From the NCBI GenBank assembly GCA_032156805.1, contig JALDXQ010000009.1, positions 3,540-67,539 on the forward strand: a stretch of 64,000 nt of DNA. The letters run 5' to 3'. This document shows, piece by piece, positions 1 through 64,000 of the stretch. The position numbers were made by a program, and so were the translations under genes. This DNA is from Acidobacteriota bacterium (GTDB taxonomy: Bacteria > Acidobacteriota > Vicinamibacteria > Vicinamibacterales > UBA2999). Under the pieces are notes generated by a model that worked only from the letters and a program-made list of their open reading frames with translations, did not search any database and was not told where the DNA came from. The first letter of the stretch is position 1; each line of letters opens with the position of its first letter.

Positions 1-425
1 GGCTTCGACACCAGGTCCTTGGGAAGATAGGTCCGCGCCGCCGGAATGCCAGCGGCCGCCAGCTGGCGCCACGTGGCGTACTTGTCATTGCACAGTGCCG
101 CTGTCTGCTCCGACGAACACGCGGCCAGCGTTCCCAGCGCGGCAAACTTCTCTCGCGCCGCGCCAAACAGCTCGACCTCATCATCGATGGTGGGCACGGC
201 CAGGCCGATGCGCTCGGCCTCGCAAATCTTCAACAACTCCGAGAGGTATTCCGGGTCGTGCGCGAGCGGGACGCGATAGGCGCGATCGGCGACCTGCACG
301 GCCGGGGACAACGGGTTGACGTCGGTCACGACCACGCGACCGGGCACGCCGAGTGAGGCAATCGCGTTCTTGAACGCCTGCACGAGCGGCACGCGACGCG
401 ACGCCGCCGTGATCAATACGTTCAT
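1..425 (-). CDS. ATP-grasp family protein, N-terminal part only (gene runs off the window start)
   Basis: My own reverse translation from the ATG at 425-423 gives MNVLITAASRRVPLVQAFKNAIASLGVPGRVVVTDVNPLSPA. This is an N-terminal pattern I associate with ATP-grasp enzymes in sugar-modification loci. It starts 5 nt after the upstream stop. It is absent from the ORF track because there is no stop in the window. Confidence 0.5.
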   Translation of the reverse strand, partial: MNVLITAASRRVPLVQAFKNAIASLGVPGRVVVTDVNPLSPAVQVADRAYRVPLAHDPEYLSELLKICEAERIGLAVPTIDDEVELFGAAREKFAALGTLAACSSEQTAALCNDKYATWRQLAAAGIPAARTYLPKDLVSK

Positions 426-430
426 GCCGC

Positions 431-1474
431 TCACCTCATCTCTCCGCCAAGGTCACCCAGATCGAAGGGAGCGCCCGCACTGATGTCGCGCTGCAACGTC
501 GCACCCACGAGCGCGGCAATCCGCGCTGGCGCGACCCGCGTTGCCGGCCGCAACGCAATGACATCGTCCTGTGACACCTGCTCGCCGGCCCGCATGGCTC
601 GACGCGCGTAGAGACCGCGCCGGCTCGCGGTCACGTTGACTGCCTCTGCCGACTGGCACACCTTGACGCCCGATCCCAGTGAACGGCGGGCCTGCTCCAT
701 CGCGCGGATGATCGCGGCAAGCTCACTTGGCGTGCTGGAGACGGCCGCATCAATGGCGGTGGTATCTCCCTCGAGCACGAGATGCCGTTCGTAGATACAT
801 GCGCCGAGCGTGACGGCCGTCACAGCCGACACAAGGCCGTTGCCGTGATCGGACAGCCCGACGGGCTGCCGGAAGGCATCGGCCAGTGTTGCGATCGCGC
901 GAAGGTTCTCGGAACCAGGCGGCACCGGGTAGGCCGACACACAGTGGAGGATCGCTGTCTGGCTGGCGCCGGCTCCTCGCGCTGCGGCAAGTGCTGCTTC
1001 GACGTCGGTCAGATCGCTCATGCCGCTCGAGATGACGACCGGGCGTCCAATGGCCGCGACCTTGCCGATCAACCCCAGATACGTGATGTCGCCGCTGGCG
1101 ATCTTGTAGGCGTCGAACCCGATCTCGGTGAGGGCCGGAATCACGTCTTCGGCAAACGGCGTCGTCATGACGGCGAGGCCGTGCCTTCGCGCGCGCGAGA
1201 CGACCTCCTGGTGACCATGGAGGTCGAGCTCGAAGGTGGCAAAGAACTCTCTGAGCGACGAGGCCTGCACGTGAGCGGGAGCCGGACAGGCCGCCGCCAC
1301 GAGGCGATCGGCGTACAGCGTCTGCAGCTTCACGGCGCTGGCGCCCGCGTCCGCGGCAGCGTCGACGAGTTCGAGCGCCCAGTCGACCGAGCCGCCGTGG
1401 TTCAATCCGATCTCGGCAATCACGAACACCGGCGCGTCCGGCCCAATCCGGCGCCCAGCAATCTCACGCAGCAT
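431..1474 (-). CDS. Nonulosonic-acid synthase, NeuB/PseI/LegI family
   Basis: ORF 431..1606 trimmed to the internal ATG at 1474. MLREIAGRRIGPDAPVFVIAEIGLNHGGSVDWALELVDAAADAGASAVKLQT is the NeuB-family N-terminal signature, and the C-terminus has a SAF-like tail. The longer version would overlap the HAD gene. Confidence 0.85.
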   Translation of the reverse strand: MLREIAGRRIGPDAPVFVIAEIGLNHGGSVDWALELVDAAADAGASAVKLQTLYADRLVAAACPAPAHVQASSLREFFATFELDLHGHQEVVSRARRHGLAVMTTPFAEDVIPALTEIGFDAYKIASGDITYLGLIGKVAAIGRPVVISSGMSDLTDVEAALAAARGAGASQTAILHCVSAYPVPPGSENLRAIATLADAFRQPVGLSDHGNGLVSAVTAVTLGACIYERHLVLEGDTTAIDAAVSSTPSELAAIIRAMEQARRSLGSGVKVCQSAEAVNVTASRRGLYARRAMRAGEQVSQDDVIALRPATRVAPARIAALVGATLQRDISAGAPFDLGDLGGEMR

Positions 1475-2138
1475 GGGCCATCCCCTGACCAACGAGCGTG
1501 GCCGCCACGCGCGGCACATCGTTGAGAAGGTGCACGACCGCGTCGGCATCGGGAGGAGGCACACGCCCGGCACCGGCGAGAAAGATCGTTCGTATGCCCA
1601 CAGCACGAGCTCCCTCGATGTCGTTCACCGGATCGTCCCCGACCATCACGGTGCTCTCCGGAGCCACCTGCAGCCGACGCAGGACCTCGATGAACGGTGC
1701 GCGAGCCGGTTTGCCCCCAGGGGCGTGTTCGCTCGCATACACAACGTGATCGACCAGCGTCTCGAGTCCAAGCGCCTGAACTTTCCTGACCTGGATGGAT
1801 GGATCGCCATTGGTCAGAATCGCTGTCCGCCATCCTGCTTCGCGAAGCGCGCTCAGCGCGCTGAGTGCGCCATGTTTCAGCCAGAGCTGAGGGGTGTGCG
1901 TCTGATACTCGCGAATGAGATCGCTCACGATCGCCGAATCGAGGCGATAGGCCTGGCACAGCCGCTGAAACTCGGTGCCGCGATGGCCAAGCTCGCGCAT
2001 ACGGCGAAGACTGCCGTACACATCCCTGGCCGGCACGCCACAGTGCCGATCGACGTAGGTTGCAACCGCGGCAAACCCGCTGTGCACGTGCTGGATGTGG
2101 GGATACAAGGTGTCGTCGAGGTCGAAGATCACAGCCAT
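1464..2138 (-). CDS. HAD-superfamily hydrolase
   Basis: MAVIFDLDDTLY (DxDxT motif I), AILTNG, and MVGDDPVNDIEGA (motif IV-like). Tightly packed in the sugar operon. Confidence 0.8.
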   Translation of the reverse strand: MAVIFDLDDTLYPHIQHVHSGFAAVATYVDRHCGVPARDVYGSLRRMRELGHRGTEFQRLCQAYRLDSAIVSDLIREYQTHTPQLWLKHGALSALSALREAGWRTAILTNGDPSIQVRKVQALGLETLVDHVVYASEHAPGGKPARAPFIEVLRRLQVAPESTVMVGDDPVNDIEGARAVGIRTIFLAGAGRVPPPDADAVVHLLNDVPRVAATLVGQGMAHAA

Positions 2139-3107
2139 CTAGCGAGACTCTCCAGCGGCTGCCAGACGCGCCACCGCAGCAGCGGCGCGGAATGCGCCTC
2201 GTCCATCAATCAACCGTCTTCCCATCCGGGACAGATGCCGTTGCATCGTGGCGTCGCTCAGAAGCGACACGCACTCTTCGGCCACGCGCTCTGCCGACAC
2301 GATGCCCCGTGCCGATCCTCTTGCGGCACCACGCGCGACGAATGCGGCAACCGTGGGACGCTGCGCGGGCACGACCGCAACACCAATCGCCGGCGTACCA
2401 AGGGCGCACGCTTCGTACAGCGAGACTCCCCCGCCGACGACCGCAACGCTGGCGCGTGCCATTTCCTGGCGAAGGCTTTGACTGGGTCCAACCCAGGTGA
2501 TCTGCTCGCGCACCGGAACCGGCGTGCTGACGAAGCCTCCCGCGACGCGCACCGTTGCGCGCGGGTCGGCATCGACAATGGCTTCGGCGATATCAACGGC
2601 GAGCTCGGCTCGGGGCCCACCGCCAAGGGCAACCAGCACGGCGAAGGGGTCGCGCGGCTCCTCCTCGTCGGGGATTGACGGGTCGAGCAGCGCATAACGC
2701 GGGCCGGAAAGCGTCGTTCCACGGCGCGCGCGACCATTCATCGTCACGCTGCCGTCGATCACCAGGTCGGCGTCGAGACATCCGAGCCCAAGGTCGTGCA
2801 CGCTGACCACCAGGCAACCGGCGCGACGGCCGGCTGCGATCCAGCGACGGGCATCTGCCGCCACCGGGTCGTCGACTACGAGAACATCCGGTGCCAGCGA
2901 TCGCAGCAGCTGCAACGGACCGCCCTGCACCACGTCGCATCCCAGCCCGAGTGCGGCTTCCTGCACCGCTGCCCCGCCTCGCAGTGCAACCAGCGGGCGG
3001 ACTCCCAGCGCACGCGCCAGAGATCGGCAGCGCACGAGGTGACCGAATCCACGGCGCGCACCGGCCGGGGCACGAAACAGCACTCGCAGATCAGCGCAGG
3101 ATGTCAT
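2139..3107 (-). CDS. PseG-like protein (GT28-fold UDP-sugar hydrolase/glycosyltransferase of nonulosonic-acid pathways)
   Basis: ORF 2139..3455 trimmed to the ATG at 3107. LRVLFRAPAGARRGFGHLVRCRSLARAL resembles the PseG N-terminal FRxD..IGxGHxxRxxxLA pattern. The upstream extension is Arg/Cys-rich and overlaps the aminotransferase gene. Confidence 0.6.
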   Translation of the reverse strand: MTSCADLRVLFRAPAGARRGFGHLVRCRSLARALGVRPLVALRGGAAVQEAALGLGCDVVQGGPLQLLRSLAPDVLVVDDPVAADARRWIAAGRRAGCLVVSVHDLGLGCLDADLVIDGSVTMNGRARRGTTLSGPRYALLDPSIPDEEEPRDPFAVLVALGGGPRAELAVDIAEAIVDADPRATVRVAGGFVSTPVPVREQITWVGPSQSLRQEMARASVAVVGGGVSLYEACALGTPAIGVAVVPAQRPTVAAFVARGAARGSARGIVSAERVAEECVSLLSDATMQRHLSRMGRRLIDGRGAFRAAAAVARLAAAGESR

Positions 3108-4341
3108 GGCAAGCGTCGATGACACGATCGACTGACGTGTCATCCATGGCTGCCGACAAGGGCAGCGAAAGGGTTGAGTCGTAGACCGACTCGGCGACTG
3201 GAAACATGCCGCGCCGGAAGCCGAATCGCTCCCGGTAGTACTGGTGCAGATGCACCGGGCGGAAATGAATGCTCGTCGAGATGCCGCGATCGCGCAGCTT
3301 GTCGCTGAGCTCGTCGCGCGACAGCCCGGCGGCCGCGGAGTCGAGGAGCACCGGATAGAGATGTCGCGCGTGCACGCTGCCCTCACCCGCGTGGGCAGGC
3401 AGACGCAGCGGCAGCGTGGCCAGGCCGGCGTCGTAACGCGCGCAGATGGCGACACGGCGATCGTGCATCCGTCGCAGCCGTGCGAGCTGATGCAGTCCGA
3501 TCGCGGCCTGGATATCCATCATGTTGTACTTGAAGCCCGGCATCACCACGTCGTAGTGAGCATTGCCATTTGGCGTGTAGCGCGCCCACGCATCCCGGCT
3601 CATGCCGTGCAGTGAGGCTGCTCGCATCAGCGTCGCGGCAGCGGTGTCGTTGGTGGTCACCATGCCGCCTTCACCGGTCGTCAGGTTCTTCGTGGCGTAG
3701 AAGCTGAAGCAGGTGAAATCGGCAATCGATCCCACCTTGAGACCGTCGGCAACTCCTTCCACGCAATGCGCGGCGTCCTCGACGATTCGAAGACCGCGCA
3801 GCTCCGACATGCGCCGGAAGGCCACCATGTCGGCAGGCAGGCCGGCGTAGTGAACCGGCATCAGCACACGCGTTCGCGGCGTGATCGCCGCCTGCGCGGC
3901 AGCTGGATCGATGTTGTGCGAGATCGGATCGATGTCGGCGAAGACCGGTGTGGCCCCGGCATGCAGCACCACATTTGCGGTCGCGCAGAACGTCAACGGT
4001 GTGGTGATGACTTCGTCGCCGCTGCCGATTCCTGTGGCGATGAGTGAGAGGTGCAGCGCCGCGGTGCACGAATTGACCGCGATCGCGTAACGCGCGCCGA
4101 CGTACTCCGCGAACGTGTGCTCGAATTCCGCGACGCGCGGCCCGGTGGACAGCCATCCCGATTCCAGCGTCGCCACGACCTCGGCAATCTCGTCGGGGCC
4201 GATGGATGGTGTGGCGAATGGAACACGTGCCCTGCGATCCGAGGGTGCGACGGGGCGAGGGTGCGAGCGTCCGGTCGCGGGGGTCCCAAGGTCCGAGGGT
4301 TCGGGTCCGAGCGTGCGAAAGCGAGAAGGTGCCGGCGACAT
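3091..4341 (-). CDS. DegT/DnrJ/EryC1/StrS-family sugar aminotransferase (PseC/LegC-like)
   Basis: SIGPDEIAEVVATLESGWLSTGPRVAEFEHTFAEYVG, and the PLP-lysine motif FSFYATKNLTTGEGG. The exact start is uncertain; there is a ~40-aa low-complexity N-terminus. Confidence 0.85.
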   Translation of the reverse strand: MSPAPSRFRTLGPEPSDLGTPATGRSHPRPVAPSDRRARVPFATPSIGPDEIAEVVATLESGWLSTGPRVAEFEHTFAEYVGARYAIAVNSCTAALHLSLIATGIGSGDEVITTPLTFCATANVVLHAGATPVFADIDPISHNIDPAAAQAAITPRTRVLMPVHYAGLPADMVAFRRMSELRGLRIVEDAAHCVEGVADGLKVGSIADFTCFSFYATKNLTTGEGGMVTTNDTAAATLMRAASLHGMSRDAWARYTPNGNAHYDVVMPGFKYNMMDIQAAIGLHQLARLRRMHDRRVAICARYDAGLATLPLRLPAHAGEGSVHARHLYPVLLDSAAAGLSRDELSDKLRDRGISTSIHFRPVHLHQYYRERFGFRRGMFPVAESVYDSTLSLPLSAAMDDTSVDRVIDACHDILR

Positions 4342-4513
4342 CTGATCTCGACGCCCAGCTGTGCAACGTGAATACCCGCCATGCCGGTCGCCCGGGCGTC
4401 GCGCATAAACCCGGTACAGCGATCTTTGCTAGGAATTCGAGGGGTCAAGGCCGGAGGCCTGCGTGAGGCTTGTCGGCTCCCCGACATCACGGACGCGTCC
4501 CCGGCCTCATGGA

Positions 4514-4538
4514 GGTCCGGCTGAAGCCGGACACTACG
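4514..4538 (+). repeat. Short hairpin repeat GGTCCGGCTGAAGCCGGACACTACG (copy 1 of 3 in the window)
   Basis: GTCCGGC/GCCGGAC inverted repeat with a TGAA loop. Near-identical copies lie at 51514-51537 and 51547-51571, in the same orientation. Confidence 0.8.
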
Positions 4539-4540
4539 GT

Positions 4541-4567
4541 TAAAGAATCTCAACCCCTTCCCGATTA
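4541..4567 (+). promoter_or_regulatory. Sigma-28 (FliA)-type promoter of fliC
   Basis: TAAAGAAT-N11-CCCGATTA versus consensus TAAAGTTT-N11-GCCGATAA. It lies about 83 nt upstream of the fliC ATG. Confidence 0.7.
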
Positions 4568-4608
4568 CCTCCCCGATTAGAAATGGCGGCCCAAGTGGCC
4601 GCTCGCGG

Positions 4609-4640
4609 CCCGCAAGGATGCGGGTTCGTATTCAAGGAGG
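4609..4640 (+). promoter_or_regulatory. Putative CsrA-binding sites in the fliC 5' leader
   Basis: Hairpin CCCGCA-AGGA-TGCGGG (4609-4624) presents GGA in its loop. A second AAGGAGG (4634-4640) is the SD sequence, 9 nt before the ATG. Confidence 0.55.
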
Positions 4641-4649
4641 AATAGTTCA

Positions 4650-5465
4650 ATGGCTTCTTTCTCAGTTGTTTCCAACATCGCGTCGATGAACGCGCAGGCG
4701 AACCTGCTCAACACGAACGTCGGCCTGAACAAAGCGCTGACCCGCCTCTCGAGCGGCTTCCGCATCAACATGTCGGGCGACGACGCGGCCGGCCTGGCCG
4801 TGGCGAACCGCTATCGGTCTGACGTGGCGATCATCAGCCAGGGCATCCGCAACGCGAACGACGGATTGTCGGAGCTCCAGATCAAGGACGGCGCGCTCAA
4901 CAACATTTCGCACCTGCTCGATCGTCTCGCCACGCTGTCGACGCAGTCCGCGTCGGGGCACACCACCGCGGCACAGCGCACGATTCTGGCGCAGGAAGCA
5001 ACGGATCTCCTCGCGGAAATCAACCGCGAAGCGCAGATCGGTGGCCTCAGCGCCGACGCCGGCGTGAGCTTCTCCGTGTTCGTCAGCAACGACACCGGCA
5101 ACGAGACGATTTCGTCGACCTCGCCGATTCAGGACGTCGATGCCAACGGTCTCGCGATCGACACGATCAACATTGCGACGCAGGCTGGCGCGCAGACGGC
5201 CATCACCAGCATCGCGACGGCGATCGGAACCCTCGGCTCGGTTCAGGGCCAGGTCGGTACGCTGCAGAACCGCCTCCAGTTCGCCATCTCGCTGGCGCAG
5301 TCGCAGTTGACCAACAAGAAGGCCGCCGAGAGCCGCATCCGTGACGCGAACGTCGCTGAGGAATCGGCGAACATGACCCGGTTCAACATCCTGAGCCAGA
5401 CGGGCATTGCCGCCCTGGCACAGGCGAACCAGGCCAGCGCGTCGGTTCTGTCACTGCTCCGGTAA
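4650..5465 (+). CDS. fliC: Flagellin (short, 271 aa)
   Basis: N-terminus NAQANLLNTNVGLNKALTRLSSGFRINMSGDDAAGLAVANR and C-terminus FNILSQTGIAALAQANQASASVLSLLR are canonical flagellin D0/D1 segments. Confidence 0.95.
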   Translation: MASFSVVSNIASMNAQANLLNTNVGLNKALTRLSSGFRINMSGDDAAGLAVANRYRSDVAIISQGIRNANDGLSELQIKDGALNNISHLLDRLATLSTQSASGHTTAAQRTILAQEATDLLAEINREAQIGGLSADAGVSFSVFVSNDTGNETISSTSPIQDVDANGLAIDTINIATQAGAQTAITSIATAIGTLGSVQGQVGTLQNRLQFAISLAQSQLTNKKAAESRIRDANVAEESANMTRFNILSQTGIAALAQANQASASVLSLLR

Positions 5466-5619
5466 GTAAGTAAGGCTCTGGGCTCCGGGCGCATGGCTCT
5501 GGGCTCTGGCACCACTCGGACGTAACCAAGGCGGGATGAAGGGGAGGGCCCTTTCTTCCCGCCGTTTCCACTTGGCGACGGCCCGAGTTGGCTCGGTTCT
5601 CGCAACGGGGGAAGCAATT

Positions 5620-7017
5620 ATGGGTTCGCCGATTACGTTCAGCGGTTTCAATCAGATCGACTTCGGTCAGATCCTCAATGTGATCATGACCGCCGAGCGC
5701 GCGCCGTTGACCGCGCTCGAAACCCAGCGAACGACACTGAACCAGCAGGGGACGGCGTTTACCACGCTGGCCGGCAAGCTGGGTGCTCTCGAATCGGCTG
5801 TCGAGACGCTCTCCGACGAGAACGGCTTCTCCATCTTCGCGGTCAGCAGCACCAGCCCGGAGAGTGTCGGCGCAACGGCAACCAGCGGTGGGATGGCCGG
5901 CATCTACGAAGTCGCCGTCTCCGAGCTGGCGCGTGCACAGGTCATGGCGTCCACCACGACCTACTCCGGGCCCGACGATGTGATCGCGACCGCCGGCAGT
6001 GTCAGCGTTGCACTGTACGGCAATCCGCCCGTGAACATTCCTCCGAGCGGCGTGTCCGGTCCGATGACCGTGCGTCAACTGGCTGATGCCATCAACTCGG
6101 ATTCCACGTCTCCGGTGTCGGCAGCGATTGTCCAGGCCGCGCCCGGACAGTACCGCCTCGTTCTCACGGGCCGAAGCGCAGGCAGTGCGAACGCCTTCAC
6201 CGTGACGAGCACTCTGTCCGGTGGTGTGGGACTGACCTTCCCAGACACCGACACCGACGGGACCTACGGCGACGATGCCGCCGATTCGGCGGTGACGGCC
6301 ACCAACTCGGCGCTGACGATCAACAACATCCCTGTGACGGGCATCACGAACACCATCGAAGAAGCGATTCCTGGTGTGACGTTGACGCTGTCCAAGAAGG
6401 ACCCGGCGGCCAGGGTGCTGGTCGAGGTCAAGGAGAGCGCCGACGAAGCCAAGACTCAGCTCGAGGCGTTCGTGACGGCATACAACGACCTCATGTCGTT
6501 CGTCACGGAACAGAACACGGCCGCCATCGCGGGCAAGGCGAGCATCGGCAGAGACTCGCTGGTGCGCTCGTTGAAGATGGGACTGACCGATGCCATGCGC
6601 GCCGAGTACACCGATGCCGGTGAGATCTACACGAGACTCTCGACGGTCGGCGTGGAATTCGAATCAACCGGCACCATCAAGATCAATGAGGCGGCGTTGA
6701 AGGCCGCGGTCCTCGACGATCCCGATGCCGTGCGCAAGCTGTTCGTCGGTGCCGACGGCGCCAGCGGAGTCTTCGGCGCGCTCAAACTGCAGGTCGAGGA
6801 GTACACGAAGGCGGGCGGCCTGGTGCAAGACGCGAAGGATCGCTTGAAGGATCAGATCCTCAAGATTGATTCGCGACTCGACACGATGGAGATGCAGCTG
6901 GAGCTGCGACGCCAGACGCTGCAGCGCGAGTTCATCGCCGCCGACCAGCTCATGACGCAGCTCAATAGCCAGAGCTCGTCGCTTCAAGCGCTGGGCGGGC
7001 AGTACCGATTGTTCTAG
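5620..7017 (+). CDS. fliD: Flagellar filament cap protein (hook-associated protein 2)
   Basis: ORF 5536..7017 trimmed to the ATG at 5620, preceded by GGGGGAAG. MGSPITFSGFNQIDFGQILNVIMTAERAPLTALE is a FliD N-terminus, and the C-terminus is a coiled coil. Confidence 0.9.
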   Translation: MGSPITFSGFNQIDFGQILNVIMTAERAPLTALETQRTTLNQQGTAFTTLAGKLGALESAVETLSDENGFSIFAVSSTSPESVGATATSGGMAGIYEVAVSELARAQVMASTTTYSGPDDVIATAGSVSVALYGNPPVNIPPSGVSGPMTVRQLADAINSDSTSPVSAAIVQAAPGQYRLVLTGRSAGSANAFTVTSTLSGGVGLTFPDTDTDGTYGDDAADSAVTATNSALTINNIPVTGITNTIEEAIPGVTLTLSKKDPAARVLVEVKESADEAKTQLEAFVTAYNDLMSFVTEQNTAAIAGKASIGRDSLVRSLKMGLTDAMRAEYTDAGEIYTRLSTVGVEFESTGTIKINEAALKAAVLDDPDAVRKLFVGADGASGVFGALKLQVEEYTKAGGLVQDAKDRLKDQILKIDSRLDTMEMQLELRRQTLQREFIAADQLMTQLNSQSSSLQALGGQYRLF

Positions 7018-7061
7018 TAACTCGAAATTCAGCATGCAGGTCGCGTAACGGAGACACCCCA

Positions 7062-7466
7062 GTGATAGCTGCCAGCCGCGCCGCACAGGCCTACCGCCGC
7101 GTCGAATCGGAGTCGCGCTCGCCCCTCGAGCTCGTCGTCATGTTGTATGACGGCGCGCTGCGCTTCGTGGACGAGGCACGCGTGGCACACGCCCGGCACG
7201 ACCTGCGCGCGCGCAGCCAGGCGATCTCCAAGACACTGGCGATCATCGGCGAACTGCAGAACACGCTCGACATGGAGCAGGGTGGCGCCGTCGCGGAGCA
7301 GCTCGACAACCTCTACACCTACATCAACTCGCGTTTGCTCGATGTCACGCTGAAGCAGGACGTCGCGGCCTGTGACGAAGTCCACAAGCTGCTGAGCACG
7401 CTTCGCGACGCCTGGTCTCAGGCCTCGTCGCAACCGCCGGCCGCCGGCCTGGCTCTGGCTCGGTGA
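7062..7466 (+). CDS. fliS: Flagellar export chaperone FliS
   Basis: AYRRVESESRSPLELVVMLYDGALRF is a FliS signature. GTG start. Sits directly after fliD. Confidence 0.85.
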   Translation: MIAASRAAQAYRRVESESRSPLELVVMLYDGALRFVDEARVAHARHDLRARSQAISKTLAIIGELQNTLDMEQGGAVAEQLDNLYTYINSRLLDVTLKQDVAACDEVHKLLSTLRDAWSQASSQPPAAGLALAR

Positions 7467-7470
7467 CACC

Positions 7471-7944
7471 GTGACCTCCGCCGAGCTCCTGCCCCTGGTC
7501 GAGCAGTACCGCGCCGGCCTCGACGCCGAGCTGATGCTGCTGCATCGGCTGCAAGCAATCGCTGTCGATCAACGGCGCGCCAGCGAGATCGATTCAGTCA
7601 CGGAGATGCAGGCAACGCACGACCATCGCGATCGGGTGATGGCGACGCTCGTCACCGTCGAGCACGAGCTCAAAGGCGTCAGGCAACAGCTGCTGACGTT
7701 TCGCGAGTACCTGACAGAGATGCCCGCCTTCCAGGAGATCGCCGCGCTCCATCGCCAGGCGGCCGAGCTGGTCGCCGACATCGTGGCCGTTGATCGGGAC
7801 TCGGTCCAGGCATTGAAGAACGCCGAGCAGGCGCGGCATCTCGCCGCGCAAACGCTCGAACAGGGCGAGAGTACGCTGGCGGCCTACCGCCGCGTCGTCA
7901 AGCCGACGCTCGCGTCAGCGACGCTCGTGAACCGCAAGGGATAG
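7471..7944 (+). CDS. Hypothetical helical protein in the FliT/FlgN-like position
   Basis: 157-aa Leu/Ala/Glu-rich predicted helical protein starting 5 nt after fliS. No motif recognised. Confidence 0.5.
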   Translation: MTSAELLPLVEQYRAGLDAELMLLHRLQAIAVDQRRASEIDSVTEMQATHDHRDRVMATLVTVEHELKGVRQQLLTFREYLTEMPAFQEIAALHRQAAELVADIVAVDRDSVQALKNAEQARHLAAQTLEQGESTLAAYRRVVKPTLASATLVNRKG

Positions 7945-7946
7945 CC

Positions 7947-7978
7947 TCAACTCCCACCATCCAGCTTCCAATTCCCAA
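7947..7978. repeat. Half-copy of the CCAAYTCC-type oligomer repeat
   Basis: TCAACTCCCACCATCCAGCTTCCAATTCCCAA closely matches the left arm of the 30525-30608 hairpin. Its right arm is degenerate. Confidence 0.6.
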
Positions 7979-8023
7979 TGACTGTGTTCATGGGACGTTG
8001 ACGCTTGGGAAACCCCGTCGAGG

Positions 8024-9349
8024 TCAGGCGCGCGACGTGCGGCGAAAGAGAAACGCTCCCGTCGCCACGGCGACCACAACAGCAACCGCCGCGACCTCGA
8101 CTCGACTCACAGTCGCAACGATCACGCCGATGATGATCATGCACGTCAACGCCGGAACGAGCGGACCACCAGGCACGATGAACGGAGTGCCATGGCTGCG
8201 AACGTCGCGCCGCCGCAGCTCCCACGCGGCAAGAGCGACGCCGATGTAAACCAGCAAACCGCTGAAGTTGGTCAGGACGAGCAGGCCCTGGAAGGACCCG
8301 GACAGTGCCAGGCCGAGCGCGATGGCCACGTACGTGCCGATGGCGACGTGAGGAGTGCGGCGCAACGGGTGCACGGCGGCCAACTGGCGCGGCGCGAGTC
8401 CGTCCTTCGCAAAGGCAAACAGCGATCGCGGACCGGTCAGCACGGTACCGCACAGGAATCCAAACATCGAGATCGTGGCGCCGATCAGCAGGAAAGTACG
8501 GCCCGCAGGTCCTACGACCGTTGCGGCAGCGTCAGCCAGCGGCGTCACCGGATCGTTTGGAAGGTCCGGGCCGAGCAGTCCCTGCGCGACAAGCTGAATG
8601 GAGATGTAGAGGGCGACGACACCCCCGATCGCGAGAAACACTGCACGCGGTACGGTTCGCGACGGGGCGTGCACTTCCCCACTCGGCTGGAGCGCGCCTT
8701 CGATCCCGAGGAACGCGAAGATGAGCAGGCCGGTGGCGCTCAGAATCGGCAGAACCTGCGGGCTCGAATCCCACGAGAGATAGTCCACGCGCACGAACGC
8801 CGCTCCCACGAGCACGAAGAGCACGAGCGGCACGAGCTTCGCCACGACCGCGATCTCTACCAGCCGTGCACCACCGCCTACGCTCCGAACATTGATGATC
8901 CCGGCCGCGATCAGCACCGTGGCCATCAACAGACCCCGGACGATGGACGATGACGTGCCGATCAGCGCGGCCGCGGACGCCGCGAACACTGACGCGACTG
9001 CGGCGGCTGCGGCCACCGCGCTCAGCACGTTGAGGACACCGGTCACGAATCCAGGCAGCGGCCCGAACGCCGTCTCGACGTAGGCATAGGGGCCTCCGCT
9101 CGCCGAGACGCGACTGCCGGCTTCGGCAAAGCACAGCACGCTCAGCGCCATGATGAACGCACAGACCAGGTATGCCAGGATCGCCGCCGCGCCAAGTTGG
9201 GCGGCAACCACTGCCGGCAGCACGAAAATGCCGCTGCCGACCGTGTAGTTGAAGATCACGGCGGCCAATTGGCGAACACCCAGTTCGCGGGACAGCAGTT
9301 CGTCGTGGGCGCGCGCACCGGGACGCGGGGGTTCCGAGACAAAGGCCAT
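8024..9349 (-). CDS. APC-family amino acid permease
   Basis: ORF trimmed to the ATG at 9349. LGVRQLAAVIFNYTVGSGIFVLPAVVAAQLG, with multiple hydrophobic helices. Confidence 0.8.
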   Translation of the reverse strand: MAFVSEPPRPGARAHDELLSRELGVRQLAAVIFNYTVGSGIFVLPAVVAAQLGAAAILAYLVCAFIMALSVLCFAEAGSRVSASGGPYAYVETAFGPLPGFVTGVLNVLSAVAAAAAVASVFAASAAALIGTSSSIVRGLLMATVLIAAGIINVRSVGGGARLVEIAVVAKLVPLVLFVLVGAAFVRVDYLSWDSSPQVLPILSATGLLIFAFLGIEGALQPSGEVHAPSRTVPRAVFLAIGGVVALYISIQLVAQGLLGPDLPNDPVTPLADAAATVVGPAGRTFLLIGATISMFGFLCGTVLTGPRSLFAFAKDGLAPRQLAAVHPLRRTPHVAIGTYVAIALGLALSGSFQGLLVLTNFSGLLVYIGVALAAWELRRRDVRSHGTPFIVPGGPLVPALTCMIIIGVIVATVSRVEVAAVAVVVAVATGAFLFRRTSRA

Positions 9350-9411
9350 GAGCCGAAGACTGTAGCATTGCGAGGTACACTGAATCGAACCTCGAACCGA
9401 GAAACGGGAAG

Positions 9412-10302
9412 ATGACCATCCGCGACTGGCGTGATGCCGACCCCGCCGATACACAAGTGCTCTACGCTCGCGAACAGGAGTATTGGGTTCGTGAGCTGGC
9501 GTGGGACGCGTCGACGGCCTGGCGCGAAATCGAGCAGGCGCGTGTCACCTGGGGCCTGCCGGGATACTTCGCCATCGACAGCGGCCGCGCCCTGCGCGGC
9601 TGGGCGTACTACCTTCCCGAGGGCGAAACCGTGCACCTGGGTGGTGTCGTTGCCGAGACACGCGACGCGACCAACGCGCTGCTCGATGCCTGTATGGAGT
9701 CCGCATTACGCCCGCCGCGCCCGGCCCGCCTGTCATGTTTCCTCCCCATTCGCGCGGAGGGCTTCGAGTCCGCCCTCGCGGAACGCGGGTTCGTCTGCGA
9801 GCACTACCAATATCTGAGCCGGCAGATTGCGGCCGGCAGCGGCAGCTTCGACGCCGAAACGTGGAGCACGAACGATCTTCTTCCTGCGGCGGCGCTCTTG
9901 CGCGAGTCGTACGGGCAGGACGGCGCGCAATTCGCTCCGCGTGGGACGCCCGAAGAGTGGGAGCAGTACGTTCGAAGCCTGGTGGAGCGACCTGGTTGCG
10001 GCGTCATCGAGCCGACCGTCACGCGAGTGATGCGGAATGGCGCCAGCCTGCAGGCGCTGGTGCTCGCGACTCGGATCGCACCCGGGACGTTGCACCTGCC
10101 GCAGGTGGCGGTTCATCCGTCACGGCGGCGTGAAGGGATTGCGGCCCGGCTCGTGGAAGAGGCCTGCCGCGCGGCCGCTGTGCGCGGCGTGAAGCTGGCG
10201 ACGCTATTGGTTGCCGAGAGCAACGCTCACGCGCGAGCGCTGTACGAGAAGATGGGCTTCACCCGCACGTCGGGATTCCTGGCCGCAACCAAGACCGTCT
10301 GA
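9412..10302 (+). CDS. GNAT-family N-acetyltransferase (tandem GNAT-like halves)
   Basis: C-terminal QVAVHPSRRREGIAARLVEEACRAAAVRGVKLATLLVAESNAHARALYEKMGF is the acetyl-CoA-binding motif A region. Confidence 0.75.
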   Translation: MTIRDWRDADPADTQVLYAREQEYWVRELAWDASTAWREIEQARVTWGLPGYFAIDSGRALRGWAYYLPEGETVHLGGVVAETRDATNALLDACMESALRPPRPARLSCFLPIRAEGFESALAERGFVCEHYQYLSRQIAAGSGSFDAETWSTNDLLPAAALLRESYGQDGAQFAPRGTPEEWEQYVRSLVERPGCGVIEPTVTRVMRNGASLQALVLATRIAPGTLHLPQVAVHPSRRREGIAARLVEEACRAAAVRGVKLATLLVAESNAHARALYEKMGFTRTSGFLAATKTV

Positions 10303-10319
10303 CCCAGCGGACGGTCGCC

Positions 10320-10550
10320 TTATTTGGCTTTCTTCAGTCGATCCGCCAGCTGCGTCAACTGGCCCGGCGACACCATGGCCAACTGATTGGCATCGCGAAT
10401 CTGGTCGTAGATCTCGCGCCGGTGGACGCGCACTTCCGGAGGCGCAACGATGCCCAACCGGACACCTTCCTTGCCGACGCGGAGCACTCGCACCTCCACG
10501 CCGTCCCCGATCATGATGGCTTCGTGTTTCCGCCGTGTGAAGACCAGCAT
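10320..10550 (-). CDS. csrA: Carbon storage regulator CsrA
   Basis: MLVFTRRKHEAIMIGDGVEVRVLRVGKEGVRLGIVAPPEVRVHRREIY is a canonical CsrA sequence. Confidence 0.95.
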   Translation of the reverse strand: MLVFTRRKHEAIMIGDGVEVRVLRVGKEGVRLGIVAPPEVRVHRREIYDQIRDANQLAMVSPGQLTQLADRLKKAK

Positions 10551-10554
10551 CGCA

Positions 10555-10977
10555 CTACTCGGCGGGAACCAGGACGTGACGCAGCGGGTAGAGGCAGTTG
10601 TGCGGTAACACCTGCTGCCCGCTCATCGTCCGCGGATTGATGACAATCGGCGCGCGCAAATTGACCGTGAGCGCACCGGTCGAGTCCATCATCACGAGCG
10701 CGAGCCACAGCAGCGGCTCGTCATCCTTGGCGCCGAGCCGCAGACGATCGGCGGCGCTGAGCTCGCAGCGATAGCCCTCGAGCACGGCGCGCGGATCAAT
10801 GGCCAGGAACGACGCCTCGGTTCCGTCGAGGGCGTGCAGCCGGCGCAGCGGCGTGGCGGCCTCGGCCGCCATCACGACCCAGCGCCTGCAGGCTTCGAAG
10901 CCGGGAATCCCATCGGGAAAAGTCACCGCCTCCGACACGGTAATTTCGGTTTCGATGGCAGCGTGTGCGGGCGTCAT
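10555..10977 (-). CDS. fliW: Flagellar assembly factor FliW
   Basis: VTFPDGIPGFEACRRWVV and ASFLAIDP patterns. Positioned between flgL and csrA. Confidence 0.85.
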   Translation of the reverse strand: MTPAHAAIETEITVSEAVTFPDGIPGFEACRRWVVMAAEAATPLRRLHALDGTEASFLAIDPRAVLEGYRCELSAADRLRLGAKDDEPLLWLALVMMDSTGALTVNLRAPIVINPRTMSGQQVLPHNCLYPLRHVLVPAE

Positions 10978-11870
10978 CGCAGGTAATCCATGAGAGACAT
11001 GCGGGTCACTGAGTTCACCGCGCCGAGCGCGGCACGATAGGCGGCATCGGCCTGGGCCATCCCGGTAATCGCCTCCGCCATGTTGGTGTCTTCAAGCGCT
11101 GACAGCCGCTTGGTGCTGGATCGTTTCAACTCGCCGAGGCGCACCTTGTGCTCATCGATCGATCGCAGGTCCGCGCCCACGCGGCCTTGCGCCGTCGAGA
11201 CGCGATCGAACATGCGCTCCATCGCCGACATGCCGGCATCGATCGCCGCGTCATCACCGGCGCGAACGGCGGCAATCAGATTGTCGAACTCGACGAAGAT
11301 GTCTTGCGCCTCAGCGCCCTGCGTCAGCAGCTGGCCGTTGAACGCCATCTTCACCGCGCGCTGCTGATCGATGTCCACGACCATCTCGGAGGTCGATCCG
11401 GCATACGTCGAGATGGGACCGTTCCCCACACGAGTGTAGGGCGCCACCGTGCTGTTCGAGCCCGAGAACACATGCGTGCCGTTGAACGCCGTGTTCATGT
11501 CGCTGAAGATCGTGTCGCGGATGCCTTCGAGATCGACGGCCGCCGCCTCACGTTGAATCGGCGTCTTGGTGGTGCCGCGGGCGCTTGCCGCGGACACCTG
11601 GGCGCGTTCGAGCTGCATTACCAGATCCGACAACACGGTATCGACCACCGCCAGCCGCGAGGCGATCGTGTCGGTCGCGCGCGAGTACTGATCGATCGCT
11701 GCCATCTCGGTGTGCTCGCCGATCGAGCCCAGCGTCGCGGACGGATCGTCGCTCGGCTTCTCGATCCGCTTGCCGGTGGACACCTGCCGCTGGAACTCCA
11801 GCAGGCGGCTGGCCGCGTCCTCGAGGCCCGCGGTGCTGTTGCGGTTCTGTGCGTTGAAGGTGACTCGCAT
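10974..11870 (-). CDS. flgL: Hook-filament junction protein FlgL (HAP3)
   Basis: MRVTF..LEFQRQVSTGKRIEKPSDDPSA N-terminus and a flagellin-like C-terminus ending MSLMDYLR. Confidence 0.85.
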   Translation of the reverse strand: MRVTFNAQNRNSTAGLEDAASRLLEFQRQVSTGKRIEKPSDDPSATLGSIGEHTEMAAIDQYSRATDTIASRLAVVDTVLSDLVMQLERAQVSAASARGTTKTPIQREAAAVDLEGIRDTIFSDMNTAFNGTHVFSGSNSTVAPYTRVGNGPISTYAGSTSEMVVDIDQQRAVKMAFNGQLLTQGAEAQDIFVEFDNLIAAVRAGDDAAIDAGMSAMERMFDRVSTAQGRVGADLRSIDEHKVRLGELKRSSTKRLSALEDTNMAEAITGMAQADAAYRAALGAVNSVTRMSLMDYLR

Positions 11871-11872
11871 CG

Positions 11873-13255
11873 TTACCTCAGGATCCCGAGCAGCGTGTCG
11901 AGCGTGCTGTCGATCGCGCGAAAGAACCGCGCGTTGGCTTCATACGCCTTCTGGTACTTGAGCAGATTGACCGCTTCCTCGTCGAGCGACACGCCCGACA
12001 CCTGGTCGCGCAGCGCATCCACCTGATTGACGATTTCCTCGCGGCTCAGCTGCTCGTTCTTTGCCGACTGCGAATCACGGCCGGCGCGGTAGACCAGCTG
12101 CCCCCAGGCATCGTGCAGCGTCGCGGATCCGCCAAAGACACGCGTCTGCCGAAGCGCCGCGAGGTCACGGGCCGTGGTGTTGTCACCCACCGGCGCACCC
12201 GATCCGGCCGCGGCCACGAGATTGGCGTCAGCCGCTACAGCGGGATCGACCGTAATGGCGCCGGCCGCACCAGCCGTGCCGACGATCGCGGGCGAGAAGG
12301 TGAACAGGTTGCGCCCGGTGCCACCGTCGCCACCGACGCCTGCGGCATGCAGCGTGTTGACCTGCGTCACGAATTCGTGGGCCAGCGTATCGAGGCTGGT
12401 CTGATAGCCGGGCAACAGTACGTCGCGCGCGTAGACGAGACCGCCAACCTTGCCCGCGCTGATTTCCGACGTGATGTCGACACCCGCCGAGAAGATGTGC
12501 GAGACGCTGCCGACGACCGAGGTCTCGATCGCGTAGTCGTTCTCGCCGATCACCAGCGCGCGGCCGTTGCCAATGGTGATGTCGACACCGCCATCGGCGC
12601 GCTGGAGGACGTCGACATCGACGATCTCCGACAGCTGACGCACCAGCACCGACTGCTCATCCTGCAGATGCAGAATCCCGCCCGCGGCTTCCCCCGTTCG
12701 GCCGATCGTCTCGTTGATCTTCGCGATCCGCGATGCCAACTCGTTGACATCCTGCGCGGCCGAGCGCACCTGCTGATCGGTGTCGCGTTGTGCGAGCGAG
12801 ATCCGCTGCGCCATGTCGCGGAAGGCATCTGCAAGCGACTCCGACTGAAGCAGCACTTCCTGGCGCGCCACTGACGACGAGGGACTCTGTGACAGCGCCG
12901 CGAAGGCATCGAAGAACCGATCGAACGCACCATCAATCGACTCGCCAGGCTTACCGAGCGCGACTTCGACGACCGAGAGGACATCGGCGAGCGCGGCCTC
13001 GCGGCGTTCGGACGGCAGTTCCTGCCGCAATCGACGCTCGATCATCATGTCGCGCGCCGCGCGGACGCCAGTGACGTCAACGCCGCGGCCGGCCGAGCGA
13101 TTGGACTCCGGCGGCACGGCGGCCATGTCGATGGTGCGCCGCGTGTAGCCCGGCGTGTTGACGTTGGCGATGTTCTGCCCCGTCACGTCGAGCCCGAACC
13201 GCTGGGCATCGAGTGCGCGCGCCGCCGACGTCAGACTGCTGAACAGGCTGGACAT
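11873..13255 (-). CDS. flgK: Hook-filament junction protein FlgK (HAP1)
   Basis: GLDVTGQNIANVNTPGYTRR near the N-terminus and LLKYQKAYEANARFF near the C-terminus. Confidence 0.9.
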   Translation of the reverse strand: MSSLFSSLTSAARALDAQRFGLDVTGQNIANVNTPGYTRRTIDMAAVPPESNRSAGRGVDVTGVRAARDMMIERRLRQELPSERREAALADVLSVVEVALGKPGESIDGAFDRFFDAFAALSQSPSSSVARQEVLLQSESLADAFRDMAQRISLAQRDTDQQVRSAAQDVNELASRIAKINETIGRTGEAAGGILHLQDEQSVLVRQLSEIVDVDVLQRADGGVDITIGNGRALVIGENDYAIETSVVGSVSHIFSAGVDITSEISAGKVGGLVYARDVLLPGYQTSLDTLAHEFVTQVNTLHAAGVGGDGGTGRNLFTFSPAIVGTAGAAGAITVDPAVAADANLVAAAGSGAPVGDNTTARDLAALRQTRVFGGSATLHDAWGQLVYRAGRDSQSAKNEQLSREEIVNQVDALRDQVSGVSLDEEAVNLLKYQKAYEANARFFRAIDSTLDTLLGILR

Positions 13256-13260
13256 ATCCC

Positions 13261-13617
13261 TTAGACCCGCGCGTCCAGCGCCTGTGCGGCGTACGGTGTC
13301 GCGGTCCTCCGCGGCCCGTACTCACTGCGCCCCTGGGCCTCGAGGCTGATTCTCACGAAACTGTCGAGGGCGCTTCCCAACCGGCGGCAACGCAGCAGTG
13401 CCTGGTGCGCGCCTTCAACCTCGACGCGAACGGCACGCCGTTCCTCATCCGGCAGCGAATAAACGGCCGGGAGCTCGGCGAGGGCTCTTTCGATCTCGGA
13501 CTCACCCGCCAGCAGCCGCTCGACATCTGGTTGCACCAGCGCCGCCGCAGTTCGCTCGAGCGCGAGGCGCAGCCGCATCACCGCGGCCGCCGCGCGCGTC
13601 CCTTCGTCGCTCATCAC
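13261..13617 (-). CDS. FlgN-like export chaperone (positional call)
   Basis: 118-aa helical protein between flgM and flgK, with a 4-nt overlap with flgM. No strong motif. Confidence 0.5.
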   Translation of the reverse strand: MMSDEGTRAAAAVMRLRLALERTAAALVQPDVERLLAGESEIERALAELPAVYSLPDEERRAVRVEVEGAHQALLRCRRLGSALDSFVRISLEAQGRSEYGPRRTATPYAAQALDARV

Positions 13618-13916
13618 TTCTTGTCGTCCATCATGTGGTCGATGAGCGCTTCGGCAAGCTTGCTGGCGTCAGCCCCCAGCGAACCCTCGGCCAACGCCTT
13701 CTTGGCAGCCTCGACCCGGTCGGCTCGGATGGCTGGCGCATCGTTGGCCGCCTGCGCCGCCGCATTCATCAGCGCCGCATCCGAGGAAACCTCGACGCGG
13801 TCGGCCTTGGCCGCCTTCGCCTGGTTCTGTGCGCGCTCGGTCGTCGTGCCAGCCTCAGTCCGATCGATCTGCGTCGGAAGGCCAGTACCCTGGTTGCCGT
13901 CAATTCGTGAAGTCAT
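13614..13916 (-). CDS. flgM: Anti-sigma-28 factor FlgM
   Basis: 100-aa protein whose C-terminus RVEAAKKALAEGSLGADASKLAEALIDHM matches the FlgM sigma-28-binding region. Confidence 0.8.
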   Translation of the reverse strand: MTSRIDGNQGTGLPTQIDRTEAGTTTERAQNQAKAAKADRVEVSSDAALMNAAAQAANDAPAIRADRVEAAKKALAEGSLGADASKLAEALIDHMMDDKK

Positions 13917-14791
13917 CTACGGGGCTCCTGCAAGACGGAGTTGCTTGCACGCGTGAAATCGGCACCTGGTCGCTCGGCCTTTAATTTCGAAAAATGCTCG
14001 GGATTCAGCGCCTCACCGCCTGCGTTGGTGACCTCGAAATGTAGGTGGGTGCCGGTCGCCCGACCACTTCGGCCAGCCCGGCCGACGAGCTGCCCCTCCG
14101 CAACCTCGTCACCCGCTGCAACCATCGTCATTGAGAGATGAGCGTAGCGCGTTCGGACCCCGCCGGCATGCTCGACGACAACGGTCTGCCCGTAACCGCC
14201 TTCCGTGCCGGCTGAGATGACTCGTCCGCTGGCCGCCGACGGCACGTCCTGCCCGTAGGCCGCGCGGATATCGATACCGCGATGAAACCGTGCAGCGCCA
14301 TGAATCGGATCCTGCCGCCAGCCGTACCCGCTGGTAATGTCGCCGGGGCCGAGGTTCAGGACCAGGCCTGCGTCTGCTGTGTCGGGCGGGTCTTGCTGTT
14401 TAGACCCGCCACTTTCCGTCTTGATAGACCCGCCATCCGGAACCACGTGCGGGTCTGGCGTCGACCGATCGCCCTCCGGGTGCATCCGCTGCAACGCATC
14501 GAGCAGCTGCTTCCCCAACCCGAGACCCTGAGCACGGGCAAGATGACCCGCGAGCTCGACGTCGATCGTGTCGAGCATCGTCTCGGCGCCGAATCCGCTC
14601 TTTCCGTCCTCTTCGTTGTCCCAGGATCCCGCCTTGCGCATCTCCTTGAGCATCTGGAGCATGAGCATCGACTCGAACTCCTGGGCGACGCGCATGAGAC
14701 GCTCGCGCTCCGACCCTGGCTCGGCCTCGCTCCGGGCAGCCGCCTCGGCGCGCGCCCGCTGAATCAGATCACCGACCCGTTCGATGCTCAC
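13913..14791 (-). CDS. flgJ: FlgJ-like rod-binding protein fused to an M23 peptidase domain
   Basis: The N-terminus has the rod-binding motif RVAQEFESMLMLQMLKEMRK. The C-terminus has GYGWRQDPIHGAARFHRGIDI and GTHLHFEV (M23/LytM metal ligands). Confidence 0.85.
   Translation of the reverse strand: MSIERVGDLIQRARAEAAARSEAEPGSERERLMRVAQEFESMLMLQMLKEMRKAGSWDNEEDGKSGFGAETMLDTIDVELAGHLARAQGLGLGKQLLDALQRMHPEGDRSTPDPHVVPDGGSIKTESGGSKQQDPPDTADAGLVLNLGPGDITSGYGWRQDPIHGAARFHRGIDIRAAYGQDVPSAASGRVISAGTEGGYGQTVVVEHAGGVRTRYAHLSMTMVAAGDEVAEGQLVGRAGRSGRATGTHLHFEVTNAGGEALNPEHFSKLKAERPGADFTRASNSVLQEPRR
13956..13983 (-). promoter_or_regulatory. Sigma-28-type promoter inside the 3' end of flgJ, upstream of flgM
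   Basis: The minus strand reads TAAAGGCC-N12-GCCGATTT. The -10 element ends 40 nt before the flgM ATG. Confidence 0.6.
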
Positions 14792-15978
14792 AGGATCACG
14801 ACCTCGGCACGCAGCGCGCCCGATACTTTCAACGCCTGCATGATGGCGATGATGTCGCGCGGGGTCACGCCCAGCGTATTGAGTGCCCGGACGACATCGG
14901 AGAGCGTGGTCCCTTCCTCGAGTGCCACGAGCTGGCGGTTTTCCTGTTCCGCGTCAACCTGCCTGTCCGGCGTCACCGTGGTCTGCCCGATCGAGAACCC
15001 TTCGGGCTGCGACACGTTGTACTGCGTGGAAATTCGAAGCGAGAGGTTGCCGTGCGCAACAGCGACCGGGCCGATCCTGACGTCGCCGCCCAGCACCACA
15101 GTGCCCGTCCGCTCGTTGATGACGACACGCGCCAGCGTGTCGACGGCAATGGAAAGCGGTTCGAGCCGTGCAAGGAGGTCGGGGACGGTTGCGCGATACT
15201 CGTTGGGCACGCGGACGATCACCGTGCCTGCGTCGGTGACCCGCGCACGGTCGGCGCCGAGTTCCATGTTGATCGCTCGCGCAATGCGGCCAGCCGAAAC
15301 GAAGTCGGGCTCGCGCAGTCCGAGACGCAATTCTTCGGCAGGAGCCATCGCGGTCTGACGCGCCACCTGCACCAGCCCTCCACCGGGGACACGACCAACC
15401 GTCAGATGGTTCACGGCAATGGCGTTGCCGCCACCACCAACACCGAATCCACCGATCGACAACGGTCCCTGACCGAGCGCAACGATCGCACCATCAGGTC
15501 CGCGCAGCGGCGTTGGCAACAACGTGCCGCCCTGAAGGCTGCGCGCATCGCCGATGGACGAAGCCGTGATGTCGAGCCTCGTATTCAACTGCGCGTACGG
15601 CCCAATCTCCGCCGTGACCATGACGGCCGCGACGTTTTCAATCTTGATCCCCCCTGGTGGGACAGCAACCCCAAAGCGCTCGAGCATGTTCGCCAGCGTC
15701 TGCGCGGAGAAGATCGTCTGACGCCGGTCACCGGTCTTGTTGAGACCGACTACCAGTCCGTATCCGATCAGTGGCTGCGTCGTCGCGCCCTGTAGCGTGG
15801 TGACGTCCTTGAGCCGCGAGATCCCGACGGGTGTCGAAGTCTGGGCCGCGACGGGTGATGCCAGCATCGACGTGACAGCCAGGACAATCAATGACCGTCC
15901 TTGTAGGCCTCGGTGCCTCGGTGCCTCGATGTGTCGTGATCCAGTGAACAGCGCCGATCTCAGCACAATCATCTCCAA
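14788..15978 (-). CDS. flgI: Flagellar P-ring protein FlgI
   Basis: GLVVGLNKTGDRRQTIFSAQTLANMLERFG, and ALKVSGALRAEVVIL at the C-terminus. Signal peptide present. Confidence 0.95.
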   Translation of the reverse strand: MEMIVLRSALFTGSRHIEAPRHRGLQGRSLIVLAVTSMLASPVAAQTSTPVGISRLKDVTTLQGATTQPLIGYGLVVGLNKTGDRRQTIFSAQTLANMLERFGVAVPPGGIKIENVAAVMVTAEIGPYAQLNTRLDITASSIGDARSLQGGTLLPTPLRGPDGAIVALGQGPLSIGGFGVGGGGNAIAVNHLTVGRVPGGGLVQVARQTAMAPAEELRLGLREPDFVSAGRIARAINMELGADRARVTDAGTVIVRVPNEYRATVPDLLARLEPLSIAVDTLARVVINERTGTVVLGGDVRIGPVAVAHGNLSLRISTQYNVSQPEGFSIGQTTVTPDRQVDAEQENRQLVALEEGTTLSDVVRALNTLGVTPRDIIAIMQALKVSGALRAEVVIL

Positions 15979-15979
15979 C

Positions 15980-16666
15980 TCAGAAGATCTTGTTCAGCAC
16001 CCGGACGATCCAGCCCGGCTTGAGGTTGTCCTTCATCAAGCCCCGGCCGAAGTACCGAATCCGCATCTGCCCGACAGCGGTGGACGGCACGATGTTGCCC
16101 GGACGGATGTCCGAGGTCCGCACCACACCGGTCAGCACGAGGATCTGGATGTCGCCGTTGATGTCCACTTCGCGCACACCTTCGAGGGCGAGGTCCCCGT
16201 TCGGCAGCACCTCGATGACGCGAGCCGAGAGGGTGGCCGACAGATCGCCGGTGCGCGTGGTGCTGCCACCGCCACTGAAGCTGGTGTTCGAGTTGACCGC
16301 AGCGAGCGAGGTCGGATCGAGCCACTTGGGATACGCCGATTCGAGCCCGAACAGGTGGGTCAGCGATGCCGCCCCGCTGCCGCTCTTGTCCAGATTCGCG
16401 TCGGCCGAGCCCACCGCGGAGATGCTCTCCACGACGCGGATCGTGACCAGGTCGTTCACGTGGCGCGCCCGGAGATCGTTGAGCAGACCGGTCATCCACG
16501 TCGTGTCGGGCGCGGCGGTCGTCACCGGCAGTGCACGAGCGGCGGCCAGGTAGCGTGCGTACAACACGTCGTAGTTATCGCTTTGCTGCGGTGGCTTTTC
16601 TTCCTTCTGCGGCGCCGCCACTGCTGGCACGGCCACGAGCATCAGGAGCACGAATATCGTCTTCAT
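15980..16666 (-). CDS. flgH: Flagellar L-ring protein FlgH
   Basis: ARHVNDLVTIRVVE, EVLPNGDLALEG, QILVLTGVVRTSDI. Signal peptide MKTIFVLLMLVAVPAVAA. The protein contains no cysteine. Confidence 0.9.
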   Translation of the reverse strand: MKTIFVLLMLVAVPAVAAPQKEEKPPQQSDNYDVLYARYLAAARALPVTTAAPDTTWMTGLLNDLRARHVNDLVTIRVVESISAVGSADANLDKSGSGAASLTHLFGLESAYPKWLDPTSLAAVNSNTSFSGGGSTTRTGDLSATLSARVIEVLPNGDLALEGVREVDINGDIQILVLTGVVRTSDIRPGNIVPSTAVGQMRIRYFGRGLMKDNLKPGWIVRVLNKIF

Positions 16667-17313
16667 CGAACGATCTCCACGGACCCGGGTCCGGTGATGC
16701 GGGCTTTGAGTGCTGTGCGGCTCGAGGGCAGGAGCACCCTGATCAGATCTCCGACACGGCCGCTGCCAGACGCGCGGCCAACGCCAGTGACCTCGATGAC
16801 TCCCGTCGATATGCTGACGCGAACCTCATCGCCAGACTTCACGAGTGGCGGCACGATCACCGCGGCATCGGTCAGGACCTCCCCTTCCCTGATGTCGCGA
16901 CGTGCCTGTGCACCAACGATCTCGCCTATCGTCGGCAACCGATCCAGGAGTACGCCACTGAGCTCCACGTCCTCGACAGCAATGGCGTCGACCCCCAGTT
17001 CTTCTCCTCGCGAGAGTTGCCGGCTCGAGCGAACTGCCGCCCCCGTGACCTTCAGCTTCGCGACAACGGAGCCCACCCGGGTGCCGTTGGCGGTGAGGAT
17101 GAACCGCATCGCTCGACCGAGCCGGGCACCTGGCTCGGGCCGTGCGACGAGGCCGGCATTCACAGCCGGCGCTACGGGATTCGAGAGTCGTGACCCAGTC
17201 AGGTCCACAACCTCCACGCGCACCTCGCCCATCCGCTGCTGCACAGCGTGCTCGATGGCGGCCGGCACGGGACCGGTCAGGGCGACGGAGAGCGCAAGGA
17301 GATGAAGCATCAC
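16663..17313 (-). CDS. flgA: Flagellar P-ring assembly chaperone FlgA
   Basis: C-terminal SAF-type region ARRDIREGEVLTDAAV..LVKSGDEVRV..GRVGDLIRV. Positioned between flgG and flgH. Confidence 0.8.
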   Translation of the reverse strand: MMLHLLALSVALTGPVPAAIEHAVQQRMGEVRVEVVDLTGSRLSNPVAPAVNAGLVARPEPGARLGRAMRFILTANGTRVGSVVAKLKVTGAAVRSSRQLSRGEELGVDAIAVEDVELSGVLLDRLPTIGEIVGAQARRDIREGEVLTDAAVIVPPLVKSGDEVRVSISTGVIEVTGVGRASGSGRVGDLIRVLLPSSRTALKARITGPGSVEIVR

Positions 17314-18101
17314 TACCGCGCGAGGTTGTTGATCTGCTGAAGCATCTCGTCGGCGGTGCGAATCACCTTCGAGTTCGCCTCGTACGCCCGCTGGCCGAGG
17401 ATCATGTTGACCATCTCCTCGACAACGCTGACGTTGGAGTCTTCGACAAAGCCTTGCGCCAGCGTGCCCAGGCCGTCGGTTCCAGGCACTCCGGTCGTGG
17501 CATCACCGGATGCCGTTGTCACTGAGAAGAGGTTGCCGCCGAGCGCCATCAAGCCGGCCGGGTTCTGAAAGTTGGCCAGCTCGATGTTGCCGACCTGCTG
17601 CGTGGCGTCCTGGTCGGGCAGTTTCACCGAGACAATGCCGTCCTTCGAGATCATGACGGTGACGGCGTTCTCCGGAATCGTGATCTGCGGCTCGATCGCA
17701 TAGCCATCGGCCGTGACCAACTGACCCTGACCGCTCAAATGCAGGTTGCCCGCTCGCGTGTAGGCAGTCTGGCCGCCGGTCAGTGTGACCTGCAGGAATC
17801 CCTGTCCTTCGATCGCCAGGTCCAGCGGGCTGTTGGTGGCGCGCAGACTGCCGGCCGTGAAATTGCGGGCCGTGGCGACTGGCCGCGAGCCGAGTCCGGC
17901 TTCGAGACCCACGGGCGCCTCGGTGTCCTGTGAGGTTGCGGTACCAGGCGTTCTGAGCTGCTGGTACACGAGGTCCTCGAACTCGACACGGCTCTTCTTG
18001 AAGCCGGTCGTGTTGACGTTGGCCAGGTTGTGCGCCACGTTGTCGATGTTGGCCTGCTGGGCATTCATGCCGCTCGCCGCCGTATACAACGCTCGAATCA
18101 T
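17313..18101 (-). CDS. flgG: Distal rod protein FlgG
   Basis: MIRALYTAASGMNAQQANIDNVAHNLANVNTTGFKK at the N-terminus and LGQRAYEANSKVIRTADEMLQQINNL at the C-terminus. Confidence 0.95.
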   Translation of the reverse strand: MIRALYTAASGMNAQQANIDNVAHNLANVNTTGFKKSRVEFEDLVYQQLRTPGTATSQDTEAPVGLEAGLGSRPVATARNFTAGSLRATNSPLDLAIEGQGFLQVTLTGGQTAYTRAGNLHLSGQGQLVTADGYAIEPQITIPENAVTVMISKDGIVSVKLPDQDATQQVGNIELANFQNPAGLMALGGNLFSVTTASGDATTGVPGTDGLGTLAQGFVEDSNVSVVEEMVNMILGQRAYEANSKVIRTADEMLQQINNLAR

Positions 18102-18130
18102 CGCTGAACCTTTCTCCGTATTCGTCGATT

Positions 18131-18185
18131 TAACGTGTAGGCCGGGTCCTGCTTTTGCCCTTCGACTACGCTCAGGGCACCCCGA
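18131..18185 (-). repeat. Conserved ~55-nt intergenic element, copy A (upstream of flgG)
   Basis: The core TTTGCCCTTCGACTACGCTCAGGGCACCC plus flanks aligns with 32044-32095 in the same orientation relative to the flagellar genes. Confidence 0.75.
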
Positions 18186-18196
18186 GCAACGTCGAG

Positions 18197-18229
18197 GGGC
18201 GGGCCCCGGTGGGCCACCGGGGCCCGCCC
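18197..18229. terminator. 33-nt GC-rich perfect palindrome just downstream of the flgF stop
   Basis: GGGCGGGCCCCGGTGG-G-CCACCGGGGCCCGCCC. No T-tract follows. Confidence 0.5.
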
Positions 18230-18240
18230 TACGCCGAGCC

Positions 18241-18960
18241 TTACTTCCGTCCGAGCTCCGTGATCGCGCGTCCGTCGATGTCGTTCATGAGCACCGAGAT
18301 TCCCTTCTGCAACGCTTCGAAGGCGCGCGAGACCTCGGTCATGGCCGCAACGCGCTCGACGACGGATACGTTGGACTGCTCCAGAGACCTGGTGAAGACG
18401 CGAGCATCTTCGACCTCGGTCGCTTCCAGGCTGTCTGGCGCGCTGAACCGTGCCCCCGTCTCGCGCACGAGACCGGCCTGATCTTCGAAGGTCACCACCT
18501 TGACCTTGCCGGCGATCGTCTGACCGACACGGATGGTGCCGTCAGCAGTCACCATGACCGGACCTTCCGTAAGGCGAATCTCACCGCTGTCACCAGCCAC
18601 CGGCATGTCGTCCATCGTCGTCAACAGGCCATCGGCCTGGAGCTTGAAGTTCCCGGCGCGCGTGTAACGCGTCCCGCCGGGCGTTTCGATCTCGAAAAAC
18701 CCCGGGCCTTCGATCGCCATGTCGAGATCGCGCCCGGTTGAGGCGATGGTGCCCGGCTGGAAGTTCGTCTTGTGCCCACCGTGCGTGACGTCGATCGCCG
18801 AATCGAGCGCTGACGCGAAGGCGCGCCTCGCCTCTTCGGTAGACGTCCGCTGGGTCTTGTAGCCGGCGGTGCCTGCATTGGCCAGGTCGGCAGCGAGCCG
18901 ATCCAGGTCATCGAGGCGCATCCGCATGCCACTCAGTGCGCTGTAAGCTCCGCCTGGCAT
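18241..18960 (-). CDS. flgF: Proximal rod protein FlgF
   Basis: ORF 18241..19281 trimmed to the ATG at 18960, preceded by GGAGGAG. MPGGAYSALSGMRMRLDDLDRLAADLANAGTAGYK. Confidence 0.85.
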   Translation of the reverse strand: MPGGAYSALSGMRMRLDDLDRLAADLANAGTAGYKTQRTSTEEARRAFASALDSAIDVTHGGHKTNFQPGTIASTGRDLDMAIEGPGFFEIETPGGTRYTRAGNFKLQADGLLTTMDDMPVAGDSGEIRLTEGPVMVTADGTIRVGQTIAGKVKVVTFEDQAGLVRETGARFSAPDSLEATEVEDARVFTRSLEQSNVSVVERVAAMTEVSRAFEALQKGISVLMNDIDGRAITELGRK

Positions 18961-19787
18961 CCTCGCTCCTCCTGCGTTCCTGTCACGAGCAGATCGCTGA
19001 TCTGTTGCGCCGCATTCACGCGCACCCAGCGATACGTGTTGCACTCGGCGTGCTGCATGGTCACCGCACGCGCCTGGGCCGCCATGTTGGCGATATGTGC
19101 AATCGCGTCGCTCACGCTCCTCATGGTCAACGCCTCGTGAGAGCGCCGCGTTTCCTGGGCCGGCCTGTAGGCATCGAGCGCCGCCTGACACACCGAATCG
19201 GTCACGAGAAAAATCTCCGGTGCCCATCCAGTCAGCCGCACGAGCGCCCGCATCGCTGCCCTGGGCACCGGTGCGGCGCACACGACGGACAACCTCTTCA
19301 GCACCTCGTCGGCCTCGAACGGCACGAGCCCGAGCGCGCGAACCGTTGCGGCCGGCAGCGGCACCGGGGCGCGCTCCACGCGGCTGACATCGAACGTCGC
19401 GAGGTACTTCACGCCAGCCTGTGTCGCCAGCGCACGCAGCACTTCTTCAGCCGTCGCGTAACCCAGACGCTCGAGTTGCTGGCCGATCTTCAGCCCGGTG
19501 CGGGCCGTGGCCTCGAGGGCCGCGTCGAGCTCAGGCTGCGTCACCGCGCCCGCGTGGCGAAGCAGGACACCAAGCTTCAGCGGTGGCAATCCCGACAGGC
19601 TTCTCCCCGGCGACCGCTCTTCGGTCAATCCGGCACGCACAGCCTGCTCGACGCAACTGCGCGAGCAGTACCAGAGGCCGTTGAACTGCAGGGCGCCGAT
19701 GCTGCGGACCGAGGGCCCGGCCACACGTTCGAGCGCAGCCAGGTTGGGTCGCCAGCGCCCGCACCTGTCGTCAGCGCACCGTGGCAT
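18933..19787 (-). CDS. Cys-cluster + MshEN/T2SSE_N-like domain protein (putative c-di-GMP receptor), no ATPase domain
   Basis: Residues 71-123 read KLGVLLRHAGAVTQPELDAALEAT-ARTGL-KIGQQLERLGYATAEEVLRALATQ, i.e. two 24-residue repeats with a 5-residue spacer. The N-terminus has CADDRC...YCSRSC. The gene overlaps both neighbours. Confidence 0.6.
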   Translation of the reverse strand: MPRCADDRCGRWRPNLAALERVAGPSVRSIGALQFNGLWYCSRSCVEQAVRAGLTEERSPGRSLSGLPPLKLGVLLRHAGAVTQPELDAALEATARTGLKIGQQLERLGYATAEEVLRALATQAGVKYLATFDVSRVERAPVPLPAATVRALGLVPFEADEVLKRLSVVCAAPVPRAAMRALVRLTGWAPEIFLVTDSVCQAALDAYRPAQETRRSHEALTMRSVSDAIAHIANMAAQARAVTMQHAECNTYRWVRVNAAQQISDLLVTGTQEERGCQAELTAH

Positions 19788-20169
19788 GAGCTTTCTCCCG
19801 CTGGGCAGCGTTGGCGAGCTGCAGGCGCAATCGCACTTCGCTCTCCGACATTTTTTCCGTGGCCGCGATGTCCTGCACCGATCGTCCCCGCCGTGCGGCC
19901 GTCGTCACACGACGCTGGGTCACGGCTCGCGTCTTCGGCTTCGGCGCCGGCGCTGTTCTCACGGCTGCCAGCCGCTCGATCTCCTGTGCGACGTCGCGTA
20001 ATCCACCCTCGACCGTGTCAGTGAGCAGCGAGATGCCGGCCGCCAGGTGCGCAACGCGATCACCGAGCGTGGCGATCCGCCGCTGCTGCAACACGTGCAT
20101 ACGGAATGACGCCGCCAGCGTCAGCAGCAGCACCACCCCCGCACCCGACCACACATAGATCTCCACCAC
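19771..20169 (-). CDS. Small membrane-anchored protein with a C-terminal HTH-like segment (DUF2802-like, from memory)
   Basis: N-terminal TM helix IYVWSGAGVVLLLTLAASF. C-terminal ARRGRSVQDIAATEKMSESEVRLRLQLAN resembles the DUF2802 tail seen in flagellar loci. Confidence 0.5.
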   Translation of the reverse strand: MVEIYVWSGAGVVLLLTLAASFRMHVLQQRRIATLGDRVAHLAAGISLLTDTVEGGLRDVAQEIERLAAVRTAPAPKPKTRAVTQRRVTTAARRGRSVQDIAATEKMSESEVRLRLQLANAAQREKAHATVR

Positions 20170-20996
20170 TACACCTCCATCGAACGCACACGTTCACGCT
20201 GACTGACCACATCCAGGATGCGGATGCCGTAGCTGCCCGAGACGATGACCACTTCGCCATGAGCCACGACGCGATTGCTGACGAGCACTTCCACCGGATC
20301 GTCCGGAGAGCGCCCGAGATCAATGACTGACCCGGGGCCGAGGCGCGTCAGCGCGCGCAGCGGGAGCTCCGTCTGGCCGAACCTCACGACGAGCGGAAGG
20401 TCGATGTCGAGAATGACATCGATGCGATCGTCGAACGATTGCTCGGGCGACGGCTCGGCGGCCTGAGCGGTCCTGGCTGGTGCCGGCGATGCCACTGACA
20501 CCGGCTTCGGGGCAGGCGCGGCTTTCGCGGCGGCCGCCTGGGTGGCGGTGAAGGCACCGGATATCGTGACCGTCAGCGCAACTGGAAGCTTCTCCGCGCT
20601 GATGGCGTAGGCAGCCCATTCGCCGTCGGGTACACGGCGCTCGCTCGGAACGACCTCACCAATCGACAGCTTCGCGCCGCGGGCGACCGGCTTGAGTGAG
20701 ACAGCACTGCCTGCCTGGGCCAGCACCTCGCGCAGCGTGTCGAGCAGCGCCTCGTCCGGGATGTTGCCTTCGATACCGGTCATGAGGCCCGTGACCGCAG
20801 TCCCGCCCTCATGATCGAGCACGACCGTCATCGTTCCGGTCAGCGCACCGTCGGCCTTCACTTCCACAACCCACTGCCGTCCCATTGCCGGTGCACCGGG
20901 CGCAACGGCGGCCGTGGAATCGATCATCGCCCCGACCACGACTGCCAGTTCGTCGGCGAAGGCGCCGAACATCTCGCGATTCACGTACGCACTCAT
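20169..20996 (-). CDS. FliN-domain switch protein with a long N-terminal extension (FliY-like)
   Basis: C-terminal SpoA/FliN domain DLPLVVRFGQTELPLRALTRLGPGSVIDLGRSPDDPVEVLVSNRVVAHGEVV. The N-terminal ~150 aa is CheC-like, with a degenerate D-x3-E-x2-A motif. Confidence 0.8.
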   Translation of the reverse strand: MSAYVNREMFGAFADELAVVVGAMIDSTAAVAPGAPAMGRQWVVEVKADGALTGTMTVVLDHEGGTAVTGLMTGIEGNIPDEALLDTLREVLAQAGSAVSLKPVARGAKLSIGEVVPSERRVPDGEWAAYAISAEKLPVALTVTISGAFTATQAAAAKAAPAPKPVSVASPAPARTAQAAEPSPEQSFDDRIDVILDIDLPLVVRFGQTELPLRALTRLGPGSVIDLGRSPDDPVEVLVSNRVVAHGEVVIVSGSYGIRILDVVSQRERVRSMEV

Positions 20997-21985
20997 GCGG
21001 CAGCTCCTTGCTGCACTGCGTTCTTGGTCAGCGATTCGATCTGTACACCGGCGCTCTTTCCGTGCTGTGTCAGCCGGCCACCAAAGCGACGGACCTGACC
21101 GATGTGCACGTCAACAGGCTGCGCCACGGAGTGGCCGAGCGACAGCACATCTCCCGGCTTCAGCGCAATCAGATCGCGCGCCGTCAACGTCGTCTCGAGG
21201 AGAGCCGTCACCGGCAGCGGCACGCGGCCCAGGTTGGCGTGCAGCCAGGCTTCTTCATCGGGAGTCGGCTGCTTGCGCGTTCGCTGCCATCCCTGCTCGA
21301 ACGCTTCGCCAACGGCTTCGATCGCAGCCGCGGGAATACAGATGTTCACCATCCCGCGCGTCTCAGCGATCCGAATGTCGAACACCAGCAGGATGACAAT
21401 CTCGGTCGGCCCGGTCACCTGCAGCATCTGCGGTCGCGTTTCGCGCGCCTGGATGCGGAACTCCATGTTGGCCACCGGCCGCCATGTCTCCGTCAGGTTG
21501 TCGAGCATCAGGTTGACGACCGAATCGACGACGTTCTGCTCAATCAGCGTCAGCGCACGATTGGGCCCGGGCGTCTGACCGGTGCCGCCGAGCAACCGAT
21601 CGACCATCGTGAAGGCAATCGACGGATTGATCTCGAGCGCTCCGACGCCGTCAAACAGGCTGAGATTCACCGCGTAGAACGCCGTCGGATCCGGCAGCGA
21701 CATGAGGAATTCCGAGTACGCGAACTGCTCCACCGAGACGATGCTCACTTCGGTCATCGCCCTGAGGAATGCCGACAGCGAGGTCGACACGTTCAGCGCA
21801 AACCGGTCATGCAGGAAATGCAGCGAACGTAGCTGCTCCTTCGAGACCCGATCGGGACGACGGAAGTTGTAGATGACGACGCCGCCCGAGGACGCGCCGT
21901 CGACCGGCTCGGCCGCACGCTCGGTGGCCGCTGCCGACGAAGCCAGCAGTGCGTCGATTTCATCCTGCGAGAGAATCTTGCTCAC
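20993..21985 (-). CDS. fliM: Flagellar switch protein FliM
   Basis: LSQDEIDALL (CheY-P-binding motif) and FRRPDRVSKEQLRSLHFLHDRFA. I place the start at GTG 21985, overlapping the fliA stop (GTGA) with GGAGG upstream. The track ORF extends to 22078. Confidence 0.9.
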   Translation of the reverse strand: MSKILSQDEIDALLASSAAATERAAEPVDGASSGGVVIYNFRRPDRVSKEQLRSLHFLHDRFALNVSTSLSAFLRAMTEVSIVSVEQFAYSEFLMSLPDPTAFYAVNLSLFDGVGALEINPSIAFTMVDRLLGGTGQTPGPNRALTLIEQNVVDSVVNLMLDNLTETWRPVANMEFRIQARETRPQMLQVTGPTEIVILLVFDIRIAETRGMVNICIPAAAIEAVGEAFEQGWQRTRKQPTPDEEAWLHANLGRVPLPVTALLETTLTARDLIALKPGDVLSLGHSVAQPVDVHIGQVRRFGGRLTQHGKSAGVQIESLTKNAVQQGAAA

Positions 21986-22728
21986 GCGCGTGCCTCCACC
22001 AGGCCGAGAGACCGGCGCAGCAACGTCCGCAGCCGTGATATGGCCAGTGAGCGCAGCTGGCTGACACGCGATTCGCACACGCCGATGACCTCGCCGATTT
22101 CAGCAAGGGTCAGCTCTTCCTGGTAATACATCGCCAGGATCTGTCGCTCGCGTTCGGGCAGTTCGTCGATCGCGCGTGCCAGGTGCACCTTGAGCTCTTT
22201 ACGCTCGAGTTGTGCCACGGCGTCTTCCGATGCGTCGATGCACAGCTCGACCAGCGGCGTTCCGTCCGGGGTTGGTGCATCGAGCTGACGCACCGAACCG
22301 ACTTCCAGCGTCCGCAACTGCTCGAGCGCCTTCTCGTAGGCAGGAACCGAAAGGTCCATCGCCTCGGCAATCTCGTCCTCGCGCGGCTCGCGCGCAAGAC
22401 GATGGCGCAGCGACGCCACCGCCGCGTCCATCTCGCGGCGCAGGCGACGAAGCGACCGCGGCGCCCAATCGAGCTCGCGCAGCGCATCGAGCATCGCGCC
22501 GTTCACCCGCCGGCGCGCAAACGCATCGAACGGCACGCCGAGCGTTGGACGGTACCGGGTCGCTGCATCGATCAGCCCCAGCACGCCAACGCTGATCAGA
22601 TCGTTCATCTCGACCTGCGACGGCAGGCGCTGAGCCAGTCGCTGGGCCAGCGTCTTGACCAGCCCCACGTGCTCCATCACCAGTCGATCACGAGCATCCG
22701 TGGTCGCGGCGGGCGTCTTCACGCGCAC
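21982..22728 (-). CDS. fliA: Flagellar sigma factor sigma-28 (FliA)
   Basis: Region 2 DLISVGVLGLIDAATRY and region 4 LTLAEIGEVIGVCESRVSQL. Follows flhF-flhG. Confidence 0.9.
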   Translation of the reverse strand: MRVKTPAATTDARDRLVMEHVGLVKTLAQRLAQRLPSQVEMNDLISVGVLGLIDAATRYRPTLGVPFDAFARRRVNGAMLDALRELDWAPRSLRRLRREMDAAVASLRHRLAREPREDEIAEAMDLSVPAYEKALEQLRTLEVGSVRQLDAPTPDGTPLVELCIDASEDAVAQLERKELKVHLARAIDELPERERQILAMYYQEELTLAEIGEVIGVCESRVSQLRSLAISRLRTLLRRSLGLVEARA

Positions 22729-23591
22729 TGAGACACCTCCGTGACTGGCTCCGGAACCGATGCCCCGACCGCCAGGCGCAGACCGCCCGGTCCGCGGCCG
22801 AGGCCGGCGAGACGCGAGGCCAGGATTCGGTAACAGCGGCTCGCCGCAGCCAGCGGCAAGTGGTCGACGACCGCACGCTGCACCAGCACCGAGTCGCGCA
22901 CGGCGCGGTCTTCGGCAACGAAGCCGTAATAGCGAAGCTGCCGCCCCAGGAAACGCACCGAGGCGGCGTCGAGCTGCTTGAAGGCCAGCGCCGCCTCGTC
23001 GCTGTCGCGTACCGAGTTGACGACCACGCCAATCTCGGTCTCCGGCGACATCCTCGTGAGGATCTTCGCGGTCGCGTAGGCATCGACGACCGCCGACGGC
23101 TCGAGCGACGTGACGACGGCGACGCGCTCGGCGAGGCGCAGCGTCTCCAGGACGTTGTCCGAGATCCCCGCGGCCGTGTCGATGAGGAGGAAGTCCAGGC
23201 GAGTCGCGAACAGGTGCATCGCGTCGCGCAGCATGCTGCGCTGGGCGGAGGTCAGAGCCGTGATCGACTGCAGCCCGGAACTGGCGGGAATGACCTCGAT
23301 GCCGAGCGGGCCTCGCACGACGATGTCGGACAACGACTTCTCACCGGCGAGCAGGTGACCGATGTGGCTCTCCGGCGTGAGGCCGAGCATCACGTCGATG
23401 TTGCCGAGCCCGAAATCGGCGTCGAGCACGCCAACGCGATGACCGAGGCGAGCGAGCGAGAGCGCCACGTTTACCGTGACGCTGGTCTTGCCAACTCCGC
23501 CCTTGCCACTGGTGATGGCAAGGACAGCGGCCGTGTTCGATCCGCCAGTCACGCCACCGCTCCTTGCACCAGCATCTCGCCCATGAGCCAA
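22719..23591 (-). CDS. flhG: MinD/ParA-type ATPase FlhG (flagellar number regulator)
   Basis: Deviant Walker A ITSGKGGVGKTSVTVN, then LDADFGLGNIDVMLG. The start may lie slightly downstream. Confidence 0.85.
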   Translation of the reverse strand: MAHGRDAGARSGGVTGGSNTAAVLAITSGKGGVGKTSVTVNVALSLARLGHRVGVLDADFGLGNIDVMLGLTPESHIGHLLAGEKSLSDIVVRGPLGIEVIPASSGLQSITALTSAQRSMLRDAMHLFATRLDFLLIDTAAGISDNVLETLRLAERVAVVTSLEPSAVVDAYATAKILTRMSPETEIGVVVNSVRDSDEAALAFKQLDAASVRFLGRQLRYYGFVAEDRAVRDSVLVQRAVVDHLPLAAASRCYRILASRLAGLGRGPGGLRLAVGASVPEPVTEVSQCA

Positions 23592-24571
23592 TCGGCGAGC
23601 ACGGCCGCGGTGACTCGATGCAGATCCACCGGCACGTTCTGTCCGGTGCCGAAGAAGGACAACGGCATTTGCCGCGCGCGCAGCACACCGACCAGCGGTC
23701 CGATGGTGTCGGCTTCGTCGACGCGTGTCAGCACGACTCGCGTCGGGCGGGCATCCGCAAATCGCTCGAACATCCGCTCGGCCGACCTGACCGACGTGGT
23801 GGCTGGCATCACCAGGTGCGTCCGCACGTTGGTCCGCGTGCCGAGCGCTCGAAACATCTCTTTCGAGACATCGTCTGACGGCGAACGGCCGGCGGTGTCA
23901 ACCAGCAGCGGGTGCGTCGTCTCGTCGAGCGCACGGGCGAATTCGTCCGGGGTGCGGGCCGCTGAAAAGGAAGACCCCAGGATGTCGGCATAGAGCCGCA
24001 ACTGTTCGATGGCGCCCACGCGGAAGCCGTCGGCCCCGAGCAGCGCAAGGCGCTGTCCGCGGCGTGCACGTTCCTGCGCAGCGATCTTGGCGATGGTGGT
24101 CGTCTTGCCCACGCCCGGCGGACCGACGAACACTTCGATTGGCGCGTAGGGTTCGTCGCCGGCGGCGATCACCGCAAGCTCTCGCGCCAGCGTTTCCTTC
24201 AAGCTGTCGGTATCAGCGCCCCGCCGGCGGCTGACCGGGTGCGACTTCGCAATTTCGCGCGCGAGGTCCACCGGGAGTCCGCTCGCCTCAAGCCGCGCGG
24301 TGATCTGGTCGATTGCCCTGTCGGAACGCGAGCGGGGCACCACGACGGCGGGCACAGCCGCGGCACGTTCGGGCTCGGAGTGTCGGGGCTCCGGCACCAT
24401 TGGCCGCTCTGCCGCCGCGGTCAACTCGATCTCGCGGCGGCCCATGAGGCCGCGCACACCTGTCGCTGTGACTTCACGAGTCGACAGCACCAACGCGTCG
24501 GGCCCCAGTTCTTCCCGAACGGCGCGAAGTGCGTCTTTGAGCGTTGCTCTGCGATAGCGCTTCAAATGCAT
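23549..24571 (-). CDS. flhF: SRP-type GTPase FlhF
   Basis: MHLKRYRRATLKDALRAVREELGPDALVL, FVGPPGVGKTTTIAKIA, LLVDTAGRS. Confidence 0.9.
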   Translation of the reverse strand: MHLKRYRRATLKDALRAVREELGPDALVLSTREVTATGVRGLMGRREIELTAAAERPMVPEPRHSEPERAAAVPAVVVPRSRSDRAIDQITARLEASGLPVDLAREIAKSHPVSRRRGADTDSLKETLARELAVIAAGDEPYAPIEVFVGPPGVGKTTTIAKIAAQERARRGQRLALLGADGFRVGAIEQLRLYADILGSSFSAARTPDEFARALDETTHPLLVDTAGRSPSDDVSKEMFRALGTRTNVRTHLVMPATTSVRSAERMFERFADARPTRVVLTRVDEADTIGPLVGVLRARQMPLSFFGTGQNVPVDLHRVTAAVLADWLMGEMLVQGAVA

Positions 24572-24572
24572 G

Positions 24573-26603
24573 TCAGTCGAGGGTCGCTACTGAAACGACT
24601 GGGATATGTGCCGGAACCTCGTTGTGCGATAGCACCCCTAAGTGCGGCAGCACCCGCGCAAACAGCCTCCACAAGTGAGGCCGTAGTGTTGGAGAGCACA
24701 ACAGCACGGGTTGTGCCACAGCTTGTTCGAGCGCACGCGCGATGCGCGAGGCGATGTTCTGGGCCTGTTGGGGGTCGAGCGCGAGGATGGCGCCATGGTC
24801 CGTCCGGACGAGCGACGCCAAGAGTCGCTCTTCCAGCACCGGTGCAACTCCGATAACCGGCAGCTCGCCCTTCTCGGTTTGATACGTCCGGCAAATCGCG
24901 CGGCCAATCGAGCCACGGACCGCTTCGGTGATCGCGTCGGGATCCTTCGTCACCATCGCGGCATCGGCAATGGCTTCGAGGATCGTCGTCAGATCTCTCA
25001 CCGGGACGCGTTCACGCAGCAGCTGCCGCAGGACGCGTTGAATCTCGCCGAGCGACACCAGCTTGGGCACGAGGTCTTCGACCAGCCGCGGCGAGGATTG
25101 CGCAATCTGGTCCACCATTTCCTTGACTTGCTGACGGCTCAAGAGGTCGGGCAGAAATGCGCGGATGGTCTCCGACAAATGGGTCGACAGTGCGGTCGTC
25201 GAATCCACGACGGTGTAGCCGGCCGCTGAGGCTGCCTCGCGCTGCTCCTGTGTAATCCACGTGGCCGGCAGGCCGAAGGCGGGTTCCTTGGTTTGCGTGC
25301 CGTCGATCGTCTTGGTGACCGTCCCGGGGTTGATGGCCAGGAGACGTTCGGGATAGAGCTCTCCGCGCGCCACCTCGACACCCTTCACGAGGATGCTGTA
25401 CGCGCGTGGTCCGAGTTGCAGGTTGTCTGCGATCCGCACGGGCGGCACGACGAGACCGGTCTCGGTCGCGATCTGCTTGCGAATCGATCGCACCCGTGTC
25501 AGCAGCGTTCCTCCCTGGCGTTCGTCGACGAGGCTCACGAGGGCATAGCCGACATCGACACCAAGGGGATCCACGGCGACCGTGGGCTCCGCGGTATCGC
25601 CTGACGGCGCGGCAGACTCGGGGCTGACGTCCTCGGTCGGCCGCGTCCGTACGGCGTAAGCCGCAGCACCAAGGACTGCCGCGACCGTCAGGAACGAGAG
25701 CTTTGGCAGGCCTGGAATCAACGCGAGCAACGTGAGAACCCCGGCGGCGACGCCGAGCGGACGAGATCGCTCGAGCAGCTGCACGGCGACCTCTTCACCG
25801 AGGTGAGATTCGGCGGCTGCGCGCGTCGTGATGAGGCCGCCGGCCATCGACACGAGCAGCGCCGGGATGGCCGTGACCAGTCCTTCCCCAACGGTCAGAA
25901 TCGTGTAGGTTTCTGCGGCCGTGGCCAGGTCCATGTCGTGCTGCCACACGCCGATGATCAGCCCGGCCACGATGTTGACCGCCGTGATGAGGACGGCGGC
26001 GAGCGCATCACGCTGAGTGAACCGGATGGCACCGTCCATCGCGCCGTAGAAGTCCGCCTCGCGCCGCAGTCGATCGCGACGGTCGCGGGCTTCGGTATCG
26101 GTGATCGCACCTGATGACAGATCGGCGTCGATCGCCATCTGACGGCCTGGCAACGCATCGAGGGTGAAGCGGGCCGTGACTTCCGAGATACGAACCGCGC
26201 CGTGGTTGATGACGATGTACTGGATCGCGATCAACACGAGGAAGACGACGACACCCACGACGAAGTTGCCACCCACAACGAACTGGCCGAAGGCCATGAT
26301 GACGTGGCCGGCGGCCTCGATGCCGTCGCCTCCGTTGAGCAGCACGAGGCGCGTGGACGCGACGTTCAGCGACAAACGGATCAGTGTGAGCAACAGCAGC
26401 AGTGATGGAAAGACCGAGAATTCCACCGGCTGTCGCACGTAGATGGCGGTGAGCAGCAGCACCACGGCCAGACCGATGTCGATCGACAGCAGCAGGTCGA
26501 GCAGCAGCGTCGGCAGCGGGACGATCATCAGCAACACGACCGCCATGACGGCGATCGGCGCAATCAGGTGACTGGCGCGATTGGGCGTGGTCTTGGTCGG
26601 CAT
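24573..26603 (-). CDS. flhA: Flagellar export gate protein FlhA
   Basis: FPSLLLLLTLIRLSLNVASTRLVLL and AGHVIMAFGQFVVGGN. 676 aa. Confidence 0.95.
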   Translation of the reverse strand: MPTKTTPNRASHLIAPIAVMAVVLLMIVPLPTLLLDLLLSIDIGLAVVLLLTAIYVRQPVEFSVFPSLLLLLTLIRLSLNVASTRLVLLNGGDGIEAAGHVIMAFGQFVVGGNFVVGVVVFLVLIAIQYIVINHGAVRISEVTARFTLDALPGRQMAIDADLSSGAITDTEARDRRDRLRREADFYGAMDGAIRFTQRDALAAVLITAVNIVAGLIIGVWQHDMDLATAAETYTILTVGEGLVTAIPALLVSMAGGLITTRAAAESHLGEEVAVQLLERSRPLGVAAGVLTLLALIPGLPKLSFLTVAAVLGAAAYAVRTRPTEDVSPESAAPSGDTAEPTVAVDPLGVDVGYALVSLVDERQGGTLLTRVRSIRKQIATETGLVVPPVRIADNLQLGPRAYSILVKGVEVARGELYPERLLAINPGTVTKTIDGTQTKEPAFGLPATWITQEQREAASAAGYTVVDSTTALSTHLSETIRAFLPDLLSRQQVKEMVDQIAQSSPRLVEDLVPKLVSLGEIQRVLRQLLRERVPVRDLTTILEAIADAAMVTKDPDAITEAVRGSIGRAICRTYQTEKGELPVIGVAPVLEERLLASLVRTDHGAILALDPQQAQNIASRIARALEQAVAQPVLLCSPTLRPHLWRLFARVLPHLGVLSHNEVPAHIPVVSVATLD

Positions 26604-26604
26604 A

Positions 26605-27669
26605 TCAGAGCATCAGCTGCTTGATTCGAACCAGGTAGGCCAGGACTTCTGCGACCGCGCCAAACAGCGGCCCCGGGATGGTCTGACCGATTTCGGCCGT
26701 GCGGAAAAGCGCCTGCGCGAGCGGCTTGTTCTCGACGATGGGGACGCCGTGATAGCGGGCCACGTCGCGAATGCGTAGTGCCACGTGATCGGCGCCCATC
26801 GCCAGCACCCGCGGCGCCGGCATCGTGTCGCGGCGGTATTCGATGGCAACGGCGAAGTGGGTGGGGTTGGTGATGACGACTGTCGCGCGCGCGACGTCCT
26901 GCATCATCCGGCGCCGTGACAAGTCGAACTGCGCCTTGCGGACGCGCCGCTTGTTCTCGGGGCTCCCCTCCATCATCTTGTGTTCGTCTTTCACTTCTTG
27001 CTTGGTCATCTTGAGAGAGCTCGTCAGGCGGTATTGCTGAAGCGCGTAGTCACCGAGCGCGAGGATCCCGAGCGCCCACGCCACTCGCCACAGCAGCGTC
27101 TCGGTGTGCACCCACCCTTGTGCCGCTGCGCCGAACGGCGTCAGCCACGCGAGCTGCGGCGATTCCACGATGAACGACCCGACGATCCGCCAGGCCAGCC
27201 AGGTGATGACGGACACCGAGATCAGGGTCTTGATCGTCTCGATCCCCGACTGCATCAATCCGAGCTTCTTGATGCCGTTGGCGGGATTCAGTCGCGACCA
27301 GTTGAGATGTAACGCGTTGGGCGCAAACACCCAGCCACCCTGAAAGCCGTGCATGCCGACGCCGACGACCATCGTGGCAATCGCAATCGGACCCACGAGC
27401 AGCCCGATCAGCATCGCGCCCTGGAACACGTGCGACGTGAGGTCGCCAGCCGCGATCGGTTCGAGCGGGGCGTCACCGAAGTGAGCGAGATCCGCGGCCA
27501 GCCGCTCCGCAAGGCCGTCGATCAGGCGGCGGCCGAGACGAGCCAGGGCGATCGTCGCCGCTACCGCCGCTGCGGCGAGCGCAAGATCGCGGCTGCGCGC
27601 GACCTGCCCCTTCTCGCGCGCATCCTGCAGGCGTTTTGCTGTGGGTTGTTCTGTGCGGTCCTGCGACAT
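26605..27669 (-). CDS. flhB: Flagellar export switch protein FlhB
   Basis: MSQDRTEQPTAKRLQDAREKGQVARSRDL, and the NPTH autocleavage site in VVITNPTHFAVAI. Confidence 0.95.
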   Translation of the reverse strand: MSQDRTEQPTAKRLQDAREKGQVARSRDLALAAAAVAATIALARLGRRLIDGLAERLAADLAHFGDAPLEPIAAGDLTSHVFQGAMLIGLLVGPIAIATMVVGVGMHGFQGGWVFAPNALHLNWSRLNPANGIKKLGLMQSGIETIKTLISVSVITWLAWRIVGSFIVESPQLAWLTPFGAAAQGWVHTETLLWRVAWALGILALGDYALQQYRLTSSLKMTKQEVKDEHKMMEGSPENKRRVRKAQFDLSRRRMMQDVARATVVITNPTHFAVAIEYRRDTMPAPRVLAMGADHVALRIRDVARYHGVPIVENKPLAQALFRTAEIGQTIPGPLFGAVAEVLAYLVRIKQLML

Positions 27670-27673
27670 GTGA

Positions 27674-28429
27674 CTACCTGAACGCAGCCGCCAGGCTCAG
27701 ACCGAGTTCGATCGTGCGTTCGACCACGGAGGCGATGACCTGCGGAACCGTGCCGATCGTCACCGCCAGCACGAACAGGCCAACGAGCAGCCGCACGGGA
27801 TAGCCGACGACCATGAAGTTCAGCGAAGGAGCGGACCGCGACACCAGGCCGACGGCGAGTTCGACCAGCAGCAGCACGAGCACGAGCGGAGCCGCCAGGC
27901 GCACACCGACAGTGAAGATGAGACCGAGCATCTCGCGCACGCCGGTAAGAATCGATTCGCCCACTTGACCGCCGCCGATCGGTAGCCCTTCGTATGAGGC
28001 GACCATCGCACGCAGGATCTGGTGATGGCCGTTGACGGCGAAGAAGGCCAGCATCGCGAGCAACCCGTAGAGCGAGGTGATGACGGAGTTGCGCACACCG
28101 CTGACCGGATCGATCGTCGCGGCATAGGAGAATCCAAGCTGGTAGCCGCCGAGGTGCCCGCCCAGTTCAGCGGCCGAGATGAGTGCCCTGACCGCGAGCC
28201 CCAGCGACAGACCGATCACGATTTCGCGAGCGATGATGAGCGTGAGCGAGACGTCGCTGGTCAAGGCCGGGACTGCCACCGTGGGCGCCAGGACGACCGC
28301 CAGGAGAACGGTAATCGCCACCTTGACGGGAGTCGGCGCGAAGGTACCGCCGAGCGCCGGCGCGACCATCACCAGCATCCCCGGGCGCACGAGGAGCAAC
28401 CCGAACCTGATCACCACCGACAGGTCCAT
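27674..28429 (-). CDS. fliR: Flagellar export protein FliR
   Basis: 251-aa polytopic membrane protein in the fliPQR position. FGLLLVRPGMLVMVAP pattern. Confidence 0.85.
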   Translation of the reverse strand: MDLSVVIRFGLLLVRPGMLVMVAPALGGTFAPTPVKVAITVLLAVVLAPTVAVPALTSDVSLTLIIAREIVIGLSLGLAVRALISAAELGGHLGGYQLGFSYAATIDPVSGVRNSVITSLYGLLAMLAFFAVNGHHQILRAMVASYEGLPIGGGQVGESILTGVREMLGLIFTVGVRLAAPLVLVLLLVELAVGLVSRSAPSLNFMVVGYPVRLLVGLFVLAVTIGTVPQVIASVVERTIELGLSLAAAFR

Positions 28430-28698
28430 CAGCGGATGAACTCCGGAAGGCGGAAGATCAGGTCACGCGAAAAGCCGGTGACCACTCGAAGGATCCAGGG
28501 AAACGTCAGCGCAAACACCGCGAAGATCGCGGCAGCGCGCGGGATGAACGCGAGGACGTTGTCCTGGATCGAGGTGACCGTCTGAAAGATGCTCACCAGC
28601 ACGCCGGCAATCAGGCCAGCCACCAGCATCGGCAGGCTGACCATGATCGCGACCTCGATCGCCTGACGGACCGTACCAACGACCAGCGACTCGGGCAT
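28429..28698 (-). CDS. fliQ: Flagellar export protein FliQ
   Basis: Trimmed to the ATG at 28698 (89 aa), 1 nt after the fliP stop. LVSIFQTVTSIQDNVLAFIPR matches the FliQ core. Confidence 0.85.
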   Translation of the reverse strand: MPESLVVGTVRQAIEVAIMVSLPMLVAGLIAGVLVSIFQTVTSIQDNVLAFIPRAAAIFAVFALTFPWILRVVTGFSRDLIFRLPEFIR

Positions 28699-28699
28699 G

Positions 28700-29362
28700 T
28701 CAGACGAAGCTCCGGACAATCGACCCGACAACGAGGTTCCAGCCGTCGATCATCACGAACAGGAGCACCTTGAAGGGCAGCGACACCATCGCTGGCGGCA
28801 TCTGCAACATGCCCATCGACAGCAGCGTCGTCGAGACGACGAGGTCGATGAGCAGGAACGGAATGAACAGGAAGAACCCCATCTGAAAGCCGGTCTTCAG
28901 CTCCGAGATGACGTAGGCGGGGATCACGACCCGCATCGGCAGTTCTGCGGCGGTCTCCGGTTTCTCGATCTTGCCAAGCTCGATAAAGAGCGCCAGGTCG
29001 GCTTCCCGGGTCTGCCGCAGCATGAAGTCGCGAAGCGGTGGCGTGCCGAGCTCGAGTGCCTGGGTCACACTCACCTTCCCCGCCATGGCCGGCTCGAGCG
29101 CGAGCTCGTTGATACGCGCACCTACCGGCGCCATGATGAACATCGTCAGGAACAGCGACAGCCCGATGAGAATCTGGCTGGACGGCATCTCCTGTGTGCC
29201 CAGTGCCTGCCGCAGGAAGTGAAAGATGATCGTGATCCGCGTGAACGAGGTCATCGTCACGAGGATGGCCGGCAAGAACGAAATCAGCGTCAGGAGAAGG
29301 ACGATCTGAAGCGGAGCCGAGATCGTGCCGATTCCGTTTACCTGGAGATCGAGGTTGTTCAC
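28700..29362 (-). CDS. fliP: Flagellar export protein FliP
   Basis: TSFTRITIIFHFLRQALGTQEMPSSQILIGLSLFLTMFIMAPV is the conserved FliP core. Confidence 0.95.
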   Translation of the reverse strand: MNNLDLQVNGIGTISAPLQIVLLLTLISFLPAILVTMTSFTRITIIFHFLRQALGTQEMPSSQILIGLSLFLTMFIMAPVGARINELALEPAMAGKVSVTQALELGTPPLRDFMLRQTREADLALFIELGKIEKPETAAELPMRVVIPAYVISELKTGFQMGFFLFIPFLLIDLVVSTTLLSMGMLQMPPAMVSLPFKVLLFVMIDGWNLVVGSIVRSFV

Positions 29363-29631
29363 TGCCGGGCACCAGACAATTCGTTGAGTGCCGGCGTGTC
29401 AGAGCGAAGCTCTGTCACGAGCGAGATGTTCGTGGTCGTCATACCGAGCAGAAGACGACGCCCTTCGACCGACACGATGACCAGCGAGCGCCGCTCGCCC
29501 AGCGGGATGGCGGTTTCGACCTGGACCGGCTTGCCAGTGGCCGCCAGGCGTGCGAGCGGACTGCGCCGCACGAGCCACGCGAGCGTGGCCACCAATGCGA
29601 GCACGATCAGCGTCGCAAGGAAAGCGTTCAC
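29359..29631 (-). CDS. fliO: Flagellar protein FliO
   Basis: I start it at GTG 29631, which overlaps the fliN stop (GTGA) and has GGAG 11 nt upstream. VNAFLATLIVLALVATLAWLV forms a TM helix, followed by GERRSLVIVSVEGRRLLLG. The track ORF 29359..29853 overlaps fliN. Confidence 0.7.
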   Translation of the reverse strand: MNAFLATLIVLALVATLAWLVRRSPLARLAATGKPVQVETAIPLGERRSLVIVSVEGRRLLLGMTTTNISLVTELRSDTPALNELSGARQ

Positions 29632-29915
29632 ACCGCGGTCTCCGCGCTGGGCGGCGCGACGATCTCGGTGAGTCGCACGGCGGTGCTGTCGTCGATGATG
29701 ACGACTTCGCCGTTGGCGACGGGCACACCGTTGATCACGACCTGCATGTCGCTGCCGGCCGACTGATCGAGGCGGATGACGCTGTGCCGCTTCATGTACA
29801 GGCAGTCGCGCACCGAGATGGTGGCCGTCCCAAGCCAGACGTCGACGCTGCACGTCACGTCACTGAGTGGCTGCAGTTCGGCGTTACTGAACAACGAATT
29901 CGACGAAGAGGACAT
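29628..29915 (-). CDS. fliN: Flagellar switch protein FliN (short SpoA-domain form)
   Basis: VDVWLGTATISVRDCLYMKRHSVIRLDQSAGSDMQVVINGVPVANGEVVIIDD is a SpoA/FliN domain. Confidence 0.85.
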   Translation of the reverse strand: MSSSSNSLFSNAELQPLSDVTCSVDVWLGTATISVRDCLYMKRHSVIRLDQSAGSDMQVVINGVPVANGEVVIIDDSTAVRLTEIVAPPSAETAV

Positions 29916-30378
29916 CGGTTACCTTCAATTCCTCGCCGGCGGTTTCAGTCGCACGCTCGGCAATGGCTTTCTTGAGTTCGTCCTTGCCCTCCGGCGTGAC
30001 CAGCGGCGCCGCGTACTGCAGCGAGAGCAATTCCAGAATGGCGGAGCGAAGACGGGCGCCGACGACGGCGTTTTCCTTCAGCTCGGTGGCCTGGTGCTCA
30101 TCCCACGTGAGCAACTTCATATGGAGGCGCAGGAACCGGTTGCCGCTTTCGTCGGCAAGGTTGACGATGAACGGGTCCATGTCGAAGACGCCGGGCGTCG
30201 GTGGCGGCTCCGGCTCGGCCTCGGCCGCTTCGGCGCCACGGTGCGTGTACATCCAGTACCCACCGGCGCCTCCACCTGCCAGCAACGTGAATAGAACGGC
30301 GAGGATGAGAACGAGCTTCGATTTCTTCTTCGGCTTGGCCGCGGCGTCCTGCTTATCTGCCTTCTCGGGTTCTGACAT
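29884..30378 (-). CDS. fliL: Flagellar basal-body-associated protein FliL
   Basis: N-terminal TM LVLILAVLFTLLAGGG, then FDMDPFIVNLADESGNRFLRLHMKL and VTDVLFVEFVVQ. Confidence 0.85.
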   Translation of the reverse strand: MSEPEKADKQDAAAKPKKKSKLVLILAVLFTLLAGGGAGGYWMYTHRGAEAAEAEPEPPPTPGVFDMDPFIVNLADESGNRFLRLHMKLLTWDEHQATELKENAVVGARLRSAILELLSLQYAAPLVTPEGKDELKKAIAERATETAGEELKVTDVLFVEFVVQ

Positions 30379-30406
30379 GATCGCTTTCCGTCCTGATGAC
30401 GGCTGA

Positions 30407-30421
30407 GCAAGCCAAGTACCG
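30407..30421 (-). promoter_or_regulatory. Candidate sigma-54 promoter upstream of fliL
   Basis: The minus strand reads CGGTAC-TTGGC-TTGCTCA (GG-N10-GC spacing, one mismatch in the -24 box). The -12 element lies about 29 nt before the fliL ATG. Confidence 0.45.
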
Positions 30422-30524
30422 CGATTGGAAGGCGATAACCGTCGAAAACAGGCGAAATTTCGTGAGTTATGAGGACGCAGCGCCGACCGACTGTCGGGCC
30501 GCCGTCACTCTTCGAGTGGCCAAG

Positions 30525-30608
30525 TCAACTCCCAACCTCCAACCTCCAATTCCCAATGGGCGAGGCGCGGGGACGTTTGGGAGTTGGGAGCTGGAATTTG
30601 GGAGTTGA
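30525..30608. terminator. Long imperfect hairpin built from CCAAYTCC-type oligomers, directly after the fliK stop
   Basis: Left arm TCAACTCCCAACCTCCAACCTCCAATTCCCAA and right arm TTGGGAGTTGGGAGCTGGAATTTGGGAGTTGA, with about 6 mismatches over 32 bp. Confidence 0.6.
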
Positions 30609-30612
30609 GTCG

Positions 30613-32025
30613 TTACACCACGACTTCGAAGACGGGTTGGTCGCCCTGTGGCCCGCGTTGCGGCTGACGTTTTCGTGGAGAGCGTTCCCGGGGATCTTCG
30701 TGCGACGCCTGCCGCTGACCATCGGGTTCCACGTCGAAACGATCGAGCCGGAGCCCATGCTCGGCAAGCGCACTGCGTAGTGTGTCTTGCTGCGATTCGA
30801 GCCACTGGCGCACGGCCGGCATGTCGGCCTGCACGTTCGCCTTGATCCCACCGTTCTCGACACGCAGCGAAATCGCCACCGAACCCAGGTGCTCGGGCTT
30901 CAGCTTCAGCACGGCCTCGCCGATGCCATCACGGAACTGCAGCCGCAATGACTGGACGATCTGCATCGCCACGTCCTGCTCACGAGGAGCAACGGGACCG
31001 CCCGATAAGAGACTCGTCTCCGACGAGGCGATCACACCTGCCACGCGTGAATCATGGTGTGCCGGCGCAACGACGCTGAACGCGGAAGTCGTGGGAGACT
31101 GAGCGCCCGCATGAGCCACTTGCGGCAACTGCTCGCGCAGCCAGTCACCGAATGACGGCTGATGGTCCGCACCCTGATCGAACGACTGACCATGTTCACC
31201 GGATGCCACCGCGGCGCGATGCGGCGCGGATCCATCCGCCGCACGCTCGAGCGCGCGCGCCAGACGTGCGGCCACACCCTTGTGATTCGCGGTTGGTTCG
31301 ACCGGTGTGTCATTCGCCCCCGATGTGCCATTCGAGGCATCGCCCTCAGCCGCAGTGCCCTGCACATCGGCAGTCGCAATCGCCTGAGCCGCCGTCGCCG
31401 CCTGGGTTGCGACCGACGCTTCCGGGGTCTCGGGCATCGGCACCGCGGTGCCTGTCTCCTTCACTGTCTCGGTCGTGACTGGGCCGTTCGCCAGCGGCGC
31501 AATGTTCTCGATCTCAGATGCTGACTCGATCGCCGCGATATCGGCGTTCGCGGCCGGCATCGATTCCATCGCGACGCCGGCTGCGCTGTTCGTCACGCCG
31601 GCTGCGGATGCGATCTGAGGAGCAGTCGCCGTTGGATCGACCAGCGATGCGTGCGCTTTCGGCGATTCGCTCAGGCCATCGAACGACTCCGCGACGGGCG
31701 TCGCCACAGCGACTACTCCATCACTGGCGTCGATCGACGTGCCTTCCTCTTCCGACTCGACGTTGGTTGCGCCCGCCAACTGTCCCTCGGTCACCTCCTG
31801 CACCGGGATGACCGGAATGAAGGGTACGAGCACAGGGGCGGTGAGCCACTCGTCGACTGAGTCGTCGTCCGCGTCCTCGTCCACAGGCGATTCGGTCGAA
31901 TCGTCGGCGACAGCGTCGAGCAGTTCCGCGAACGATCCGGAACCCGTCGCCTCTTCCGATGTCGCGTTGGCTGGGTCAGCGGTCGGCGCCGCATTGGGCG
32001 CCGAGCTCACTATTTCGATCTGCAT
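30613..32025 (-). CDS. fliK: Hook-length control protein FliK
   Basis: The C-terminal Flg_hook domain reads LKLKPEHLGSVAISLRVENGGIKANVQADMPAVRQWLESQQDTLRSAL. The N-terminal region is Ala/Thr/Pro-rich and low in complexity. Confidence 0.85.
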   Translation of the reverse strand: MQIEIVSSAPNAAPTADPANATSEEATGSGSFAELLDAVADDSTESPVDEDADDDSVDEWLTAPVLVPFIPVIPVQEVTEGQLAGATNVESEEEGTSIDASDGVVAVATPVAESFDGLSESPKAHASLVDPTATAPQIASAAGVTNSAAGVAMESMPAANADIAAIESASEIENIAPLANGPVTTETVKETGTAVPMPETPEASVATQAATAAQAIATADVQGTAAEGDASNGTSGANDTPVEPTANHKGVAARLARALERAADGSAPHRAAVASGEHGQSFDQGADHQPSFGDWLREQLPQVAHAGAQSPTTSAFSVVAPAHHDSRVAGVIASSETSLLSGGPVAPREQDVAMQIVQSLRLQFRDGIGEAVLKLKPEHLGSVAISLRVENGGIKANVQADMPAVRQWLESQQDTLRSALAEHGLRLDRFDVEPDGQRQASHEDPRERSPRKRQPQRGPQGDQPVFEVVV

Positions 32026-32043
32026 GATCGTTTTGATAATCCG

Positions 32044-32095
32044 TTACGTGGGCCGGTCCCTGTTCTTTGCCCTTCGACGATGCTCAGGGCACCCG
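32044..32095 (-). repeat. Conserved ~55-nt intergenic element, copy B (upstream of fliK)
   Basis: TTTGCCCTTCGACGATGCTCAGGGCACCC plus flanks aligns with 18131-18185. Confidence 0.75.
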
Positions 32096-32102
32096 GCGAT
32101 CA

Positions 32103-32128
32103 GGCGGGTCTATACAGCAAGACCCGCC
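32103..32128. terminator. Hairpin just downstream of the flgE stop
   Basis: GGCGGGTC-TATACAGCAA-GACCCGCC: an 8-bp perfect stem with no T-tract. Confidence 0.5.
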
Positions 32129-32142
32129 CCTGCTACCGTGCG

Positions 32143-33435
32143 TTATCTCTTCAGATTCAACGTATCCATCAGCAGCTCGTCGGAGACGGTGATCGTCTTC
32201 GAGTTCGCCTGGTAGCCGCGCTGCGCGAGAATCATCTGCGTGAACTCCTGCGCGATGTCGACGTTGGACTGCTCGAGCGCCGAACCGATCAGCGTGCCGC
32301 GTCCGCCGGTGCCGGCAACGCCAACGTTCGGGATACCCGCTGCCTGGCTCTCGCCGTAACGATTCGAGCCGAGCTTCACGAGACCCTTCGGATTGTTGAA
32401 GCTCGCGAGCGAAAGCTGACCCACGGCCACGGTCTGACCCGCGCCGAAGGTGGCGACGATCGAGCCGTCCGCGGTGATCGCAATGCTGTCGATCATGCCG
32501 GCGGCGGCGCCGTTCTGGCTCTTCGATGACGTCGCTGACGGAGACGCGTAGCCAGTCAGTGACACGACGCCGTTCGGATCGACGAGATCCCAGCTGATCG
32601 TGCTGGCCGCGGCACCGGTGGTCCATGCCGGAGTGGTGAACGACACGTCGGCGATAGTCGGCGCCGTGCCGCCGCCCGTTGACGGTGCGGTGGGCGTGAT
32701 TGAGGCAATCTGGCCCTGGCCATCGAAGGCCACCGCTCCGGCGGCGAGCACGAACGGAGTGCCGGCAGTTCCGCCGGTGACTTCTCCGCCGTCGACCGTG
32801 ACCTGGTAGCTCCAGCCGGTCGCTGTCCGCGTGTATTCAACCGTCGTGACGTGCGATGCACCGACCGAGTCATAGATCTGCACGGGCGTGTTGAACGTCG
32901 TGCCTACGACGGCATCGACGTCGAGATTGCTGAGCGTGCGAAACGCCGTCGTCGCCACCGGTTCACGCAGAACGCCGGGCGGCACGACGATGTCGGTCGG
33001 CTGGCTCGTCGTGATGATCTCTCCCGTCACCGGATCGGTGGCGGTATAACCCTGCACCCGGAATCCATCGGGCGTAACCAGTGCACCTTCGCTGTTCAGG
33101 CTGAAGTTGCCGGCGCGGGTGTAGGAGAGGCCGTTGTCGCCGCGCACGACGAAAAAGCCGTTCCCCTGGATTGCCACGTTGGTGGCTTCACGGGTGTTCT
33201 CGATCGCCCCCTGGCTGAAGACCGGCGAAATCGATCCAGTCACCACGCCAAGTCCGACCTGCATCGGGTTGGAGCTCGATCCACCGACGGTCTGGCTGAC
33301 CAGATCCATGAACGTCACCGCGCTCGACTTGAAGCCGATCGTGTTGATGTTCGCCAGGTTGTTTCCGATCACCGCCAGGTATTGCCCATTCGCGTTGAGG
33401 CCGGACAACCCGGCTGAAAATGAACCGACAGCCAT
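32143..33435 (-). CDS. flgE: Flagellar hook protein FlgE
   Basis: GLSGLNANGQYLAVIGNNLANINTIGFK at the N-terminus and ILAQRGYQANSKTITVSDELLMDTLNLKR at the C-terminus. Confidence 0.95.
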   Translation of the reverse strand: MAVGSFSAGLSGLNANGQYLAVIGNNLANINTIGFKSSAVTFMDLVSQTVGGSSSNPMQVGLGVVTGSISPVFSQGAIENTREATNVAIQGNGFFVVRGDNGLSYTRAGNFSLNSEGALVTPDGFRVQGYTATDPVTGEIITTSQPTDIVVPPGVLREPVATTAFRTLSNLDVDAVVGTTFNTPVQIYDSVGASHVTTVEYTRTATGWSYQVTVDGGEVTGGTAGTPFVLAAGAVAFDGQGQIASITPTAPSTGGGTAPTIADVSFTTPAWTTGAAASTISWDLVDPNGVVSLTGYASPSATSSKSQNGAAAGMIDSIAITADGSIVATFGAGQTVAVGQLSLASFNNPKGLVKLGSNRYGESQAAGIPNVGVAGTGGRGTLIGSALEQSNVDIAQEFTQMILAQRGYQANSKTITVSDELLMDTLNLKR

Positions 33436-33701
33436 TACTTGCTCCCTTCAGTGGATGGAGGCACGCCGAGTGCCGTACCGATTGCGTCGAGCGTCAGCTG
33501 GATCTGCGTCAACTGCTCGAGAGAGCTGAACTGCGCCAGCTGCGCGATCATTTCGCTGTTGTCCTGCGGTGCGGTCGGATCCTGATGCGCCAGCTGCGTC
33601 GTCAACAGCCGGAGAAATGCGTCGCGCCCCATCTGATCCGTCCGTTTCGGGATCTCGGTGGCGGAATTGGTGCCGCCCGGGCCGGAAGTTTGCGAAATCA
33701 A
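33435..33701 (-). CDS. flgD: Hook cap/scaffold protein FlgD, N-terminal-domain-only form (88 aa)
   Basis: GRDAFLRLLTTQLAHQDPTAPQDNSEMIAQLAQFSSLEQL is the FlgD N-terminal motif. The stop overlaps the flgE ATG (TAATG), so there is no room for the C-terminal domains. Confidence 0.8.
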   Translation of the reverse strand: MISQTSGPGGTNSATEIPKRTDQMGRDAFLRLLTTQLAHQDPTAPQDNSEMIAQLAQFSSLEQLTQIQLTLDAIGTALGVPPSTEGSK

Positions 33702-34168
33702 GTTCTGCTCCTTTGCGCCGATTCCCGAAGTGCCGCAACATGGCGCAATGTCGCGAGCACATCAAGCTGCTTCTGTTCTTCGGCTGCGCTCGCGCGTTCC
33801 CACGCGGTGCGCGCCTTGTAGCGAAAGCGCTCGAGCGCCTCCAGCCGTTGACGGGCCTTGTGTGCCGCTGATGACGCGCGTTCAACGTCGCGCTCTCGTG
33901 CGATGACGTCGGTCGCGCACACGACCCGTTCGTGCTCGAGGCGAAGAATCCAAGACTGATGCCACTGCCAGCGCGCCGTATCGATCGATCCGCGCATCTC
34001 GCGTCTACTCTGCTCACGCGCTGCGATGATGCGCGCGTCGGCCTCGGTTCGGAGCTCCTCGGCAGCGCGCAGATCAAGCGAGGCACGTGCAAGGACGCGC
34101 CGCGTTTCGTCGTATTCGCGCTGGCGCAGATCGACCGCCGCCTGCGCACGAAAGCGAAATGGCTTCAC
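33698..34168 (-). CDS. fliJ: Flagellar export protein FliJ (positional and coiled-coil call)
   Basis: 156-aa Arg/Glu/Ala-rich coiled coil between fliI and flgD. ALERFRYKA resembles the FliJ C-terminal pattern. Confidence 0.65.
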   Translation of the reverse strand: MKPFRFRAQAAVDLRQREYDETRRVLARASLDLRAAEELRTEADARIIAAREQSRREMRGSIDTARWQWHQSWILRLEHERVVCATDVIARERDVERASSAAHKARQRLEALERFRYKARTAWERASAAEEQKQLDVLATLRHVAALRESAQRSRT

Positions 34169-34169
34169 G

Positions 34170-35501
34170 TCAGAGAGCCTCCAGCGAGGTGACAGCGTCG
34201 GTGAAGCTGCAGAGACTGCCGGCCTCCTGACACAGGAACGCTTCGATCAGCTCGCGCTTGGCGCGTGCTTCGTCGATGCGCGGGTTGCTGCCGGCGACAT
34301 ACGCGCCAACGCTGACCAGATCTTCACTGTCGCGGATGGCCGCCATCCATTCGCGCACCTGGCCGGCCTTGCGGCGATGCGCCACTTCCGTCACGTCAGG
34401 CATCGTTCGACTGACGCTTTGCAGCACGTCGATCGGCGGGTAGTGGTGTCGAGAGGCCAGATCCCTGGACAGGACGACGTGTCCGTCGAGAATCGAGCGC
34501 ACGGCATCGGCCACCGGCTCGTTGTGATCGTCGCCATCGACGAGCACCGTGTACATCCCCGTGATGCTGCCGCGCCCACGGACCGCTCCCGCGCGTTCGA
34601 GCAGCGCCGGGAGCAATGCGAATACTGAAGGTGTGTAGCCCTTGGTCGTGGGCGGTTCCCCGGCGGCCAGTCCGACCTCGCGCTGCGACATGGCGAACCG
34701 GGTCACCGAGTCCATCAGCAACAACACGTTCTTGCCCTGATCGCGGAAGTACTCGGCAATCGAGGTGGCCGCGTAGGCCGCACGCATGCGCAGGAGCGGC
34801 GGGTTGTCGGAGGTGGACACGACGACCACGGCCTTGCGCATCCCGTCGGGCCCGAGATCGTGATCGATGAAGCTGCGAACCTCGCGGCCACGTTCACCAA
34901 CCAGGGCGAGGACGATCACATCCGCGGCGGTGCCGCGCGTGATCATGCCGAGCAGCGTGCTCTTGCCAACGCCGCTGCCGCCAAAGAGACCGATGCGCTG
35001 GCCACGTCCACATGTCAGCATGGCGTCGAGAGCCCGGACGCCCGTGCCAAGTGGCGCAACCACGGGATCGCGATCCATCGGGTTGAGCGGTGCCGGAAAC
35101 AGTGGGTAGCGAGTGTCGGTTCTGAGTGGGAGGCCATCGAGCGGTCTGCCGAGCGCGTCGACGACGCGACCAAGCAGCCCGGGACCAACACCCACGGACA
35201 CCGCGCCGGCGCGCGCGATGATGCGGTCGCCCGGACGTACACCCGCGGTGTCGCCAAGCGGCACCGTGAGCAGCGTCCCTTCACGGAATCCAACAACCTG
35301 TACCGGCAGCGGTGGCGCACCTGCGGAACCGCTGACTTCACAGATCTCACCGACGCTGGCGCGTGGTCCGGCCGATTCGATGAGGAGTCCAACGGTTCGA
35401 ATGACATGCCCCGCAGGCGGGGTCGTGTCGATCTGATCGACTCGTGCGATATAGTGCGCGAGCGAAAACCCCGCCGTCAGCGTCGCTGGTTCGGGGGTCA
35501 T
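34170..35501 (-). CDS. fliI: Flagellum-specific ATPase FliI
   Basis: Walker A LFGGSGVGKSTLLGMI, Walker B VLLLMDSVTRFA, and ILDGHVVLSR. Confidence 0.95.
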   Translation of the reverse strand: MTPEPATLTAGFSLAHYIARVDQIDTTPPAGHVIRTVGLLIESAGPRASVGEICEVSGSAGAPPLPVQVVGFREGTLLTVPLGDTAGVRPGDRIIARAGAVSVGVGPGLLGRVVDALGRPLDGLPLRTDTRYPLFPAPLNPMDRDPVVAPLGTGVRALDAMLTCGRGQRIGLFGGSGVGKSTLLGMITRGTAADVIVLALVGERGREVRSFIDHDLGPDGMRKAVVVVSTSDNPPLLRMRAAYAATSIAEYFRDQGKNVLLLMDSVTRFAMSQREVGLAAGEPPTTKGYTPSVFALLPALLERAGAVRGRGSITGMYTVLVDGDDHNEPVADAVRSILDGHVVLSRDLASRHHYPPIDVLQSVSRTMPDVTEVAHRRKAGQVREWMAAIRDSEDLVSVGAYVAGSNPRIDEARAKRELIEAFLCQEAGSLCSFTDAVTSLEAL

Positions 35502-36178
35502 GCGGCCTCGCCCAGGAGCGATCGGGCAATCTCGTGGATCTGAGCGTCAACGCCCGCATCCATCGCGCCAAACTCCGATTCCACCCGACAGCCGCCGCGG
35601 CCGACGCGCGCATCGGCGACGACCGTGACGTGTGTACCGGTCCACTGCGCCGAGCGCGCTGCCGCCGTCGCTTCAAAGTCCTGAGGGCTGAGTCGAACCG
35701 TGACCTGCGCGCTATCGCCCAGGCGGCCGAGGGCGACACGTGCCATGGCAATGAGCAGGTCCTGGTCGATCGAGACTTCCCGGTGCACGATGCGGCGCGC
35801 GATCGCCAGCGCCAGCTGCACCATCTGACCTTCGGTCTGATGGATCATCTGCTCGCGGAGGGTCGTGAGCTCCTCGAGCGTCTCGGTGAGCCGACGGAGC
35901 ATCGCTTCGCCGCGCTGAGCGGCCGCCTCTCCGCCGGCGCGTTCCCCCTGGGCGAACCCCTTGGAGAAGGCGTCTCGTTCGAGTGCGGCCAGGCGGGCCT
36001 CGAGCGCCGCGCGCTCCTCGTCACCGGTCCTGGCCGGTGGCGCACCGGCTGCCGACGGCTTGGATGCCAGCGGTTCGGTCGTCGGTGCGCCCGTCCACGA
36101 AAATGGGTGGGCACCCGCCGCGTCGATCCGGCGCGCCCTAGACGACATAAGCTTCGCCGGCTGCGGCGCCGGTGGCAA
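35498..36178 (-). CDS. fliH: Flagellar export protein FliH
   Basis: Between fliG and fliI. FSKGFAQGERAGGEAAAQ and a C-terminal FliH-like domain. The start may instead be at 36148. Confidence 0.7.
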   Translation of the reverse strand: MPPAPQPAKLMSSRARRIDAAGAHPFSWTGAPTTEPLASKPSAAGAPPARTGDEERAALEARLAALERDAFSKGFAQGERAGGEAAAQRGEAMLRRLTETLEELTTLREQMIHQTEGQMVQLALAIARRIVHREVSIDQDLLIAMARVALGRLGDSAQVTVRLSPQDFEATAAARSAQWTGTHVTVVADARVGRGGCRVESEFGAMDAGVDAQIHEIARSLLGEAA

Positions 36179-37154
36179 TCACGCCTTCTTCCTCGAGCTT
36201 TCGAGCGATAGCCACAACGTCCTGCTGCGCCTTTTCGACGTCGCGCAACCGAACGGCCCCGAGCACGTCCATCTCTTCCCTGAGCATCTCGGCCGCGCGC
36301 TTCGACATGTTGTTGAAGAAGCGCAGGCGGATTTCCTCGCTCGCGCCCTTGAGCGCCACCGTAAGCGCCTTCTTGTCCGCGCGCTGGACGATCTCGCGCA
36401 TGCCGTTGTCGTCGACGTGCACCAGGTCGTCGAAGACGAACATCAGGTTGCGAATCGATACGGCAAGCTCGGGACGCTTGGCCTCGATGGCTTCGAGCAC
36501 GGGACCACTGACGTTGCGCTCGAGCCGGTTGAAGAGTTCGGCAACCGCGCGCACACCACCGTGCTGCTCACGCGTCACCCCACCGAGCGACTTGAGTCGA
36601 GTCTCGATCACGCTCGAGATGCGCGAGATGACGTCCGGTGAGATGTCCTCCAGGCTCGCCATGCGCGACAGCACATCGACGCGCAATGCGTCGGGCAACA
36701 GCGTCACGAGCTGGGCGGCGTTGCTCGGATTCAGGTGCGCGAGGATCAACGCGATCGTCTGCGGGTGCTCGCCCAGGATGAACTTCGAGAGCTGCTGCGG
36801 ATCGGCTTTCTCGAGCGACGTGAAGCCGGCTGTGGACTGGAAAGAGCGCAGGACGCGGTCCATGATCTTGCGCGCGCTCTCGGCCCCCAGCGTTCGGTTG
36901 AGGACCCGTCGTGCGTAGTCGATGTCGCCGCGGGTGACGTACTCGGCGGCAATGGAGGTCTGGTGAAACTCCTCGAGGACCTTCTCGCCGAGCTGCGTCG
37001 GCACCGGGCCGAGCGCCGCCATCTCTTTCGACAGCCCCTCGATCTCGTCCTCTGAGAGGTGCTTGAACACCTCCGAGGACAGCTCTTCGCCGACGAGCAG
37101 CATCAGGATCGCGGCTTTTCTGATGCCGGGAACGACCTGGTGAACAATCGCCAT
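36138..37154 (-). CDS. fliG: Flagellar rotor/switch protein FliG
   Basis: GIRKAAILMLLVGEELSSEVFKHLSEDEI, MFVFDDLVHVDDNGMREIV, and LRDVEKAQQDVVAIARKLEEEGVI. Confidence 0.95.
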   Translation of the reverse strand: MAIVHQVVPGIRKAAILMLLVGEELSSEVFKHLSEDEIEGLSKEMAALGPVPTQLGEKVLEEFHQTSIAAEYVTRGDIDYARRVLNRTLGAESARKIMDRVLRSFQSTAGFTSLEKADPQQLSKFILGEHPQTIALILAHLNPSNAAQLVTLLPDALRVDVLSRMASLEDISPDVISRISSVIETRLKSLGGVTREQHGGVRAVAELFNRLERNVSGPVLEAIEAKRPELAVSIRNLMFVFDDLVHVDDNGMREIVQRADKKALTVALKGASEEIRLRFFNNMSKRAAEMLREEMDVLGAVRLRDVEKAQQDVVAIARKLEEEGVIATGAAAGEAYVV

Positions 37155-37155
37155 C

Positions 37156-38784
37156 TCAGCGCTCCGCCTCGCGCATCCAGCCTCTCAACAGCTTCGCCAC
37201 CTGATCGGGGTCTTTCTTGGTAATGCCGCTCACGCGACGGGTGAGGACCGGCAGCCGGCGGTTTTCGCTCGCCTTCTCCAGTTCCTGCGCGTCCATCTGT
37301 GCTTCGATCTCGTTTTCGAGGTCGGCGACCGTCCGCGGGCTCTTCACCTCGACCAACTGCGCCAATTGCGGCTGTCTGGCGCTGAACCCGCCGGCTTTCA
37401 GCAGCGGGCGCACCACGAAGAAGAATCCGACGACTCCCACGATCAGGACGGTGATGAGGCGGCCGAATTCATTGATCTGCGGCGCGTAACGGACGAAGAT
37501 CGACGGCGGTATTTCGTCCTCGACTTCAGGCTCGTCGAAGGCCACGTTCTCGACCGTCAACTGATCTCCACGCTCCATGTCGAATCCGACCGCAGCGGCC
37601 ACGAGCGCATGGATCTTTTGGATCTCTTCGGGCTTGCGCGCCTGACGCACCGTCGCCACCGACCCGTCCTGCTCCTTCTTCTGTACGTGGTCGTCGTCGA
37701 GGATCACCGCGACCGAGAGACGCGCAACGTCGCCAGGCGGCTGCAACACGCGTCGCGTCGTCTTGCTGACTTCGTAGTTGGTCGTCTCCGCGGTCCGCGC
37801 GGTGCCGGCCCCGGGGAGCACCGCCTGCGGTGTCTTCGGGTCGGTCGGCTGCGGCGGCAGATTGCTGCGGACACCGGCGACGTTGCCAATCCCGCCCGGG
37901 GTATTGGCAATGTCGCTCGTCCGCTGGACGCTGCGAATCACCGTGTTCGGGTCGTACTTCTCCTCTGTCTCCTCGCTCGTGTTCGGATTCAGCTTGAGCG
38001 CAACGTTGACGCGCACGCGCTCGGCGCCCACGACCGGCTCGAGGAGTGCAACCACCCTCGTGCTGAGGTCGCGCTCGAGCCGCTGTTGCCGATCGAGCTG
38101 GGCAGCGCCAAGCGGATCGTCAGCGTCCGCCTGGGGGCGGGCCAGCGGACGTCCGAAGCTGTCGAGAATGACCACGCTCTCGGACTTCAGGCCCTCGACG
38201 CTGGCCGCAACCATGTTCGAGATACCCGAGATCGACGAGGCCGAGAGCTGCCGCTGCGACCGCAGCTTCAAGACAACCGAAGCCTTGGCCGGACGGGGCT
38301 CGCCGAAGAGCGAGTCCTTGCCCATCGCAATGTGCACGCGCGCGTTGGACACCTCGGAGAGCGTGGCGATCGTGCGCGCGATCTCGCCCTCGAGCGCTCG
38401 TCGGTAGTTGACCTTCTCGAGAAACTCGGTCGCGCCAAAGGCCGTGCGGTCGAAGATCTCGAAGCCGATACGACCCGAGCTGGGCATGCCCTGCGTGGAA
38501 AACTCCATCCGCAGTTCGTCGACCTGGTTGCTCGGCACACGAATCGCGCCGCCACCGGGATCGATCTGATACGGCACCTTCATCGACTTGAGGCGCGTCA
38601 CGACCTGCGCCGCCGACTCGGCGTCCATGTCAGAAAAGAGCAATGCGTAATTGGGCGTGTTCAACCACCACGCCGATCCGACGACGATGGCGACAACGAC
38701 GACAAAGGCGCCGGCGATCGTCGCCAGCTGCGTTGCCGAGAAGTTGCTGGTGGTGGCCTTCAGCCGTTCGAGGATGGCGTCCAT
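37156..38784 (-). CDS. fliF: Flagellar MS-ring protein FliF
   Basis: LKSMKVPYQIDPGGGAIRVPSNQVDELRMEFSTQG and RALEGEIARTI. Two TM segments. Confidence 0.95.
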   Translation of the reverse strand: MDAILERLKATTSNFSATQLATIAGAFVVVVAIVVGSAWWLNTPNYALLFSDMDAESAAQVVTRLKSMKVPYQIDPGGGAIRVPSNQVDELRMEFSTQGMPSSGRIGFEIFDRTAFGATEFLEKVNYRRALEGEIARTIATLSEVSNARVHIAMGKDSLFGEPRPAKASVVLKLRSQRQLSASSISGISNMVAASVEGLKSESVVILDSFGRPLARPQADADDPLGAAQLDRQQRLERDLSTRVVALLEPVVGAERVRVNVALKLNPNTSEETEEKYDPNTVIRSVQRTSDIANTPGGIGNVAGVRSNLPPQPTDPKTPQAVLPGAGTARTAETTNYEVSKTTRRVLQPPGDVARLSVAVILDDDHVQKKEQDGSVATVRQARKPEEIQKIHALVAAAVGFDMERGDQLTVENVAFDEPEVEDEIPPSIFVRYAPQINEFGRLITVLIVGVVGFFFVVRPLLKAGGFSARQPQLAQLVEVKSPRTVADLENEIEAQMDAQELEKASENRRLPVLTRRVSGITKKDPDQVAKLLRGWMREAER

Positions 38785-39095
38785 CAGACAGGCATCCTCA
38801 TGACTTCTTGATACGCCTGGACAAGCTTGTTACGAATCTGAACCGTGAGCTGCAGCGTCATCTCGGCGCGCTGCAGTGCGATCATCGCGTCGTGCACATC
38901 ACCAGACTTGTCGAGCATGTTCGAGACCGCGACGTTGGCGTCGGCACCGCTCTTATCGACGTTTTCAACCAGGCTCATCAGCGACTCGCCAAAGCTCGGA
39001 CCGAGACCTTCGTCGGGAGTCGGTGTCTTGCTGATTCCGGGCGCCGTGGCCGGCCGCCCGATTGCTCCAATGCCGCCAACAGGAATGGTCGGCAT
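38784..39095 (-). CDS. fliE: Flagellar hook-basal body protein FliE
   Basis: SFGESLMSLVENVDKSGADA and ALQRAEMTLQLTVQIRNKLVQAYQEVMRM. Confidence 0.9.
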   Translation of the reverse strand: MPTIPVGGIGAIGRPATAPGISKTPTPDEGLGPSFGESLMSLVENVDKSGADANVAVSNMLDKSGDVHDAMIALQRAEMTLQLTVQIRNKLVQAYQEVMRMPV

Positions 39096-39097
39096 GA

Positions 39098-39526
39098 CTA
39101 GCGTCCGAGCTCGAGCGCCCGGGCCACCAGGTCGCGAATCATGGTGATGGCCGCGAGATTGGCCTGATAGGCGCGTGACGCACCAATCAAGTCGACCATC
39201 TCGTTCTGTGGCTCGACGTTGGGAAGGGTCACGAACCCTTCGGCATCGGCATCGGGATGTGAGGGCTCGTAGCGGCGCCGGAACGGTGCCTGGTCTTCGA
39301 CGACGGCCGCAACGCTGACACCGACCGCACCGGCACGACCGAGCTCCGCATCGAACGATGCGCTCCGATCGGCGGCAAGCACGACGTCGCGGCGACGATA
39401 GGGTTGCCCGTCGGGTCCCCGCGTGGACTCGGCGTTGGCCATGTTGGACACGGCCACTTCGATGCGCGTGCGCTCGGCGGCGAGCGCGCTGGCACTGGCA
39501 GTAACGGCCGCACTGAGTGTCGACAT
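39098..39526 (-). CDS. flgC: Proximal rod protein FlgC
   Basis: RTRIEVAVSNMANAESTRGPDGQPYRRRDV and GASRAYQANLAAITM. Confidence 0.9.
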   Translation of the reverse strand: MSTLSAAVTASASALAAERTRIEVAVSNMANAESTRGPDGQPYRRRDVVLAADRSASFDAELGRAGAVGVSVAAVVEDQAPFRRRYEPSHPDADAEGFVTLPNVEPQNEMVDLIGASRAYQANLAAITMIRDLVARALELGR

Positions 39527-39569
39527 GTTTCTTGTCCTGTTTTCCGAACCCTGAACCGTGATCCTGTGC

Positions 39570-39956
39570 CTAGCGTCCTTCGTTGATCGCGTAGCGCACC
39601 AGGCGGAACTTCGCCGCCAGTGCAGTTTGTGCCGCGCTGAAATCGCCGCCGGCGCGGCCCATGGCCAGCAACTCCTGATCGAGCTGTACCGTGTTGCCGT
39701 CGCGGCGCGGCGTCACGCCTTGAACCTCTTTCGTCGTGATCGCTCCGGGTGAGGTCATCGAGAAGTGCGCGGCGTGCGTGGCAGACGGCGGCGTCAGACG
39801 CTTGTCGAGTGCCGACTCGAAGCTGACTTCGACGGCCTTGTAGTCAGGCGTGTCGACGTTGGCAAGATTGCCAGCCGACGCGACCTGCTTGGCGACAGAG
39901 ATCGTCATCTGTCGTCGCAGTGCTGCGACAAGCGCGCTATCACTGATTGAGTTCAT
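39570..39956 (-). CDS. flgB: Proximal rod protein FlgB
   Basis: VASAGNLANVDTPDYKA and DGNTVQLDQELLAMGRAGGDF. Confidence 0.9.
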   Translation of the reverse strand: MNSISDSALVAALRRQMTISVAKQVASAGNLANVDTPDYKAVEVSFESALDKRLTPPSATHAAHFSMTSPGAITTKEVQGVTPRRDGNTVQLDQELLAMGRAGGDFSAAQTALAAKFRLVRYAINEGR

Positions 39957-40006
39957 CGCTCACGCCTCGATTCAAGAAGTGCACGGAGTTGTCGACAGCT
40001 GAGTGA

Positions 40007-40021
40007 GCAAGAGGGGTGCCC
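40007..40021 (-). promoter_or_regulatory. Sigma-54 (-24/-12) promoter upstream of flgB
   Basis: The minus strand reads GGGCAC-CCCTC-TTGCTCA versus consensus TGGCAC-N5-TTGCW. The -12 element lies about 50 nt before the flgB ATG. Confidence 0.65.
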
Positions 40022-40137
40022 CGATGGAAATTCGCGCCATTGCGCAGAACGCCCGTGCTCAGAGCGTTCGATGGGATCGGAGAACCGACAGGGGGGTTCG
40101 ATGAAGCGGCGAGGTGGCGAGTCGAGCTCTTACAATT

Positions 40138-40665
40138 TCAGGATCGCGTGCGGAGCAACGCTTCGATGTGTGCGAGACGTTCTTCGATTGCCTGCAACCG
40201 CCATCCGAGATCCGCCGGCACACCCGATCCATCGCGGCTCACGCGCTTCGCGAGCTCACGGTTCTCCTGCTCGAGCGCCATGCGATCGCGAATCCGCGTG
40301 AGCACCACTTCGAGCTGGCCAAGGGCGAATGGCTTGGCGAGGTAGTCGTAGGCACCCTCCCGGACGGCGCGGACGGCGGAATCAATAGTGGCGTAGCCGG
40401 TGATCATCACGACGTAGACAGACGGATTGGCCTCACGGGCCGCCCGCAGGACGTCAAAGCCGTCGGCCCCCGGCAGGTTCAAATCGGTGATGATCACGGC
40501 AAACTGGCCCGGATCACGCGTAATCGCGGCAATCGCGGCCCGCCCGTCATGGGCCGTGGCCACCTCGAACCCCTGGCCGCGACAGAATTCCGAAAGCAGT
40601 TCCCTCGCACGCACGTCGTCGTCTACAATGAGCGCTTCCTTTTTGGGCAGCTGCACTGATGGCAT
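40138..40665 (-). CDS. Single-domain response regulator (REC + short coiled-coil tail, no output domain)
   Basis: LIVDDDVRARE, ITDLNLPGADG, and YDYLAKPF, followed by LEQENRELAKR, as in NtrC-family linkers. 175 aa. Confidence 0.85.
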   Translation of the reverse strand: MPSVQLPKKEALIVDDDVRARELLSEFCRGQGFEVATAHDGRAAIAAITRDPGQFAVIITDLNLPGADGFDVLRAAREANPSVYVVMITGYATIDSAVRAVREGAYDYLAKPFALGQLEVVLTRIRDRMALEQENRELAKRVSRDGSGVPADLGWRLQAIEERLAHIEALLRTRS

Positions 40666-40711
40666 TTGAGTTGCTCCCCTTCCATGCTTACGACACGGCT
40701 GGAATGTCGTT

Positions 40712-40738
40712 CAATCGGCAAACCAGCCTCAAACTTCA
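40712..40738 (-). promoter_or_regulatory. Sigma-28-type promoter of the orphan receiver gene
   Basis: The minus strand reads TGAAGTTT-N11-GCCGATTG versus TAAAGTTT-N11-GCCGATAA. The -10 element ends 47 nt before the ATG. Confidence 0.6.
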
Positions 40739-40790
40739 AGAAACGTTAACGAACTCCGAGCCCCTCTCGCTTCTGGGTTCTGTTGGGTAT

Positions 40791-40804
40791 GTCGGTGCAC
40801 CGAC
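40791..40804. promoter_or_regulatory. 14-bp perfect palindrome upstream of the sigma-54 activator gene
   Basis: GTCGGTGCACCGAC, followed by the direct repeat CGACGAT-CC-GACGAT. It lies 31 nt before the ATG at 40835. Confidence 0.4.
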
Positions 40805-40834
40805 GATCCGACGATAACTTGACGTAGTGAACTT

Positions 40835-42232
40835 ATGAGCCAGCGAGCCCTGCCGTCCATTCTTGTCGTTGAAGATGATCTTGATCTCCGTCAAACCATC
40901 GTCGCCAGCCTTGAATCCAATGGATTTGCGGCGGCGCAGGCAGCGGATGCGGCGGATGCCATCGAGCGTTTGCGCTCGTTTGCCTACGATGGACTCGTCG
41001 TCGACCTGCGGTTGCCGGACGCCGACGGCATGACAGTACTTGACGAGGCTCTCGATCGCTATCCGGAAATCCGGGCGGTCGTGATGACAGGATTCGGCGG
41101 CGTGGCGGAAGCGGTCGCAGCGATCAAGCGGGGCGCCGTCGATTTTCTCATCAAGCCGTTCCAGCTCTCCCAGCTCTCCCGCGTGCTGCACGCCGGACTC
41201 GAGCAGCAGCGGCTGCGTGAGGAGAACGCGGAGCTCAAGGCGCAGCTCAAAGGCAAGTTCAGGTTCGAGAACATCATCGGCCGCCACAGCACGATGCAGG
41301 CGCTCTTCACGACGCTCGAGCTCGTGTCGCCGATGAACAGCACGGTGCTCATTCACGGGGAGACCGGCACCGGCAAGGAACTGATCGCCCGCACGATTCA
41401 TCACAACAGCCCGCGCGCCAACGAGCGATTCGTAGCGTTCAATGCCGCGGCCATTCCCGAGACGCTCGCCGAAGCCGAACTCTTCGGGCACGTGAAGGGC
41501 GCGTTCACCGGGGCCGTGAATTCACGCGCCGGCCGCTTTGAACTGGCTCATCGCGGCACGCTGTTCATCGATGAAGTCGCGTCGATGTCGCTGCCACTGC
41601 AGGCAAAGCTGTTGCGCGCGCTGCAGGAACGCGAGATCGAACGCGTTGGCGAATCGCGGCCGATGCGCCTCGATATCCGCGTGATCGCGGCCGCCAACAC
41701 GGACCTGCGCAAGCTCGTCAAGGAGGGGACGTTCCGCGAGGATCTCTTCTACCGCCTGAACGTCATCCCGGTGACGCTGCCCGCGCTCCGGCAGCGGCGC
41801 GAAGACATCCCGCTGCTGGCGCAGCACTTCGTTCGCAAGTCGTGCACGGATAACAACGTCCCCGTCAAAACCGTGACGCAGGAGGCGCTGCGTGCGCTGA
41901 TGGCCTACGACTGGCCAGGCAACATCCGCCAGTTCGAGAACGCCATCGAGCATGCGGTGGCCATGGCGGCCACCAAGTCCGAGATCGGCCCCGAGACGTT
42001 GCCTGACGATGTCCGCGAGCGCGCGGGATCGATGCTGGTGCCGACCGTCGCGATCCCGGATGAAGGTTTGAACTTCACGTCGCTGGTGTCACAGCTCGAA
42101 CGTGAATTGATTCTGCGTTGCCTCGAGAAGACCGGTGGCAACAAGCGTCAGGCTGCGCGGCTCCTCAACCTGAGCCGGACCACGTTCATCGACAAACTGC
42201 ACCGCCTGAATCTCGAGCGCGGCGCAGCGTAA
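40835..42232 (+). CDS. Sigma-54-dependent response regulator (NtrC family; FlrC/FleR/FlbD-like)
   Basis: REC domain (ILVVEDDLDL, VVDLRLPDADG), AAA+ domain (GETGTGKELIA, GAFTGA, ESRPMRLDIRVIAA), and a C-terminal Fis-type HTH (NKRQAARLLNLSRTTFIDKL). Confidence 0.9.
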   Translation: MSQRALPSILVVEDDLDLRQTIVASLESNGFAAAQAADAADAIERLRSFAYDGLVVDLRLPDADGMTVLDEALDRYPEIRAVVMTGFGGVAEAVAAIKRGAVDFLIKPFQLSQLSRVLHAGLEQQRLREENAELKAQLKGKFRFENIIGRHSTMQALFTTLELVSPMNSTVLIHGETGTGKELIARTIHHNSPRANERFVAFNAAAIPETLAEAELFGHVKGAFTGAVNSRAGRFELAHRGTLFIDEVASMSLPLQAKLLRALQEREIERVGESRPMRLDIRVIAAANTDLRKLVKEGTFREDLFYRLNVIPVTLPALRQRREDIPLLAQHFVRKSCTDNNVPVKTVTQEALRALMAYDWPGNIRQFENAIEHAVAMAATKSEIGPETLPDDVRERAGSMLVPTVAIPDEGLNFTSLVSQLERELILRCLEKTGGNKRQAARLLNLSRTTFIDKLHRLNLERGAA

Positions 42233-42307
42233 CGGCTTCAGGCTTCGGACTCTAGGCTCTGGCCAAAAGCCAAGAGCCTAAAGCCCAGAGCCGAATACCC
42301 ACTCCCC

Positions 42308-43027
42308 CTACGCCGCGGGAACCCGCATCACAAACGTCGCGCCCGGGCTGCGATCCTCGAGCGTGAGCGTTCCCCCACACTGCTCGGCCACGAGCCGTGC
42401 GACCGAGAGGCCCAGGCCACTTGCCTCTTCACGCGACCTCGTCGTGAAGAACGTGGTGAACATGTCGTCGGCCGCCGTCCGATCGACTCCAGGGCCGTTG
42501 TCGGACACCCGTAAGACTACGTACCCGGGAGCTTCTTCGAGTGCGACGTGAATCGCGCCACCCTGCTGACCTGCCAGTGCCTGTTCGGCGTTGACGATCA
42601 GATTGAGCAGGGCCAGCTGCAGGAGTCCTGCATTGCCCATGACCAGAAACCGCCCTGTCGGCGGAGCGTCAACGGCAATCGACAGGTGCGCGCGTCCGAT
42701 GGCAAACGAACGGAGAGCCACGGATCGATTCGCAATTTCGCGCAGATTCGTGCGTCCCGGCACCTCCATCTTCTGTCGCGCAAACACCATGACCTCCTGG
42801 ATGGCGGCCGCCGCACGCGTGTTCTGCTGGGCAATTCGCTGCAATCCATCGAGAACCGATGGCGGCAATCCAGACGTTGCCTGAAGGAGTTCGGTCGTCC
42901 CCCCGATGACCTGCAAGGCGTTGTTCACCTCGTGCGCGACGCCGGACAGCAGGCGCGCAACGGTGGCGCCGCGATTGAGCGTCAGCAGGTCGGTCGGCCC
43001 CGGCGTGCTGCCCGTTTGATTCGACAT
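42308..43027 (-). CDS. Soluble histidine kinase without a recognisable sensor domain
   Basis: H-box LLSGVAHEVNNAL about 25 aa from the N-terminus, N-box LLNLIVNAEQA, G-boxes SDNGPGV and GLGLSV. 239 aa, no TM helix. Confidence 0.85.
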   Translation of the reverse strand: MSNQTGSTPGPTDLLTLNRGATVARLLSGVAHEVNNALQVIGGTTELLQATSGLPPSVLDGLQRIAQQNTRAAAAIQEVMVFARQKMEVPGRTNLREIANRSVALRSFAIGRAHLSIAVDAPPTGRFLVMGNAGLLQLALLNLIVNAEQALAGQQGGAIHVALEEAPGYVVLRVSDNGPGVDRTAADDMFTTFFTTRSREEASGLGLSVARLVAEQCGGTLTLEDRSPGATFVMRVPAA

Positions 43028-43032
43028 TCCCC

Positions 43033-43060
43033 TAAACCTTTCCTCCCACCTCGCCGATTA
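43033..43060 (+). promoter_or_regulatory. Sigma-28-type promoter of cheY-cheX-HDOD
   Basis: TAAACCTT-N12-GCCGATTA, about 105 nt upstream of the cheY ATG. Confidence 0.55.
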
Positions 43061-43165
43061 CACCTCTGACCATCCAGGGATCTTACTGACACCCGCATGA
43101 GAGCCCCTGGCTGGTCGGGGAGTGTCTCTGTGGCGCGCTCCGGCGCGCCGGCTCAGGATATCAAC

Positions 43166-43531
43166 ATGCGCTTTCTGATCGTCGACGATTCGAGCACGAT
43201 GCGCCGCATCATCATCAACACGCTGAACAAGCTCGGACACCAGGATGTGGCCGAAGCTGGCAACGGCAAAGAGGGGCTCGATCGCCTCAGTGCCGGCCCC
43301 GTGGACGTGATTATCACGGACTGGAACATGCCGGAGATGAGCGGCATCGATTTCATCCGCACCGTGCGCTCGATGCCCGAGATCAAGGACACGCCGGTGC
43401 TGATGGTCACCACCAACGCGGCCAAGGACGACATCGTGGAGGCGCTCAAGGCGGGCGTCAACAGCTACGTCGTGAAGCCATTCACTCCTGACACGATGAA
43501 GGAGAAGATCGAGGCCGTCCTCTCCCGGTAA
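43166..43531 (+). CDS. cheY: CheY-like single-domain response regulator
   Basis: Trimmed to the ATG at 43166. MRFLIVDDSSTMRRII, ITDWNMPEMSG, and SYVVKPFT are classic CheY signatures. 121 aa. Confidence 0.9.
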   Translation: MRFLIVDDSSTMRRIIINTLNKLGHQDVAEAGNGKEGLDRLSAGPVDVIITDWNMPEMSGIDFIRTVRSMPEIKDTPVLMVTTNAAKDDIVEALKAGVNSYVVKPFTPDTMKEKIEAVLSR

Positions 43532-43538
43532 GACTCCG

Positions 43539-44030
43539 ATGCCTACAGCCGCCATCGACAGTTTGTTCATCGACGAGCTCACCGCGGCGACCCGCGATGT
43601 GTTCAAGACGATGGTCTTCCAGGAACTGGAAGCTGCGACACCGACGTCGGGCGAGGCGTTGAAGCCCGGTGCCAACGTCGTCGGCACGGTCGCCTTCGCC
43701 GGCAAGACCGCGGGTCTGGTCGTGTTCTACAGCACGCTGGACGCAGCCCGGGCGATTACCGCTTCGATGCTCGGCATCGAGCCAGCAAGCGTCAACGGTG
43801 AACTACCTGATGCCATCGGCGAGTTGACGAACATGATCGCCGGTTCGTTCCGCACCCGTATGGCGCACGCCAAGGGCGAGACGTGGGCGATCTCGGTCCC
43901 GACGGTGACCGTCGGATCTGACTTCTACACCAAGTACGTGAGCGACGTGCAGCGGGTGTTGTGCCCGTTTCGCATGAACAAGGCGGAGCTGTACGTCGAG
44001 CTCATTGTCACGAGGAGCGCAGACCAATGA
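43539..44030 (+). CDS. cheX: CheX-type CheY-P phosphatase
   Basis: Residues 91-121 (DAIGELTN followed 23 positions later by P) match the CheC/CheX/FliY active-site consensus D/S-x3-E-x2-N-x22-P exactly. A single site in 163 aa fits CheX. Confidence 0.8.
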   Translation: MPTAAIDSLFIDELTAATRDVFKTMVFQELEAATPTSGEALKPGANVVGTVAFAGKTAGLVVFYSTLDAARAITASMLGIEPASVNGELPDAIGELTNMIAGSFRTRMAHAKGETWAISVPTVTVGSDFYTKYVSDVQRVLCPFRMNKAELYVELIVTRSADQ

Positions 44031-44872
44031 GCGGCTATGCCACCTGGGCCGACTGGGTCGAATCTGGCGAATGGGCGGATGCCGGTGATTCGGCGATGCC
44101 GATGCTGCCTGCGCTGGCGGCCGACGTCATGTCGCTTGCGCTCGATCCCGACGTGAGCATCACCCGGCTGGCGCGAGTGATCACGAAGGATCAGGTGCTG
44201 GCCACCCGCGTGTTGCGCCTGGCCAACTCGGCGTACTGCGCGCCGATGCAGGAGGTCACCACGGTCAACGACGCGATTGTGCGCATGGGCACCGGTCCGG
44301 TGCGCAACGTCGTGCTGGCAGTGTGCTTCACGTCGCGACTGCAGGGCGCCAACGTCTACGGGCCGCAGGGCCGCGAGCTGGTCGATCACGCCATCGGCAC
44401 CGCCTACCTGTCGCGACTGGTGGCCGAACGCGCCGGAGTGGATGCCGACGAGGCGTTCATGTGCGGCCTGCTGCACGACATGGGCAAGCTGCTCATCCTC
44501 AAGCTGGCCCGCGACTTCATCAAGTTCGGTGTGCCGACGCCATCGGCGCAGGAAATCGACACGGTGTGCCGTGATCGGCATCCGCAGATCGGCGCCCGCC
44601 TGCTGCGACAGTGGCAGCTTCCCTCGGCGCTCGAAGGCCCGGTGCAGTACCACCACGATCCCGCGGCGAGCACGACACACGGCCGTGAATCGTCGGTGAC
44701 CTATATGGCGAATCGCCTCGCTCATCGCTACGGCTTCGGCTGCCAGGCCGATGAGACGAATCTGCTCGAGGATCCCATCTGCACGAGTCTGGGGCTGAAC
44801 GATGCGTGGCAGGCCGACCTCGATCGCCGCGCCCCCGGACTCTTCCAGGTCGCACGACAGATCGTCGCGTAG
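44027..44872 (+). CDS. HDOD-domain protein
   Basis: Trimmed to the ATG at 44027 (ATGA overlap with the cheX stop). LARVITKDQVLATRVLRLANSAYC and GLLHDMGKLLIL. Confidence 0.8.
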   Translation: MSGYATWADWVESGEWADAGDSAMPMLPALAADVMSLALDPDVSITRLARVITKDQVLATRVLRLANSAYCAPMQEVTTVNDAIVRMGTGPVRNVVLAVCFTSRLQGANVYGPQGRELVDHAIGTAYLSRLVAERAGVDADEAFMCGLLHDMGKLLILKLARDFIKFGVPTPSAQEIDTVCRDRHPQIGARLLRQWQLPSALEGPVQYHHDPAASTTHGRESSVTYMANRLAHRYGFGCQADETNLLEDPICTSLGLNDAWQADLDRRAPGLFQVARQIVA

Positions 44873-44888
44873 CAGAAGCCGCGCGTCA

Positions 44889-44940
44889 TGCAGAATGCAG
44901 AAGCCTTCCTGCATTCTGCATTCTGCATTCTGCATTCCGA
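44889..44940. terminator. Hairpin made of TGCATTC heptamer repeats after the HDOD gene
   Basis: TGCAGAATGCAG-AAGCCTTC-CTGCATTCTGCA, followed by further TTCTGCA units. Confidence 0.6.
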
Positions 44941-44976
44941 ATCACCGGCAATCAGGGGTCGGGTACACTTGATCGC

Positions 44977-45381
44977 ATGCAATTGCGGTCTGCGCGCCTC
45001 TGTCTCGATTGCGATGAAGTCCATGACGCCCAGCAGTGTCCGCAGTGCGCGTCTGAAACTTTCGCGTTCATCACCCGCTGGGTGTCCGTTCCTGATCGAC
45101 CCGATCGACCCGATCGACCCGATCGACCCGATCGACCCGATCGATCCGACCGACCAGCCAAGCGCCTACCGGCTCAGGAAGTCGCGAGTCCCGAAGCGCT
45201 CGGCGCATATCGCGAGATGTTGCTGCCCCAGGAGAAACAAGGCGGAAAATGGCGGACCATCCGGCGCGGGGCCGTGGGGCTGGCCATCTTCGGCATCGCC
45301 GGTTGGCTCTGGCGTCAGAACAACCAGACGGCCGGTAAGGCGGCGGAAGAAGACGAGCCGACCAACCAACAGCGGACGTAA
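44977..45381 (+). CDS. Small Zn-ribbon / (PDR)n repeat / C-terminal TM protein, unknown function
   Basis: Trimmed to the ATG at 44977. The N-terminus reads CLDC..CPQC, the middle reads PDRPDRPDRPDRPDRSDRP, and the C-terminal TM helix is AVGLAIFGIAGWLW. Confidence 0.5.
   Translation: MQLRSARLCLDCDEVHDAQQCPQCASETFAFITRWVSVPDRPDRPDRPDRPDRPDRSDRPAKRLPAQEVASPEALGAYREMLLPQEKQGGKWRTIRRGAVGLAIFGIAGWLWRQNNQTAGKAAEEDEPTNQQRT
45094..45147 (+). repeat. 9-nt tandem repeat (GATCGACCC) x5 plus one degenerate unit, in frame within the CDS
   Basis: Direct reading of 45094-45147. It encodes the PDR repeats. Confidence 0.9.
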
Positions 45382-45401
45382 AGACAAGGTATGGTGTCAC
45401 C

Positions 45402-46232
45402 GTGACCTCGCACGCCGACGTCACGTCCGTGCACCGATACGCCCAGTCCCGGACATCGATCTCCTGGCGCGTCAACGCTGAGCGCCTGGTGTTGCTCGGC
45501 TGGGGCCGCGCGATCCTGCTGCAGCTCGCGCACCCGCTGGTCGCTGCCGGTGTCTTCGATCACAGCGGGTTCCGGGGCACGCCGTACGCAGCGGCCTCGC
45601 GCCTCTTCCACACCATCCACGCGATGCTGGCGCTCACGTTCGGAGACGAGCCGGCACGGGAGCGGACGCTGGAAGCCATCCGCGTCATTCACCGGCGCGT
45701 CAACGGTGAGCTTCCTGAGCCGACCGGGCCCTACCCGTCTGGAACGCGCTACTCCGCAGAAGATCCGTCGCTCGTCTTGTGGGTGCACGCAACCCTGCTC
45801 GAATCGGTCATCCTCGTCTACGAACGGCTGATCGGACCGCTCAGCGCCGCCGAACGCGATGAATACTGCGCCGAAGCATTCCCGATCGCTGTGGCGCTGG
45901 CCGCACGTGAAGACGAGGTGCCACGCACCTGGAACGACCTGCGTGCCTACCTCGATCGCATGTACGCGTCGGGGGCCATCGCCGTTGGAACGCAGGGTCG
46001 CGAACTGGCGCAGGCAGTCCTCTCTCCATCAGGAGCGTGGCTGGTGGCGCCAGCCACCTGGATCAATCGCATGATGACCATCGGGATGCTGCCGCCGCAG
46101 GTGCGTGAGCAGTACGCCATGCCGTGGACACTGCGACAGGAGCGCAGGCTGGCGCGGCTGGTCTCGACACTGCGTCTGACACGGCGACTGCTCCCTGATG
46201 CCATCGCCCTCTGGCCCGCCGCACGGAAGTAA
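45402..46232 (+). CDS. DUF2236/MpaB-like oxygenase family protein
   Basis: ERLVLLGWGRAILLQLAHPLVAAGV is the pattern I associate with DUF2236. GTG start. Confidence 0.6.
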   Translation: MTSHADVTSVHRYAQSRTSISWRVNAERLVLLGWGRAILLQLAHPLVAAGVFDHSGFRGTPYAAASRLFHTIHAMLALTFGDEPARERTLEAIRVIHRRVNGELPEPTGPYPSGTRYSAEDPSLVLWVHATLLESVILVYERLIGPLSAAERDEYCAEAFPIAVALAAREDEVPRTWNDLRAYLDRMYASGAIAVGTQGRELAQAVLSPSGAWLVAPATWINRMMTIGMLPPQVREQYAMPWTLRQERRLARLVSTLRLTRRLLPDAIALWPAARK

Positions 46233-46286
46233 CAATGCCTGGCCGCATCGCATTGTCGCCAGCTCCGCAGAGGGTGGCGCCCTCTG

Positions 46287-47678
46287 CTACACCCGAACGT
46301 TGGCGCCCGGAGCCTGAGTGTCAGGAGCCGAATCCGGAAACTCTCCCTCCCAGCGTGCGATGACGACGGTCGCAAGGCAGTTGCCGAGCACGTTGACGGA
46401 CGTGCGAAGCATGTCGAGCACCGCGTCGATCCCGAGAATCACGAAGACCGGTTCGGCGGGCAGGCCGAATGACGTGACCGTCCCGAGCAGAATCACGAGC
46501 GCGCCACGCGGCACGCCCGCGACTCCCTTGCTCGAGAGCATCAGCGTAAGAAGCAGCACGAACTGCTGCCCCACCGTCAGCTCGATGCCCGCGGCCTGGG
46601 CGACGAAGATGGCCGTGAGCGACAGATACAACGTGCTGCCATCGAGGTTGAAGCTGTAGCCCGTCGGCATGACGAACGCGACGATCTGTCGCGGAACGCC
46701 GAGGCGTTCCATGGCCTCCATTGCCCGCGGCAGTGCGGCCTCGGAGCTCGTCGTGGCAAAGGCGATCGACACGGGTTCGGCGACGGCCTCCGCGAAACGG
46801 CGGATCGGTACTCGCGCAATGAGCGCGACAGGCAGGAGCACGACGACGACAAAGATCGCGACCGCCACATAGAATGTCGCGAGCAACTGAAAGAGATTCA
46901 CGAGAATGCCGAGGCCAAGCTGGCCGACGGTATAGGCAATCGCTGCTCCCACACCAATCGGCGCCATCAGCATCACGATCCCGGTGAACTTGAACATCGT
47001 CTCGGCGAGGCTCTCGGCGAAGGCGAGCATCGGACGACGTTTCTCGTCTGACAACAGCGCGAGCGCGACGCCAAAGAGCACGCTGAAGACGACGATCTGG
47101 AGCATCTCGGCTTCGGCGATGGCTCGCGCGATGTTCTCCGGGAACGTGTCGAGGACGATGTCCTGCCAGCTGCGCGATCCCGGCTGTTGAATCTGCGTCG
47201 TCTCGACGGACGCGGGCAACGTCACACCGGCACCCGCGCGACTGATCGTGATCGCGGCCCATCCGATGAGGAGCGCGAGCGTCGTGACGATCTCGAAGTA
47301 GATGAGCGCCTTCACACCCATGCGACCGACCTGGCGCAAGTTCGAGTGCCCGGCGATGCCGACAACGAGCGTCGCAAAGAGGAGCGGGGCGACGATGGTG
47401 CGGATCAGGCGCAGGAAGATCTGCGCCAGGACGCGGAGGCCCATCGCGACGTCGGGAAAGTCGTGCCCGATCTCGGCGCCGATGACCATCGAGACCAGGA
47501 TCCAGATGGTCAGCGAGCGCCGCTGCACCGCGAAGGCGCACAGCGCGGCGATGGCCACCCAGCGGGACGCGAATGCGATGATCGGGTTGACGGTGATTCC
47601 GATGAATTCGAGGACGGCGATGACGGCGGCCAGCGTGATCGTGATGAGGACCGCGCCCAGGAGCTTCGGCATCCGCAT
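46287..47678 (-). CDS. Dicarboxylate/amino acid:cation symporter (DAACS, GltP/DctA-like)
   Basis: Trimmed to the ATG at 47678. The longer ORF would run antisense through the tRNA. LIRTIVAPLLFATLVVGIAG and SSEAALPRAME. Confidence 0.85.
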   Translation of the reverse strand: MRMPKLLGAVLITITLAAVIAVLEFIGITVNPIIAFASRWVAIAALCAFAVQRRSLTIWILVSMVIGAEIGHDFPDVAMGLRVLAQIFLRLIRTIVAPLLFATLVVGIAGHSNLRQVGRMGVKALIYFEIVTTLALLIGWAAITISRAGAGVTLPASVETTQIQQPGSRSWQDIVLDTFPENIARAIAEAEMLQIVVFSVLFGVALALLSDEKRRPMLAFAESLAETMFKFTGIVMLMAPIGVGAAIAYTVGQLGLGILVNLFQLLATFYVAVAIFVVVVLLPVALIARVPIRRFAEAVAEPVSIAFATTSSEAALPRAMEAMERLGVPRQIVAFVMPTGYSFNLDGSTLYLSLTAIFVAQAAGIELTVGQQFVLLLTLMLSSKGVAGVPRGALVILLGTVTSFGLPAEPVFVILGIDAVLDMLRTSVNVLGNCLATVVIARWEGEFPDSAPDTQAPGANVRV

Positions 47679-47751
47679 GTTATACTTCGGAGTTCCTGCC
47701 TGTGACGTTCCGGAGTGTCCGGGTTTGGCCGGATCTTCGAGATCGCAGCCT

Positions 47752-47838
47752 GCGGAAGTGGCGGAATTGGCAGACGCGCTAGCCTCAGGAGCTAGTGGGC
47801 GCAAGCCCATGAAGGTTCGAGTCCTTTCTTCCGCACCA
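47752..47838 (+). tRNA. tRNA-Leu (anticodon CAG), type II with a long variable arm, CCA encoded
   Basis: Acceptor stem GCGGAAG/CTTCCGC, anticodon arm CTAGC-CTCAGGA-GCTAG, T-arm GAAGG-TTCGAGT-CCTTT. Close to E. coli tRNA-Leu as I recall it. Confidence 0.9.
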
Positions 47839-47842
47839 TCTC

Positions 47843-47868
47843 AAATCCCCAATATCGATTGGGGATTT
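47843..47868 (+). terminator. Perfect 11-bp hairpin immediately after the tRNA
   Basis: AAATCCCCAAT-ATCG-ATTGGGGATTT. Confidence 0.7.
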
Positions 47869-48051
47869 CGCGTCTCCACGGCTCGCTGATCGACGGCCGC
47901 GAAGCCTCGAAATCGAACAGCGCAGATTTCAGCGCAAAGTATCTGGCGTGTTCCGGAATGGATGTCCGCGCAATTGGGGTCTATAGTTCTCGGAGATGGA
48001 CTACGAGTCGTCACGACCAATGCCGAGGTGAACAGGGAGAACGGACTTCAA

Positions 48052-48408
48052 ATGCCCATCTTCGACTCGCCACAGACCGGCATCTGTGCCAACTGCGGTC
48101 AGCACTGGACAGTCCGTTTTCCTGCGTTCGACGTCTACTGCCCGCAGTGCCATGCCCTCGTAATGCGCATCGGCGCCTTCAATCGGATCAGCGGTGCGCT
48201 GCTGATTGGCGGTGCTCTCCTGGTGCTCGGCGGGCTGGTGGTGCTCGCACTGCGTGCAGTCGCAGGCACCGCAGGGTTGGTCGGCGGCGTTGTCATCGCG
48301 GTGACAGTGTCTGTCAGTGGTGCGGTCTGGACCTATCGCGCCGTTCGAATCCACCGGACCGTTGCGCGGTCCGTGCGGGACTATGCTCGTGGCTTGGTGA
48401 GACCCTGA
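48052..48408 (+). CDS. Small Zn-ribbon membrane protein, unknown function
   Basis: ATG at 48052 with AGGGAGA 12 nt upstream. CANC...CPQC, followed by two hydrophobic helices. It competes with an alternative-frame ORF 47859..48428 that is Arg-rich. Confidence 0.45.
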   Translation: MPIFDSPQTGICANCGQHWTVRFPAFDVYCPQCHALVMRIGAFNRISGALLIGGALLVLGGLVVLALRAVAGTAGLVGGVVIAVTVSVSGAVWTYRAVRIHRTVARSVRDYARGLVRP

Positions 48409-48474
48409 CATGCGGCCTGAATGGCTGACGCTGAGACGTGAGCGGACATTGATGCGCACACCGCTTCGAAACGC

Positions 48475-48804
48475 ATGAAAGAGCTGCCCATCGCCTGCAC
48501 GCTGACTCCGCACGAGATGGCTGCACGTGCATCGACGTTGCTGCCCGAACTGCTGTCGCGTGCCCGCGAATTCCAGGATCTGCCCGAAGGCGTGCGCGTG
48601 CGTTTCGATGCCGAGAGCGGCACGCTGCATCAGATCACGGCGGTCATCGATGCGGAACGCCAGTGCTGCCGGTTCCTGCAGTTTCAACTGATCGTCGAAC
48701 CGGACGGCGGACCACTCTGGCTGGAGGTCAGTGGACCTCCGGGCACGAGAGACTTCCTCGCGACCCTTGCGTCACCGCCTCCCTCGATCAGATCAGGTGC
48801 GTGA
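48475..48804 (+). CDS. Hypothetical small protein with a CC motif
   Basis: 109-aa ORF containing ERQCCRFLQF. I recall similar small proteins near metal/redox regulators but cannot name a family. Confidence 0.4.
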   Translation: MKELPIACTLTPHEMAARASTLLPELLSRAREFQDLPEGVRVRFDAESGTLHQITAVIDAERQCCRFLQFQLIVEPDGGPLWLEVSGPPGTRDFLATLASPPPSIRSGA

Positions 48805-49978
48805 TGTTCGGCTCGACGCCGAGCAGCGCTTTGCCGTACACCTCGAGATTCACCTGCCACTCGGTGATCGCATGATGACTGGCGGTGTGCACGTCGCGCC
48901 ATAGCCGCTGCATGCGATTCGAGTCGGCCAGGCTCGACGTTCCATGTGCGGCAACGAGCACTTCGACCGCCTCGCGGCAGTACTTCGCCACGAGCGCGGT
49001 GTCGATCCGAACCCTGGCGCGGGCCGTGAGGTCCATGTGGCGACCCTGCTCGGCGGCGCGGTCCAGATCGTCAGCGGCCCGCTGGGCATGCAATATGGCC
49101 GTGTCGATCTTCATCGCCGCTTCGGCGATCTGCATCTGAAAGCCTGCCGAATCGGCCTGGCGCGTGAAGTTGGTATGCGTGATGCCGCGTGTTTTCGACT
49201 TCGCGATCGCGTGATCGAGCGCGGCGCGCGCCACGCCGATCTGGGAGCCGGCCAGGATCAACACCGTCACCGGCACGAGATCGACGCGGTAGACGACTTC
49301 ATCCTTGAACTCCGTCCGGTAGTTGCCGCCGAACGCCTGCGGATACGGCAGGAATCGATGCTCGGGCACGAACACGTCCTTCGCGATGATCGTGTTGCTC
49401 CCGGTTCCCTTCATGCCGGCCATGAACCACGTGTCTTCGATCGTCAGCTGGCTCGTGGGCATGAGCGACAGACCGAAGTTCACCATCTCGCCGCGTTCGT
49501 TCTTCATGTGGATGCCGCACGCGCCCCACTGCGCGTGCAGCGATCCAGAGGCCCACGGCCAGCGCCCGCTGACGCGCCATCCACCATCGACGACAATCGC
49601 CTCGCCATTCGGCGCCAGCGATCCCGCCGCCCACGCGTCAGGGTTGGACTCCCAGATGTCCTTCTGCGCCTGCTCGGGGAAAAGCGACGCCAGCCACGCG
49701 CAGACATTGATGAGGCTGGCCACCCACGCCGTCGATCCGCAGCCGCAGCCCAGCTCACTCATCACGTCGATGTAGGTGCGAATGGACGTCTGGTAGCCGC
49801 CGAAGCGCCTGGGCACCATCAGCGCGCACAGGCCGGTCTCGCGCAGTGCCTGGACGACCTCGGCAGGCAACCGCCGTTCAGCGTCCGTACGGTCCGCGTT
49901 GCGTTCGAGGAGGGGGCGAAGCGAAGCCGCGCGGGCGATCAGCGCGGCGGTGTCTGGCGCATCGGACGACGTGGTCAC
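48788..49978 (-). CDS. Acyl-CoA dehydrogenase-fold flavoenzyme (ACAD/two-component monooxygenase-like)
   Basis: AERRLPAEVVQALRETGLCALMVPRRFGGYQTS, and the overall ~400-aa ACAD layout. Confidence 0.7.
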   Translation of the reverse strand: MTTSSDAPDTAALIARAASLRPLLERNADRTDAERRLPAEVVQALRETGLCALMVPRRFGGYQTSIRTYIDVMSELGCGCGSTAWVASLINVCAWLASLFPEQAQKDIWESNPDAWAAGSLAPNGEAIVVDGGWRVSGRWPWASGSLHAQWGACGIHMKNERGEMVNFGLSLMPTSQLTIEDTWFMAGMKGTGSNTIIAKDVFVPEHRFLPYPQAFGGNYRTEFKDEVVYRVDLVPVTVLILAGSQIGVARAALDHAIAKSKTRGITHTNFTRQADSAGFQMQIAEAAMKIDTAILHAQRAADDLDRAAEQGRHMDLTARARVRIDTALVAKYCREAVEVLVAAHGTSSLADSNRMQRLWRDVHTASHHAITEWQVNLEVYGKALLGVEPNITHLI

Positions 49979-50208
49979 GCGGCCTCCTTCGAAAGACGTT
50001 TACCTGAGTCCCCGAACGTCCCCATCTGGTAGTCCATCATCGCCTGACGGATCTCATCACGCGTGTTCATCACGAATGGACCATGGGCGACGACCGGCTC
50101 CCCGAGCGGCTCGGCATGTGCGAAGAGAATGACGGCCAGAAAGAGAAACGGATCGATCTGATCGATGTCCGGCCCTGGCAATGGGCGGACGTGCTCAGGT
50201 CGCCGATG
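49975..50208 (-). pseudogene. Pirin-family C-terminal remnant
   Basis: EPLGEPVVAHGPFVMNTRDEIRQAMMDYQMG matches only the pirin C-terminal end. The open frame is about 77 codons bounded by a stop at 50209-50211, and the upstream gene ends at 50301, so a full-length pirin cannot fit. Confidence 0.45.
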
Positions 50209-50300
50209 TCATCTCGATAGGCCTGGTGTTGTGCCTTGACAGTGCGCGACGAGGCCAGCTCCCTTGATGCTCCTGCTCTCAAGGAGTCTGACCCATCGCG

Positions 50301-51491
50301 TTAGCGGCCCGCGCCACCGAACTCGCGCACCTCTTCGCGCCCCTCCACGGCCTGTCCTGTGTAGACGGCCATACCCATTTCACGCCTGGGAATCGGAAGA
50401 CCTTTGGCCTTGGCTTCCGCCACCTGCCTGTCGAATTCGCGGTCGGCGCTCAGCGCATATTTCACGGCGCCGTTTCCTTCGTGGCACGAGTACTCGTACA
50501 TCTCGTAGTTTGGCTGGGACGTAATCGTCAGGCGCAGCGTGAACGGCGCGGTGTAGGTCACCGGGTCCTCGACGCGAATGCGGTAGTCGATCATCCCGGG
50601 ATCGATACGCGTGAGCCACTCGGTGATCTTCATCTGGTCGCTGTGCCGCGTCCCGTTGCCATTCGGTCCGATGCTGGTGCGATCGGTGAAGCCGGTGGTC
50701 TCGATGACCAGCGTGTCGCCTTCCCAGCGTCCGCGCGAGTTGCCCATGTACTGCTTGACGTGCGAGCTCGCGGCGGCACGACCGTCGACCGGGATGACTC
50801 GCGTGTCGTGCACCATCTCGTAACTCAGGACGACCTCGTTCGGTGTCTGGAGAATCCGCACGCCATTGCCGTAGAGCACCGGCAGGATCGAGCCGACGAG
50901 GCCGCGCGTGATGCAGCGGTCGTAGAGCGTGAAATCCTCGAAGGTATCGAAGGGGCCGGGACCAAACGTGCCGGCATCGCGATTGGCCGCGCGCGCCTTG
51001 CCGGCCGGTGTCATCGCCGGCATCTGGCCGTTCGGCGGATCGACGACGAACGAGGTGTAGCCGAACGTGCGCACACCGAACTCGTTCCGGAGAATGGTTT
51101 CCTGGTTGACCGCGCGATCCCGCGATCCCTCGTCGCCCGAGGCGCGCCTGGTGAATTCCTCAGGGGTCAGCGACTCGCGCGTCCCGTACTGCGGCGCACG
51201 ACTCATCTGAACGCTGCGCATGTCGTCGCTCGTCCACACGCCTCCGAGATCGGGATGCCCCCATGGCGTCTTCGGCGCTTTCCAGTTCGGATCCGTGACC
51301 TTTGCCGCCGTGGTCTCGGCCGGGATCGCACGGAGCGCGGTCGGCGTCTTGCCGCCAAACCCGGCGCCGAAACCACCAGCGCCGCCGGCCCCCTGCCCGC
51401 GTCCACCCTGCGCGCCCGCCGGTGCCTGCGCCATCGCGATCGTTGCCGCCAGCAGCGCAGTGCCACCGCTGAATGCAAGAGATCTCCTCAT
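50301..51491 (-). CDS. Secreted protein of unknown function
   Basis: Signal peptide MRRSLAFSGGTALLAATIAMAQA, then a Gly-rich linker. Non-repetitive, coding-like composition. Confidence 0.6.
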   Translation of the reverse strand: MRRSLAFSGGTALLAATIAMAQAPAGAQGGRGQGAGGAGGFGAGFGGKTPTALRAIPAETTAAKVTDPNWKAPKTPWGHPDLGGVWTSDDMRSVQMSRAPQYGTRESLTPEEFTRRASGDEGSRDRAVNQETILRNEFGVRTFGYTSFVVDPPNGQMPAMTPAGKARAANRDAGTFGPGPFDTFEDFTLYDRCITRGLVGSILPVLYGNGVRILQTPNEVVLSYEMVHDTRVIPVDGRAAASSHVKQYMGNSRGRWEGDTLVIETTGFTDRTSIGPNGNGTRHSDQMKITEWLTRIDPGMIDYRIRVEDPVTYTAPFTLRLTITSQPNYEMYEYSCHEGNGAVKYALSADREFDRQVAEAKAKGLPIPRREMGMAVYTGQAVEGREEVREFGGAGR

Positions 51492-51513
51492 GCTGATCTC
51501 ACTCCATTAGCGC

Positions 51514-51537
51514 GGTCCGGTTAAGCCGGACACTACG
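51514..51537 (+). repeat. Short hairpin repeat, copy 2 (GGTCCGGTTAAGCCGGACACTACG)
   Basis: Matches 4514-4538. Confidence 0.8.
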
Positions 51538-51546
51538 CATCGTGCC

Positions 51547-51571
51547 GGTCCGGTTGAAGCCGGACACGACG
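51547..51571 (+). repeat. Short hairpin repeat, copy 3 (GGTCCGGTTGAAGCCGGACACGACG)
   Basis: Matches 4514-4538. In tandem with copy 2, 10 nt apart. Confidence 0.8.
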
Positions 51572-51602
51572 TACAAACTGCGATTTTCGCACACGCGACG
51601 AA

Positions 51603-52475
51603 CTACTGGACAATGCGCGAGCCGGTGACGAATCGGCGGTAGTTGGTGAAGCTCTGAGAAATGCGGGTTCGCGGGCTGCCTGAGTTCTTCACGATCGTGA
51701 CCGTATCGATGCTCGACGGGAGCACGAGCGTCTCGTCCGGATCCCTGAACGGCACGCGACGATACCTGATGGTGCTGTCGGCGCGCTCGATGGTCATGAA
51801 GGTCGATCCACCCGCGCGCTGCTGCTTGGCGGGCACAGGAATATCAACCAGCCCGATGATTCCCTCGTCGAGCCTGAGAATCTCTGACGTTTCGGGATCG
51901 ACCCAGAGACGGCCGCGGGCACGCCCGGGAAGATCGATGCTGACGCACTCTTCCTTCCATTCCACCTTGGGTGCCTCCGGTTTGACCGAGCGGAAATCGA
52001 TCATCATCGCGGACCGGTCGCCAACACGACCGAGCCCCGCTGCCTTGAACGTGAACTTCTCGCGGCGATCCGGAAGAAGGAACGCCAGCGGCTCGGGTGA
52101 AGTACTCCGTGGATCGAGGCACTGTGGCTCCTGTCCCGCCCGCGGGGGGCGGCCGTTCACCGCCAGCAACTGTCTCGTGACCTTTGCCGGGCTCTCCTCG
52201 TCGGTCGCGTCAGGAACCCATTCGACACGCAGCTCGTAGGTCAGCCGACGCGCGAACCCATCGACCCTGAGATCGAGGCCGAGAGGCTGGATGATGACGT
52301 TCTCATCCACCATGATGCTCTGCGCGCGTGCGTAGTACCGCTCGACGTAATCGCCAACGCGCGCGACCGCTGCATCGGGCGACACCGATTGCGCGGTCAG
52401 GTGCACCGACAACCCAAGCGCAGTCACGGTGACCATCGCGAACCCGGAAACGCAAAGCAGCGCGTGTGAGCTCAA
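51603..52475 (-). CDS. Secreted protein of unknown function
   Basis: N-terminal hydrophobic signal LLCVSGFAMVTVTALGLSVHLTAQS. 290 aa, no motif recognised. Confidence 0.55.
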   Translation of the reverse strand: MSSHALLCVSGFAMVTVTALGLSVHLTAQSVSPDAAVARVGDYVERYYARAQSIMVDENVIIQPLGLDLRVDGFARRLTYELRVEWVPDATDEESPAKVTRQLLAVNGRPPRAGQEPQCLDPRSTSPEPLAFLLPDRREKFTFKAAGLGRVGDRSAMMIDFRSVKPEAPKVEWKEECVSIDLPGRARGRLWVDPETSEILRLDEGIIGLVDIPVPAKQQRAGGSTFMTIERADSTIRYRRVPFRDPDETLVLPSSIDTVTIVKNSGSPRTRISQSFTNYRRFVTGSRIVQ

Positions 52476-52647
52476 GATTTCTCTTCGTAGAGTGTGCTAA
52501 CTTTACCCGCCTTCAAACCGAACGAGAACTGAAACTCGAACTACCTGAACCAGACACGGCGGGGAGCAAAACCGTAACCCGAATCGAACCCAACGGACAA
52601 TTGCCGGAAACGGGAGACCGAGACCGGAGTGTGAGGAGGACATCCAG

Positions 52648-53394
52648 ATGCGTAGGATGCGACATGTTCTGGCGGCGACAGCATTTGCCGCACTGGGAAC
52701 TCTGGTGGCGTTTGCCCAGGCGCCTGCGGGCGGCGGACAGGCGCCGGCCGGTGGGCAGGGTCGGGCGGGCGGCCAGCCCGGGCGAGGCGGCCCACAGGGC
52801 CCGGCGTCATTCTTCATCACCAGCGTAGGCAAGGGTGACGGCGCCAATTACGGTGGAATCGCCGGCGCCGACGCGTACTGCGCTCTGATGGCGAAGGGCG
52901 GTGGTCTCGAGACGCCAGCGGGCCGCACGTGGCGCGCGTATCTCAGCCAACCCGCGTCGGGTGGCCAGCCGGCCGTGAACGCCCGCGATCGAATCGGCGC
53001 CGGCCCCTGGTTCAACGCCCGCGGTCAGCTCATCGCCAACAACGTGGCCGATCTCCACGGCGACGTGCAGCGGGACCGCAACACGATCAACAAGAACTTC
53101 GCGCTCAATGAGAAGTCGGCCCCGGTCAACGGTGTCGGTGACATGCCGAACCAGCACGACATCCTGACCGGATCGGATTCACATGGACGCGCGGTCGCAG
53201 GTGACATGGACACGACCTGCAGCAACTACAGCAGCAATGCCGATGGTAAAGGCAGTGTGATGCTGGGACATCACGATCGCATCGGCGGTGGCAACTCGTC
53301 GTGGAACGCCGCGCACGGCTCTCGAGGGTGCAGCCAGGGCAATCTCGTCGCCACCGGCGGCGCCGGGCTGCTCTACTGCTTCGCGGCGAACTAG
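52648..53394 (+). CDS. Secreted Cys-containing protein of unknown function
   Basis: GAGGAGG SD sequence 7 nt upstream. Signal peptide MRRMRHVLAATAFAALGTLVAFAQA, then a Gly/Gln/Pro-rich linker and a globular part with 4 Cys. Confidence 0.6.
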   Translation: MRRMRHVLAATAFAALGTLVAFAQAPAGGGQAPAGGQGRAGGQPGRGGPQGPASFFITSVGKGDGANYGGIAGADAYCALMAKGGGLETPAGRTWRAYLSQPASGGQPAVNARDRIGAGPWFNARGQLIANNVADLHGDVQRDRNTINKNFALNEKSAPVNGVGDMPNQHDILTGSDSHGRAVAGDMDTTCSNYSSNADGKGSVMLGHHDRIGGGNSSWNAAHGSRGCSQGNLVATGGAGLLYCFAAN

Positions 53395-53407
53395 AACCCG
53401 TACACGT

Positions 53408-53479
53408 CAACTCTCGACTTCCGACTTCCAGGTCCTGCATCGAAACACACCGGGATTGGAGTCGTGGAGTCGGGAGTTG
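53408..53479. terminator. Oligomer-repeat hairpin between convergent genes
   Basis: Left arm CAACTCTCGACTTCCGACTTCCA, right arm TGGAGTCGTGGAGTCGGGAGTTG. Confidence 0.55.
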
Positions 53480-53529
53480 GCGCGATCCGAGTGGCACACC
53501 GGCTGCGAGCCCGGTCCACTGGCGGTGGC

Positions 53530-53736
53530 TTAACTGTCCTCGACCTGCCAGTCGGCGGGCGGCTGTGGCCCCAGCTTGATGTGGGCAATATCCGGATCAT
53601 CACCTGTTCGGTCCGATCCCGTCGTTGCCTTTCGGTCCTTCGCGTCCTGGCGACGCGCGGCCTTCTGCTGGCGCCGCTCGATGAGGGCCTTCTCTCGTTC
53701 GCGTTTGGCGGCGGTAGGTCTGGCGTTTCTGGCCAT
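53530..53736 (-). CDS. Small highly basic hypothetical protein
   Basis: 68-aa Lys/Arg-rich ORF (AAKREREKALIERRQQKAARRQ). Weak support. Confidence 0.3.
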   Translation of the reverse strand: MARNARPTAAKREREKALIERRQQKAARRQDAKDRKATTGSDRTGDDPDIAHIKLGPQPPADWQVEDS

Positions 53737-53825
53737 GCGGCGCCTCCAGCATACACCATTGGGCCTGCGAGGGATGCCTCCGGCGTCTCGGCAGAGCCAT
53801 CGACTTGCATCACGACAGTGTTAGC

Positions 53826-56054
53826 ATGCAGGTTTCGGATGTCGTACAGGCAGCACCATCGACAACTTCCCCCCTCGCCCAGACCGCCTGTAATCCGACT
53901 GCCCCACGGAGACCAGCGACATTGACCGTACTTCCCGAACGCATCAACCGCCTCGAGACGTTGGCCCGCGATCTCTGGTGGAGCTGGACGCCGCCAGCGA
54001 GGCAGGTTTTCCGACAGCTCGACTATGCACTCTGGCGGATGACGGCGCACAACCCGGTTCGCATGCTGCAGCTCGTCTCGCCCGAAGCGCTCGAGCGCGC
54101 GACGGCCAACCCCGATTGGCTCGCCACATACGACGCGGCCATCTCTCGGCTCGATGCGGTCCGAAATTCACGCCTGACGTGGTGCCACCGCGAACACCCT
54201 GAACTCTCCGGCCGCCAGATCGCTTACTTCTCCGCTGAATTCGCGTTGCATCAGTCGTTGCCGATCTATGCCGGCGGTCTCGGCGTACTCGCCGGCGATC
54301 ACTGCAAGGAAGCCGGCGACCTGGGGTTGCCGCTCATTGGTGTCGGCTTCATGTACCCGCAGGGCTACTTTCACCAGAGCCTCACGGCCGACGGATGGCA
54401 GCAAGAGGTCTACGAGAAGCTGAATTGGACCGGCGCACCGGTTGAACCAGCCATCACGCCGGACGGCAAGCCGTGCATCACCGCGGTACCGCTCGGAAAC
54501 CGGACGGTACTCGTCGCGGTGTGGCGCGTGCGCGTTGGACGCGTGGTGCTCTACCTGCTCGATACCGACCTCGAAGAGAACGCACCGTGGGATCGCGATC
54601 TGTCCGCCCGTCTCTACGGCGGCGATCGCGAAACGCGCGTGCAGCAGGAAATCATCCTCGGTGTCGGCGGGGTGCGCGTTCTGAAGGCCCTGGGCTATGC
54701 GCCGGCGGTCTATCACTTGAACGAGGGGCATGCCGGCTTCGTCGTGCTGCAGCGGATCCGCGATCTGTGCGAGGCGGGCGCGAACTTCGAGAGCGCGCTC
54801 GCGGAAGTACGGCGCACGACGGTGTTCACCACGCACACGCCGGTCGCCGCCGGCCACGATGCGTTCCCGTTTCATCTCGTCGAAACACATCTCGCCGGTG
54901 CGTGGGGCGATCTCGGCGGCTACCGCGAGCAGTTCCTGGCGCTGGGGCACTACGACAATGGGCACGGCGCCATGTTCAACATGACGGCGCTGGCGATGAG
55001 AACCAGCGGCGCGATCAACGGCGTCAGCCGTCTCCACGGTGAAGTGACCAAGCAGATGTGGCAGCCGATCTGGCCCGGGGTTCCCACGGAGAAACTGCCG
55101 ATCCGTTCGATCACCAACGGCGTTCACGTGTCGACCTGGGTCTCCTCGGAAATCGGGGCGCTGCTCGAGCGTCATCTCGGTCAGGACTGGCTCGACTCGC
55201 ACGACGACCCGGCAGTGATCGATCGCGTGATGGACATTCCCGACGACGAGTTGTGGGCCGCACGCCAGTCGCTGCGTTCGTTCCTGTTCAACTTCATCCG
55301 TGAGCGCGCGCGCACCCGGTGGACGCACGAACACGTCAGCGCCGCGCGCATCGTCGCCGCTGCGACGCTGTTCGATCAGAACGCGTTGACCATCGGCTTC
55401 GCGCGACGCTTTACCAGCTACAAGCGCCCGGAGCTGATTTTCTCGGATCCCGATCGACTGGCGCGCATCCTGACCGCGCCGGGCCGGGCGGTCCAAATCG
55501 TGTTCGCCGGCAAGGCGCATCCAGCGGACGAAGTCGGCAAGCACCATCTCCAGCAGATCTTCCGGCGTGCGCTCGACCCGAAGTTCGGCGGCCGCATCGG
55601 ATTCGTCGACGACTACGATCTCCACGTCGCGCACTTCCTCGTGCAGGGCTGCGACGTCTGGATGAACAACCCGCGCAAGCCGCTCGAGGCGAGTGGGACG
55701 AGCGGGATGAAGGCGGCTATCAATGGAACCCCACATCTGTCGATCGGCGACGGCTGGTGGGCGGAAGGCTTCACCGGCGAGAACGGCTGGCTCATCGAAG
55801 GCCAGGCCGCCGATCCCAACGACCAGGGCGCGCAGGACTGGGCCGACGTGCAGGCGCTCTACTCGCTGATCGAGGAGCAGCTCGTCCCGACTTTCTACGA
55901 TCGCGATGCGCACGGCATCCCGCGCCGCTGGCTGCAAATCGTCAAGCAGTCGATCCGGACCGTTCTGCCAGGCTTCAGCGCACGCCGCATGGTCAAGGAA
56001 TACGTGCGCGAGATGTACCTGCCGGCGGTCCGGCGCGAAACGCTCACGATATAA
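53826..56054 (+). CDS. glgP: Alpha-glucan phosphorylase (GT35, maltodextrin/glycogen phosphorylase type)
   Basis: LARDLWWSW, YFSAEFALHQSLPIYAGGLGVLAGDH, and the PLP site EASGTSGMKAAINGTPHLSIGDGWW. The start is uncertain: ATG 53826 or TTG 53805. Confidence 0.9.
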   Translation: MQVSDVVQAAPSTTSPLAQTACNPTAPRRPATLTVLPERINRLETLARDLWWSWTPPARQVFRQLDYALWRMTAHNPVRMLQLVSPEALERATANPDWLATYDAAISRLDAVRNSRLTWCHREHPELSGRQIAYFSAEFALHQSLPIYAGGLGVLAGDHCKEAGDLGLPLIGVGFMYPQGYFHQSLTADGWQQEVYEKLNWTGAPVEPAITPDGKPCITAVPLGNRTVLVAVWRVRVGRVVLYLLDTDLEENAPWDRDLSARLYGGDRETRVQQEIILGVGGVRVLKALGYAPAVYHLNEGHAGFVVLQRIRDLCEAGANFESALAEVRRTTVFTTHTPVAAGHDAFPFHLVETHLAGAWGDLGGYREQFLALGHYDNGHGAMFNMTALAMRTSGAINGVSRLHGEVTKQMWQPIWPGVPTEKLPIRSITNGVHVSTWVSSEIGALLERHLGQDWLDSHDDPAVIDRVMDIPDDELWAARQSLRSFLFNFIRERARTRWTHEHVSAARIVAAATLFDQNALTIGFARRFTSYKRPELIFSDPDRLARILTAPGRAVQIVFAGKAHPADEVGKHHLQQIFRRALDPKFGGRIGFVDDYDLHVAHFLVQGCDVWMNNPRKPLEASGTSGMKAAINGTPHLSIGDGWWAEGFTGENGWLIEGQAADPNDQGAQDWADVQALYSLIEEQLVPTFYDRDAHGIPRRWLQIVKQSIRTVLPGFSARRMVKEYVREMYLPAVRRETLTI

Positions 56055-56061
56055 TCACGGG

Positions 56062-56526
56062 ATGGCGCCGCGAAAATCGAATATCGCCAAGACCAAGTGC
56101 GCCCTCTGTGAGGCCAAGGAAGTCTCCGAGCCGCGCGGCGAGGAACGCTACTGCCGCGACTGCTGGGAGAAGAAGATCGCCGTCGAGGAGATCGTCGCGC
56201 GCGAGTTTGCGCTCAAGCGCTACATCCGCGCGCACAGCGCCGAGAAGTACCTCATCTATCACTCGACGATCAAACGGCCCTGCGGGCAGATTCTGGTCGT
56301 GGACGACGGTTACGACCTGTTCTTGTCCGTCATCCTCTACCCCAACTTCGGCTGGGACGAACCGGCTTACCATCTCGACGGCGATCCGGAAGGCCGGACG
56401 TTCGCCGAAATCCTGGTAGACGTCGTTGCGACCGAGGTTATCGAGCCCTGGGGCGGCGGGAAATGGCACCTGGAGATTTTTCGCTCCCTTAACCCTGAGC
56501 CGGAAGACTGGAATGGGGAGATGTAG
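56062..56526 (+). CDS. Hypothetical protein with an N-terminal CxxC...CxxC Zn-ribbon
   Basis: Trimmed to the ATG at 56062. CALC..CRDC, followed by a ~110-aa unrecognised domain. Confidence 0.5.
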   Translation: MAPRKSNIAKTKCALCEAKEVSEPRGEERYCRDCWEKKIAVEEIVAREFALKRYIRAHSAEKYLIYHSTIKRPCGQILVVDDGYDLFLSVILYPNFGWDEPAYHLDGDPEGRTFAEILVDVVATEVIEPWGGGKWHLEIFRSLNPEPEDWNGEM

Positions 56527-56558
56527 CTATAATGCCCGCGTTTGGTGGAGGTCCAACC

Positions 56559-57032
56559 ATGAACCGTTCTGGACGTTTTCTCTTGATACTCGCCGGCGTA
56601 ACGCTCGCAGCGGCGGCCGCCTCGGCTGAGCAAGCCAAGCCAGCGGTCACGCCTCCGGCTGCCTCGACGCAGAAGCCCAACGACGAAGGAGCGGCGCCGA
56701 AGAAGCTCGTGGCTCCAGTCCGGGGGGAAGCACTCATCGGATACCTTAAGCCGGTGACGAAGCAGGAAAAGAACATGATCATCACGACGATCAAGATCAA
56801 GAACTTGTCGTCGGGTGCCATCGCGGGGCTGAAGGTGGACGAGTTCTGGTACGACAAGGATGGCAACCCGGTGACGGGTTCTCAGCCGTTCAGGTGGCGC
56901 AAGCCGCTGCAGCCAGGCGAAGTCATCGACGTGGTACTGCAGGTGCCGCGCAATCCGAACATGAATCGGAATCAGTACAAGTTCGAGCACGCCAACGGCA
57001 CGATCAAGACGCAGCTGATGCCGAAGCTGTAG
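56559..57032 (+). CDS. Secreted protein of unknown function
   Basis: Trimmed to MNRSGRFLLILAGVTLAAAAASA (signal peptide). Lys-rich beta-type sequence. Confidence 0.55.
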   Translation: MNRSGRFLLILAGVTLAAAAASAEQAKPAVTPPAASTQKPNDEGAAPKKLVAPVRGEALIGYLKPVTKQEKNMIITTIKIKNLSSGAIAGLKVDEFWYDKDGNPVTGSQPFRWRKPLQPGEVIDVVLQVPRNPNMNRNQYKFEHANGTIKTQLMPKL

Positions 57033-57048
57033 CCTTCGGCAAAACGCC

Positions 57049-57115
57049 CAACTTCCAATCTCCAACTACCAACACACGCCATCGTTGGGAGTTGGAAATT
57101 GGGAATTGGAAGTTG
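57049..57115. terminator. CCAAYTCC-type oligomer hairpin between convergent genes
   Basis: Left arm CAACTTCCAATCTCCAACTACCAAC, right arm GTTGGGAGTTGGAAATTGGGAATTGGAAGTTG. Confidence 0.55.
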
Positions 57116-57117
57116 AT

Positions 57118-57486
57118 TTAGGAACACATTCGATCTGCAATTTCGGCGGCAACCGGAATGCGCCACAGCCGGCCATTCGCCGCGTGCCACATCGCCATCA
57201 CCCAGACAACGAGTCCGGCCACCCAGATCAGTCCTGCGGTCCACGCCCAGAATCCAAACGCGTTCGGCATGAACAGTAGTGATGCGCCCGCGATTCCGGA
57301 AAGCGTCGCGACGACGATCGCGATAGCGCCAAAGACAACGCACGCCTGCGCCGCGTGAAAGCGGACGTAGAGGTCGCGCCGTTCGAGAAACCAGAAGAAG
57401 ACGCCGGTCACCCACCAGCCGGCGTAGGCCAGCGGCGCTGCGACCCGACCGGGGAGCCCAAGTGAAATGGGGTCACTCATCGCCAC
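57118..57486 (-). CDS. Small membrane protein (DUF4870-like, from memory)
   Basis: GWWVTGVFFWFLERRDLYVRFHAAQACVVFG pattern, with 3-4 TM helices. Confidence 0.55.
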   Translation of the reverse strand: MAMSDPISLGLPGRVAAPLAYAGWWVTGVFFWFLERRDLYVRFHAAQACVVFGAIAIVVATLSGIAGASLLFMPNAFGFWAWTAGLIWVAGLVVWVMAMWHAANGRLWRIPVAAEIADRMCS

Positions 57487-58694
57487 AGGTTGATCACCGT
57501 GGTGATGAGCAGGCCGTTCACGAAGTCGATGCCGAACGCGCCCACGAGTGGAACAACGAGATATGCCTTGGGCGCCGGTCCGTAACGTTCGACGATTGCG
57601 CCCATGTTCGCCATCGCGTTGGCGGTGGTGCCCAGCATGAATCCACAGAACCCGCCGGCCATGACCACGGCGTCGTAGTCACGTCCCATCAAGCGTGGAA
57701 TCGCCACGACGCATAGCGCGATCACGAGCGCGATCTGAGCGACGAGGATGATGAGGAGCGGAACGACGACGCCCGCAAGTTCCCACAGCCTGAGCGTCAT
57801 CAGCGCCATGACCAGGAATAGCGTCAACGCCACGTCGCCCAGATCGTCCATCGTTCGCTGCGACATACCGACCGTCCCGGTCCAGTCGTCGAAGTTACGG
57901 ATGCAGGCGGCGACGATCATGGCGCCGATGTACGCCGGCAGGGTCAGCCCCATGCCCTGAAGACCGACACTGACCCACGCACCGGCGCCCACAGCGACGG
58001 CCAGCATGACCAGATGCTTCACGAGGCCGTAAGCTTGAACATCTTCACCAATCGGTGCTGATTCAGATGGCTCCGCGGTTCGCTTCTCGACGAGGGCGGC
58101 CAGAGGTTCCTTCGCCGCCTGGACGGGAATCCACAACGGGCGCGTGCGCAGGAGATACGCCACGATTGGGCCACCGAGCAAACCTCCGGCAATGATCCCG
58201 GCCATCGCAGCGGAGACCGCAAGTGTCGCTGCCCCCTCGACGCCGGCCGCCTCGAAGAGTGGCGCAAACGCCAGGCCCGTCGCGGGTCCGCCTGTGAGAG
58301 TCGTCGACCCTGCCAGCACACCGAGCAGCGGATGCTCACCAAGAACCGCCGCCGTTGCGCCGCCCACCACGTTCTGAAGAACCGCCGCAACAGACGCCAC
58401 CACCATCATGATGGCGACGAGCGGCCCGCCACGTTTCAGCACGAGCACGCTCGCACCGAATCCGATCGAGGCAAAAAACGCGTTCTGCAGCGGCGTCTGG
58501 AGCGTGGTGTCGAAGACAGGCGCCGTCCATCCCATGTTGTGGAGCAGCGTCAGGAGCCCGGCCATCGGCAGACCGCCGACGACCGGCGCCGGAATGTTGT
58601 AGCGCGTCAGGACCGGTATCAGCCGCTTGAGGCCATGTCCGAGAAACAACAACAGGCCAGCAAGGGCAACGGTCTGAATGAAGTCGAGACGCAT
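57477..58694 (-). CDS. gltS: Sodium/glutamate symporter GltS
   Basis: MRLDFIQTVALAGLLLFLGHGLKRLIPVLTRYNIPAPVVGGL is a typical GltS N-terminus. 405 aa, polytopic. Confidence 0.85.
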   Translation of the reverse strand: MRLDFIQTVALAGLLLFLGHGLKRLIPVLTRYNIPAPVVGGLPMAGLLTLLHNMGWTAPVFDTTLQTPLQNAFFASIGFGASVLVLKRGGPLVAIMMVVASVAAVLQNVVGGATAAVLGEHPLLGVLAGSTTLTGGPATGLAFAPLFEAAGVEGAATLAVSAAMAGIIAGGLLGGPIVAYLLRTRPLWIPVQAAKEPLAALVEKRTAEPSESAPIGEDVQAYGLVKHLVMLAVAVGAGAWVSVGLQGMGLTLPAYIGAMIVAACIRNFDDWTGTVGMSQRTMDDLGDVALTLFLVMALMTLRLWELAGVVVPLLIILVAQIALVIALCVVAIPRLMGRDYDAVVMAGGFCGFMLGTTANAMANMGAIVERYGPAPKAYLVVPLVGAFGIDFVNGLLITTVINLWR

Positions 58695-58707
58695 CCGCGG
58701 TGTTGGT

Positions 58708-60825
58708 TCACCGCACCCTGATCTGGATATCCCGACTCACGACGGCATCCGGGCTGACGCGCGAGCGGCCTTCGACGTGGATCACGTACAACCCCGGCTC
58801 GACGTCCTGGAGTGGCAGTCGCGCCTGGAATCCGTAGCCACCGCTGGTACCTTGCAGTTCCGTCGACGATCGTTCGTCGGTCACGCCCTGGACCACGCGC
58901 CCGCCTTCGGCTCGCAGCTCCGCCTTGAAGTCGAGCATGTGCACGGCCGCGCCGCGCGCGTTCTCGTAGAACTCGGCGAAGAGGACGAGGAGATCGCCTC
59001 TCTCGAACTCGCGCTCGGCTGTCGGCGGACCGGGAAGGAAATCGCCCAGCGGATCCTTCGGCTTGATGGTGGGAGCCTGCCCTGCCGACGCCGCAGTCAG
59101 TGCGATGCCGCTCATCACGAGCGGCCCTTTCGTGAAGTCGGGCACTTCAAGGTCGTACACGACGCTGCCGGCCTTGCCGGACCTGTTCCCCGCCGCGACA
59201 CGAATCTGGTAACGGCCCGGAGGCAGACTTGCCTGCGACAGCACGCGGAACCCATTCGCCTGTGCCCGTTGGTACGTATCCGGTTTCAACGTCAGCGTTG
59301 CCGTCTGCCGCTCGCCCGGGAACAGCTTGCCCTGGTTGTTCATCGCGGTGAACGCCACTTCGACCTGCTCGTTGAACGTTCCGCCTTTTTCAACGAAATC
59401 CAGGTTTCGAACGTCCATCTCGACGACCATCGCGATGGCCGCGTTCGGTGCGGTGCCCTTGAACGGTGCAGCAAAGACCTTGATTGGCACGCCAGCCATG
59501 GGCAGCGGGCTGCCGAGCGCTTCGGAGATCGCTGGCGCCAGCGCGTTCGGCGATGTCGCCTCCTTGGGTTGTGACGGTGCGCGGCCGCGCGCTTCGAAGT
59601 ACCCACTCCGGTTTCTCACGCGCAGTCCGGGCCGCTTGACGCGCACCTCGAGCTTTCTGAAACGGCCATTGCGACGATCGTTGTTCGAGTAGAACCCCAG
59701 CATGTAGTAGCTGCTGTTCTCACTGACGATGCGATCGAAAGCGCCGTCGAGATCGTTCTGGTTGACGGCGGCAAACCCGCCGGTGCTGTCGGCCAGCACC
59801 CGCAGGCTGTCCTGCGACAGCCGCAACTCGTTCTGGATCGACCGTGAACCGGCATCGCCAACCGTTCCAGCCACCTCGATGAGATCGGCCTCGGCGTTGG
59901 CCAGGCCTCTCGGGTCGAGGGCGTAGATGCTCACGTTGCCGCGCGTGGCCGCGGCAATCGCATCGTGCGTGTCGAGGAGCACTGACGAGGCGGTCGACCC
60001 GAGAATCCCGACGGCTTCGTAGATGTCGTAGTCGACACCCTCGCCGATCAGGAGCAGCGACTTGCGCCGACCGCGAACGCCTGACATGAACTCCGAGAGC
60101 TTCCGAACCGAGTTCGCCATCGAGCGAGCGCGGAAGGCGCGATCCATCTGTTCGATGTCATCGCCCGGCTCGAGTATCCCAGTCCCCGGATTGACGCGGG
60201 CGCTCTGGATCCGTTCGAGCGTGGCAGAACGGAGCTTTCGTCCCTGGAACTTGTTGATCGCGCTGATGAGAAGGCGAGGGTTATTGGTGAAATCCTGTCC
60301 GTCGCCGGCACGGCCGGTATAGGCGACTGCCGCCAGGTCGTTGGTACCGAAATTCTGTTCGATGAATCGAACGGCCGCCGCCTTGACACGCGGCGTTCGA
60401 GTGAATTCGGTGTGCAGATCGTCCAGCACAATCAGATAAATGCGCCCTTCAACCGACTCGTTGCTCTGGACGTCGGCCTCGATCGGCGCGGCCGCAAACA
60501 GCGGCCGTTCGGCGCGCTCAATCGGGATGTTGATCAGCGCAAACGAGGACACGTCCTGTCGCCGGCCGTCCTCGAACAACTCGAAGTCGTCTTTCGTCAG
60601 GTCGCGGATCGGTACTCCTTGCGCGTCGGTCACAACCGCGTCGACCTCGACGTAGTTGACCTCCACCCGGAACGTCACCGGCGGTTGGTCCGGCGTCTGT
60701 GCAGCGGGCTGTTGCGCAGACGGCTGCTGTGCGGGTGGCTGTTCAGGCGCGGGTTGCTGCTGCGCCACGAGCAATCCACCGCTGAGAGCGGCGAGGGTCA
60801 GGGCGAACGCAAGTCGCTGTTTCAT
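58708..60825 (-). CDS. VWA-domain protein of the Acidobacteria-type VWFA-related family
   Basis: Trimmed to MKQRLAFALTLAALSGGLLVAQQ (ATG at 60825). FRVEVNYVEVDAVVTDAQGVPIRDLTKDDFELFEDGRRQ matches what I recall of TIGR03436. The VWA core is IYLIVLDD. Confidence 0.75.
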   Translation of the reverse strand: MKQRLAFALTLAALSGGLLVAQQQPAPEQPPAQQPSAQQPAAQTPDQPPVTFRVEVNYVEVDAVVTDAQGVPIRDLTKDDFELFEDGRRQDVSSFALINIPIERAERPLFAAAPIEADVQSNESVEGRIYLIVLDDLHTEFTRTPRVKAAAVRFIEQNFGTNDLAAVAYTGRAGDGQDFTNNPRLLISAINKFQGRKLRSATLERIQSARVNPGTGILEPGDDIEQMDRAFRARSMANSVRKLSEFMSGVRGRRKSLLLIGEGVDYDIYEAVGILGSTASSVLLDTHDAIAAATRGNVSIYALDPRGLANAEADLIEVAGTVGDAGSRSIQNELRLSQDSLRVLADSTGGFAAVNQNDLDGAFDRIVSENSSYYMLGFYSNNDRRNGRFRKLEVRVKRPGLRVRNRSGYFEARGRAPSQPKEATSPNALAPAISEALGSPLPMAGVPIKVFAAPFKGTAPNAAIAMVVEMDVRNLDFVEKGGTFNEQVEVAFTAMNNQGKLFPGERQTATLTLKPDTYQRAQANGFRVLSQASLPPGRYQIRVAAGNRSGKAGSVVYDLEVPDFTKGPLVMSGIALTAASAGQAPTIKPKDPLGDFLPGPPTAEREFERGDLLVLFAEFYENARGAAVHMLDFKAELRAEGGRVVQGVTDERSSTELQGTSGGYGFQARLPLQDVEPGLYVIHVEGRSRVSPDAVVSRDIQIRVR

Positions 60826-60910
60826 ATGTGTTAATAGGAGCGGGCCGGCACCCACGATTCTAGTCCCTTTCCCGGTTCTTGCGGTCCGGTGGGGCGGAGG
60901 TGCGAAAGAG

Positions 60911-60964
60911 CGATGGTCCGGTCCGATGGTCTGGTCCGGTGGTCCGGTGGTCCGATGGTCCGGG
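60911..60964. repeat. Tandem octamer array (GTCCGRTG-like, about 6 units) in a divergent intergenic region
   Basis: CGATGGTCCGGTCCGATGGTCTGGTCCGGTGGTCCGGTGGTCCGATGGTCCGGG. Partial inverse units (GACCATCG, CACCATCG) lie at 60990-61025. Confidence 0.8.
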
Positions 60965-61044
60965 ACGTCGGCCTGGGACCCGCCCGACTGGACCATCGCA
61001 TCCGACCCGTCGCACCATCGCACCGTAGGGCTAAAATCATCCTC

Positions 61045-62226
61045 ATGTCTCTCGACGTGCCAGCCGTCCAGGACCAGTTGCGCAAGTCAGGGCTGGACGG
61101 GTGGCTGCTCTACGACTTTCACGGTTCCAACCCGATTGCCGCCCGCCTGGCGGGTCTGACTGACGGGACGCACATGACCACGCGGCGCTGGTACTACCTG
61201 ATTCCCGCGACCGGCCAGCCGCGCGCACTCGTCCATGCCATCGAGCGTCATAATCTCGACGCGCTGCCGGGCGAACGGACCGTGTACTCCGGCCGCCAGC
61301 AACTCGACGCCGGGCTGACGAAGCTTCTGGCCGGTCTCCGGACCGTCGCCATGGAATACTCGCCGCTCTGTGCCATCCCGTATTTGTCGCGTATCGATGC
61401 CGGAACCATTGAAATGGTCCGTGCCCGAGGGGTTGACGTCGTTTCCTCGGGTGATTTCGTCCAACAGTTCGAGGCGGCGTGGACGAGCGATCAACTGGCC
61501 ACACACCGGGCCGCGTCGGCAGCGCTCTATCGCATCAAGGACCGGGCGTTTGCGGTAGCCTCCGAGGCGATCGCTCGGGGCCAGTCGCTGACGGAGTACG
61601 CGCTGCAGCAGCAGATGATGAACTGGTTCGAGGAGGAAGGGCTGGTCACTGATTCCCCACCCGTCGTTGCCATCGGTGGCAATGCCGGCAACCCCCACTA
61701 TTTACCAACGGCTGAACAGTGCCGGGTCGTGGTGGCGGATGAAGTGCTGCTGCTGGACCTTTGGGGGAAGAGAAGGGACAAGGGCGCAGTGTTTGCAGAT
61801 ATCACGTGGGTCGGCGTAACTTCGAAATCGGTCCCTGCCGAGGTTTCCCGCGCGTTTCGTGCCGTGGCCGATGCCCGTGACGCGGCCGTCACGCTGGTCA
61901 CTGATGCGGCGCGTGAGGGTCGTGACCTTCGCGGATTCGAAGTGGATGAGGCGGCACGCGCGGTGTTGACAGGCCGGGGATACGCCGACCGCGTGATGCA
62001 CCGTACGGGGCACAGCCTTGGTGAATCCGTGCACGGCAACGGCGTCCACATGGACGACTTCGAAACCCATGACGACCGGCGGGTTCTGCCGGGGACCGGC
62101 TTCACGGTCGAACCGGGGCTCTATTTCGAGAACTTCGGCGTCCGGACCGAGATCAACGTTTATCGTGGAGAGCACGAGGCAATCGTGACAGGGGCGCGAC
62201 AGAACGAGGTCGTGACGCTACGATGA
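61045..62226 (+). CDS. M24-family Xaa-Pro aminopeptidase/dipeptidase
   Basis: Trimmed to the ATG at 61045. HRTGHSLGESVHGNG, GFTVEPGLYF, and VRTEINV (metal ligands of the pita-bread fold). Confidence 0.85.
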   Translation: MSLDVPAVQDQLRKSGLDGWLLYDFHGSNPIAARLAGLTDGTHMTTRRWYYLIPATGQPRALVHAIERHNLDALPGERTVYSGRQQLDAGLTKLLAGLRTVAMEYSPLCAIPYLSRIDAGTIEMVRARGVDVVSSGDFVQQFEAAWTSDQLATHRAASAALYRIKDRAFAVASEAIARGQSLTEYALQQQMMNWFEEEGLVTDSPPVVAIGGNAGNPHYLPTAEQCRVVVADEVLLLDLWGKRRDKGAVFADITWVGVTSKSVPAEVSRAFRAVADARDAAVTLVTDAAREGRDLRGFEVDEAARAVLTGRGYADRVMHRTGHSLGESVHGNGVHMDDFETHDDRRVLPGTGFTVEPGLYFENFGVRTEINVYRGEHEAIVTGARQNEVVTLR

Positions 62227-62381
62227 CCTAGCGGGCAGATGGGACAAAGTCGGCCTTTCGCGTGAAATGGAAAAGGTCGACAATAGAGTTTAGCCGCGCG
62301 GAAGCGCGGCCAAGAGATATGGAACCCGCTCCGGGCTGCGAAGATATCAGCAGCAGAGTCCGGGCTGGTTTGGAGGCTCCG

Positions 62382-63920
62382 ATGTCCAACCGACGAAACA
62401 CCTGGTTCTACGCACTGCTCATTGCGATGACCTCGGCCGCCGCCGCGCTGGTCATTGCCTCCCGGCTGGGCCTGGCGCCCGATTCGGCCGCGCAGACGAC
62501 GGCGGCTGCCCCGCCGATGAACAGCGCCCCGCTGACGGGACCATTGACGGCAAGTACGTTCCGCGACGTGGCCAAGACGGTCATGCCGGCCGTCGTCAAC
62601 ATCCGGACCGAATCGCGGCAGCGCCAGCAGGACCTCAGTGAGTTCTTCGGTGGCAGTGATCTGTTCGATCGCTTCTTCGGCCAGCAGGAACCGCGCGGCG
62701 GTGGCGGGCAACGGCCGCGCGAGCAGGTCGTGCAGGCGGCCGGCACCGGCTTCATCATCGACAAGGCGGGCTTCATCCTGACCAACCATCACGTTGTCGA
62801 TGAAGCCACCACGATCAAGGTGTCGCTCTACGGCGGAGACGACGATCAGGAATACGACGCGAAAGTCATTGGACGCGATCCGCTGACGGACAGCGCGTTG
62901 ATCGAGTTGACGGAGAAACCCGACCACACGCTCCCCGAGGCGAAGTTCGGCGACTCGTCGCAAATGCAGCCAGGTGACTGGGTGATGGCCATCGGCAATC
63001 CGTTCGGCTTGGCACATACGGTCAGCGTTGGCGTGATCAGCGCGCTCGAGCGACCGTTTGCCGTCGCCGAAGGACGTTCGGCACAGGTTCTCCAGACTGA
63101 CGCGGCGATCAACCCTGGCAACTCGGGTGGGCCGCTCCTCAACCTGCGCGGCGAGGTCATCGGTATCAACACCGACATCTACACGGACGCGAGACAGCAG
63201 GGCAACATCGGGATTGGTTTCGCGATTCCGAGCAACACCGTGCGGGAACTGCTGCCGCAGTTGCGCTTGGGCAAGGTTACGCGCGGCCGCATCGGTGTGT
63301 CAGTGGGCCCGGTGCTGCGCGAAGCCGTCGACGAGTTCGGCTTGAAGGATCGCAAGGGCGCGGTGGTGCAGAGCGTCGCACCTGACAGCGCCGCCAGCAA
63401 GGCTGGCCTCGAACCCGGCGACGTGATCGTTCAATACGGCGGCAAGCCCGTGAACTCACGCGACGAACTCGTTCGCATGGTCGTCAACACGAAGCCGGGC
63501 ACTACCGTGCCGCTTCGGATCATGCGCGATCGACAGGAGCGGACGCTGAGCATCACGGTCGATGAGCTCAACCTCGAGGCAGAGAGCCCAGCGGCTCGCG
63601 GAGGCGGCCGCGACAACGACCCGGCGCAGGAGACCAGCAGCGGCTTCGGCATCACACTGCAGAACGTGACGCCCGAGATCGCTCGCAGGCTGCGCCTCGA
63701 GAACCGCACCGGCGCGGTCATCACCGAAATCGAGCAAGGCAGCCCTGCCGCGCGGGCCGGTCTGCAACCCGGGGACGTCATCGTCCGCGTCGGTCGCCAG
63801 CCGGTTGAATCGGCAGGCGATGCTCAGCGGGAACTGGCCCGCATTGCCTCGGGCGGAACCGCGTTCCTGCGCGTGATTCGCGGTGGTCAGGAGACGTTCG
63901 TCACCATCACGAAGGAGTAG
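62382..63920 (+). CDS. htrA: HtrA/DegP-family serine protease with two PDZ domains
   Basis: Trimmed to the ATG at 62382 (GGAGG upstream). Catalytic triad contexts LTNHHVV, DSALIEL and GNSGGPLLN. Two LEPGDVIV / LQPGDVIV PDZ motifs. Confidence 0.9.
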   Translation: MSNRRNTWFYALLIAMTSAAAALVIASRLGLAPDSAAQTTAAAPPMNSAPLTGPLTASTFRDVAKTVMPAVVNIRTESRQRQQDLSEFFGGSDLFDRFFGQQEPRGGGGQRPREQVVQAAGTGFIIDKAGFILTNHHVVDEATTIKVSLYGGDDDQEYDAKVIGRDPLTDSALIELTEKPDHTLPEAKFGDSSQMQPGDWVMAIGNPFGLAHTVSVGVISALERPFAVAEGRSAQVLQTDAAINPGNSGGPLLNLRGEVIGINTDIYTDARQQGNIGIGFAIPSNTVRELLPQLRLGKVTRGRIGVSVGPVLREAVDEFGLKDRKGAVVQSVAPDSAASKAGLEPGDVIVQYGGKPVNSRDELVRMVVNTKPGTTVPLRIMRDRQERTLSITVDELNLEAESPAARGGGRDNDPAQETSSGFGITLQNVTPEIARRLRLENRTGAVITEIEQGSPAARAGLQPGDVIVRVGRQPVESAGDAQRELARIASGGTAFLRVIRGGQETFVTITKE

Positions 63921-63964
63921 GCTCTCGGCTCTGGGCCTCTGGGCTTCAGGCTCCCGGGATTCAC

Positions 63965-64000
63965 GGCCTCGGCTGCTTTCGCAGCCGGGGCCTTTCTTTT
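63965..64000 (+). terminator. Rho-independent terminator after htrA
   Basis: GGCCTCGGCTGC-TTTC-GCAGCCGGGGCC, followed by TTTCTTTT. Confidence 0.75.

Follow-up and report, generated by a model that had tools for sequence, protein, structure and literature searches.

The question raised by this locus is what a stand-alone MshEN protein does when it is encoded in the middle of a flagellar operon. Control of motility by c-di-GMP is a central theme of bacterial signalling, and the direct flagellar c-di-GMP receptors so far are PilZ proteins, FleQ, FliI and TipF, nearly all of them from Proteobacteria or Firmicutes; an MshEN-based receptor encoded within the flagellar operon in a major phylum of soil bacteria would, if true, be a new pairing of receptor and output. 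In the window (the whole stretch of Acidobacteriota DNA that was analysed, 64,000 nucleotides), the minus-strand ORF proposed in the initial annotation was present with a length of 284 aa (Table 1), overlapping the upstream 132-aa ORF by 17 nt and flgF by 28 nt, the latter with a flgF start codon (ATG at 18960) backed by an alignment of homologues and by an upstream AGGAGG. The flgF overlap recurs in relatives, and terminators were not enriched inside the gene string. The protein ends at residue 284 with no secretion ATPase domain after MshEN, the T2SSE domain of the GspE/PilB/MshE ATPases gave no Pfam match at E ≤ 10, and the PilB model TIGR02538 (564 positions) aligned over its positions 2-168 only, with a score far short of the cutoff. 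The earlier description of a non-ATPase MshEN protein embedded in, and translationally coupled to, a flagellar operon is supported. Separately, the 275-aa product of the gene previously labelled fliY had FliMN_C as its sole Pfam match, at the C-terminus.

Table 1 Features of the ZnF-MshEN locus and its surroundings, in window coordinates
Feature	Position (nt)	Strand	Basis
flgF (proximal rod), downstream	18241..18960	-	Pfam LlgE_F_G_D1 and Flg_bbr_C
ZnF-MshEN-CTD gene, 284 aa	18933..19787	-	ORF
Family-specific C-terminal beta-alpha-beta-beta-beta domain (CTD), residues 216-268	18984..19142	-	Structure models
MshEN_C alpha/beta subdomain, residues 124-210	19158..19418	-	Pfam PF05157 and Foldseek
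MshEN_N, two 24-residue repeats, residues 71-123	19419..19577	-	NF053729
N-terminal 4-Cys zinc finger (ZnF), residues 1-55 (C4, C9, C41, C45)	19623..19787	-	20-sequence alignment and model
FipA-like gene (132 aa), 17-nt overlap with the ZnF-MshEN gene	19771..20169	-	Alignment and DUF2802 matches of relatives
Long FliN-type switch protein gene (275 aa), upstream	20169..20996	-	Pfam FliMN_C only, residues 195-264
HDOD/HD-domain gene after cheY-cheX	43961..44872	+	Pfam HDOD, E = 3.4e-46

The 284-aa protein is made up of three parts, a Cys4 zinc finger, a complete MshEN domain (residues 70-210) and a family-specific C-terminal domain, and was modelled by AlphaFold2 with a pLDDT of 87.8 and a pTM of 0.81. 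Two MshEN profiles scored above their curated cutoffs: NF053729 ('c-di-GMP_motif, MshE-related') aligned over its full length (model 1-53 of 53) with residues 71-123, which had been placed and quoted correctly, at 42.1 bits (E = 5.5e-11; cutoff 38 bits), and Pfam PF05157 (MshEN) matched residues 139-212 at 25 bits (gathering score 23.1). PDB sequence matches were to Thermus thermophilus PilF and Vibrio cholerae MshE (VcMshE). The model superposed on the crystal structure of VcMshE with c-di-GMP (5htl; Foldseek E = 5e-9, TM 0.76, 143 columns), which was one of the two best fold matches in the PDB together with the c-di-GMP-bound GSPII-B domain of PilF. Four helices (72-78, 84-97, 101-107 and 113-124) make up MshEN_N in the model and are followed by an alpha/beta region (134-206). 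The MshEN domain is complete, with both N and C subdomains, beyond the 53-residue motif; the C-terminus of about 85 aa that had been called unrecognisable is in part MshEN_C (approximately residues 124-210), and only residues 216-284 or so are without an assigned domain.

MshE and the GSPII domains of PilF (8pdk and others), the best matches in both structure and sequence, have in common with this protein the 53-residue double-repeat motif with its 5-residue linker, as well as the two-subdomain fold of a four-helix bundle and an alpha/beta part. The 284-aa protein differs from them in having no secretion ATPase, in flanking its MshEN domain with a Cys4 finger and a new C-terminal domain, and in being encoded in a flagellar operon rather than in an msh, pil or gsp operon. 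The initial reading of two 24-residue repeats separated by 5 residues held, but the fit to the consensus did not extend to position 7, which is hydrophobic in the published motif and polar in both repeats here (R77, E106). Due to these two residues, the sole misfit in either half, the relaxed published regular expression failed; once position 7 was freed the expression matched, with all other positions fitting. The residues of the c-di-GMP motif were conserved in orthologues, with G73, L75, L76, L91, L120, A121 and K/R at position 71 found in 81 of 81, G102 and Q123 in 80, and L87 and R/K at position 100 in 79. NF053729 matched 24 of 24 diverse family members at E ≤ 1e-5. VcMshE residues G11, I19, L25, L29, R38, G40, L54, L58 and Q61 correspond to G73, A81, L87, L91, K100, G102, V116, L120 and Q123, respectively, and these nine positions are identical or conservatively replaced and are kept across the 81 orthologues. 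An intact MshE-type c-di-GMP-binding domain is predicted from these comparisons.

The protein belongs to a large family, with 211 homologue clusters at E ≤ 1e-3 that are near full length in most of the best 120 of the 211, and the analysis gives grounds for naming more than 200 clusters that are now called 'hypothetical protein'. Across the superfamily, down to approximately 21% identity, the invariant residues were only C41 and C45, which are zinc ligands, G73, G102 and Q123, which are c-di-GMP motif positions, and P156 and W254, which lie outside both. The location of the gene between fliN and flgF was conserved in 22 of 22 Vicinamibacteria-type and 8 of 9 distant contexts, and the order flhF-flhG-fliA-fliM-fliN-(fipA-like)-X-flgF-flgG, where X is the ZnF-MshEN gene, was found in all 22 Vicinamibacteria-type loci (L001-L022, L024), whose proteins were 36-88% identical. 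A single distant member of the family, L036, is encoded away from any flagellar cluster. No description of the family was found in the literature searched, which took in the supplementary material of Wang et al. 2016 and few subscription journals, and the ZnF-MshEN family is apparently undescribed. Whether its product is a dedicated accessory flagellar component of Vicinamibacteria and other Acidobacteriota is a question on which we place the balance about level.

The upstream gene, which the initial annotation had read as a small membrane/HTH ORF, does overlap the ZnF-MshEN gene by 17 nt but reads as FipA-like (DUF2802-type). Its product has a hydrophobic N-terminal stretch (approximately residues 5-22), read as a transmembrane (TM) helix from the residues alone, followed by a central conserved LLTDTxExGLRD segment and a DUF2802-like C-terminal domain. 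FlhF, the GTPase for flagellar placement, has FipA as its partner in the membrane and is bound by it through DUF2802; FipA has an N-terminal TM helix, a cytoplasmic coiled region and conserved G...E..L residues that mediate FlhF binding, and occurs only in genomes with both FlhF and FlhG (PMC11620751). In the alignment of the FipA-like proteins G95 and E111 were invariant and L114 was nearly invariant, with the spacing of G110/E126/L129 in VpFipA. The window gene has features of the gamma-proteobacterial FipA-FlhF module, namely the FipA layout of a short N-terminus, a hydrophobic TM-like stretch and a conserved C-terminal domain, the G-16-E-3-L signature and the company of flhF and flhG, although the window copy is too divergent for a Pfam DUF2802 match (none at E ≤ 0.1). 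Among 16 relatives DUF2802 was matched in 4 (best E = 2.6e-8) and DUF6115 in 5, and in the distant locus L032 the gene at this position is annotated DUF2802. The overlap with the ZnF-MshEN gene was exactly 17 nt in 20 of 22 Vicinamibacteria-type loci (longest-ORF scan) and 14-23 nt in 21 of 22, as well as in the distant L027, L028 and L032. The genes flhF and flhG belong to the same gene string, approximately 3 kb further upstream, both in the window and in most of the related loci that are long enough to show them. FipA homologues are described as widespread among gamma-proteobacteria, with Acidobacteria and c-di-GMP unmentioned (eLife 2024, PMC11620751). Given the FipA-like neighbour, FlhF-dependent assembly or placement is at least as well indicated as the switch complex. 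No FipA-like gene adjoins the ZnF-MshEN gene in the distant lineages L023, L025, L026 and L031, so FipA cannot be a universal partner.

We propose that the protein is a c-di-GMP receptor through which the nucleotide acts on the assembly or placement of flagella, an explanation to which, taken as a whole, we give an even chance. The MshEN_N four-helix bundle would bind one c-di-GMP through its two tandem repeats of 24 residues, in the manner of MshE and PilF, and here the argument is from the motif, its conservation and the fold. Ligand binding would alter docking to partners encoded next door. The favoured candidate is the cytoplasmic DUF2802-like domain of the FipA-like membrane protein and, through it, FlhF/FlhG, as suggested by gene order and by analogy with the docking of secretion ATPases to membrane-platform proteins via MshEN/N1E domains. 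Flagellar start, placement or counting may in this way depend on the cellular c-di-GMP level. The closest functional analogy is Caulobacter TipF, a membrane-anchored c-di-GMP receptor with a degenerate EAL domain that is needed to assemble the polar flagellum, and in which c-di-GMP binding licenses early flagellar components to be recruited to the pole; the proposed outcome resembles that of TipF, whereas the receptor domain differs (EAL versus MshEN) and there is no sequence relationship. Genes with GGDEF, EAL, HD-GYP or PilZ domains were absent among the window ORFs scanned, and active c-di-GMP signalling in the organism is thus an assumption.

The initial annotation had held that known flagellar c-di-GMP effectors are PilZ proteins or FleQ and that none is visible in the window. 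Its statement about the window agrees with the lack of PilZ among the ORFs scanned, but its list of effectors was too short, since TipF and FliI (mentioned in PMC5013675) are also known. For the same reason, the suggestion of a new type of c-di-GMP input stands for the receptor architecture and not for the principle. A broader reading, which we consider possible but rather doubtful, is that these proteins form a third, hitherto unrecognised class of c-di-GMP effectors for flagella, next to PilZ proteins and receptors of the FleQ/FliI/TipF type, and that together with the FipA-like protein, joined in some lineages by an HDOD protein, they constitute a module between switch and rod genes that makes FlhF-dependent initiation or placement c-di-GMP-dependent in Acidobacteriota, with FipA-type factors extending beyond gamma-proteobacteria. 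The HDOD protein encoded in the window is a possible functional partner because counterparts of its gene adjoin the ZnF-MshEN gene in other lineages (L023, L025, L026 and L032). The FipA-like neighbour would widen the reach of a polarity factor found only in 2024 and suggests a specific link from c-di-GMP to FlhF/FlhG, the system by which the number and position of flagella are set. The 284-aa protein is small and soluble, and its ligand site is predicted down to individual residues.

The same receptor could instead target the C-ring (FliM/FliN, possibly FliG) and serve as a brake, clutch or switch-bias modulator, similar in function to YcgR, MotI or FlgZ with MshEN replacing PilZ, an idea already raised by the initial annotation, which spoke of an input to flagellar assembly or rotation. 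We judge this unlikely, though less so than the alternatives that follow. The gene lies just downstream of fliM-fliN, it overlaps fliN directly in L031, and no FipA-like gene intervenes in L023, L025 and L026; the window lineage, however, is tightly coupled to the FipA-like gene and not to fliN. Gene order alone cannot separate the two targets. The proposed role is shared with the PilZ effectors YcgR, MotI/DgrA and FlgZ, which are likewise small c-di-GMP receptors acting directly on the flagellar machinery, but the receptor folds are unrelated, and the 284-aa protein has neither a PilZ-like domain (no PilZ match in Pfam or NCBIfam at E ≤ 10) nor a YcgR-N-like domain. To our knowledge, the genes for YcgR, MotI and FlgZ are generally not embedded between switch and rod genes.

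Somewhat less probable again is a ligand-independent assembly or scaffold factor, in which MshEN was kept as a protein-docking module and c-di-GMP binding was lost. Precedents for docking are the N1 domain of GspE, which binds GspL, and the N-terminal domain of Xanthomonas PilB, which binds PilZ. This last domain (7lkm, 7lko) and non-binding XpsE (2d27, 2d28) were also structural matches, and the departures from VcMshE (R9K, Q32T and polar position 7 in both repeats) are in keeping with a loss of binding. R9 and Q32 are pivotal residues of VcMshE (PMC12943098); the corresponding K71 and T94 are both within the relaxed motif classes, and across the 81 orthologues position 71 was K in 62 and R in 19 while position 94 was variable (Q 25, T 17, K 14, A 10, S 8). 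The position-7 pairs (n = 210) included R/E (71), R/Q (26), R/R (14) and hydrophobic/hydrophobic (37), a partial covariation, and it is speculation that a salt bridge between R77 and E106 takes the place of the hydrophobic pair. In distant family members position 7 is hydrophobic and the motif near-canonical, which argues against a scaffold, as does the ranking of the motif positions among the most conserved of the superfamily, a pattern difficult to account for if no ligand is bound. XpsE, an MshEN homologue that has lost c-di-GMP binding, illustrates the disabling changes G11V, I19R, L29R, R38G, G40L, L54H, L58C and Q61V (PMC5013675), none of which was present in the 284-aa protein when all eight positions were compared.

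A c-di-GMP-responsive regulator of flagellar gene expression, FleQ-like in function, with the finger binding DNA or RNA and MshEN as the signal input, is improbable. The CX4C...CX3C cluster of the initial annotation (C4-x4-C9 and C41-x3-C45) was confirmed and was invariant in the 20-sequence N-terminal alignment; its WYCSxxC motif is an FCS/TRASH-like signature, and the model of the finger has a beta-hairpin (33-40) and, after it, a helix (43-55). A nucleic-acid-binding finger would be consistent with this strict conservation and with likeness to eL24, zf-FCS, MYND and zf-CW, but these resemblances in the Pfam scan and PDB profile search were all sub-threshold (E > 0.01), and small treble-clef fingers equally often make protein contacts. 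The protein has no HTH or other nucleic-acid-binding domain, and FliA, FlgM, CsrA/FliW and a sigma-54 activator are already encoded in the window. An apparent lack of FlgM was ruled out, a bona fide FlgM being encoded at 13614..13916.

That the gene is a functionless remnant of an ATPase from type II secretion or type IV pili, with the ATPase domain lost, such as a truncated GspE/PilB pseudogene, is suggested only by MshEN being best known from such enzymes and can be dismissed on its full-length conservation with N- and C-terminal domains of its own, its flagellar synteny, stable across deep divergence, and its invariant residues, which indicate strong purifying selection.

MshEN also occurs outside secretion ATPases in the c-di-GMP-activated glycosyltransferases NfrB/PRK15489, as a C-terminal regulatory module. 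Partial NCBIfam matches to NfrB/PRK15489 had E values of 1e-7 to 1e-10, and hhalign against Escherichia coli NfrB gave a probability of 93.7%. The likeness is limited to MshEN, the 284-aa protein being without a glycosyltransferase or membrane domain. A C-terminal domain common to NfrB was considered, as the NCBIfam envelopes reached residues 245-248, and was not supported, the alignments with E. coli NfrB being limited to the MshEN region (residues 72-163 by BLASTP and 64-149 by hhalign). When the C-terminal domain was modelled separately (pLDDT 80), Foldseek against the PDB returned nothing below E = 0.26, and its topology has a likeness to half of a glyoxalase/VOC module and nothing more. 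The domain contains one residue, W254, that does not vary in the superfamily, and another, R256, that is nearly invariant.

The product of the gene embedded in the flagellar operon (hereafter ZnF-MshEN) was matched by the NCBIfam model NF053729 ('cyclic di-GMP-binding domain-containing protein, MshE-related') over the full model length (residues 71-123; 42.1 bits, E 5.5e-11; curated cutoff 38 bits) and by Pfam MshEN (PF05157) over residues 139-212 (25 bits; gathering score 23.1). Its only PDB sequence relatives at E <0.1 were N-terminal domains of MshEN type, from T. thermophilus PilF, V. cholerae MshE and PilB, and the agreement of these three sources indicates that the MshEN resemblance put forward in the initial annotation is not due to chance. 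An AlphaFold2 model built from 81 family sequences was confident (pLDDT 87.8, pTM 0.81), and its top PDB match in Foldseek was the V. cholerae MshE c-di-GMP complex 5htl (E 5e-9, target TM 0.76), followed by T. thermophilus PilF GSPII-B structures with c-di-GMP bound; the EpsE-N/EpsL complex 2bh1 and the PilB-N/PilZ complex 7lkm were also among the matches. On the curated models and the predicted fold, ZnF-MshEN belongs to the MshEN domain family, with predicted c-di-GMP binding, and is neither a GspE/PilB/MshE ATPase nor a PilZ protein.

Given this fold and the matches to MshE and PilF, about half of the ~85 aa C-terminus previously called unrecognisable is a normal MshEN second subdomain, whereas the remainder, modelled separately (pLDDT 80), matched nothing in the PDB better than E 0.26. 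The N-terminal part can be described, from the pattern CX4C...WYCSxxC and the modelled shape, as a putative Cys4 treble-clef/TRASH-like finger; it had no significant relative in Pfam or PDB. The ORF coordinates bear out the reported overlaps, with the start codon 17 nt within the upstream 132 aa ORF and the stop 28 nt within flgF, whose true start is an ATG preceded by AGGAGG at which homologue alignments begin; the sequence quoted for the repeats was exact.

Coordinates of ZnF-MshEN, its modelled domains (AlphaFold2), neighbouring features and loci in related genomes
Feature	Position	Strand	Description
ZnF-MshEN	18933..19787	-	ORF, 284 aa
Small N-terminal domain	residues 1-55		beta-hairpin and helix bearing C41, C45, opposite C4, C9
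Linker	residues 56-70		low confidence
MshEN repeats	19419-19577		residues 71-123
MshEN_N	residues 72-124		four helices
MshEN_C	residues 134-206		alpha/beta region
C-terminal domain	residues 216-268		beta-alpha-beta-beta-beta
Tail	beyond C-terminal domain		disordered
R77	19557-19559		position 7, first repeat; R 77/81
E106	19470-19472		position 7, second repeat; E or Q 71/81
FipA-like ORF	19771..20169	-	132 aa; hydrophobic N-terminal stretch; divergent DUF2802-type
FliN-type gene	20169-20996	-	275 aa
fliM	20993-22078	-	
fliA	21982-22728	-	
flgF start	18960		ATG
flgF/flgG gap	18102-18240		139 nt, non-coding
fliW-csrA	10320-10977	-	directly downstream of flgK-flgL
NeuB-family sugar synthase and DegT/DnrJ aminotransferase genes	431-4341; 4650-5465	-; +	adjoin flagellin gene
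HDOD/HD-domain gene	43961..44872 (within 43097-44872)	+	after cheY-cheX
HDOD genes, other lineages	L023 6930-7943; L025 6825-7838; L026 2056-2799; L032 2040-2909		beside ZnF-MshEN, between fliN and flgF
Extended homologue	L034 6001-7434		
Homologue P0218	L036 672-1589		between OmpR-type response regulator and class A penicillin-binding protein genes
Distant FliN-type counterpart	L037 3-839		weak CheX-like match, E 0.009

The published MshEN motif, RLGxxL(L/V/I)xxG(L/V/I/F)(L/V/I)xxxxLxxxLxxQ, occurs in two copies with a 5-residue linker and has the relaxed search form [RKPN]hGxxhhxx[GAS]hhxxxxhxxxhxx[QNKRYWST] (PMC5013675). ZnF-MshEN fits the relaxed form everywhere but position 7 of each half (R77 and E106), so that each repeat departs from the published regular expression at a single position. 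It carries none of the XpsE changes reported to abolish binding (G11V, I19R, L29R, R38G, G40L, L54H, L58C, Q61V; PMC5013675), the equivalent residues being G73, A81, L91, K100, G102, V116, L120 and Q123, while R9 and Q32, named pivotal in V. cholerae MshE (PMC12943098), correspond to K71 and T94. The motif residues are kept in orthologues and nearly invariant (G73, L75, L76, L91, L120 and A121 in 81/81; G102 and Q123 in 80/81; L87 in 79/81); superfamily-wide, down to ~21% identity, the sole invariant residues were C41, C45, G73, G102, Q123, P156 and W254. NF053729 was matched by 24/24 diverse members at E<=1e-5 (best 5e-18), and distant members have near-canonical repeats. This near-invariance argues that the predicted ligand site is under selection, conservation being no proof of binding. 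Position 7 of both repeats is polar in the Vicinamibacteria clade and hydrophobic in distant members and MshE; the pairs among 210 were R/E (71), R/Q (26), R/R (14) and hydrophobic/hydrophobic (37), a covariation that is only partial, and a compensating R77/E106 salt bridge is possible. A subgroup that includes P0146 (375 aa) and P0152 (477 aa), with a locus in L034, has a long Ala/Pro/Arg-rich C-terminal extension and a partly degenerate first repeat, with H or R in place of G at position 10, and still lies between fliN and flgF.

A word-indexed search returned 211 homologue clusters; among the 120 listed, most were near full length (~250-320 aa), and all were unnamed or 'hypothetical protein' save two with generic type II secretion protein E labels. 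An exhaustive profile search gave 95 family representatives at E<=1e-30 and, at E 1e-21 to 1e-29, more members sharing the full-length architecture, and a genome scan found 25 loci, nearly all in MAGs labelled Vicinamibacteria, Vicinamibacterales or Acidobacteriota. Gene order, read by tblastn with the window's flagellar proteins, was flhF-flhG-fliA-fliM-fliN-small ORF-ZnF-MshEN-flgF-flgG-flgA-flgH-flgI-flgJ in 22/22 Vicinamibacteria-type loci (L001-L022, L024), some short ones being truncated and a few having no detectable flhG. In distant members (21-26% identical), the gene is directly upstream of flgF (L027, L028, L034/L035), overlaps fliN on a short contig that ends ahead of any flgF (L031), or is separated from flgF by a 79 aa ORF (L037); the order is fliN-ZnF-MshEN-HDOD-flgF in L023, L025 and L026, and fliN-HDOD-DUF2802-ZnF-MshEN-flgF in L032. 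Because distant loci keep this position, with the exception of L036, the link to the fliN-flgF interval is of long standing and strong without being absolute. The L036 member, P0218, has the same three-domain layout outside a flagellar cluster and thus shows, in this one distant case, that non-flagellar paralogues exist in the family.

The upstream ORF, initially read as membrane/HTH, does have a hydrophobic N-terminal stretch (a putative TM helix), but is better read as a divergent FipA-like (DUF2802-type) protein, with a central conserved segment LLTDTxExGLRD and a C-terminal domain RRGRSVQDIAAxEQMSEGEVRLRL. The window copy did not match Pfam DUF2802 at significance; the L032 counterpart is DUF2802, and 16 aligned relatives included DUF2802 matches in 4 (best E 2.6e-8) and DUF6115 matches in 5. 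FipA, the membrane protein defined by DUF2802, binds FlhF, whose polar recruitment requires it; its residues G110, E126 and L129 show full conservation, and FlhF binding depends on G110 and L129 (PMC11620751). In the acidobacterial alignment G95 and E111 are invariant and L114 nearly so, at identical spacing, giving the G-16-E-3-L signature of the FlhF-binding domain. FipA homologues are described as widespread among gamma-proteobacteria, with Acidobacteria not mentioned (PMC11620751), and this ORF would extend the family to Acidobacteriota. By longest-ORF scan, its overlap with the ZnF-MshEN gene was 17 nt in 20/22 Vicinamibacteria-type loci and 14-23 nt in L020, L024, L027, L028 and L032, a recurrence that suggests joint synthesis, and probably joint action, of the two proteins. 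The adjacency of an HDOD gene in other lineages suggests that HDOD, FipA-like and ZnF-MshEN proteins form a functional trio.

The MshEN fold and motif of ZnF-MshEN are intact and are joined by a zinc-finger signature and by a C-terminal domain peculiar to the family; its gene is embedded in the operon and keeps its synteny across deep divergence. It would bind c-di-GMP at MshEN_N, which would alter its docking to a flagellar partner and so control initiation, placement or number of flagellar assemblies via FipA-like/FlhF/FlhG. MshEN/N1E domains serve as docking modules for partner proteins in secretion ATPases, and for this reason, and because the gene is so tightly coupled to the FipA-like one, action through FipA-like/FlhF is preferred, at roughly even chances. 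The main rival, action on the C-ring as by YcgR, draws on lineages without an adjacent FipA-like gene, where ZnF-MshEN directly follows fliN, and is unlikely; a ligand-independent scaffold is somewhat less likely still, and a nucleic-acid-binding regulator is improbable. That the protein is a relic of a secretion ATPase is scarcely credible. The conservation data and the FipA-like neighbour strengthen the earlier proposal of a new c-di-GMP input, which is nevertheless only partly supported. Fusion partners reported for MshEN are ATPase, glycosyltransferase, REC, HD-GYP, CheA, CheX, cyclase and kinase domains (PMC5013675). A literature search missing most subscription journals found no report of a zinc-finger MshEN architecture or an MshEN gene in a flagellar operon, a silence that is absence of evidence only; in ZnF-MshEN a known receptor domain sits in an architecture and a cellular system that are both new.

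Within the window lies a nearly complete flagellar regulon: flagellin, fliD, fliS, flgK, flgL, flgM, fliW, csrA, flgJIHAGF, fliM, fliN, fliA, flhG, flhF, flhA, flhB, fliPQR, fliL, fliK, flgE and fliFGHI, with a REC-sigma54 activator, a histidine kinase and cheY-cheX-HDOD. As the initial annotation had it for PilZ effectors, no PilZ domain was found among the window ORFs scanned, nor any GGDEF, EAL or HD-GYP domain. Terminator-like sites within 13-31 kb were no commoner than in shuffled sequence, consistent with long co-transcribed gene strings; the flgF/flgG gap, within an otherwise overlapping string, could hold an internal promoter or regulatory element. The 'fliY' label of the FliN-type gene is unproven, since only its last ~70 residues match FliMN_C and the N-terminal part of the window copy has no Pfam match. 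As called mechanically, the ORFs of fliA and fliM share ~97 nt, and fliM probably starts downstream of the listed GTG. The fliW-csrA pair is the module that, in Bacillus and Campylobacter, governs flagellin translation by partner switching. The NeuB-family and DegT/DnrJ genes adjoining the flagellin gene suggest a flagellin glycosylation island of the nonulosonic acid type.
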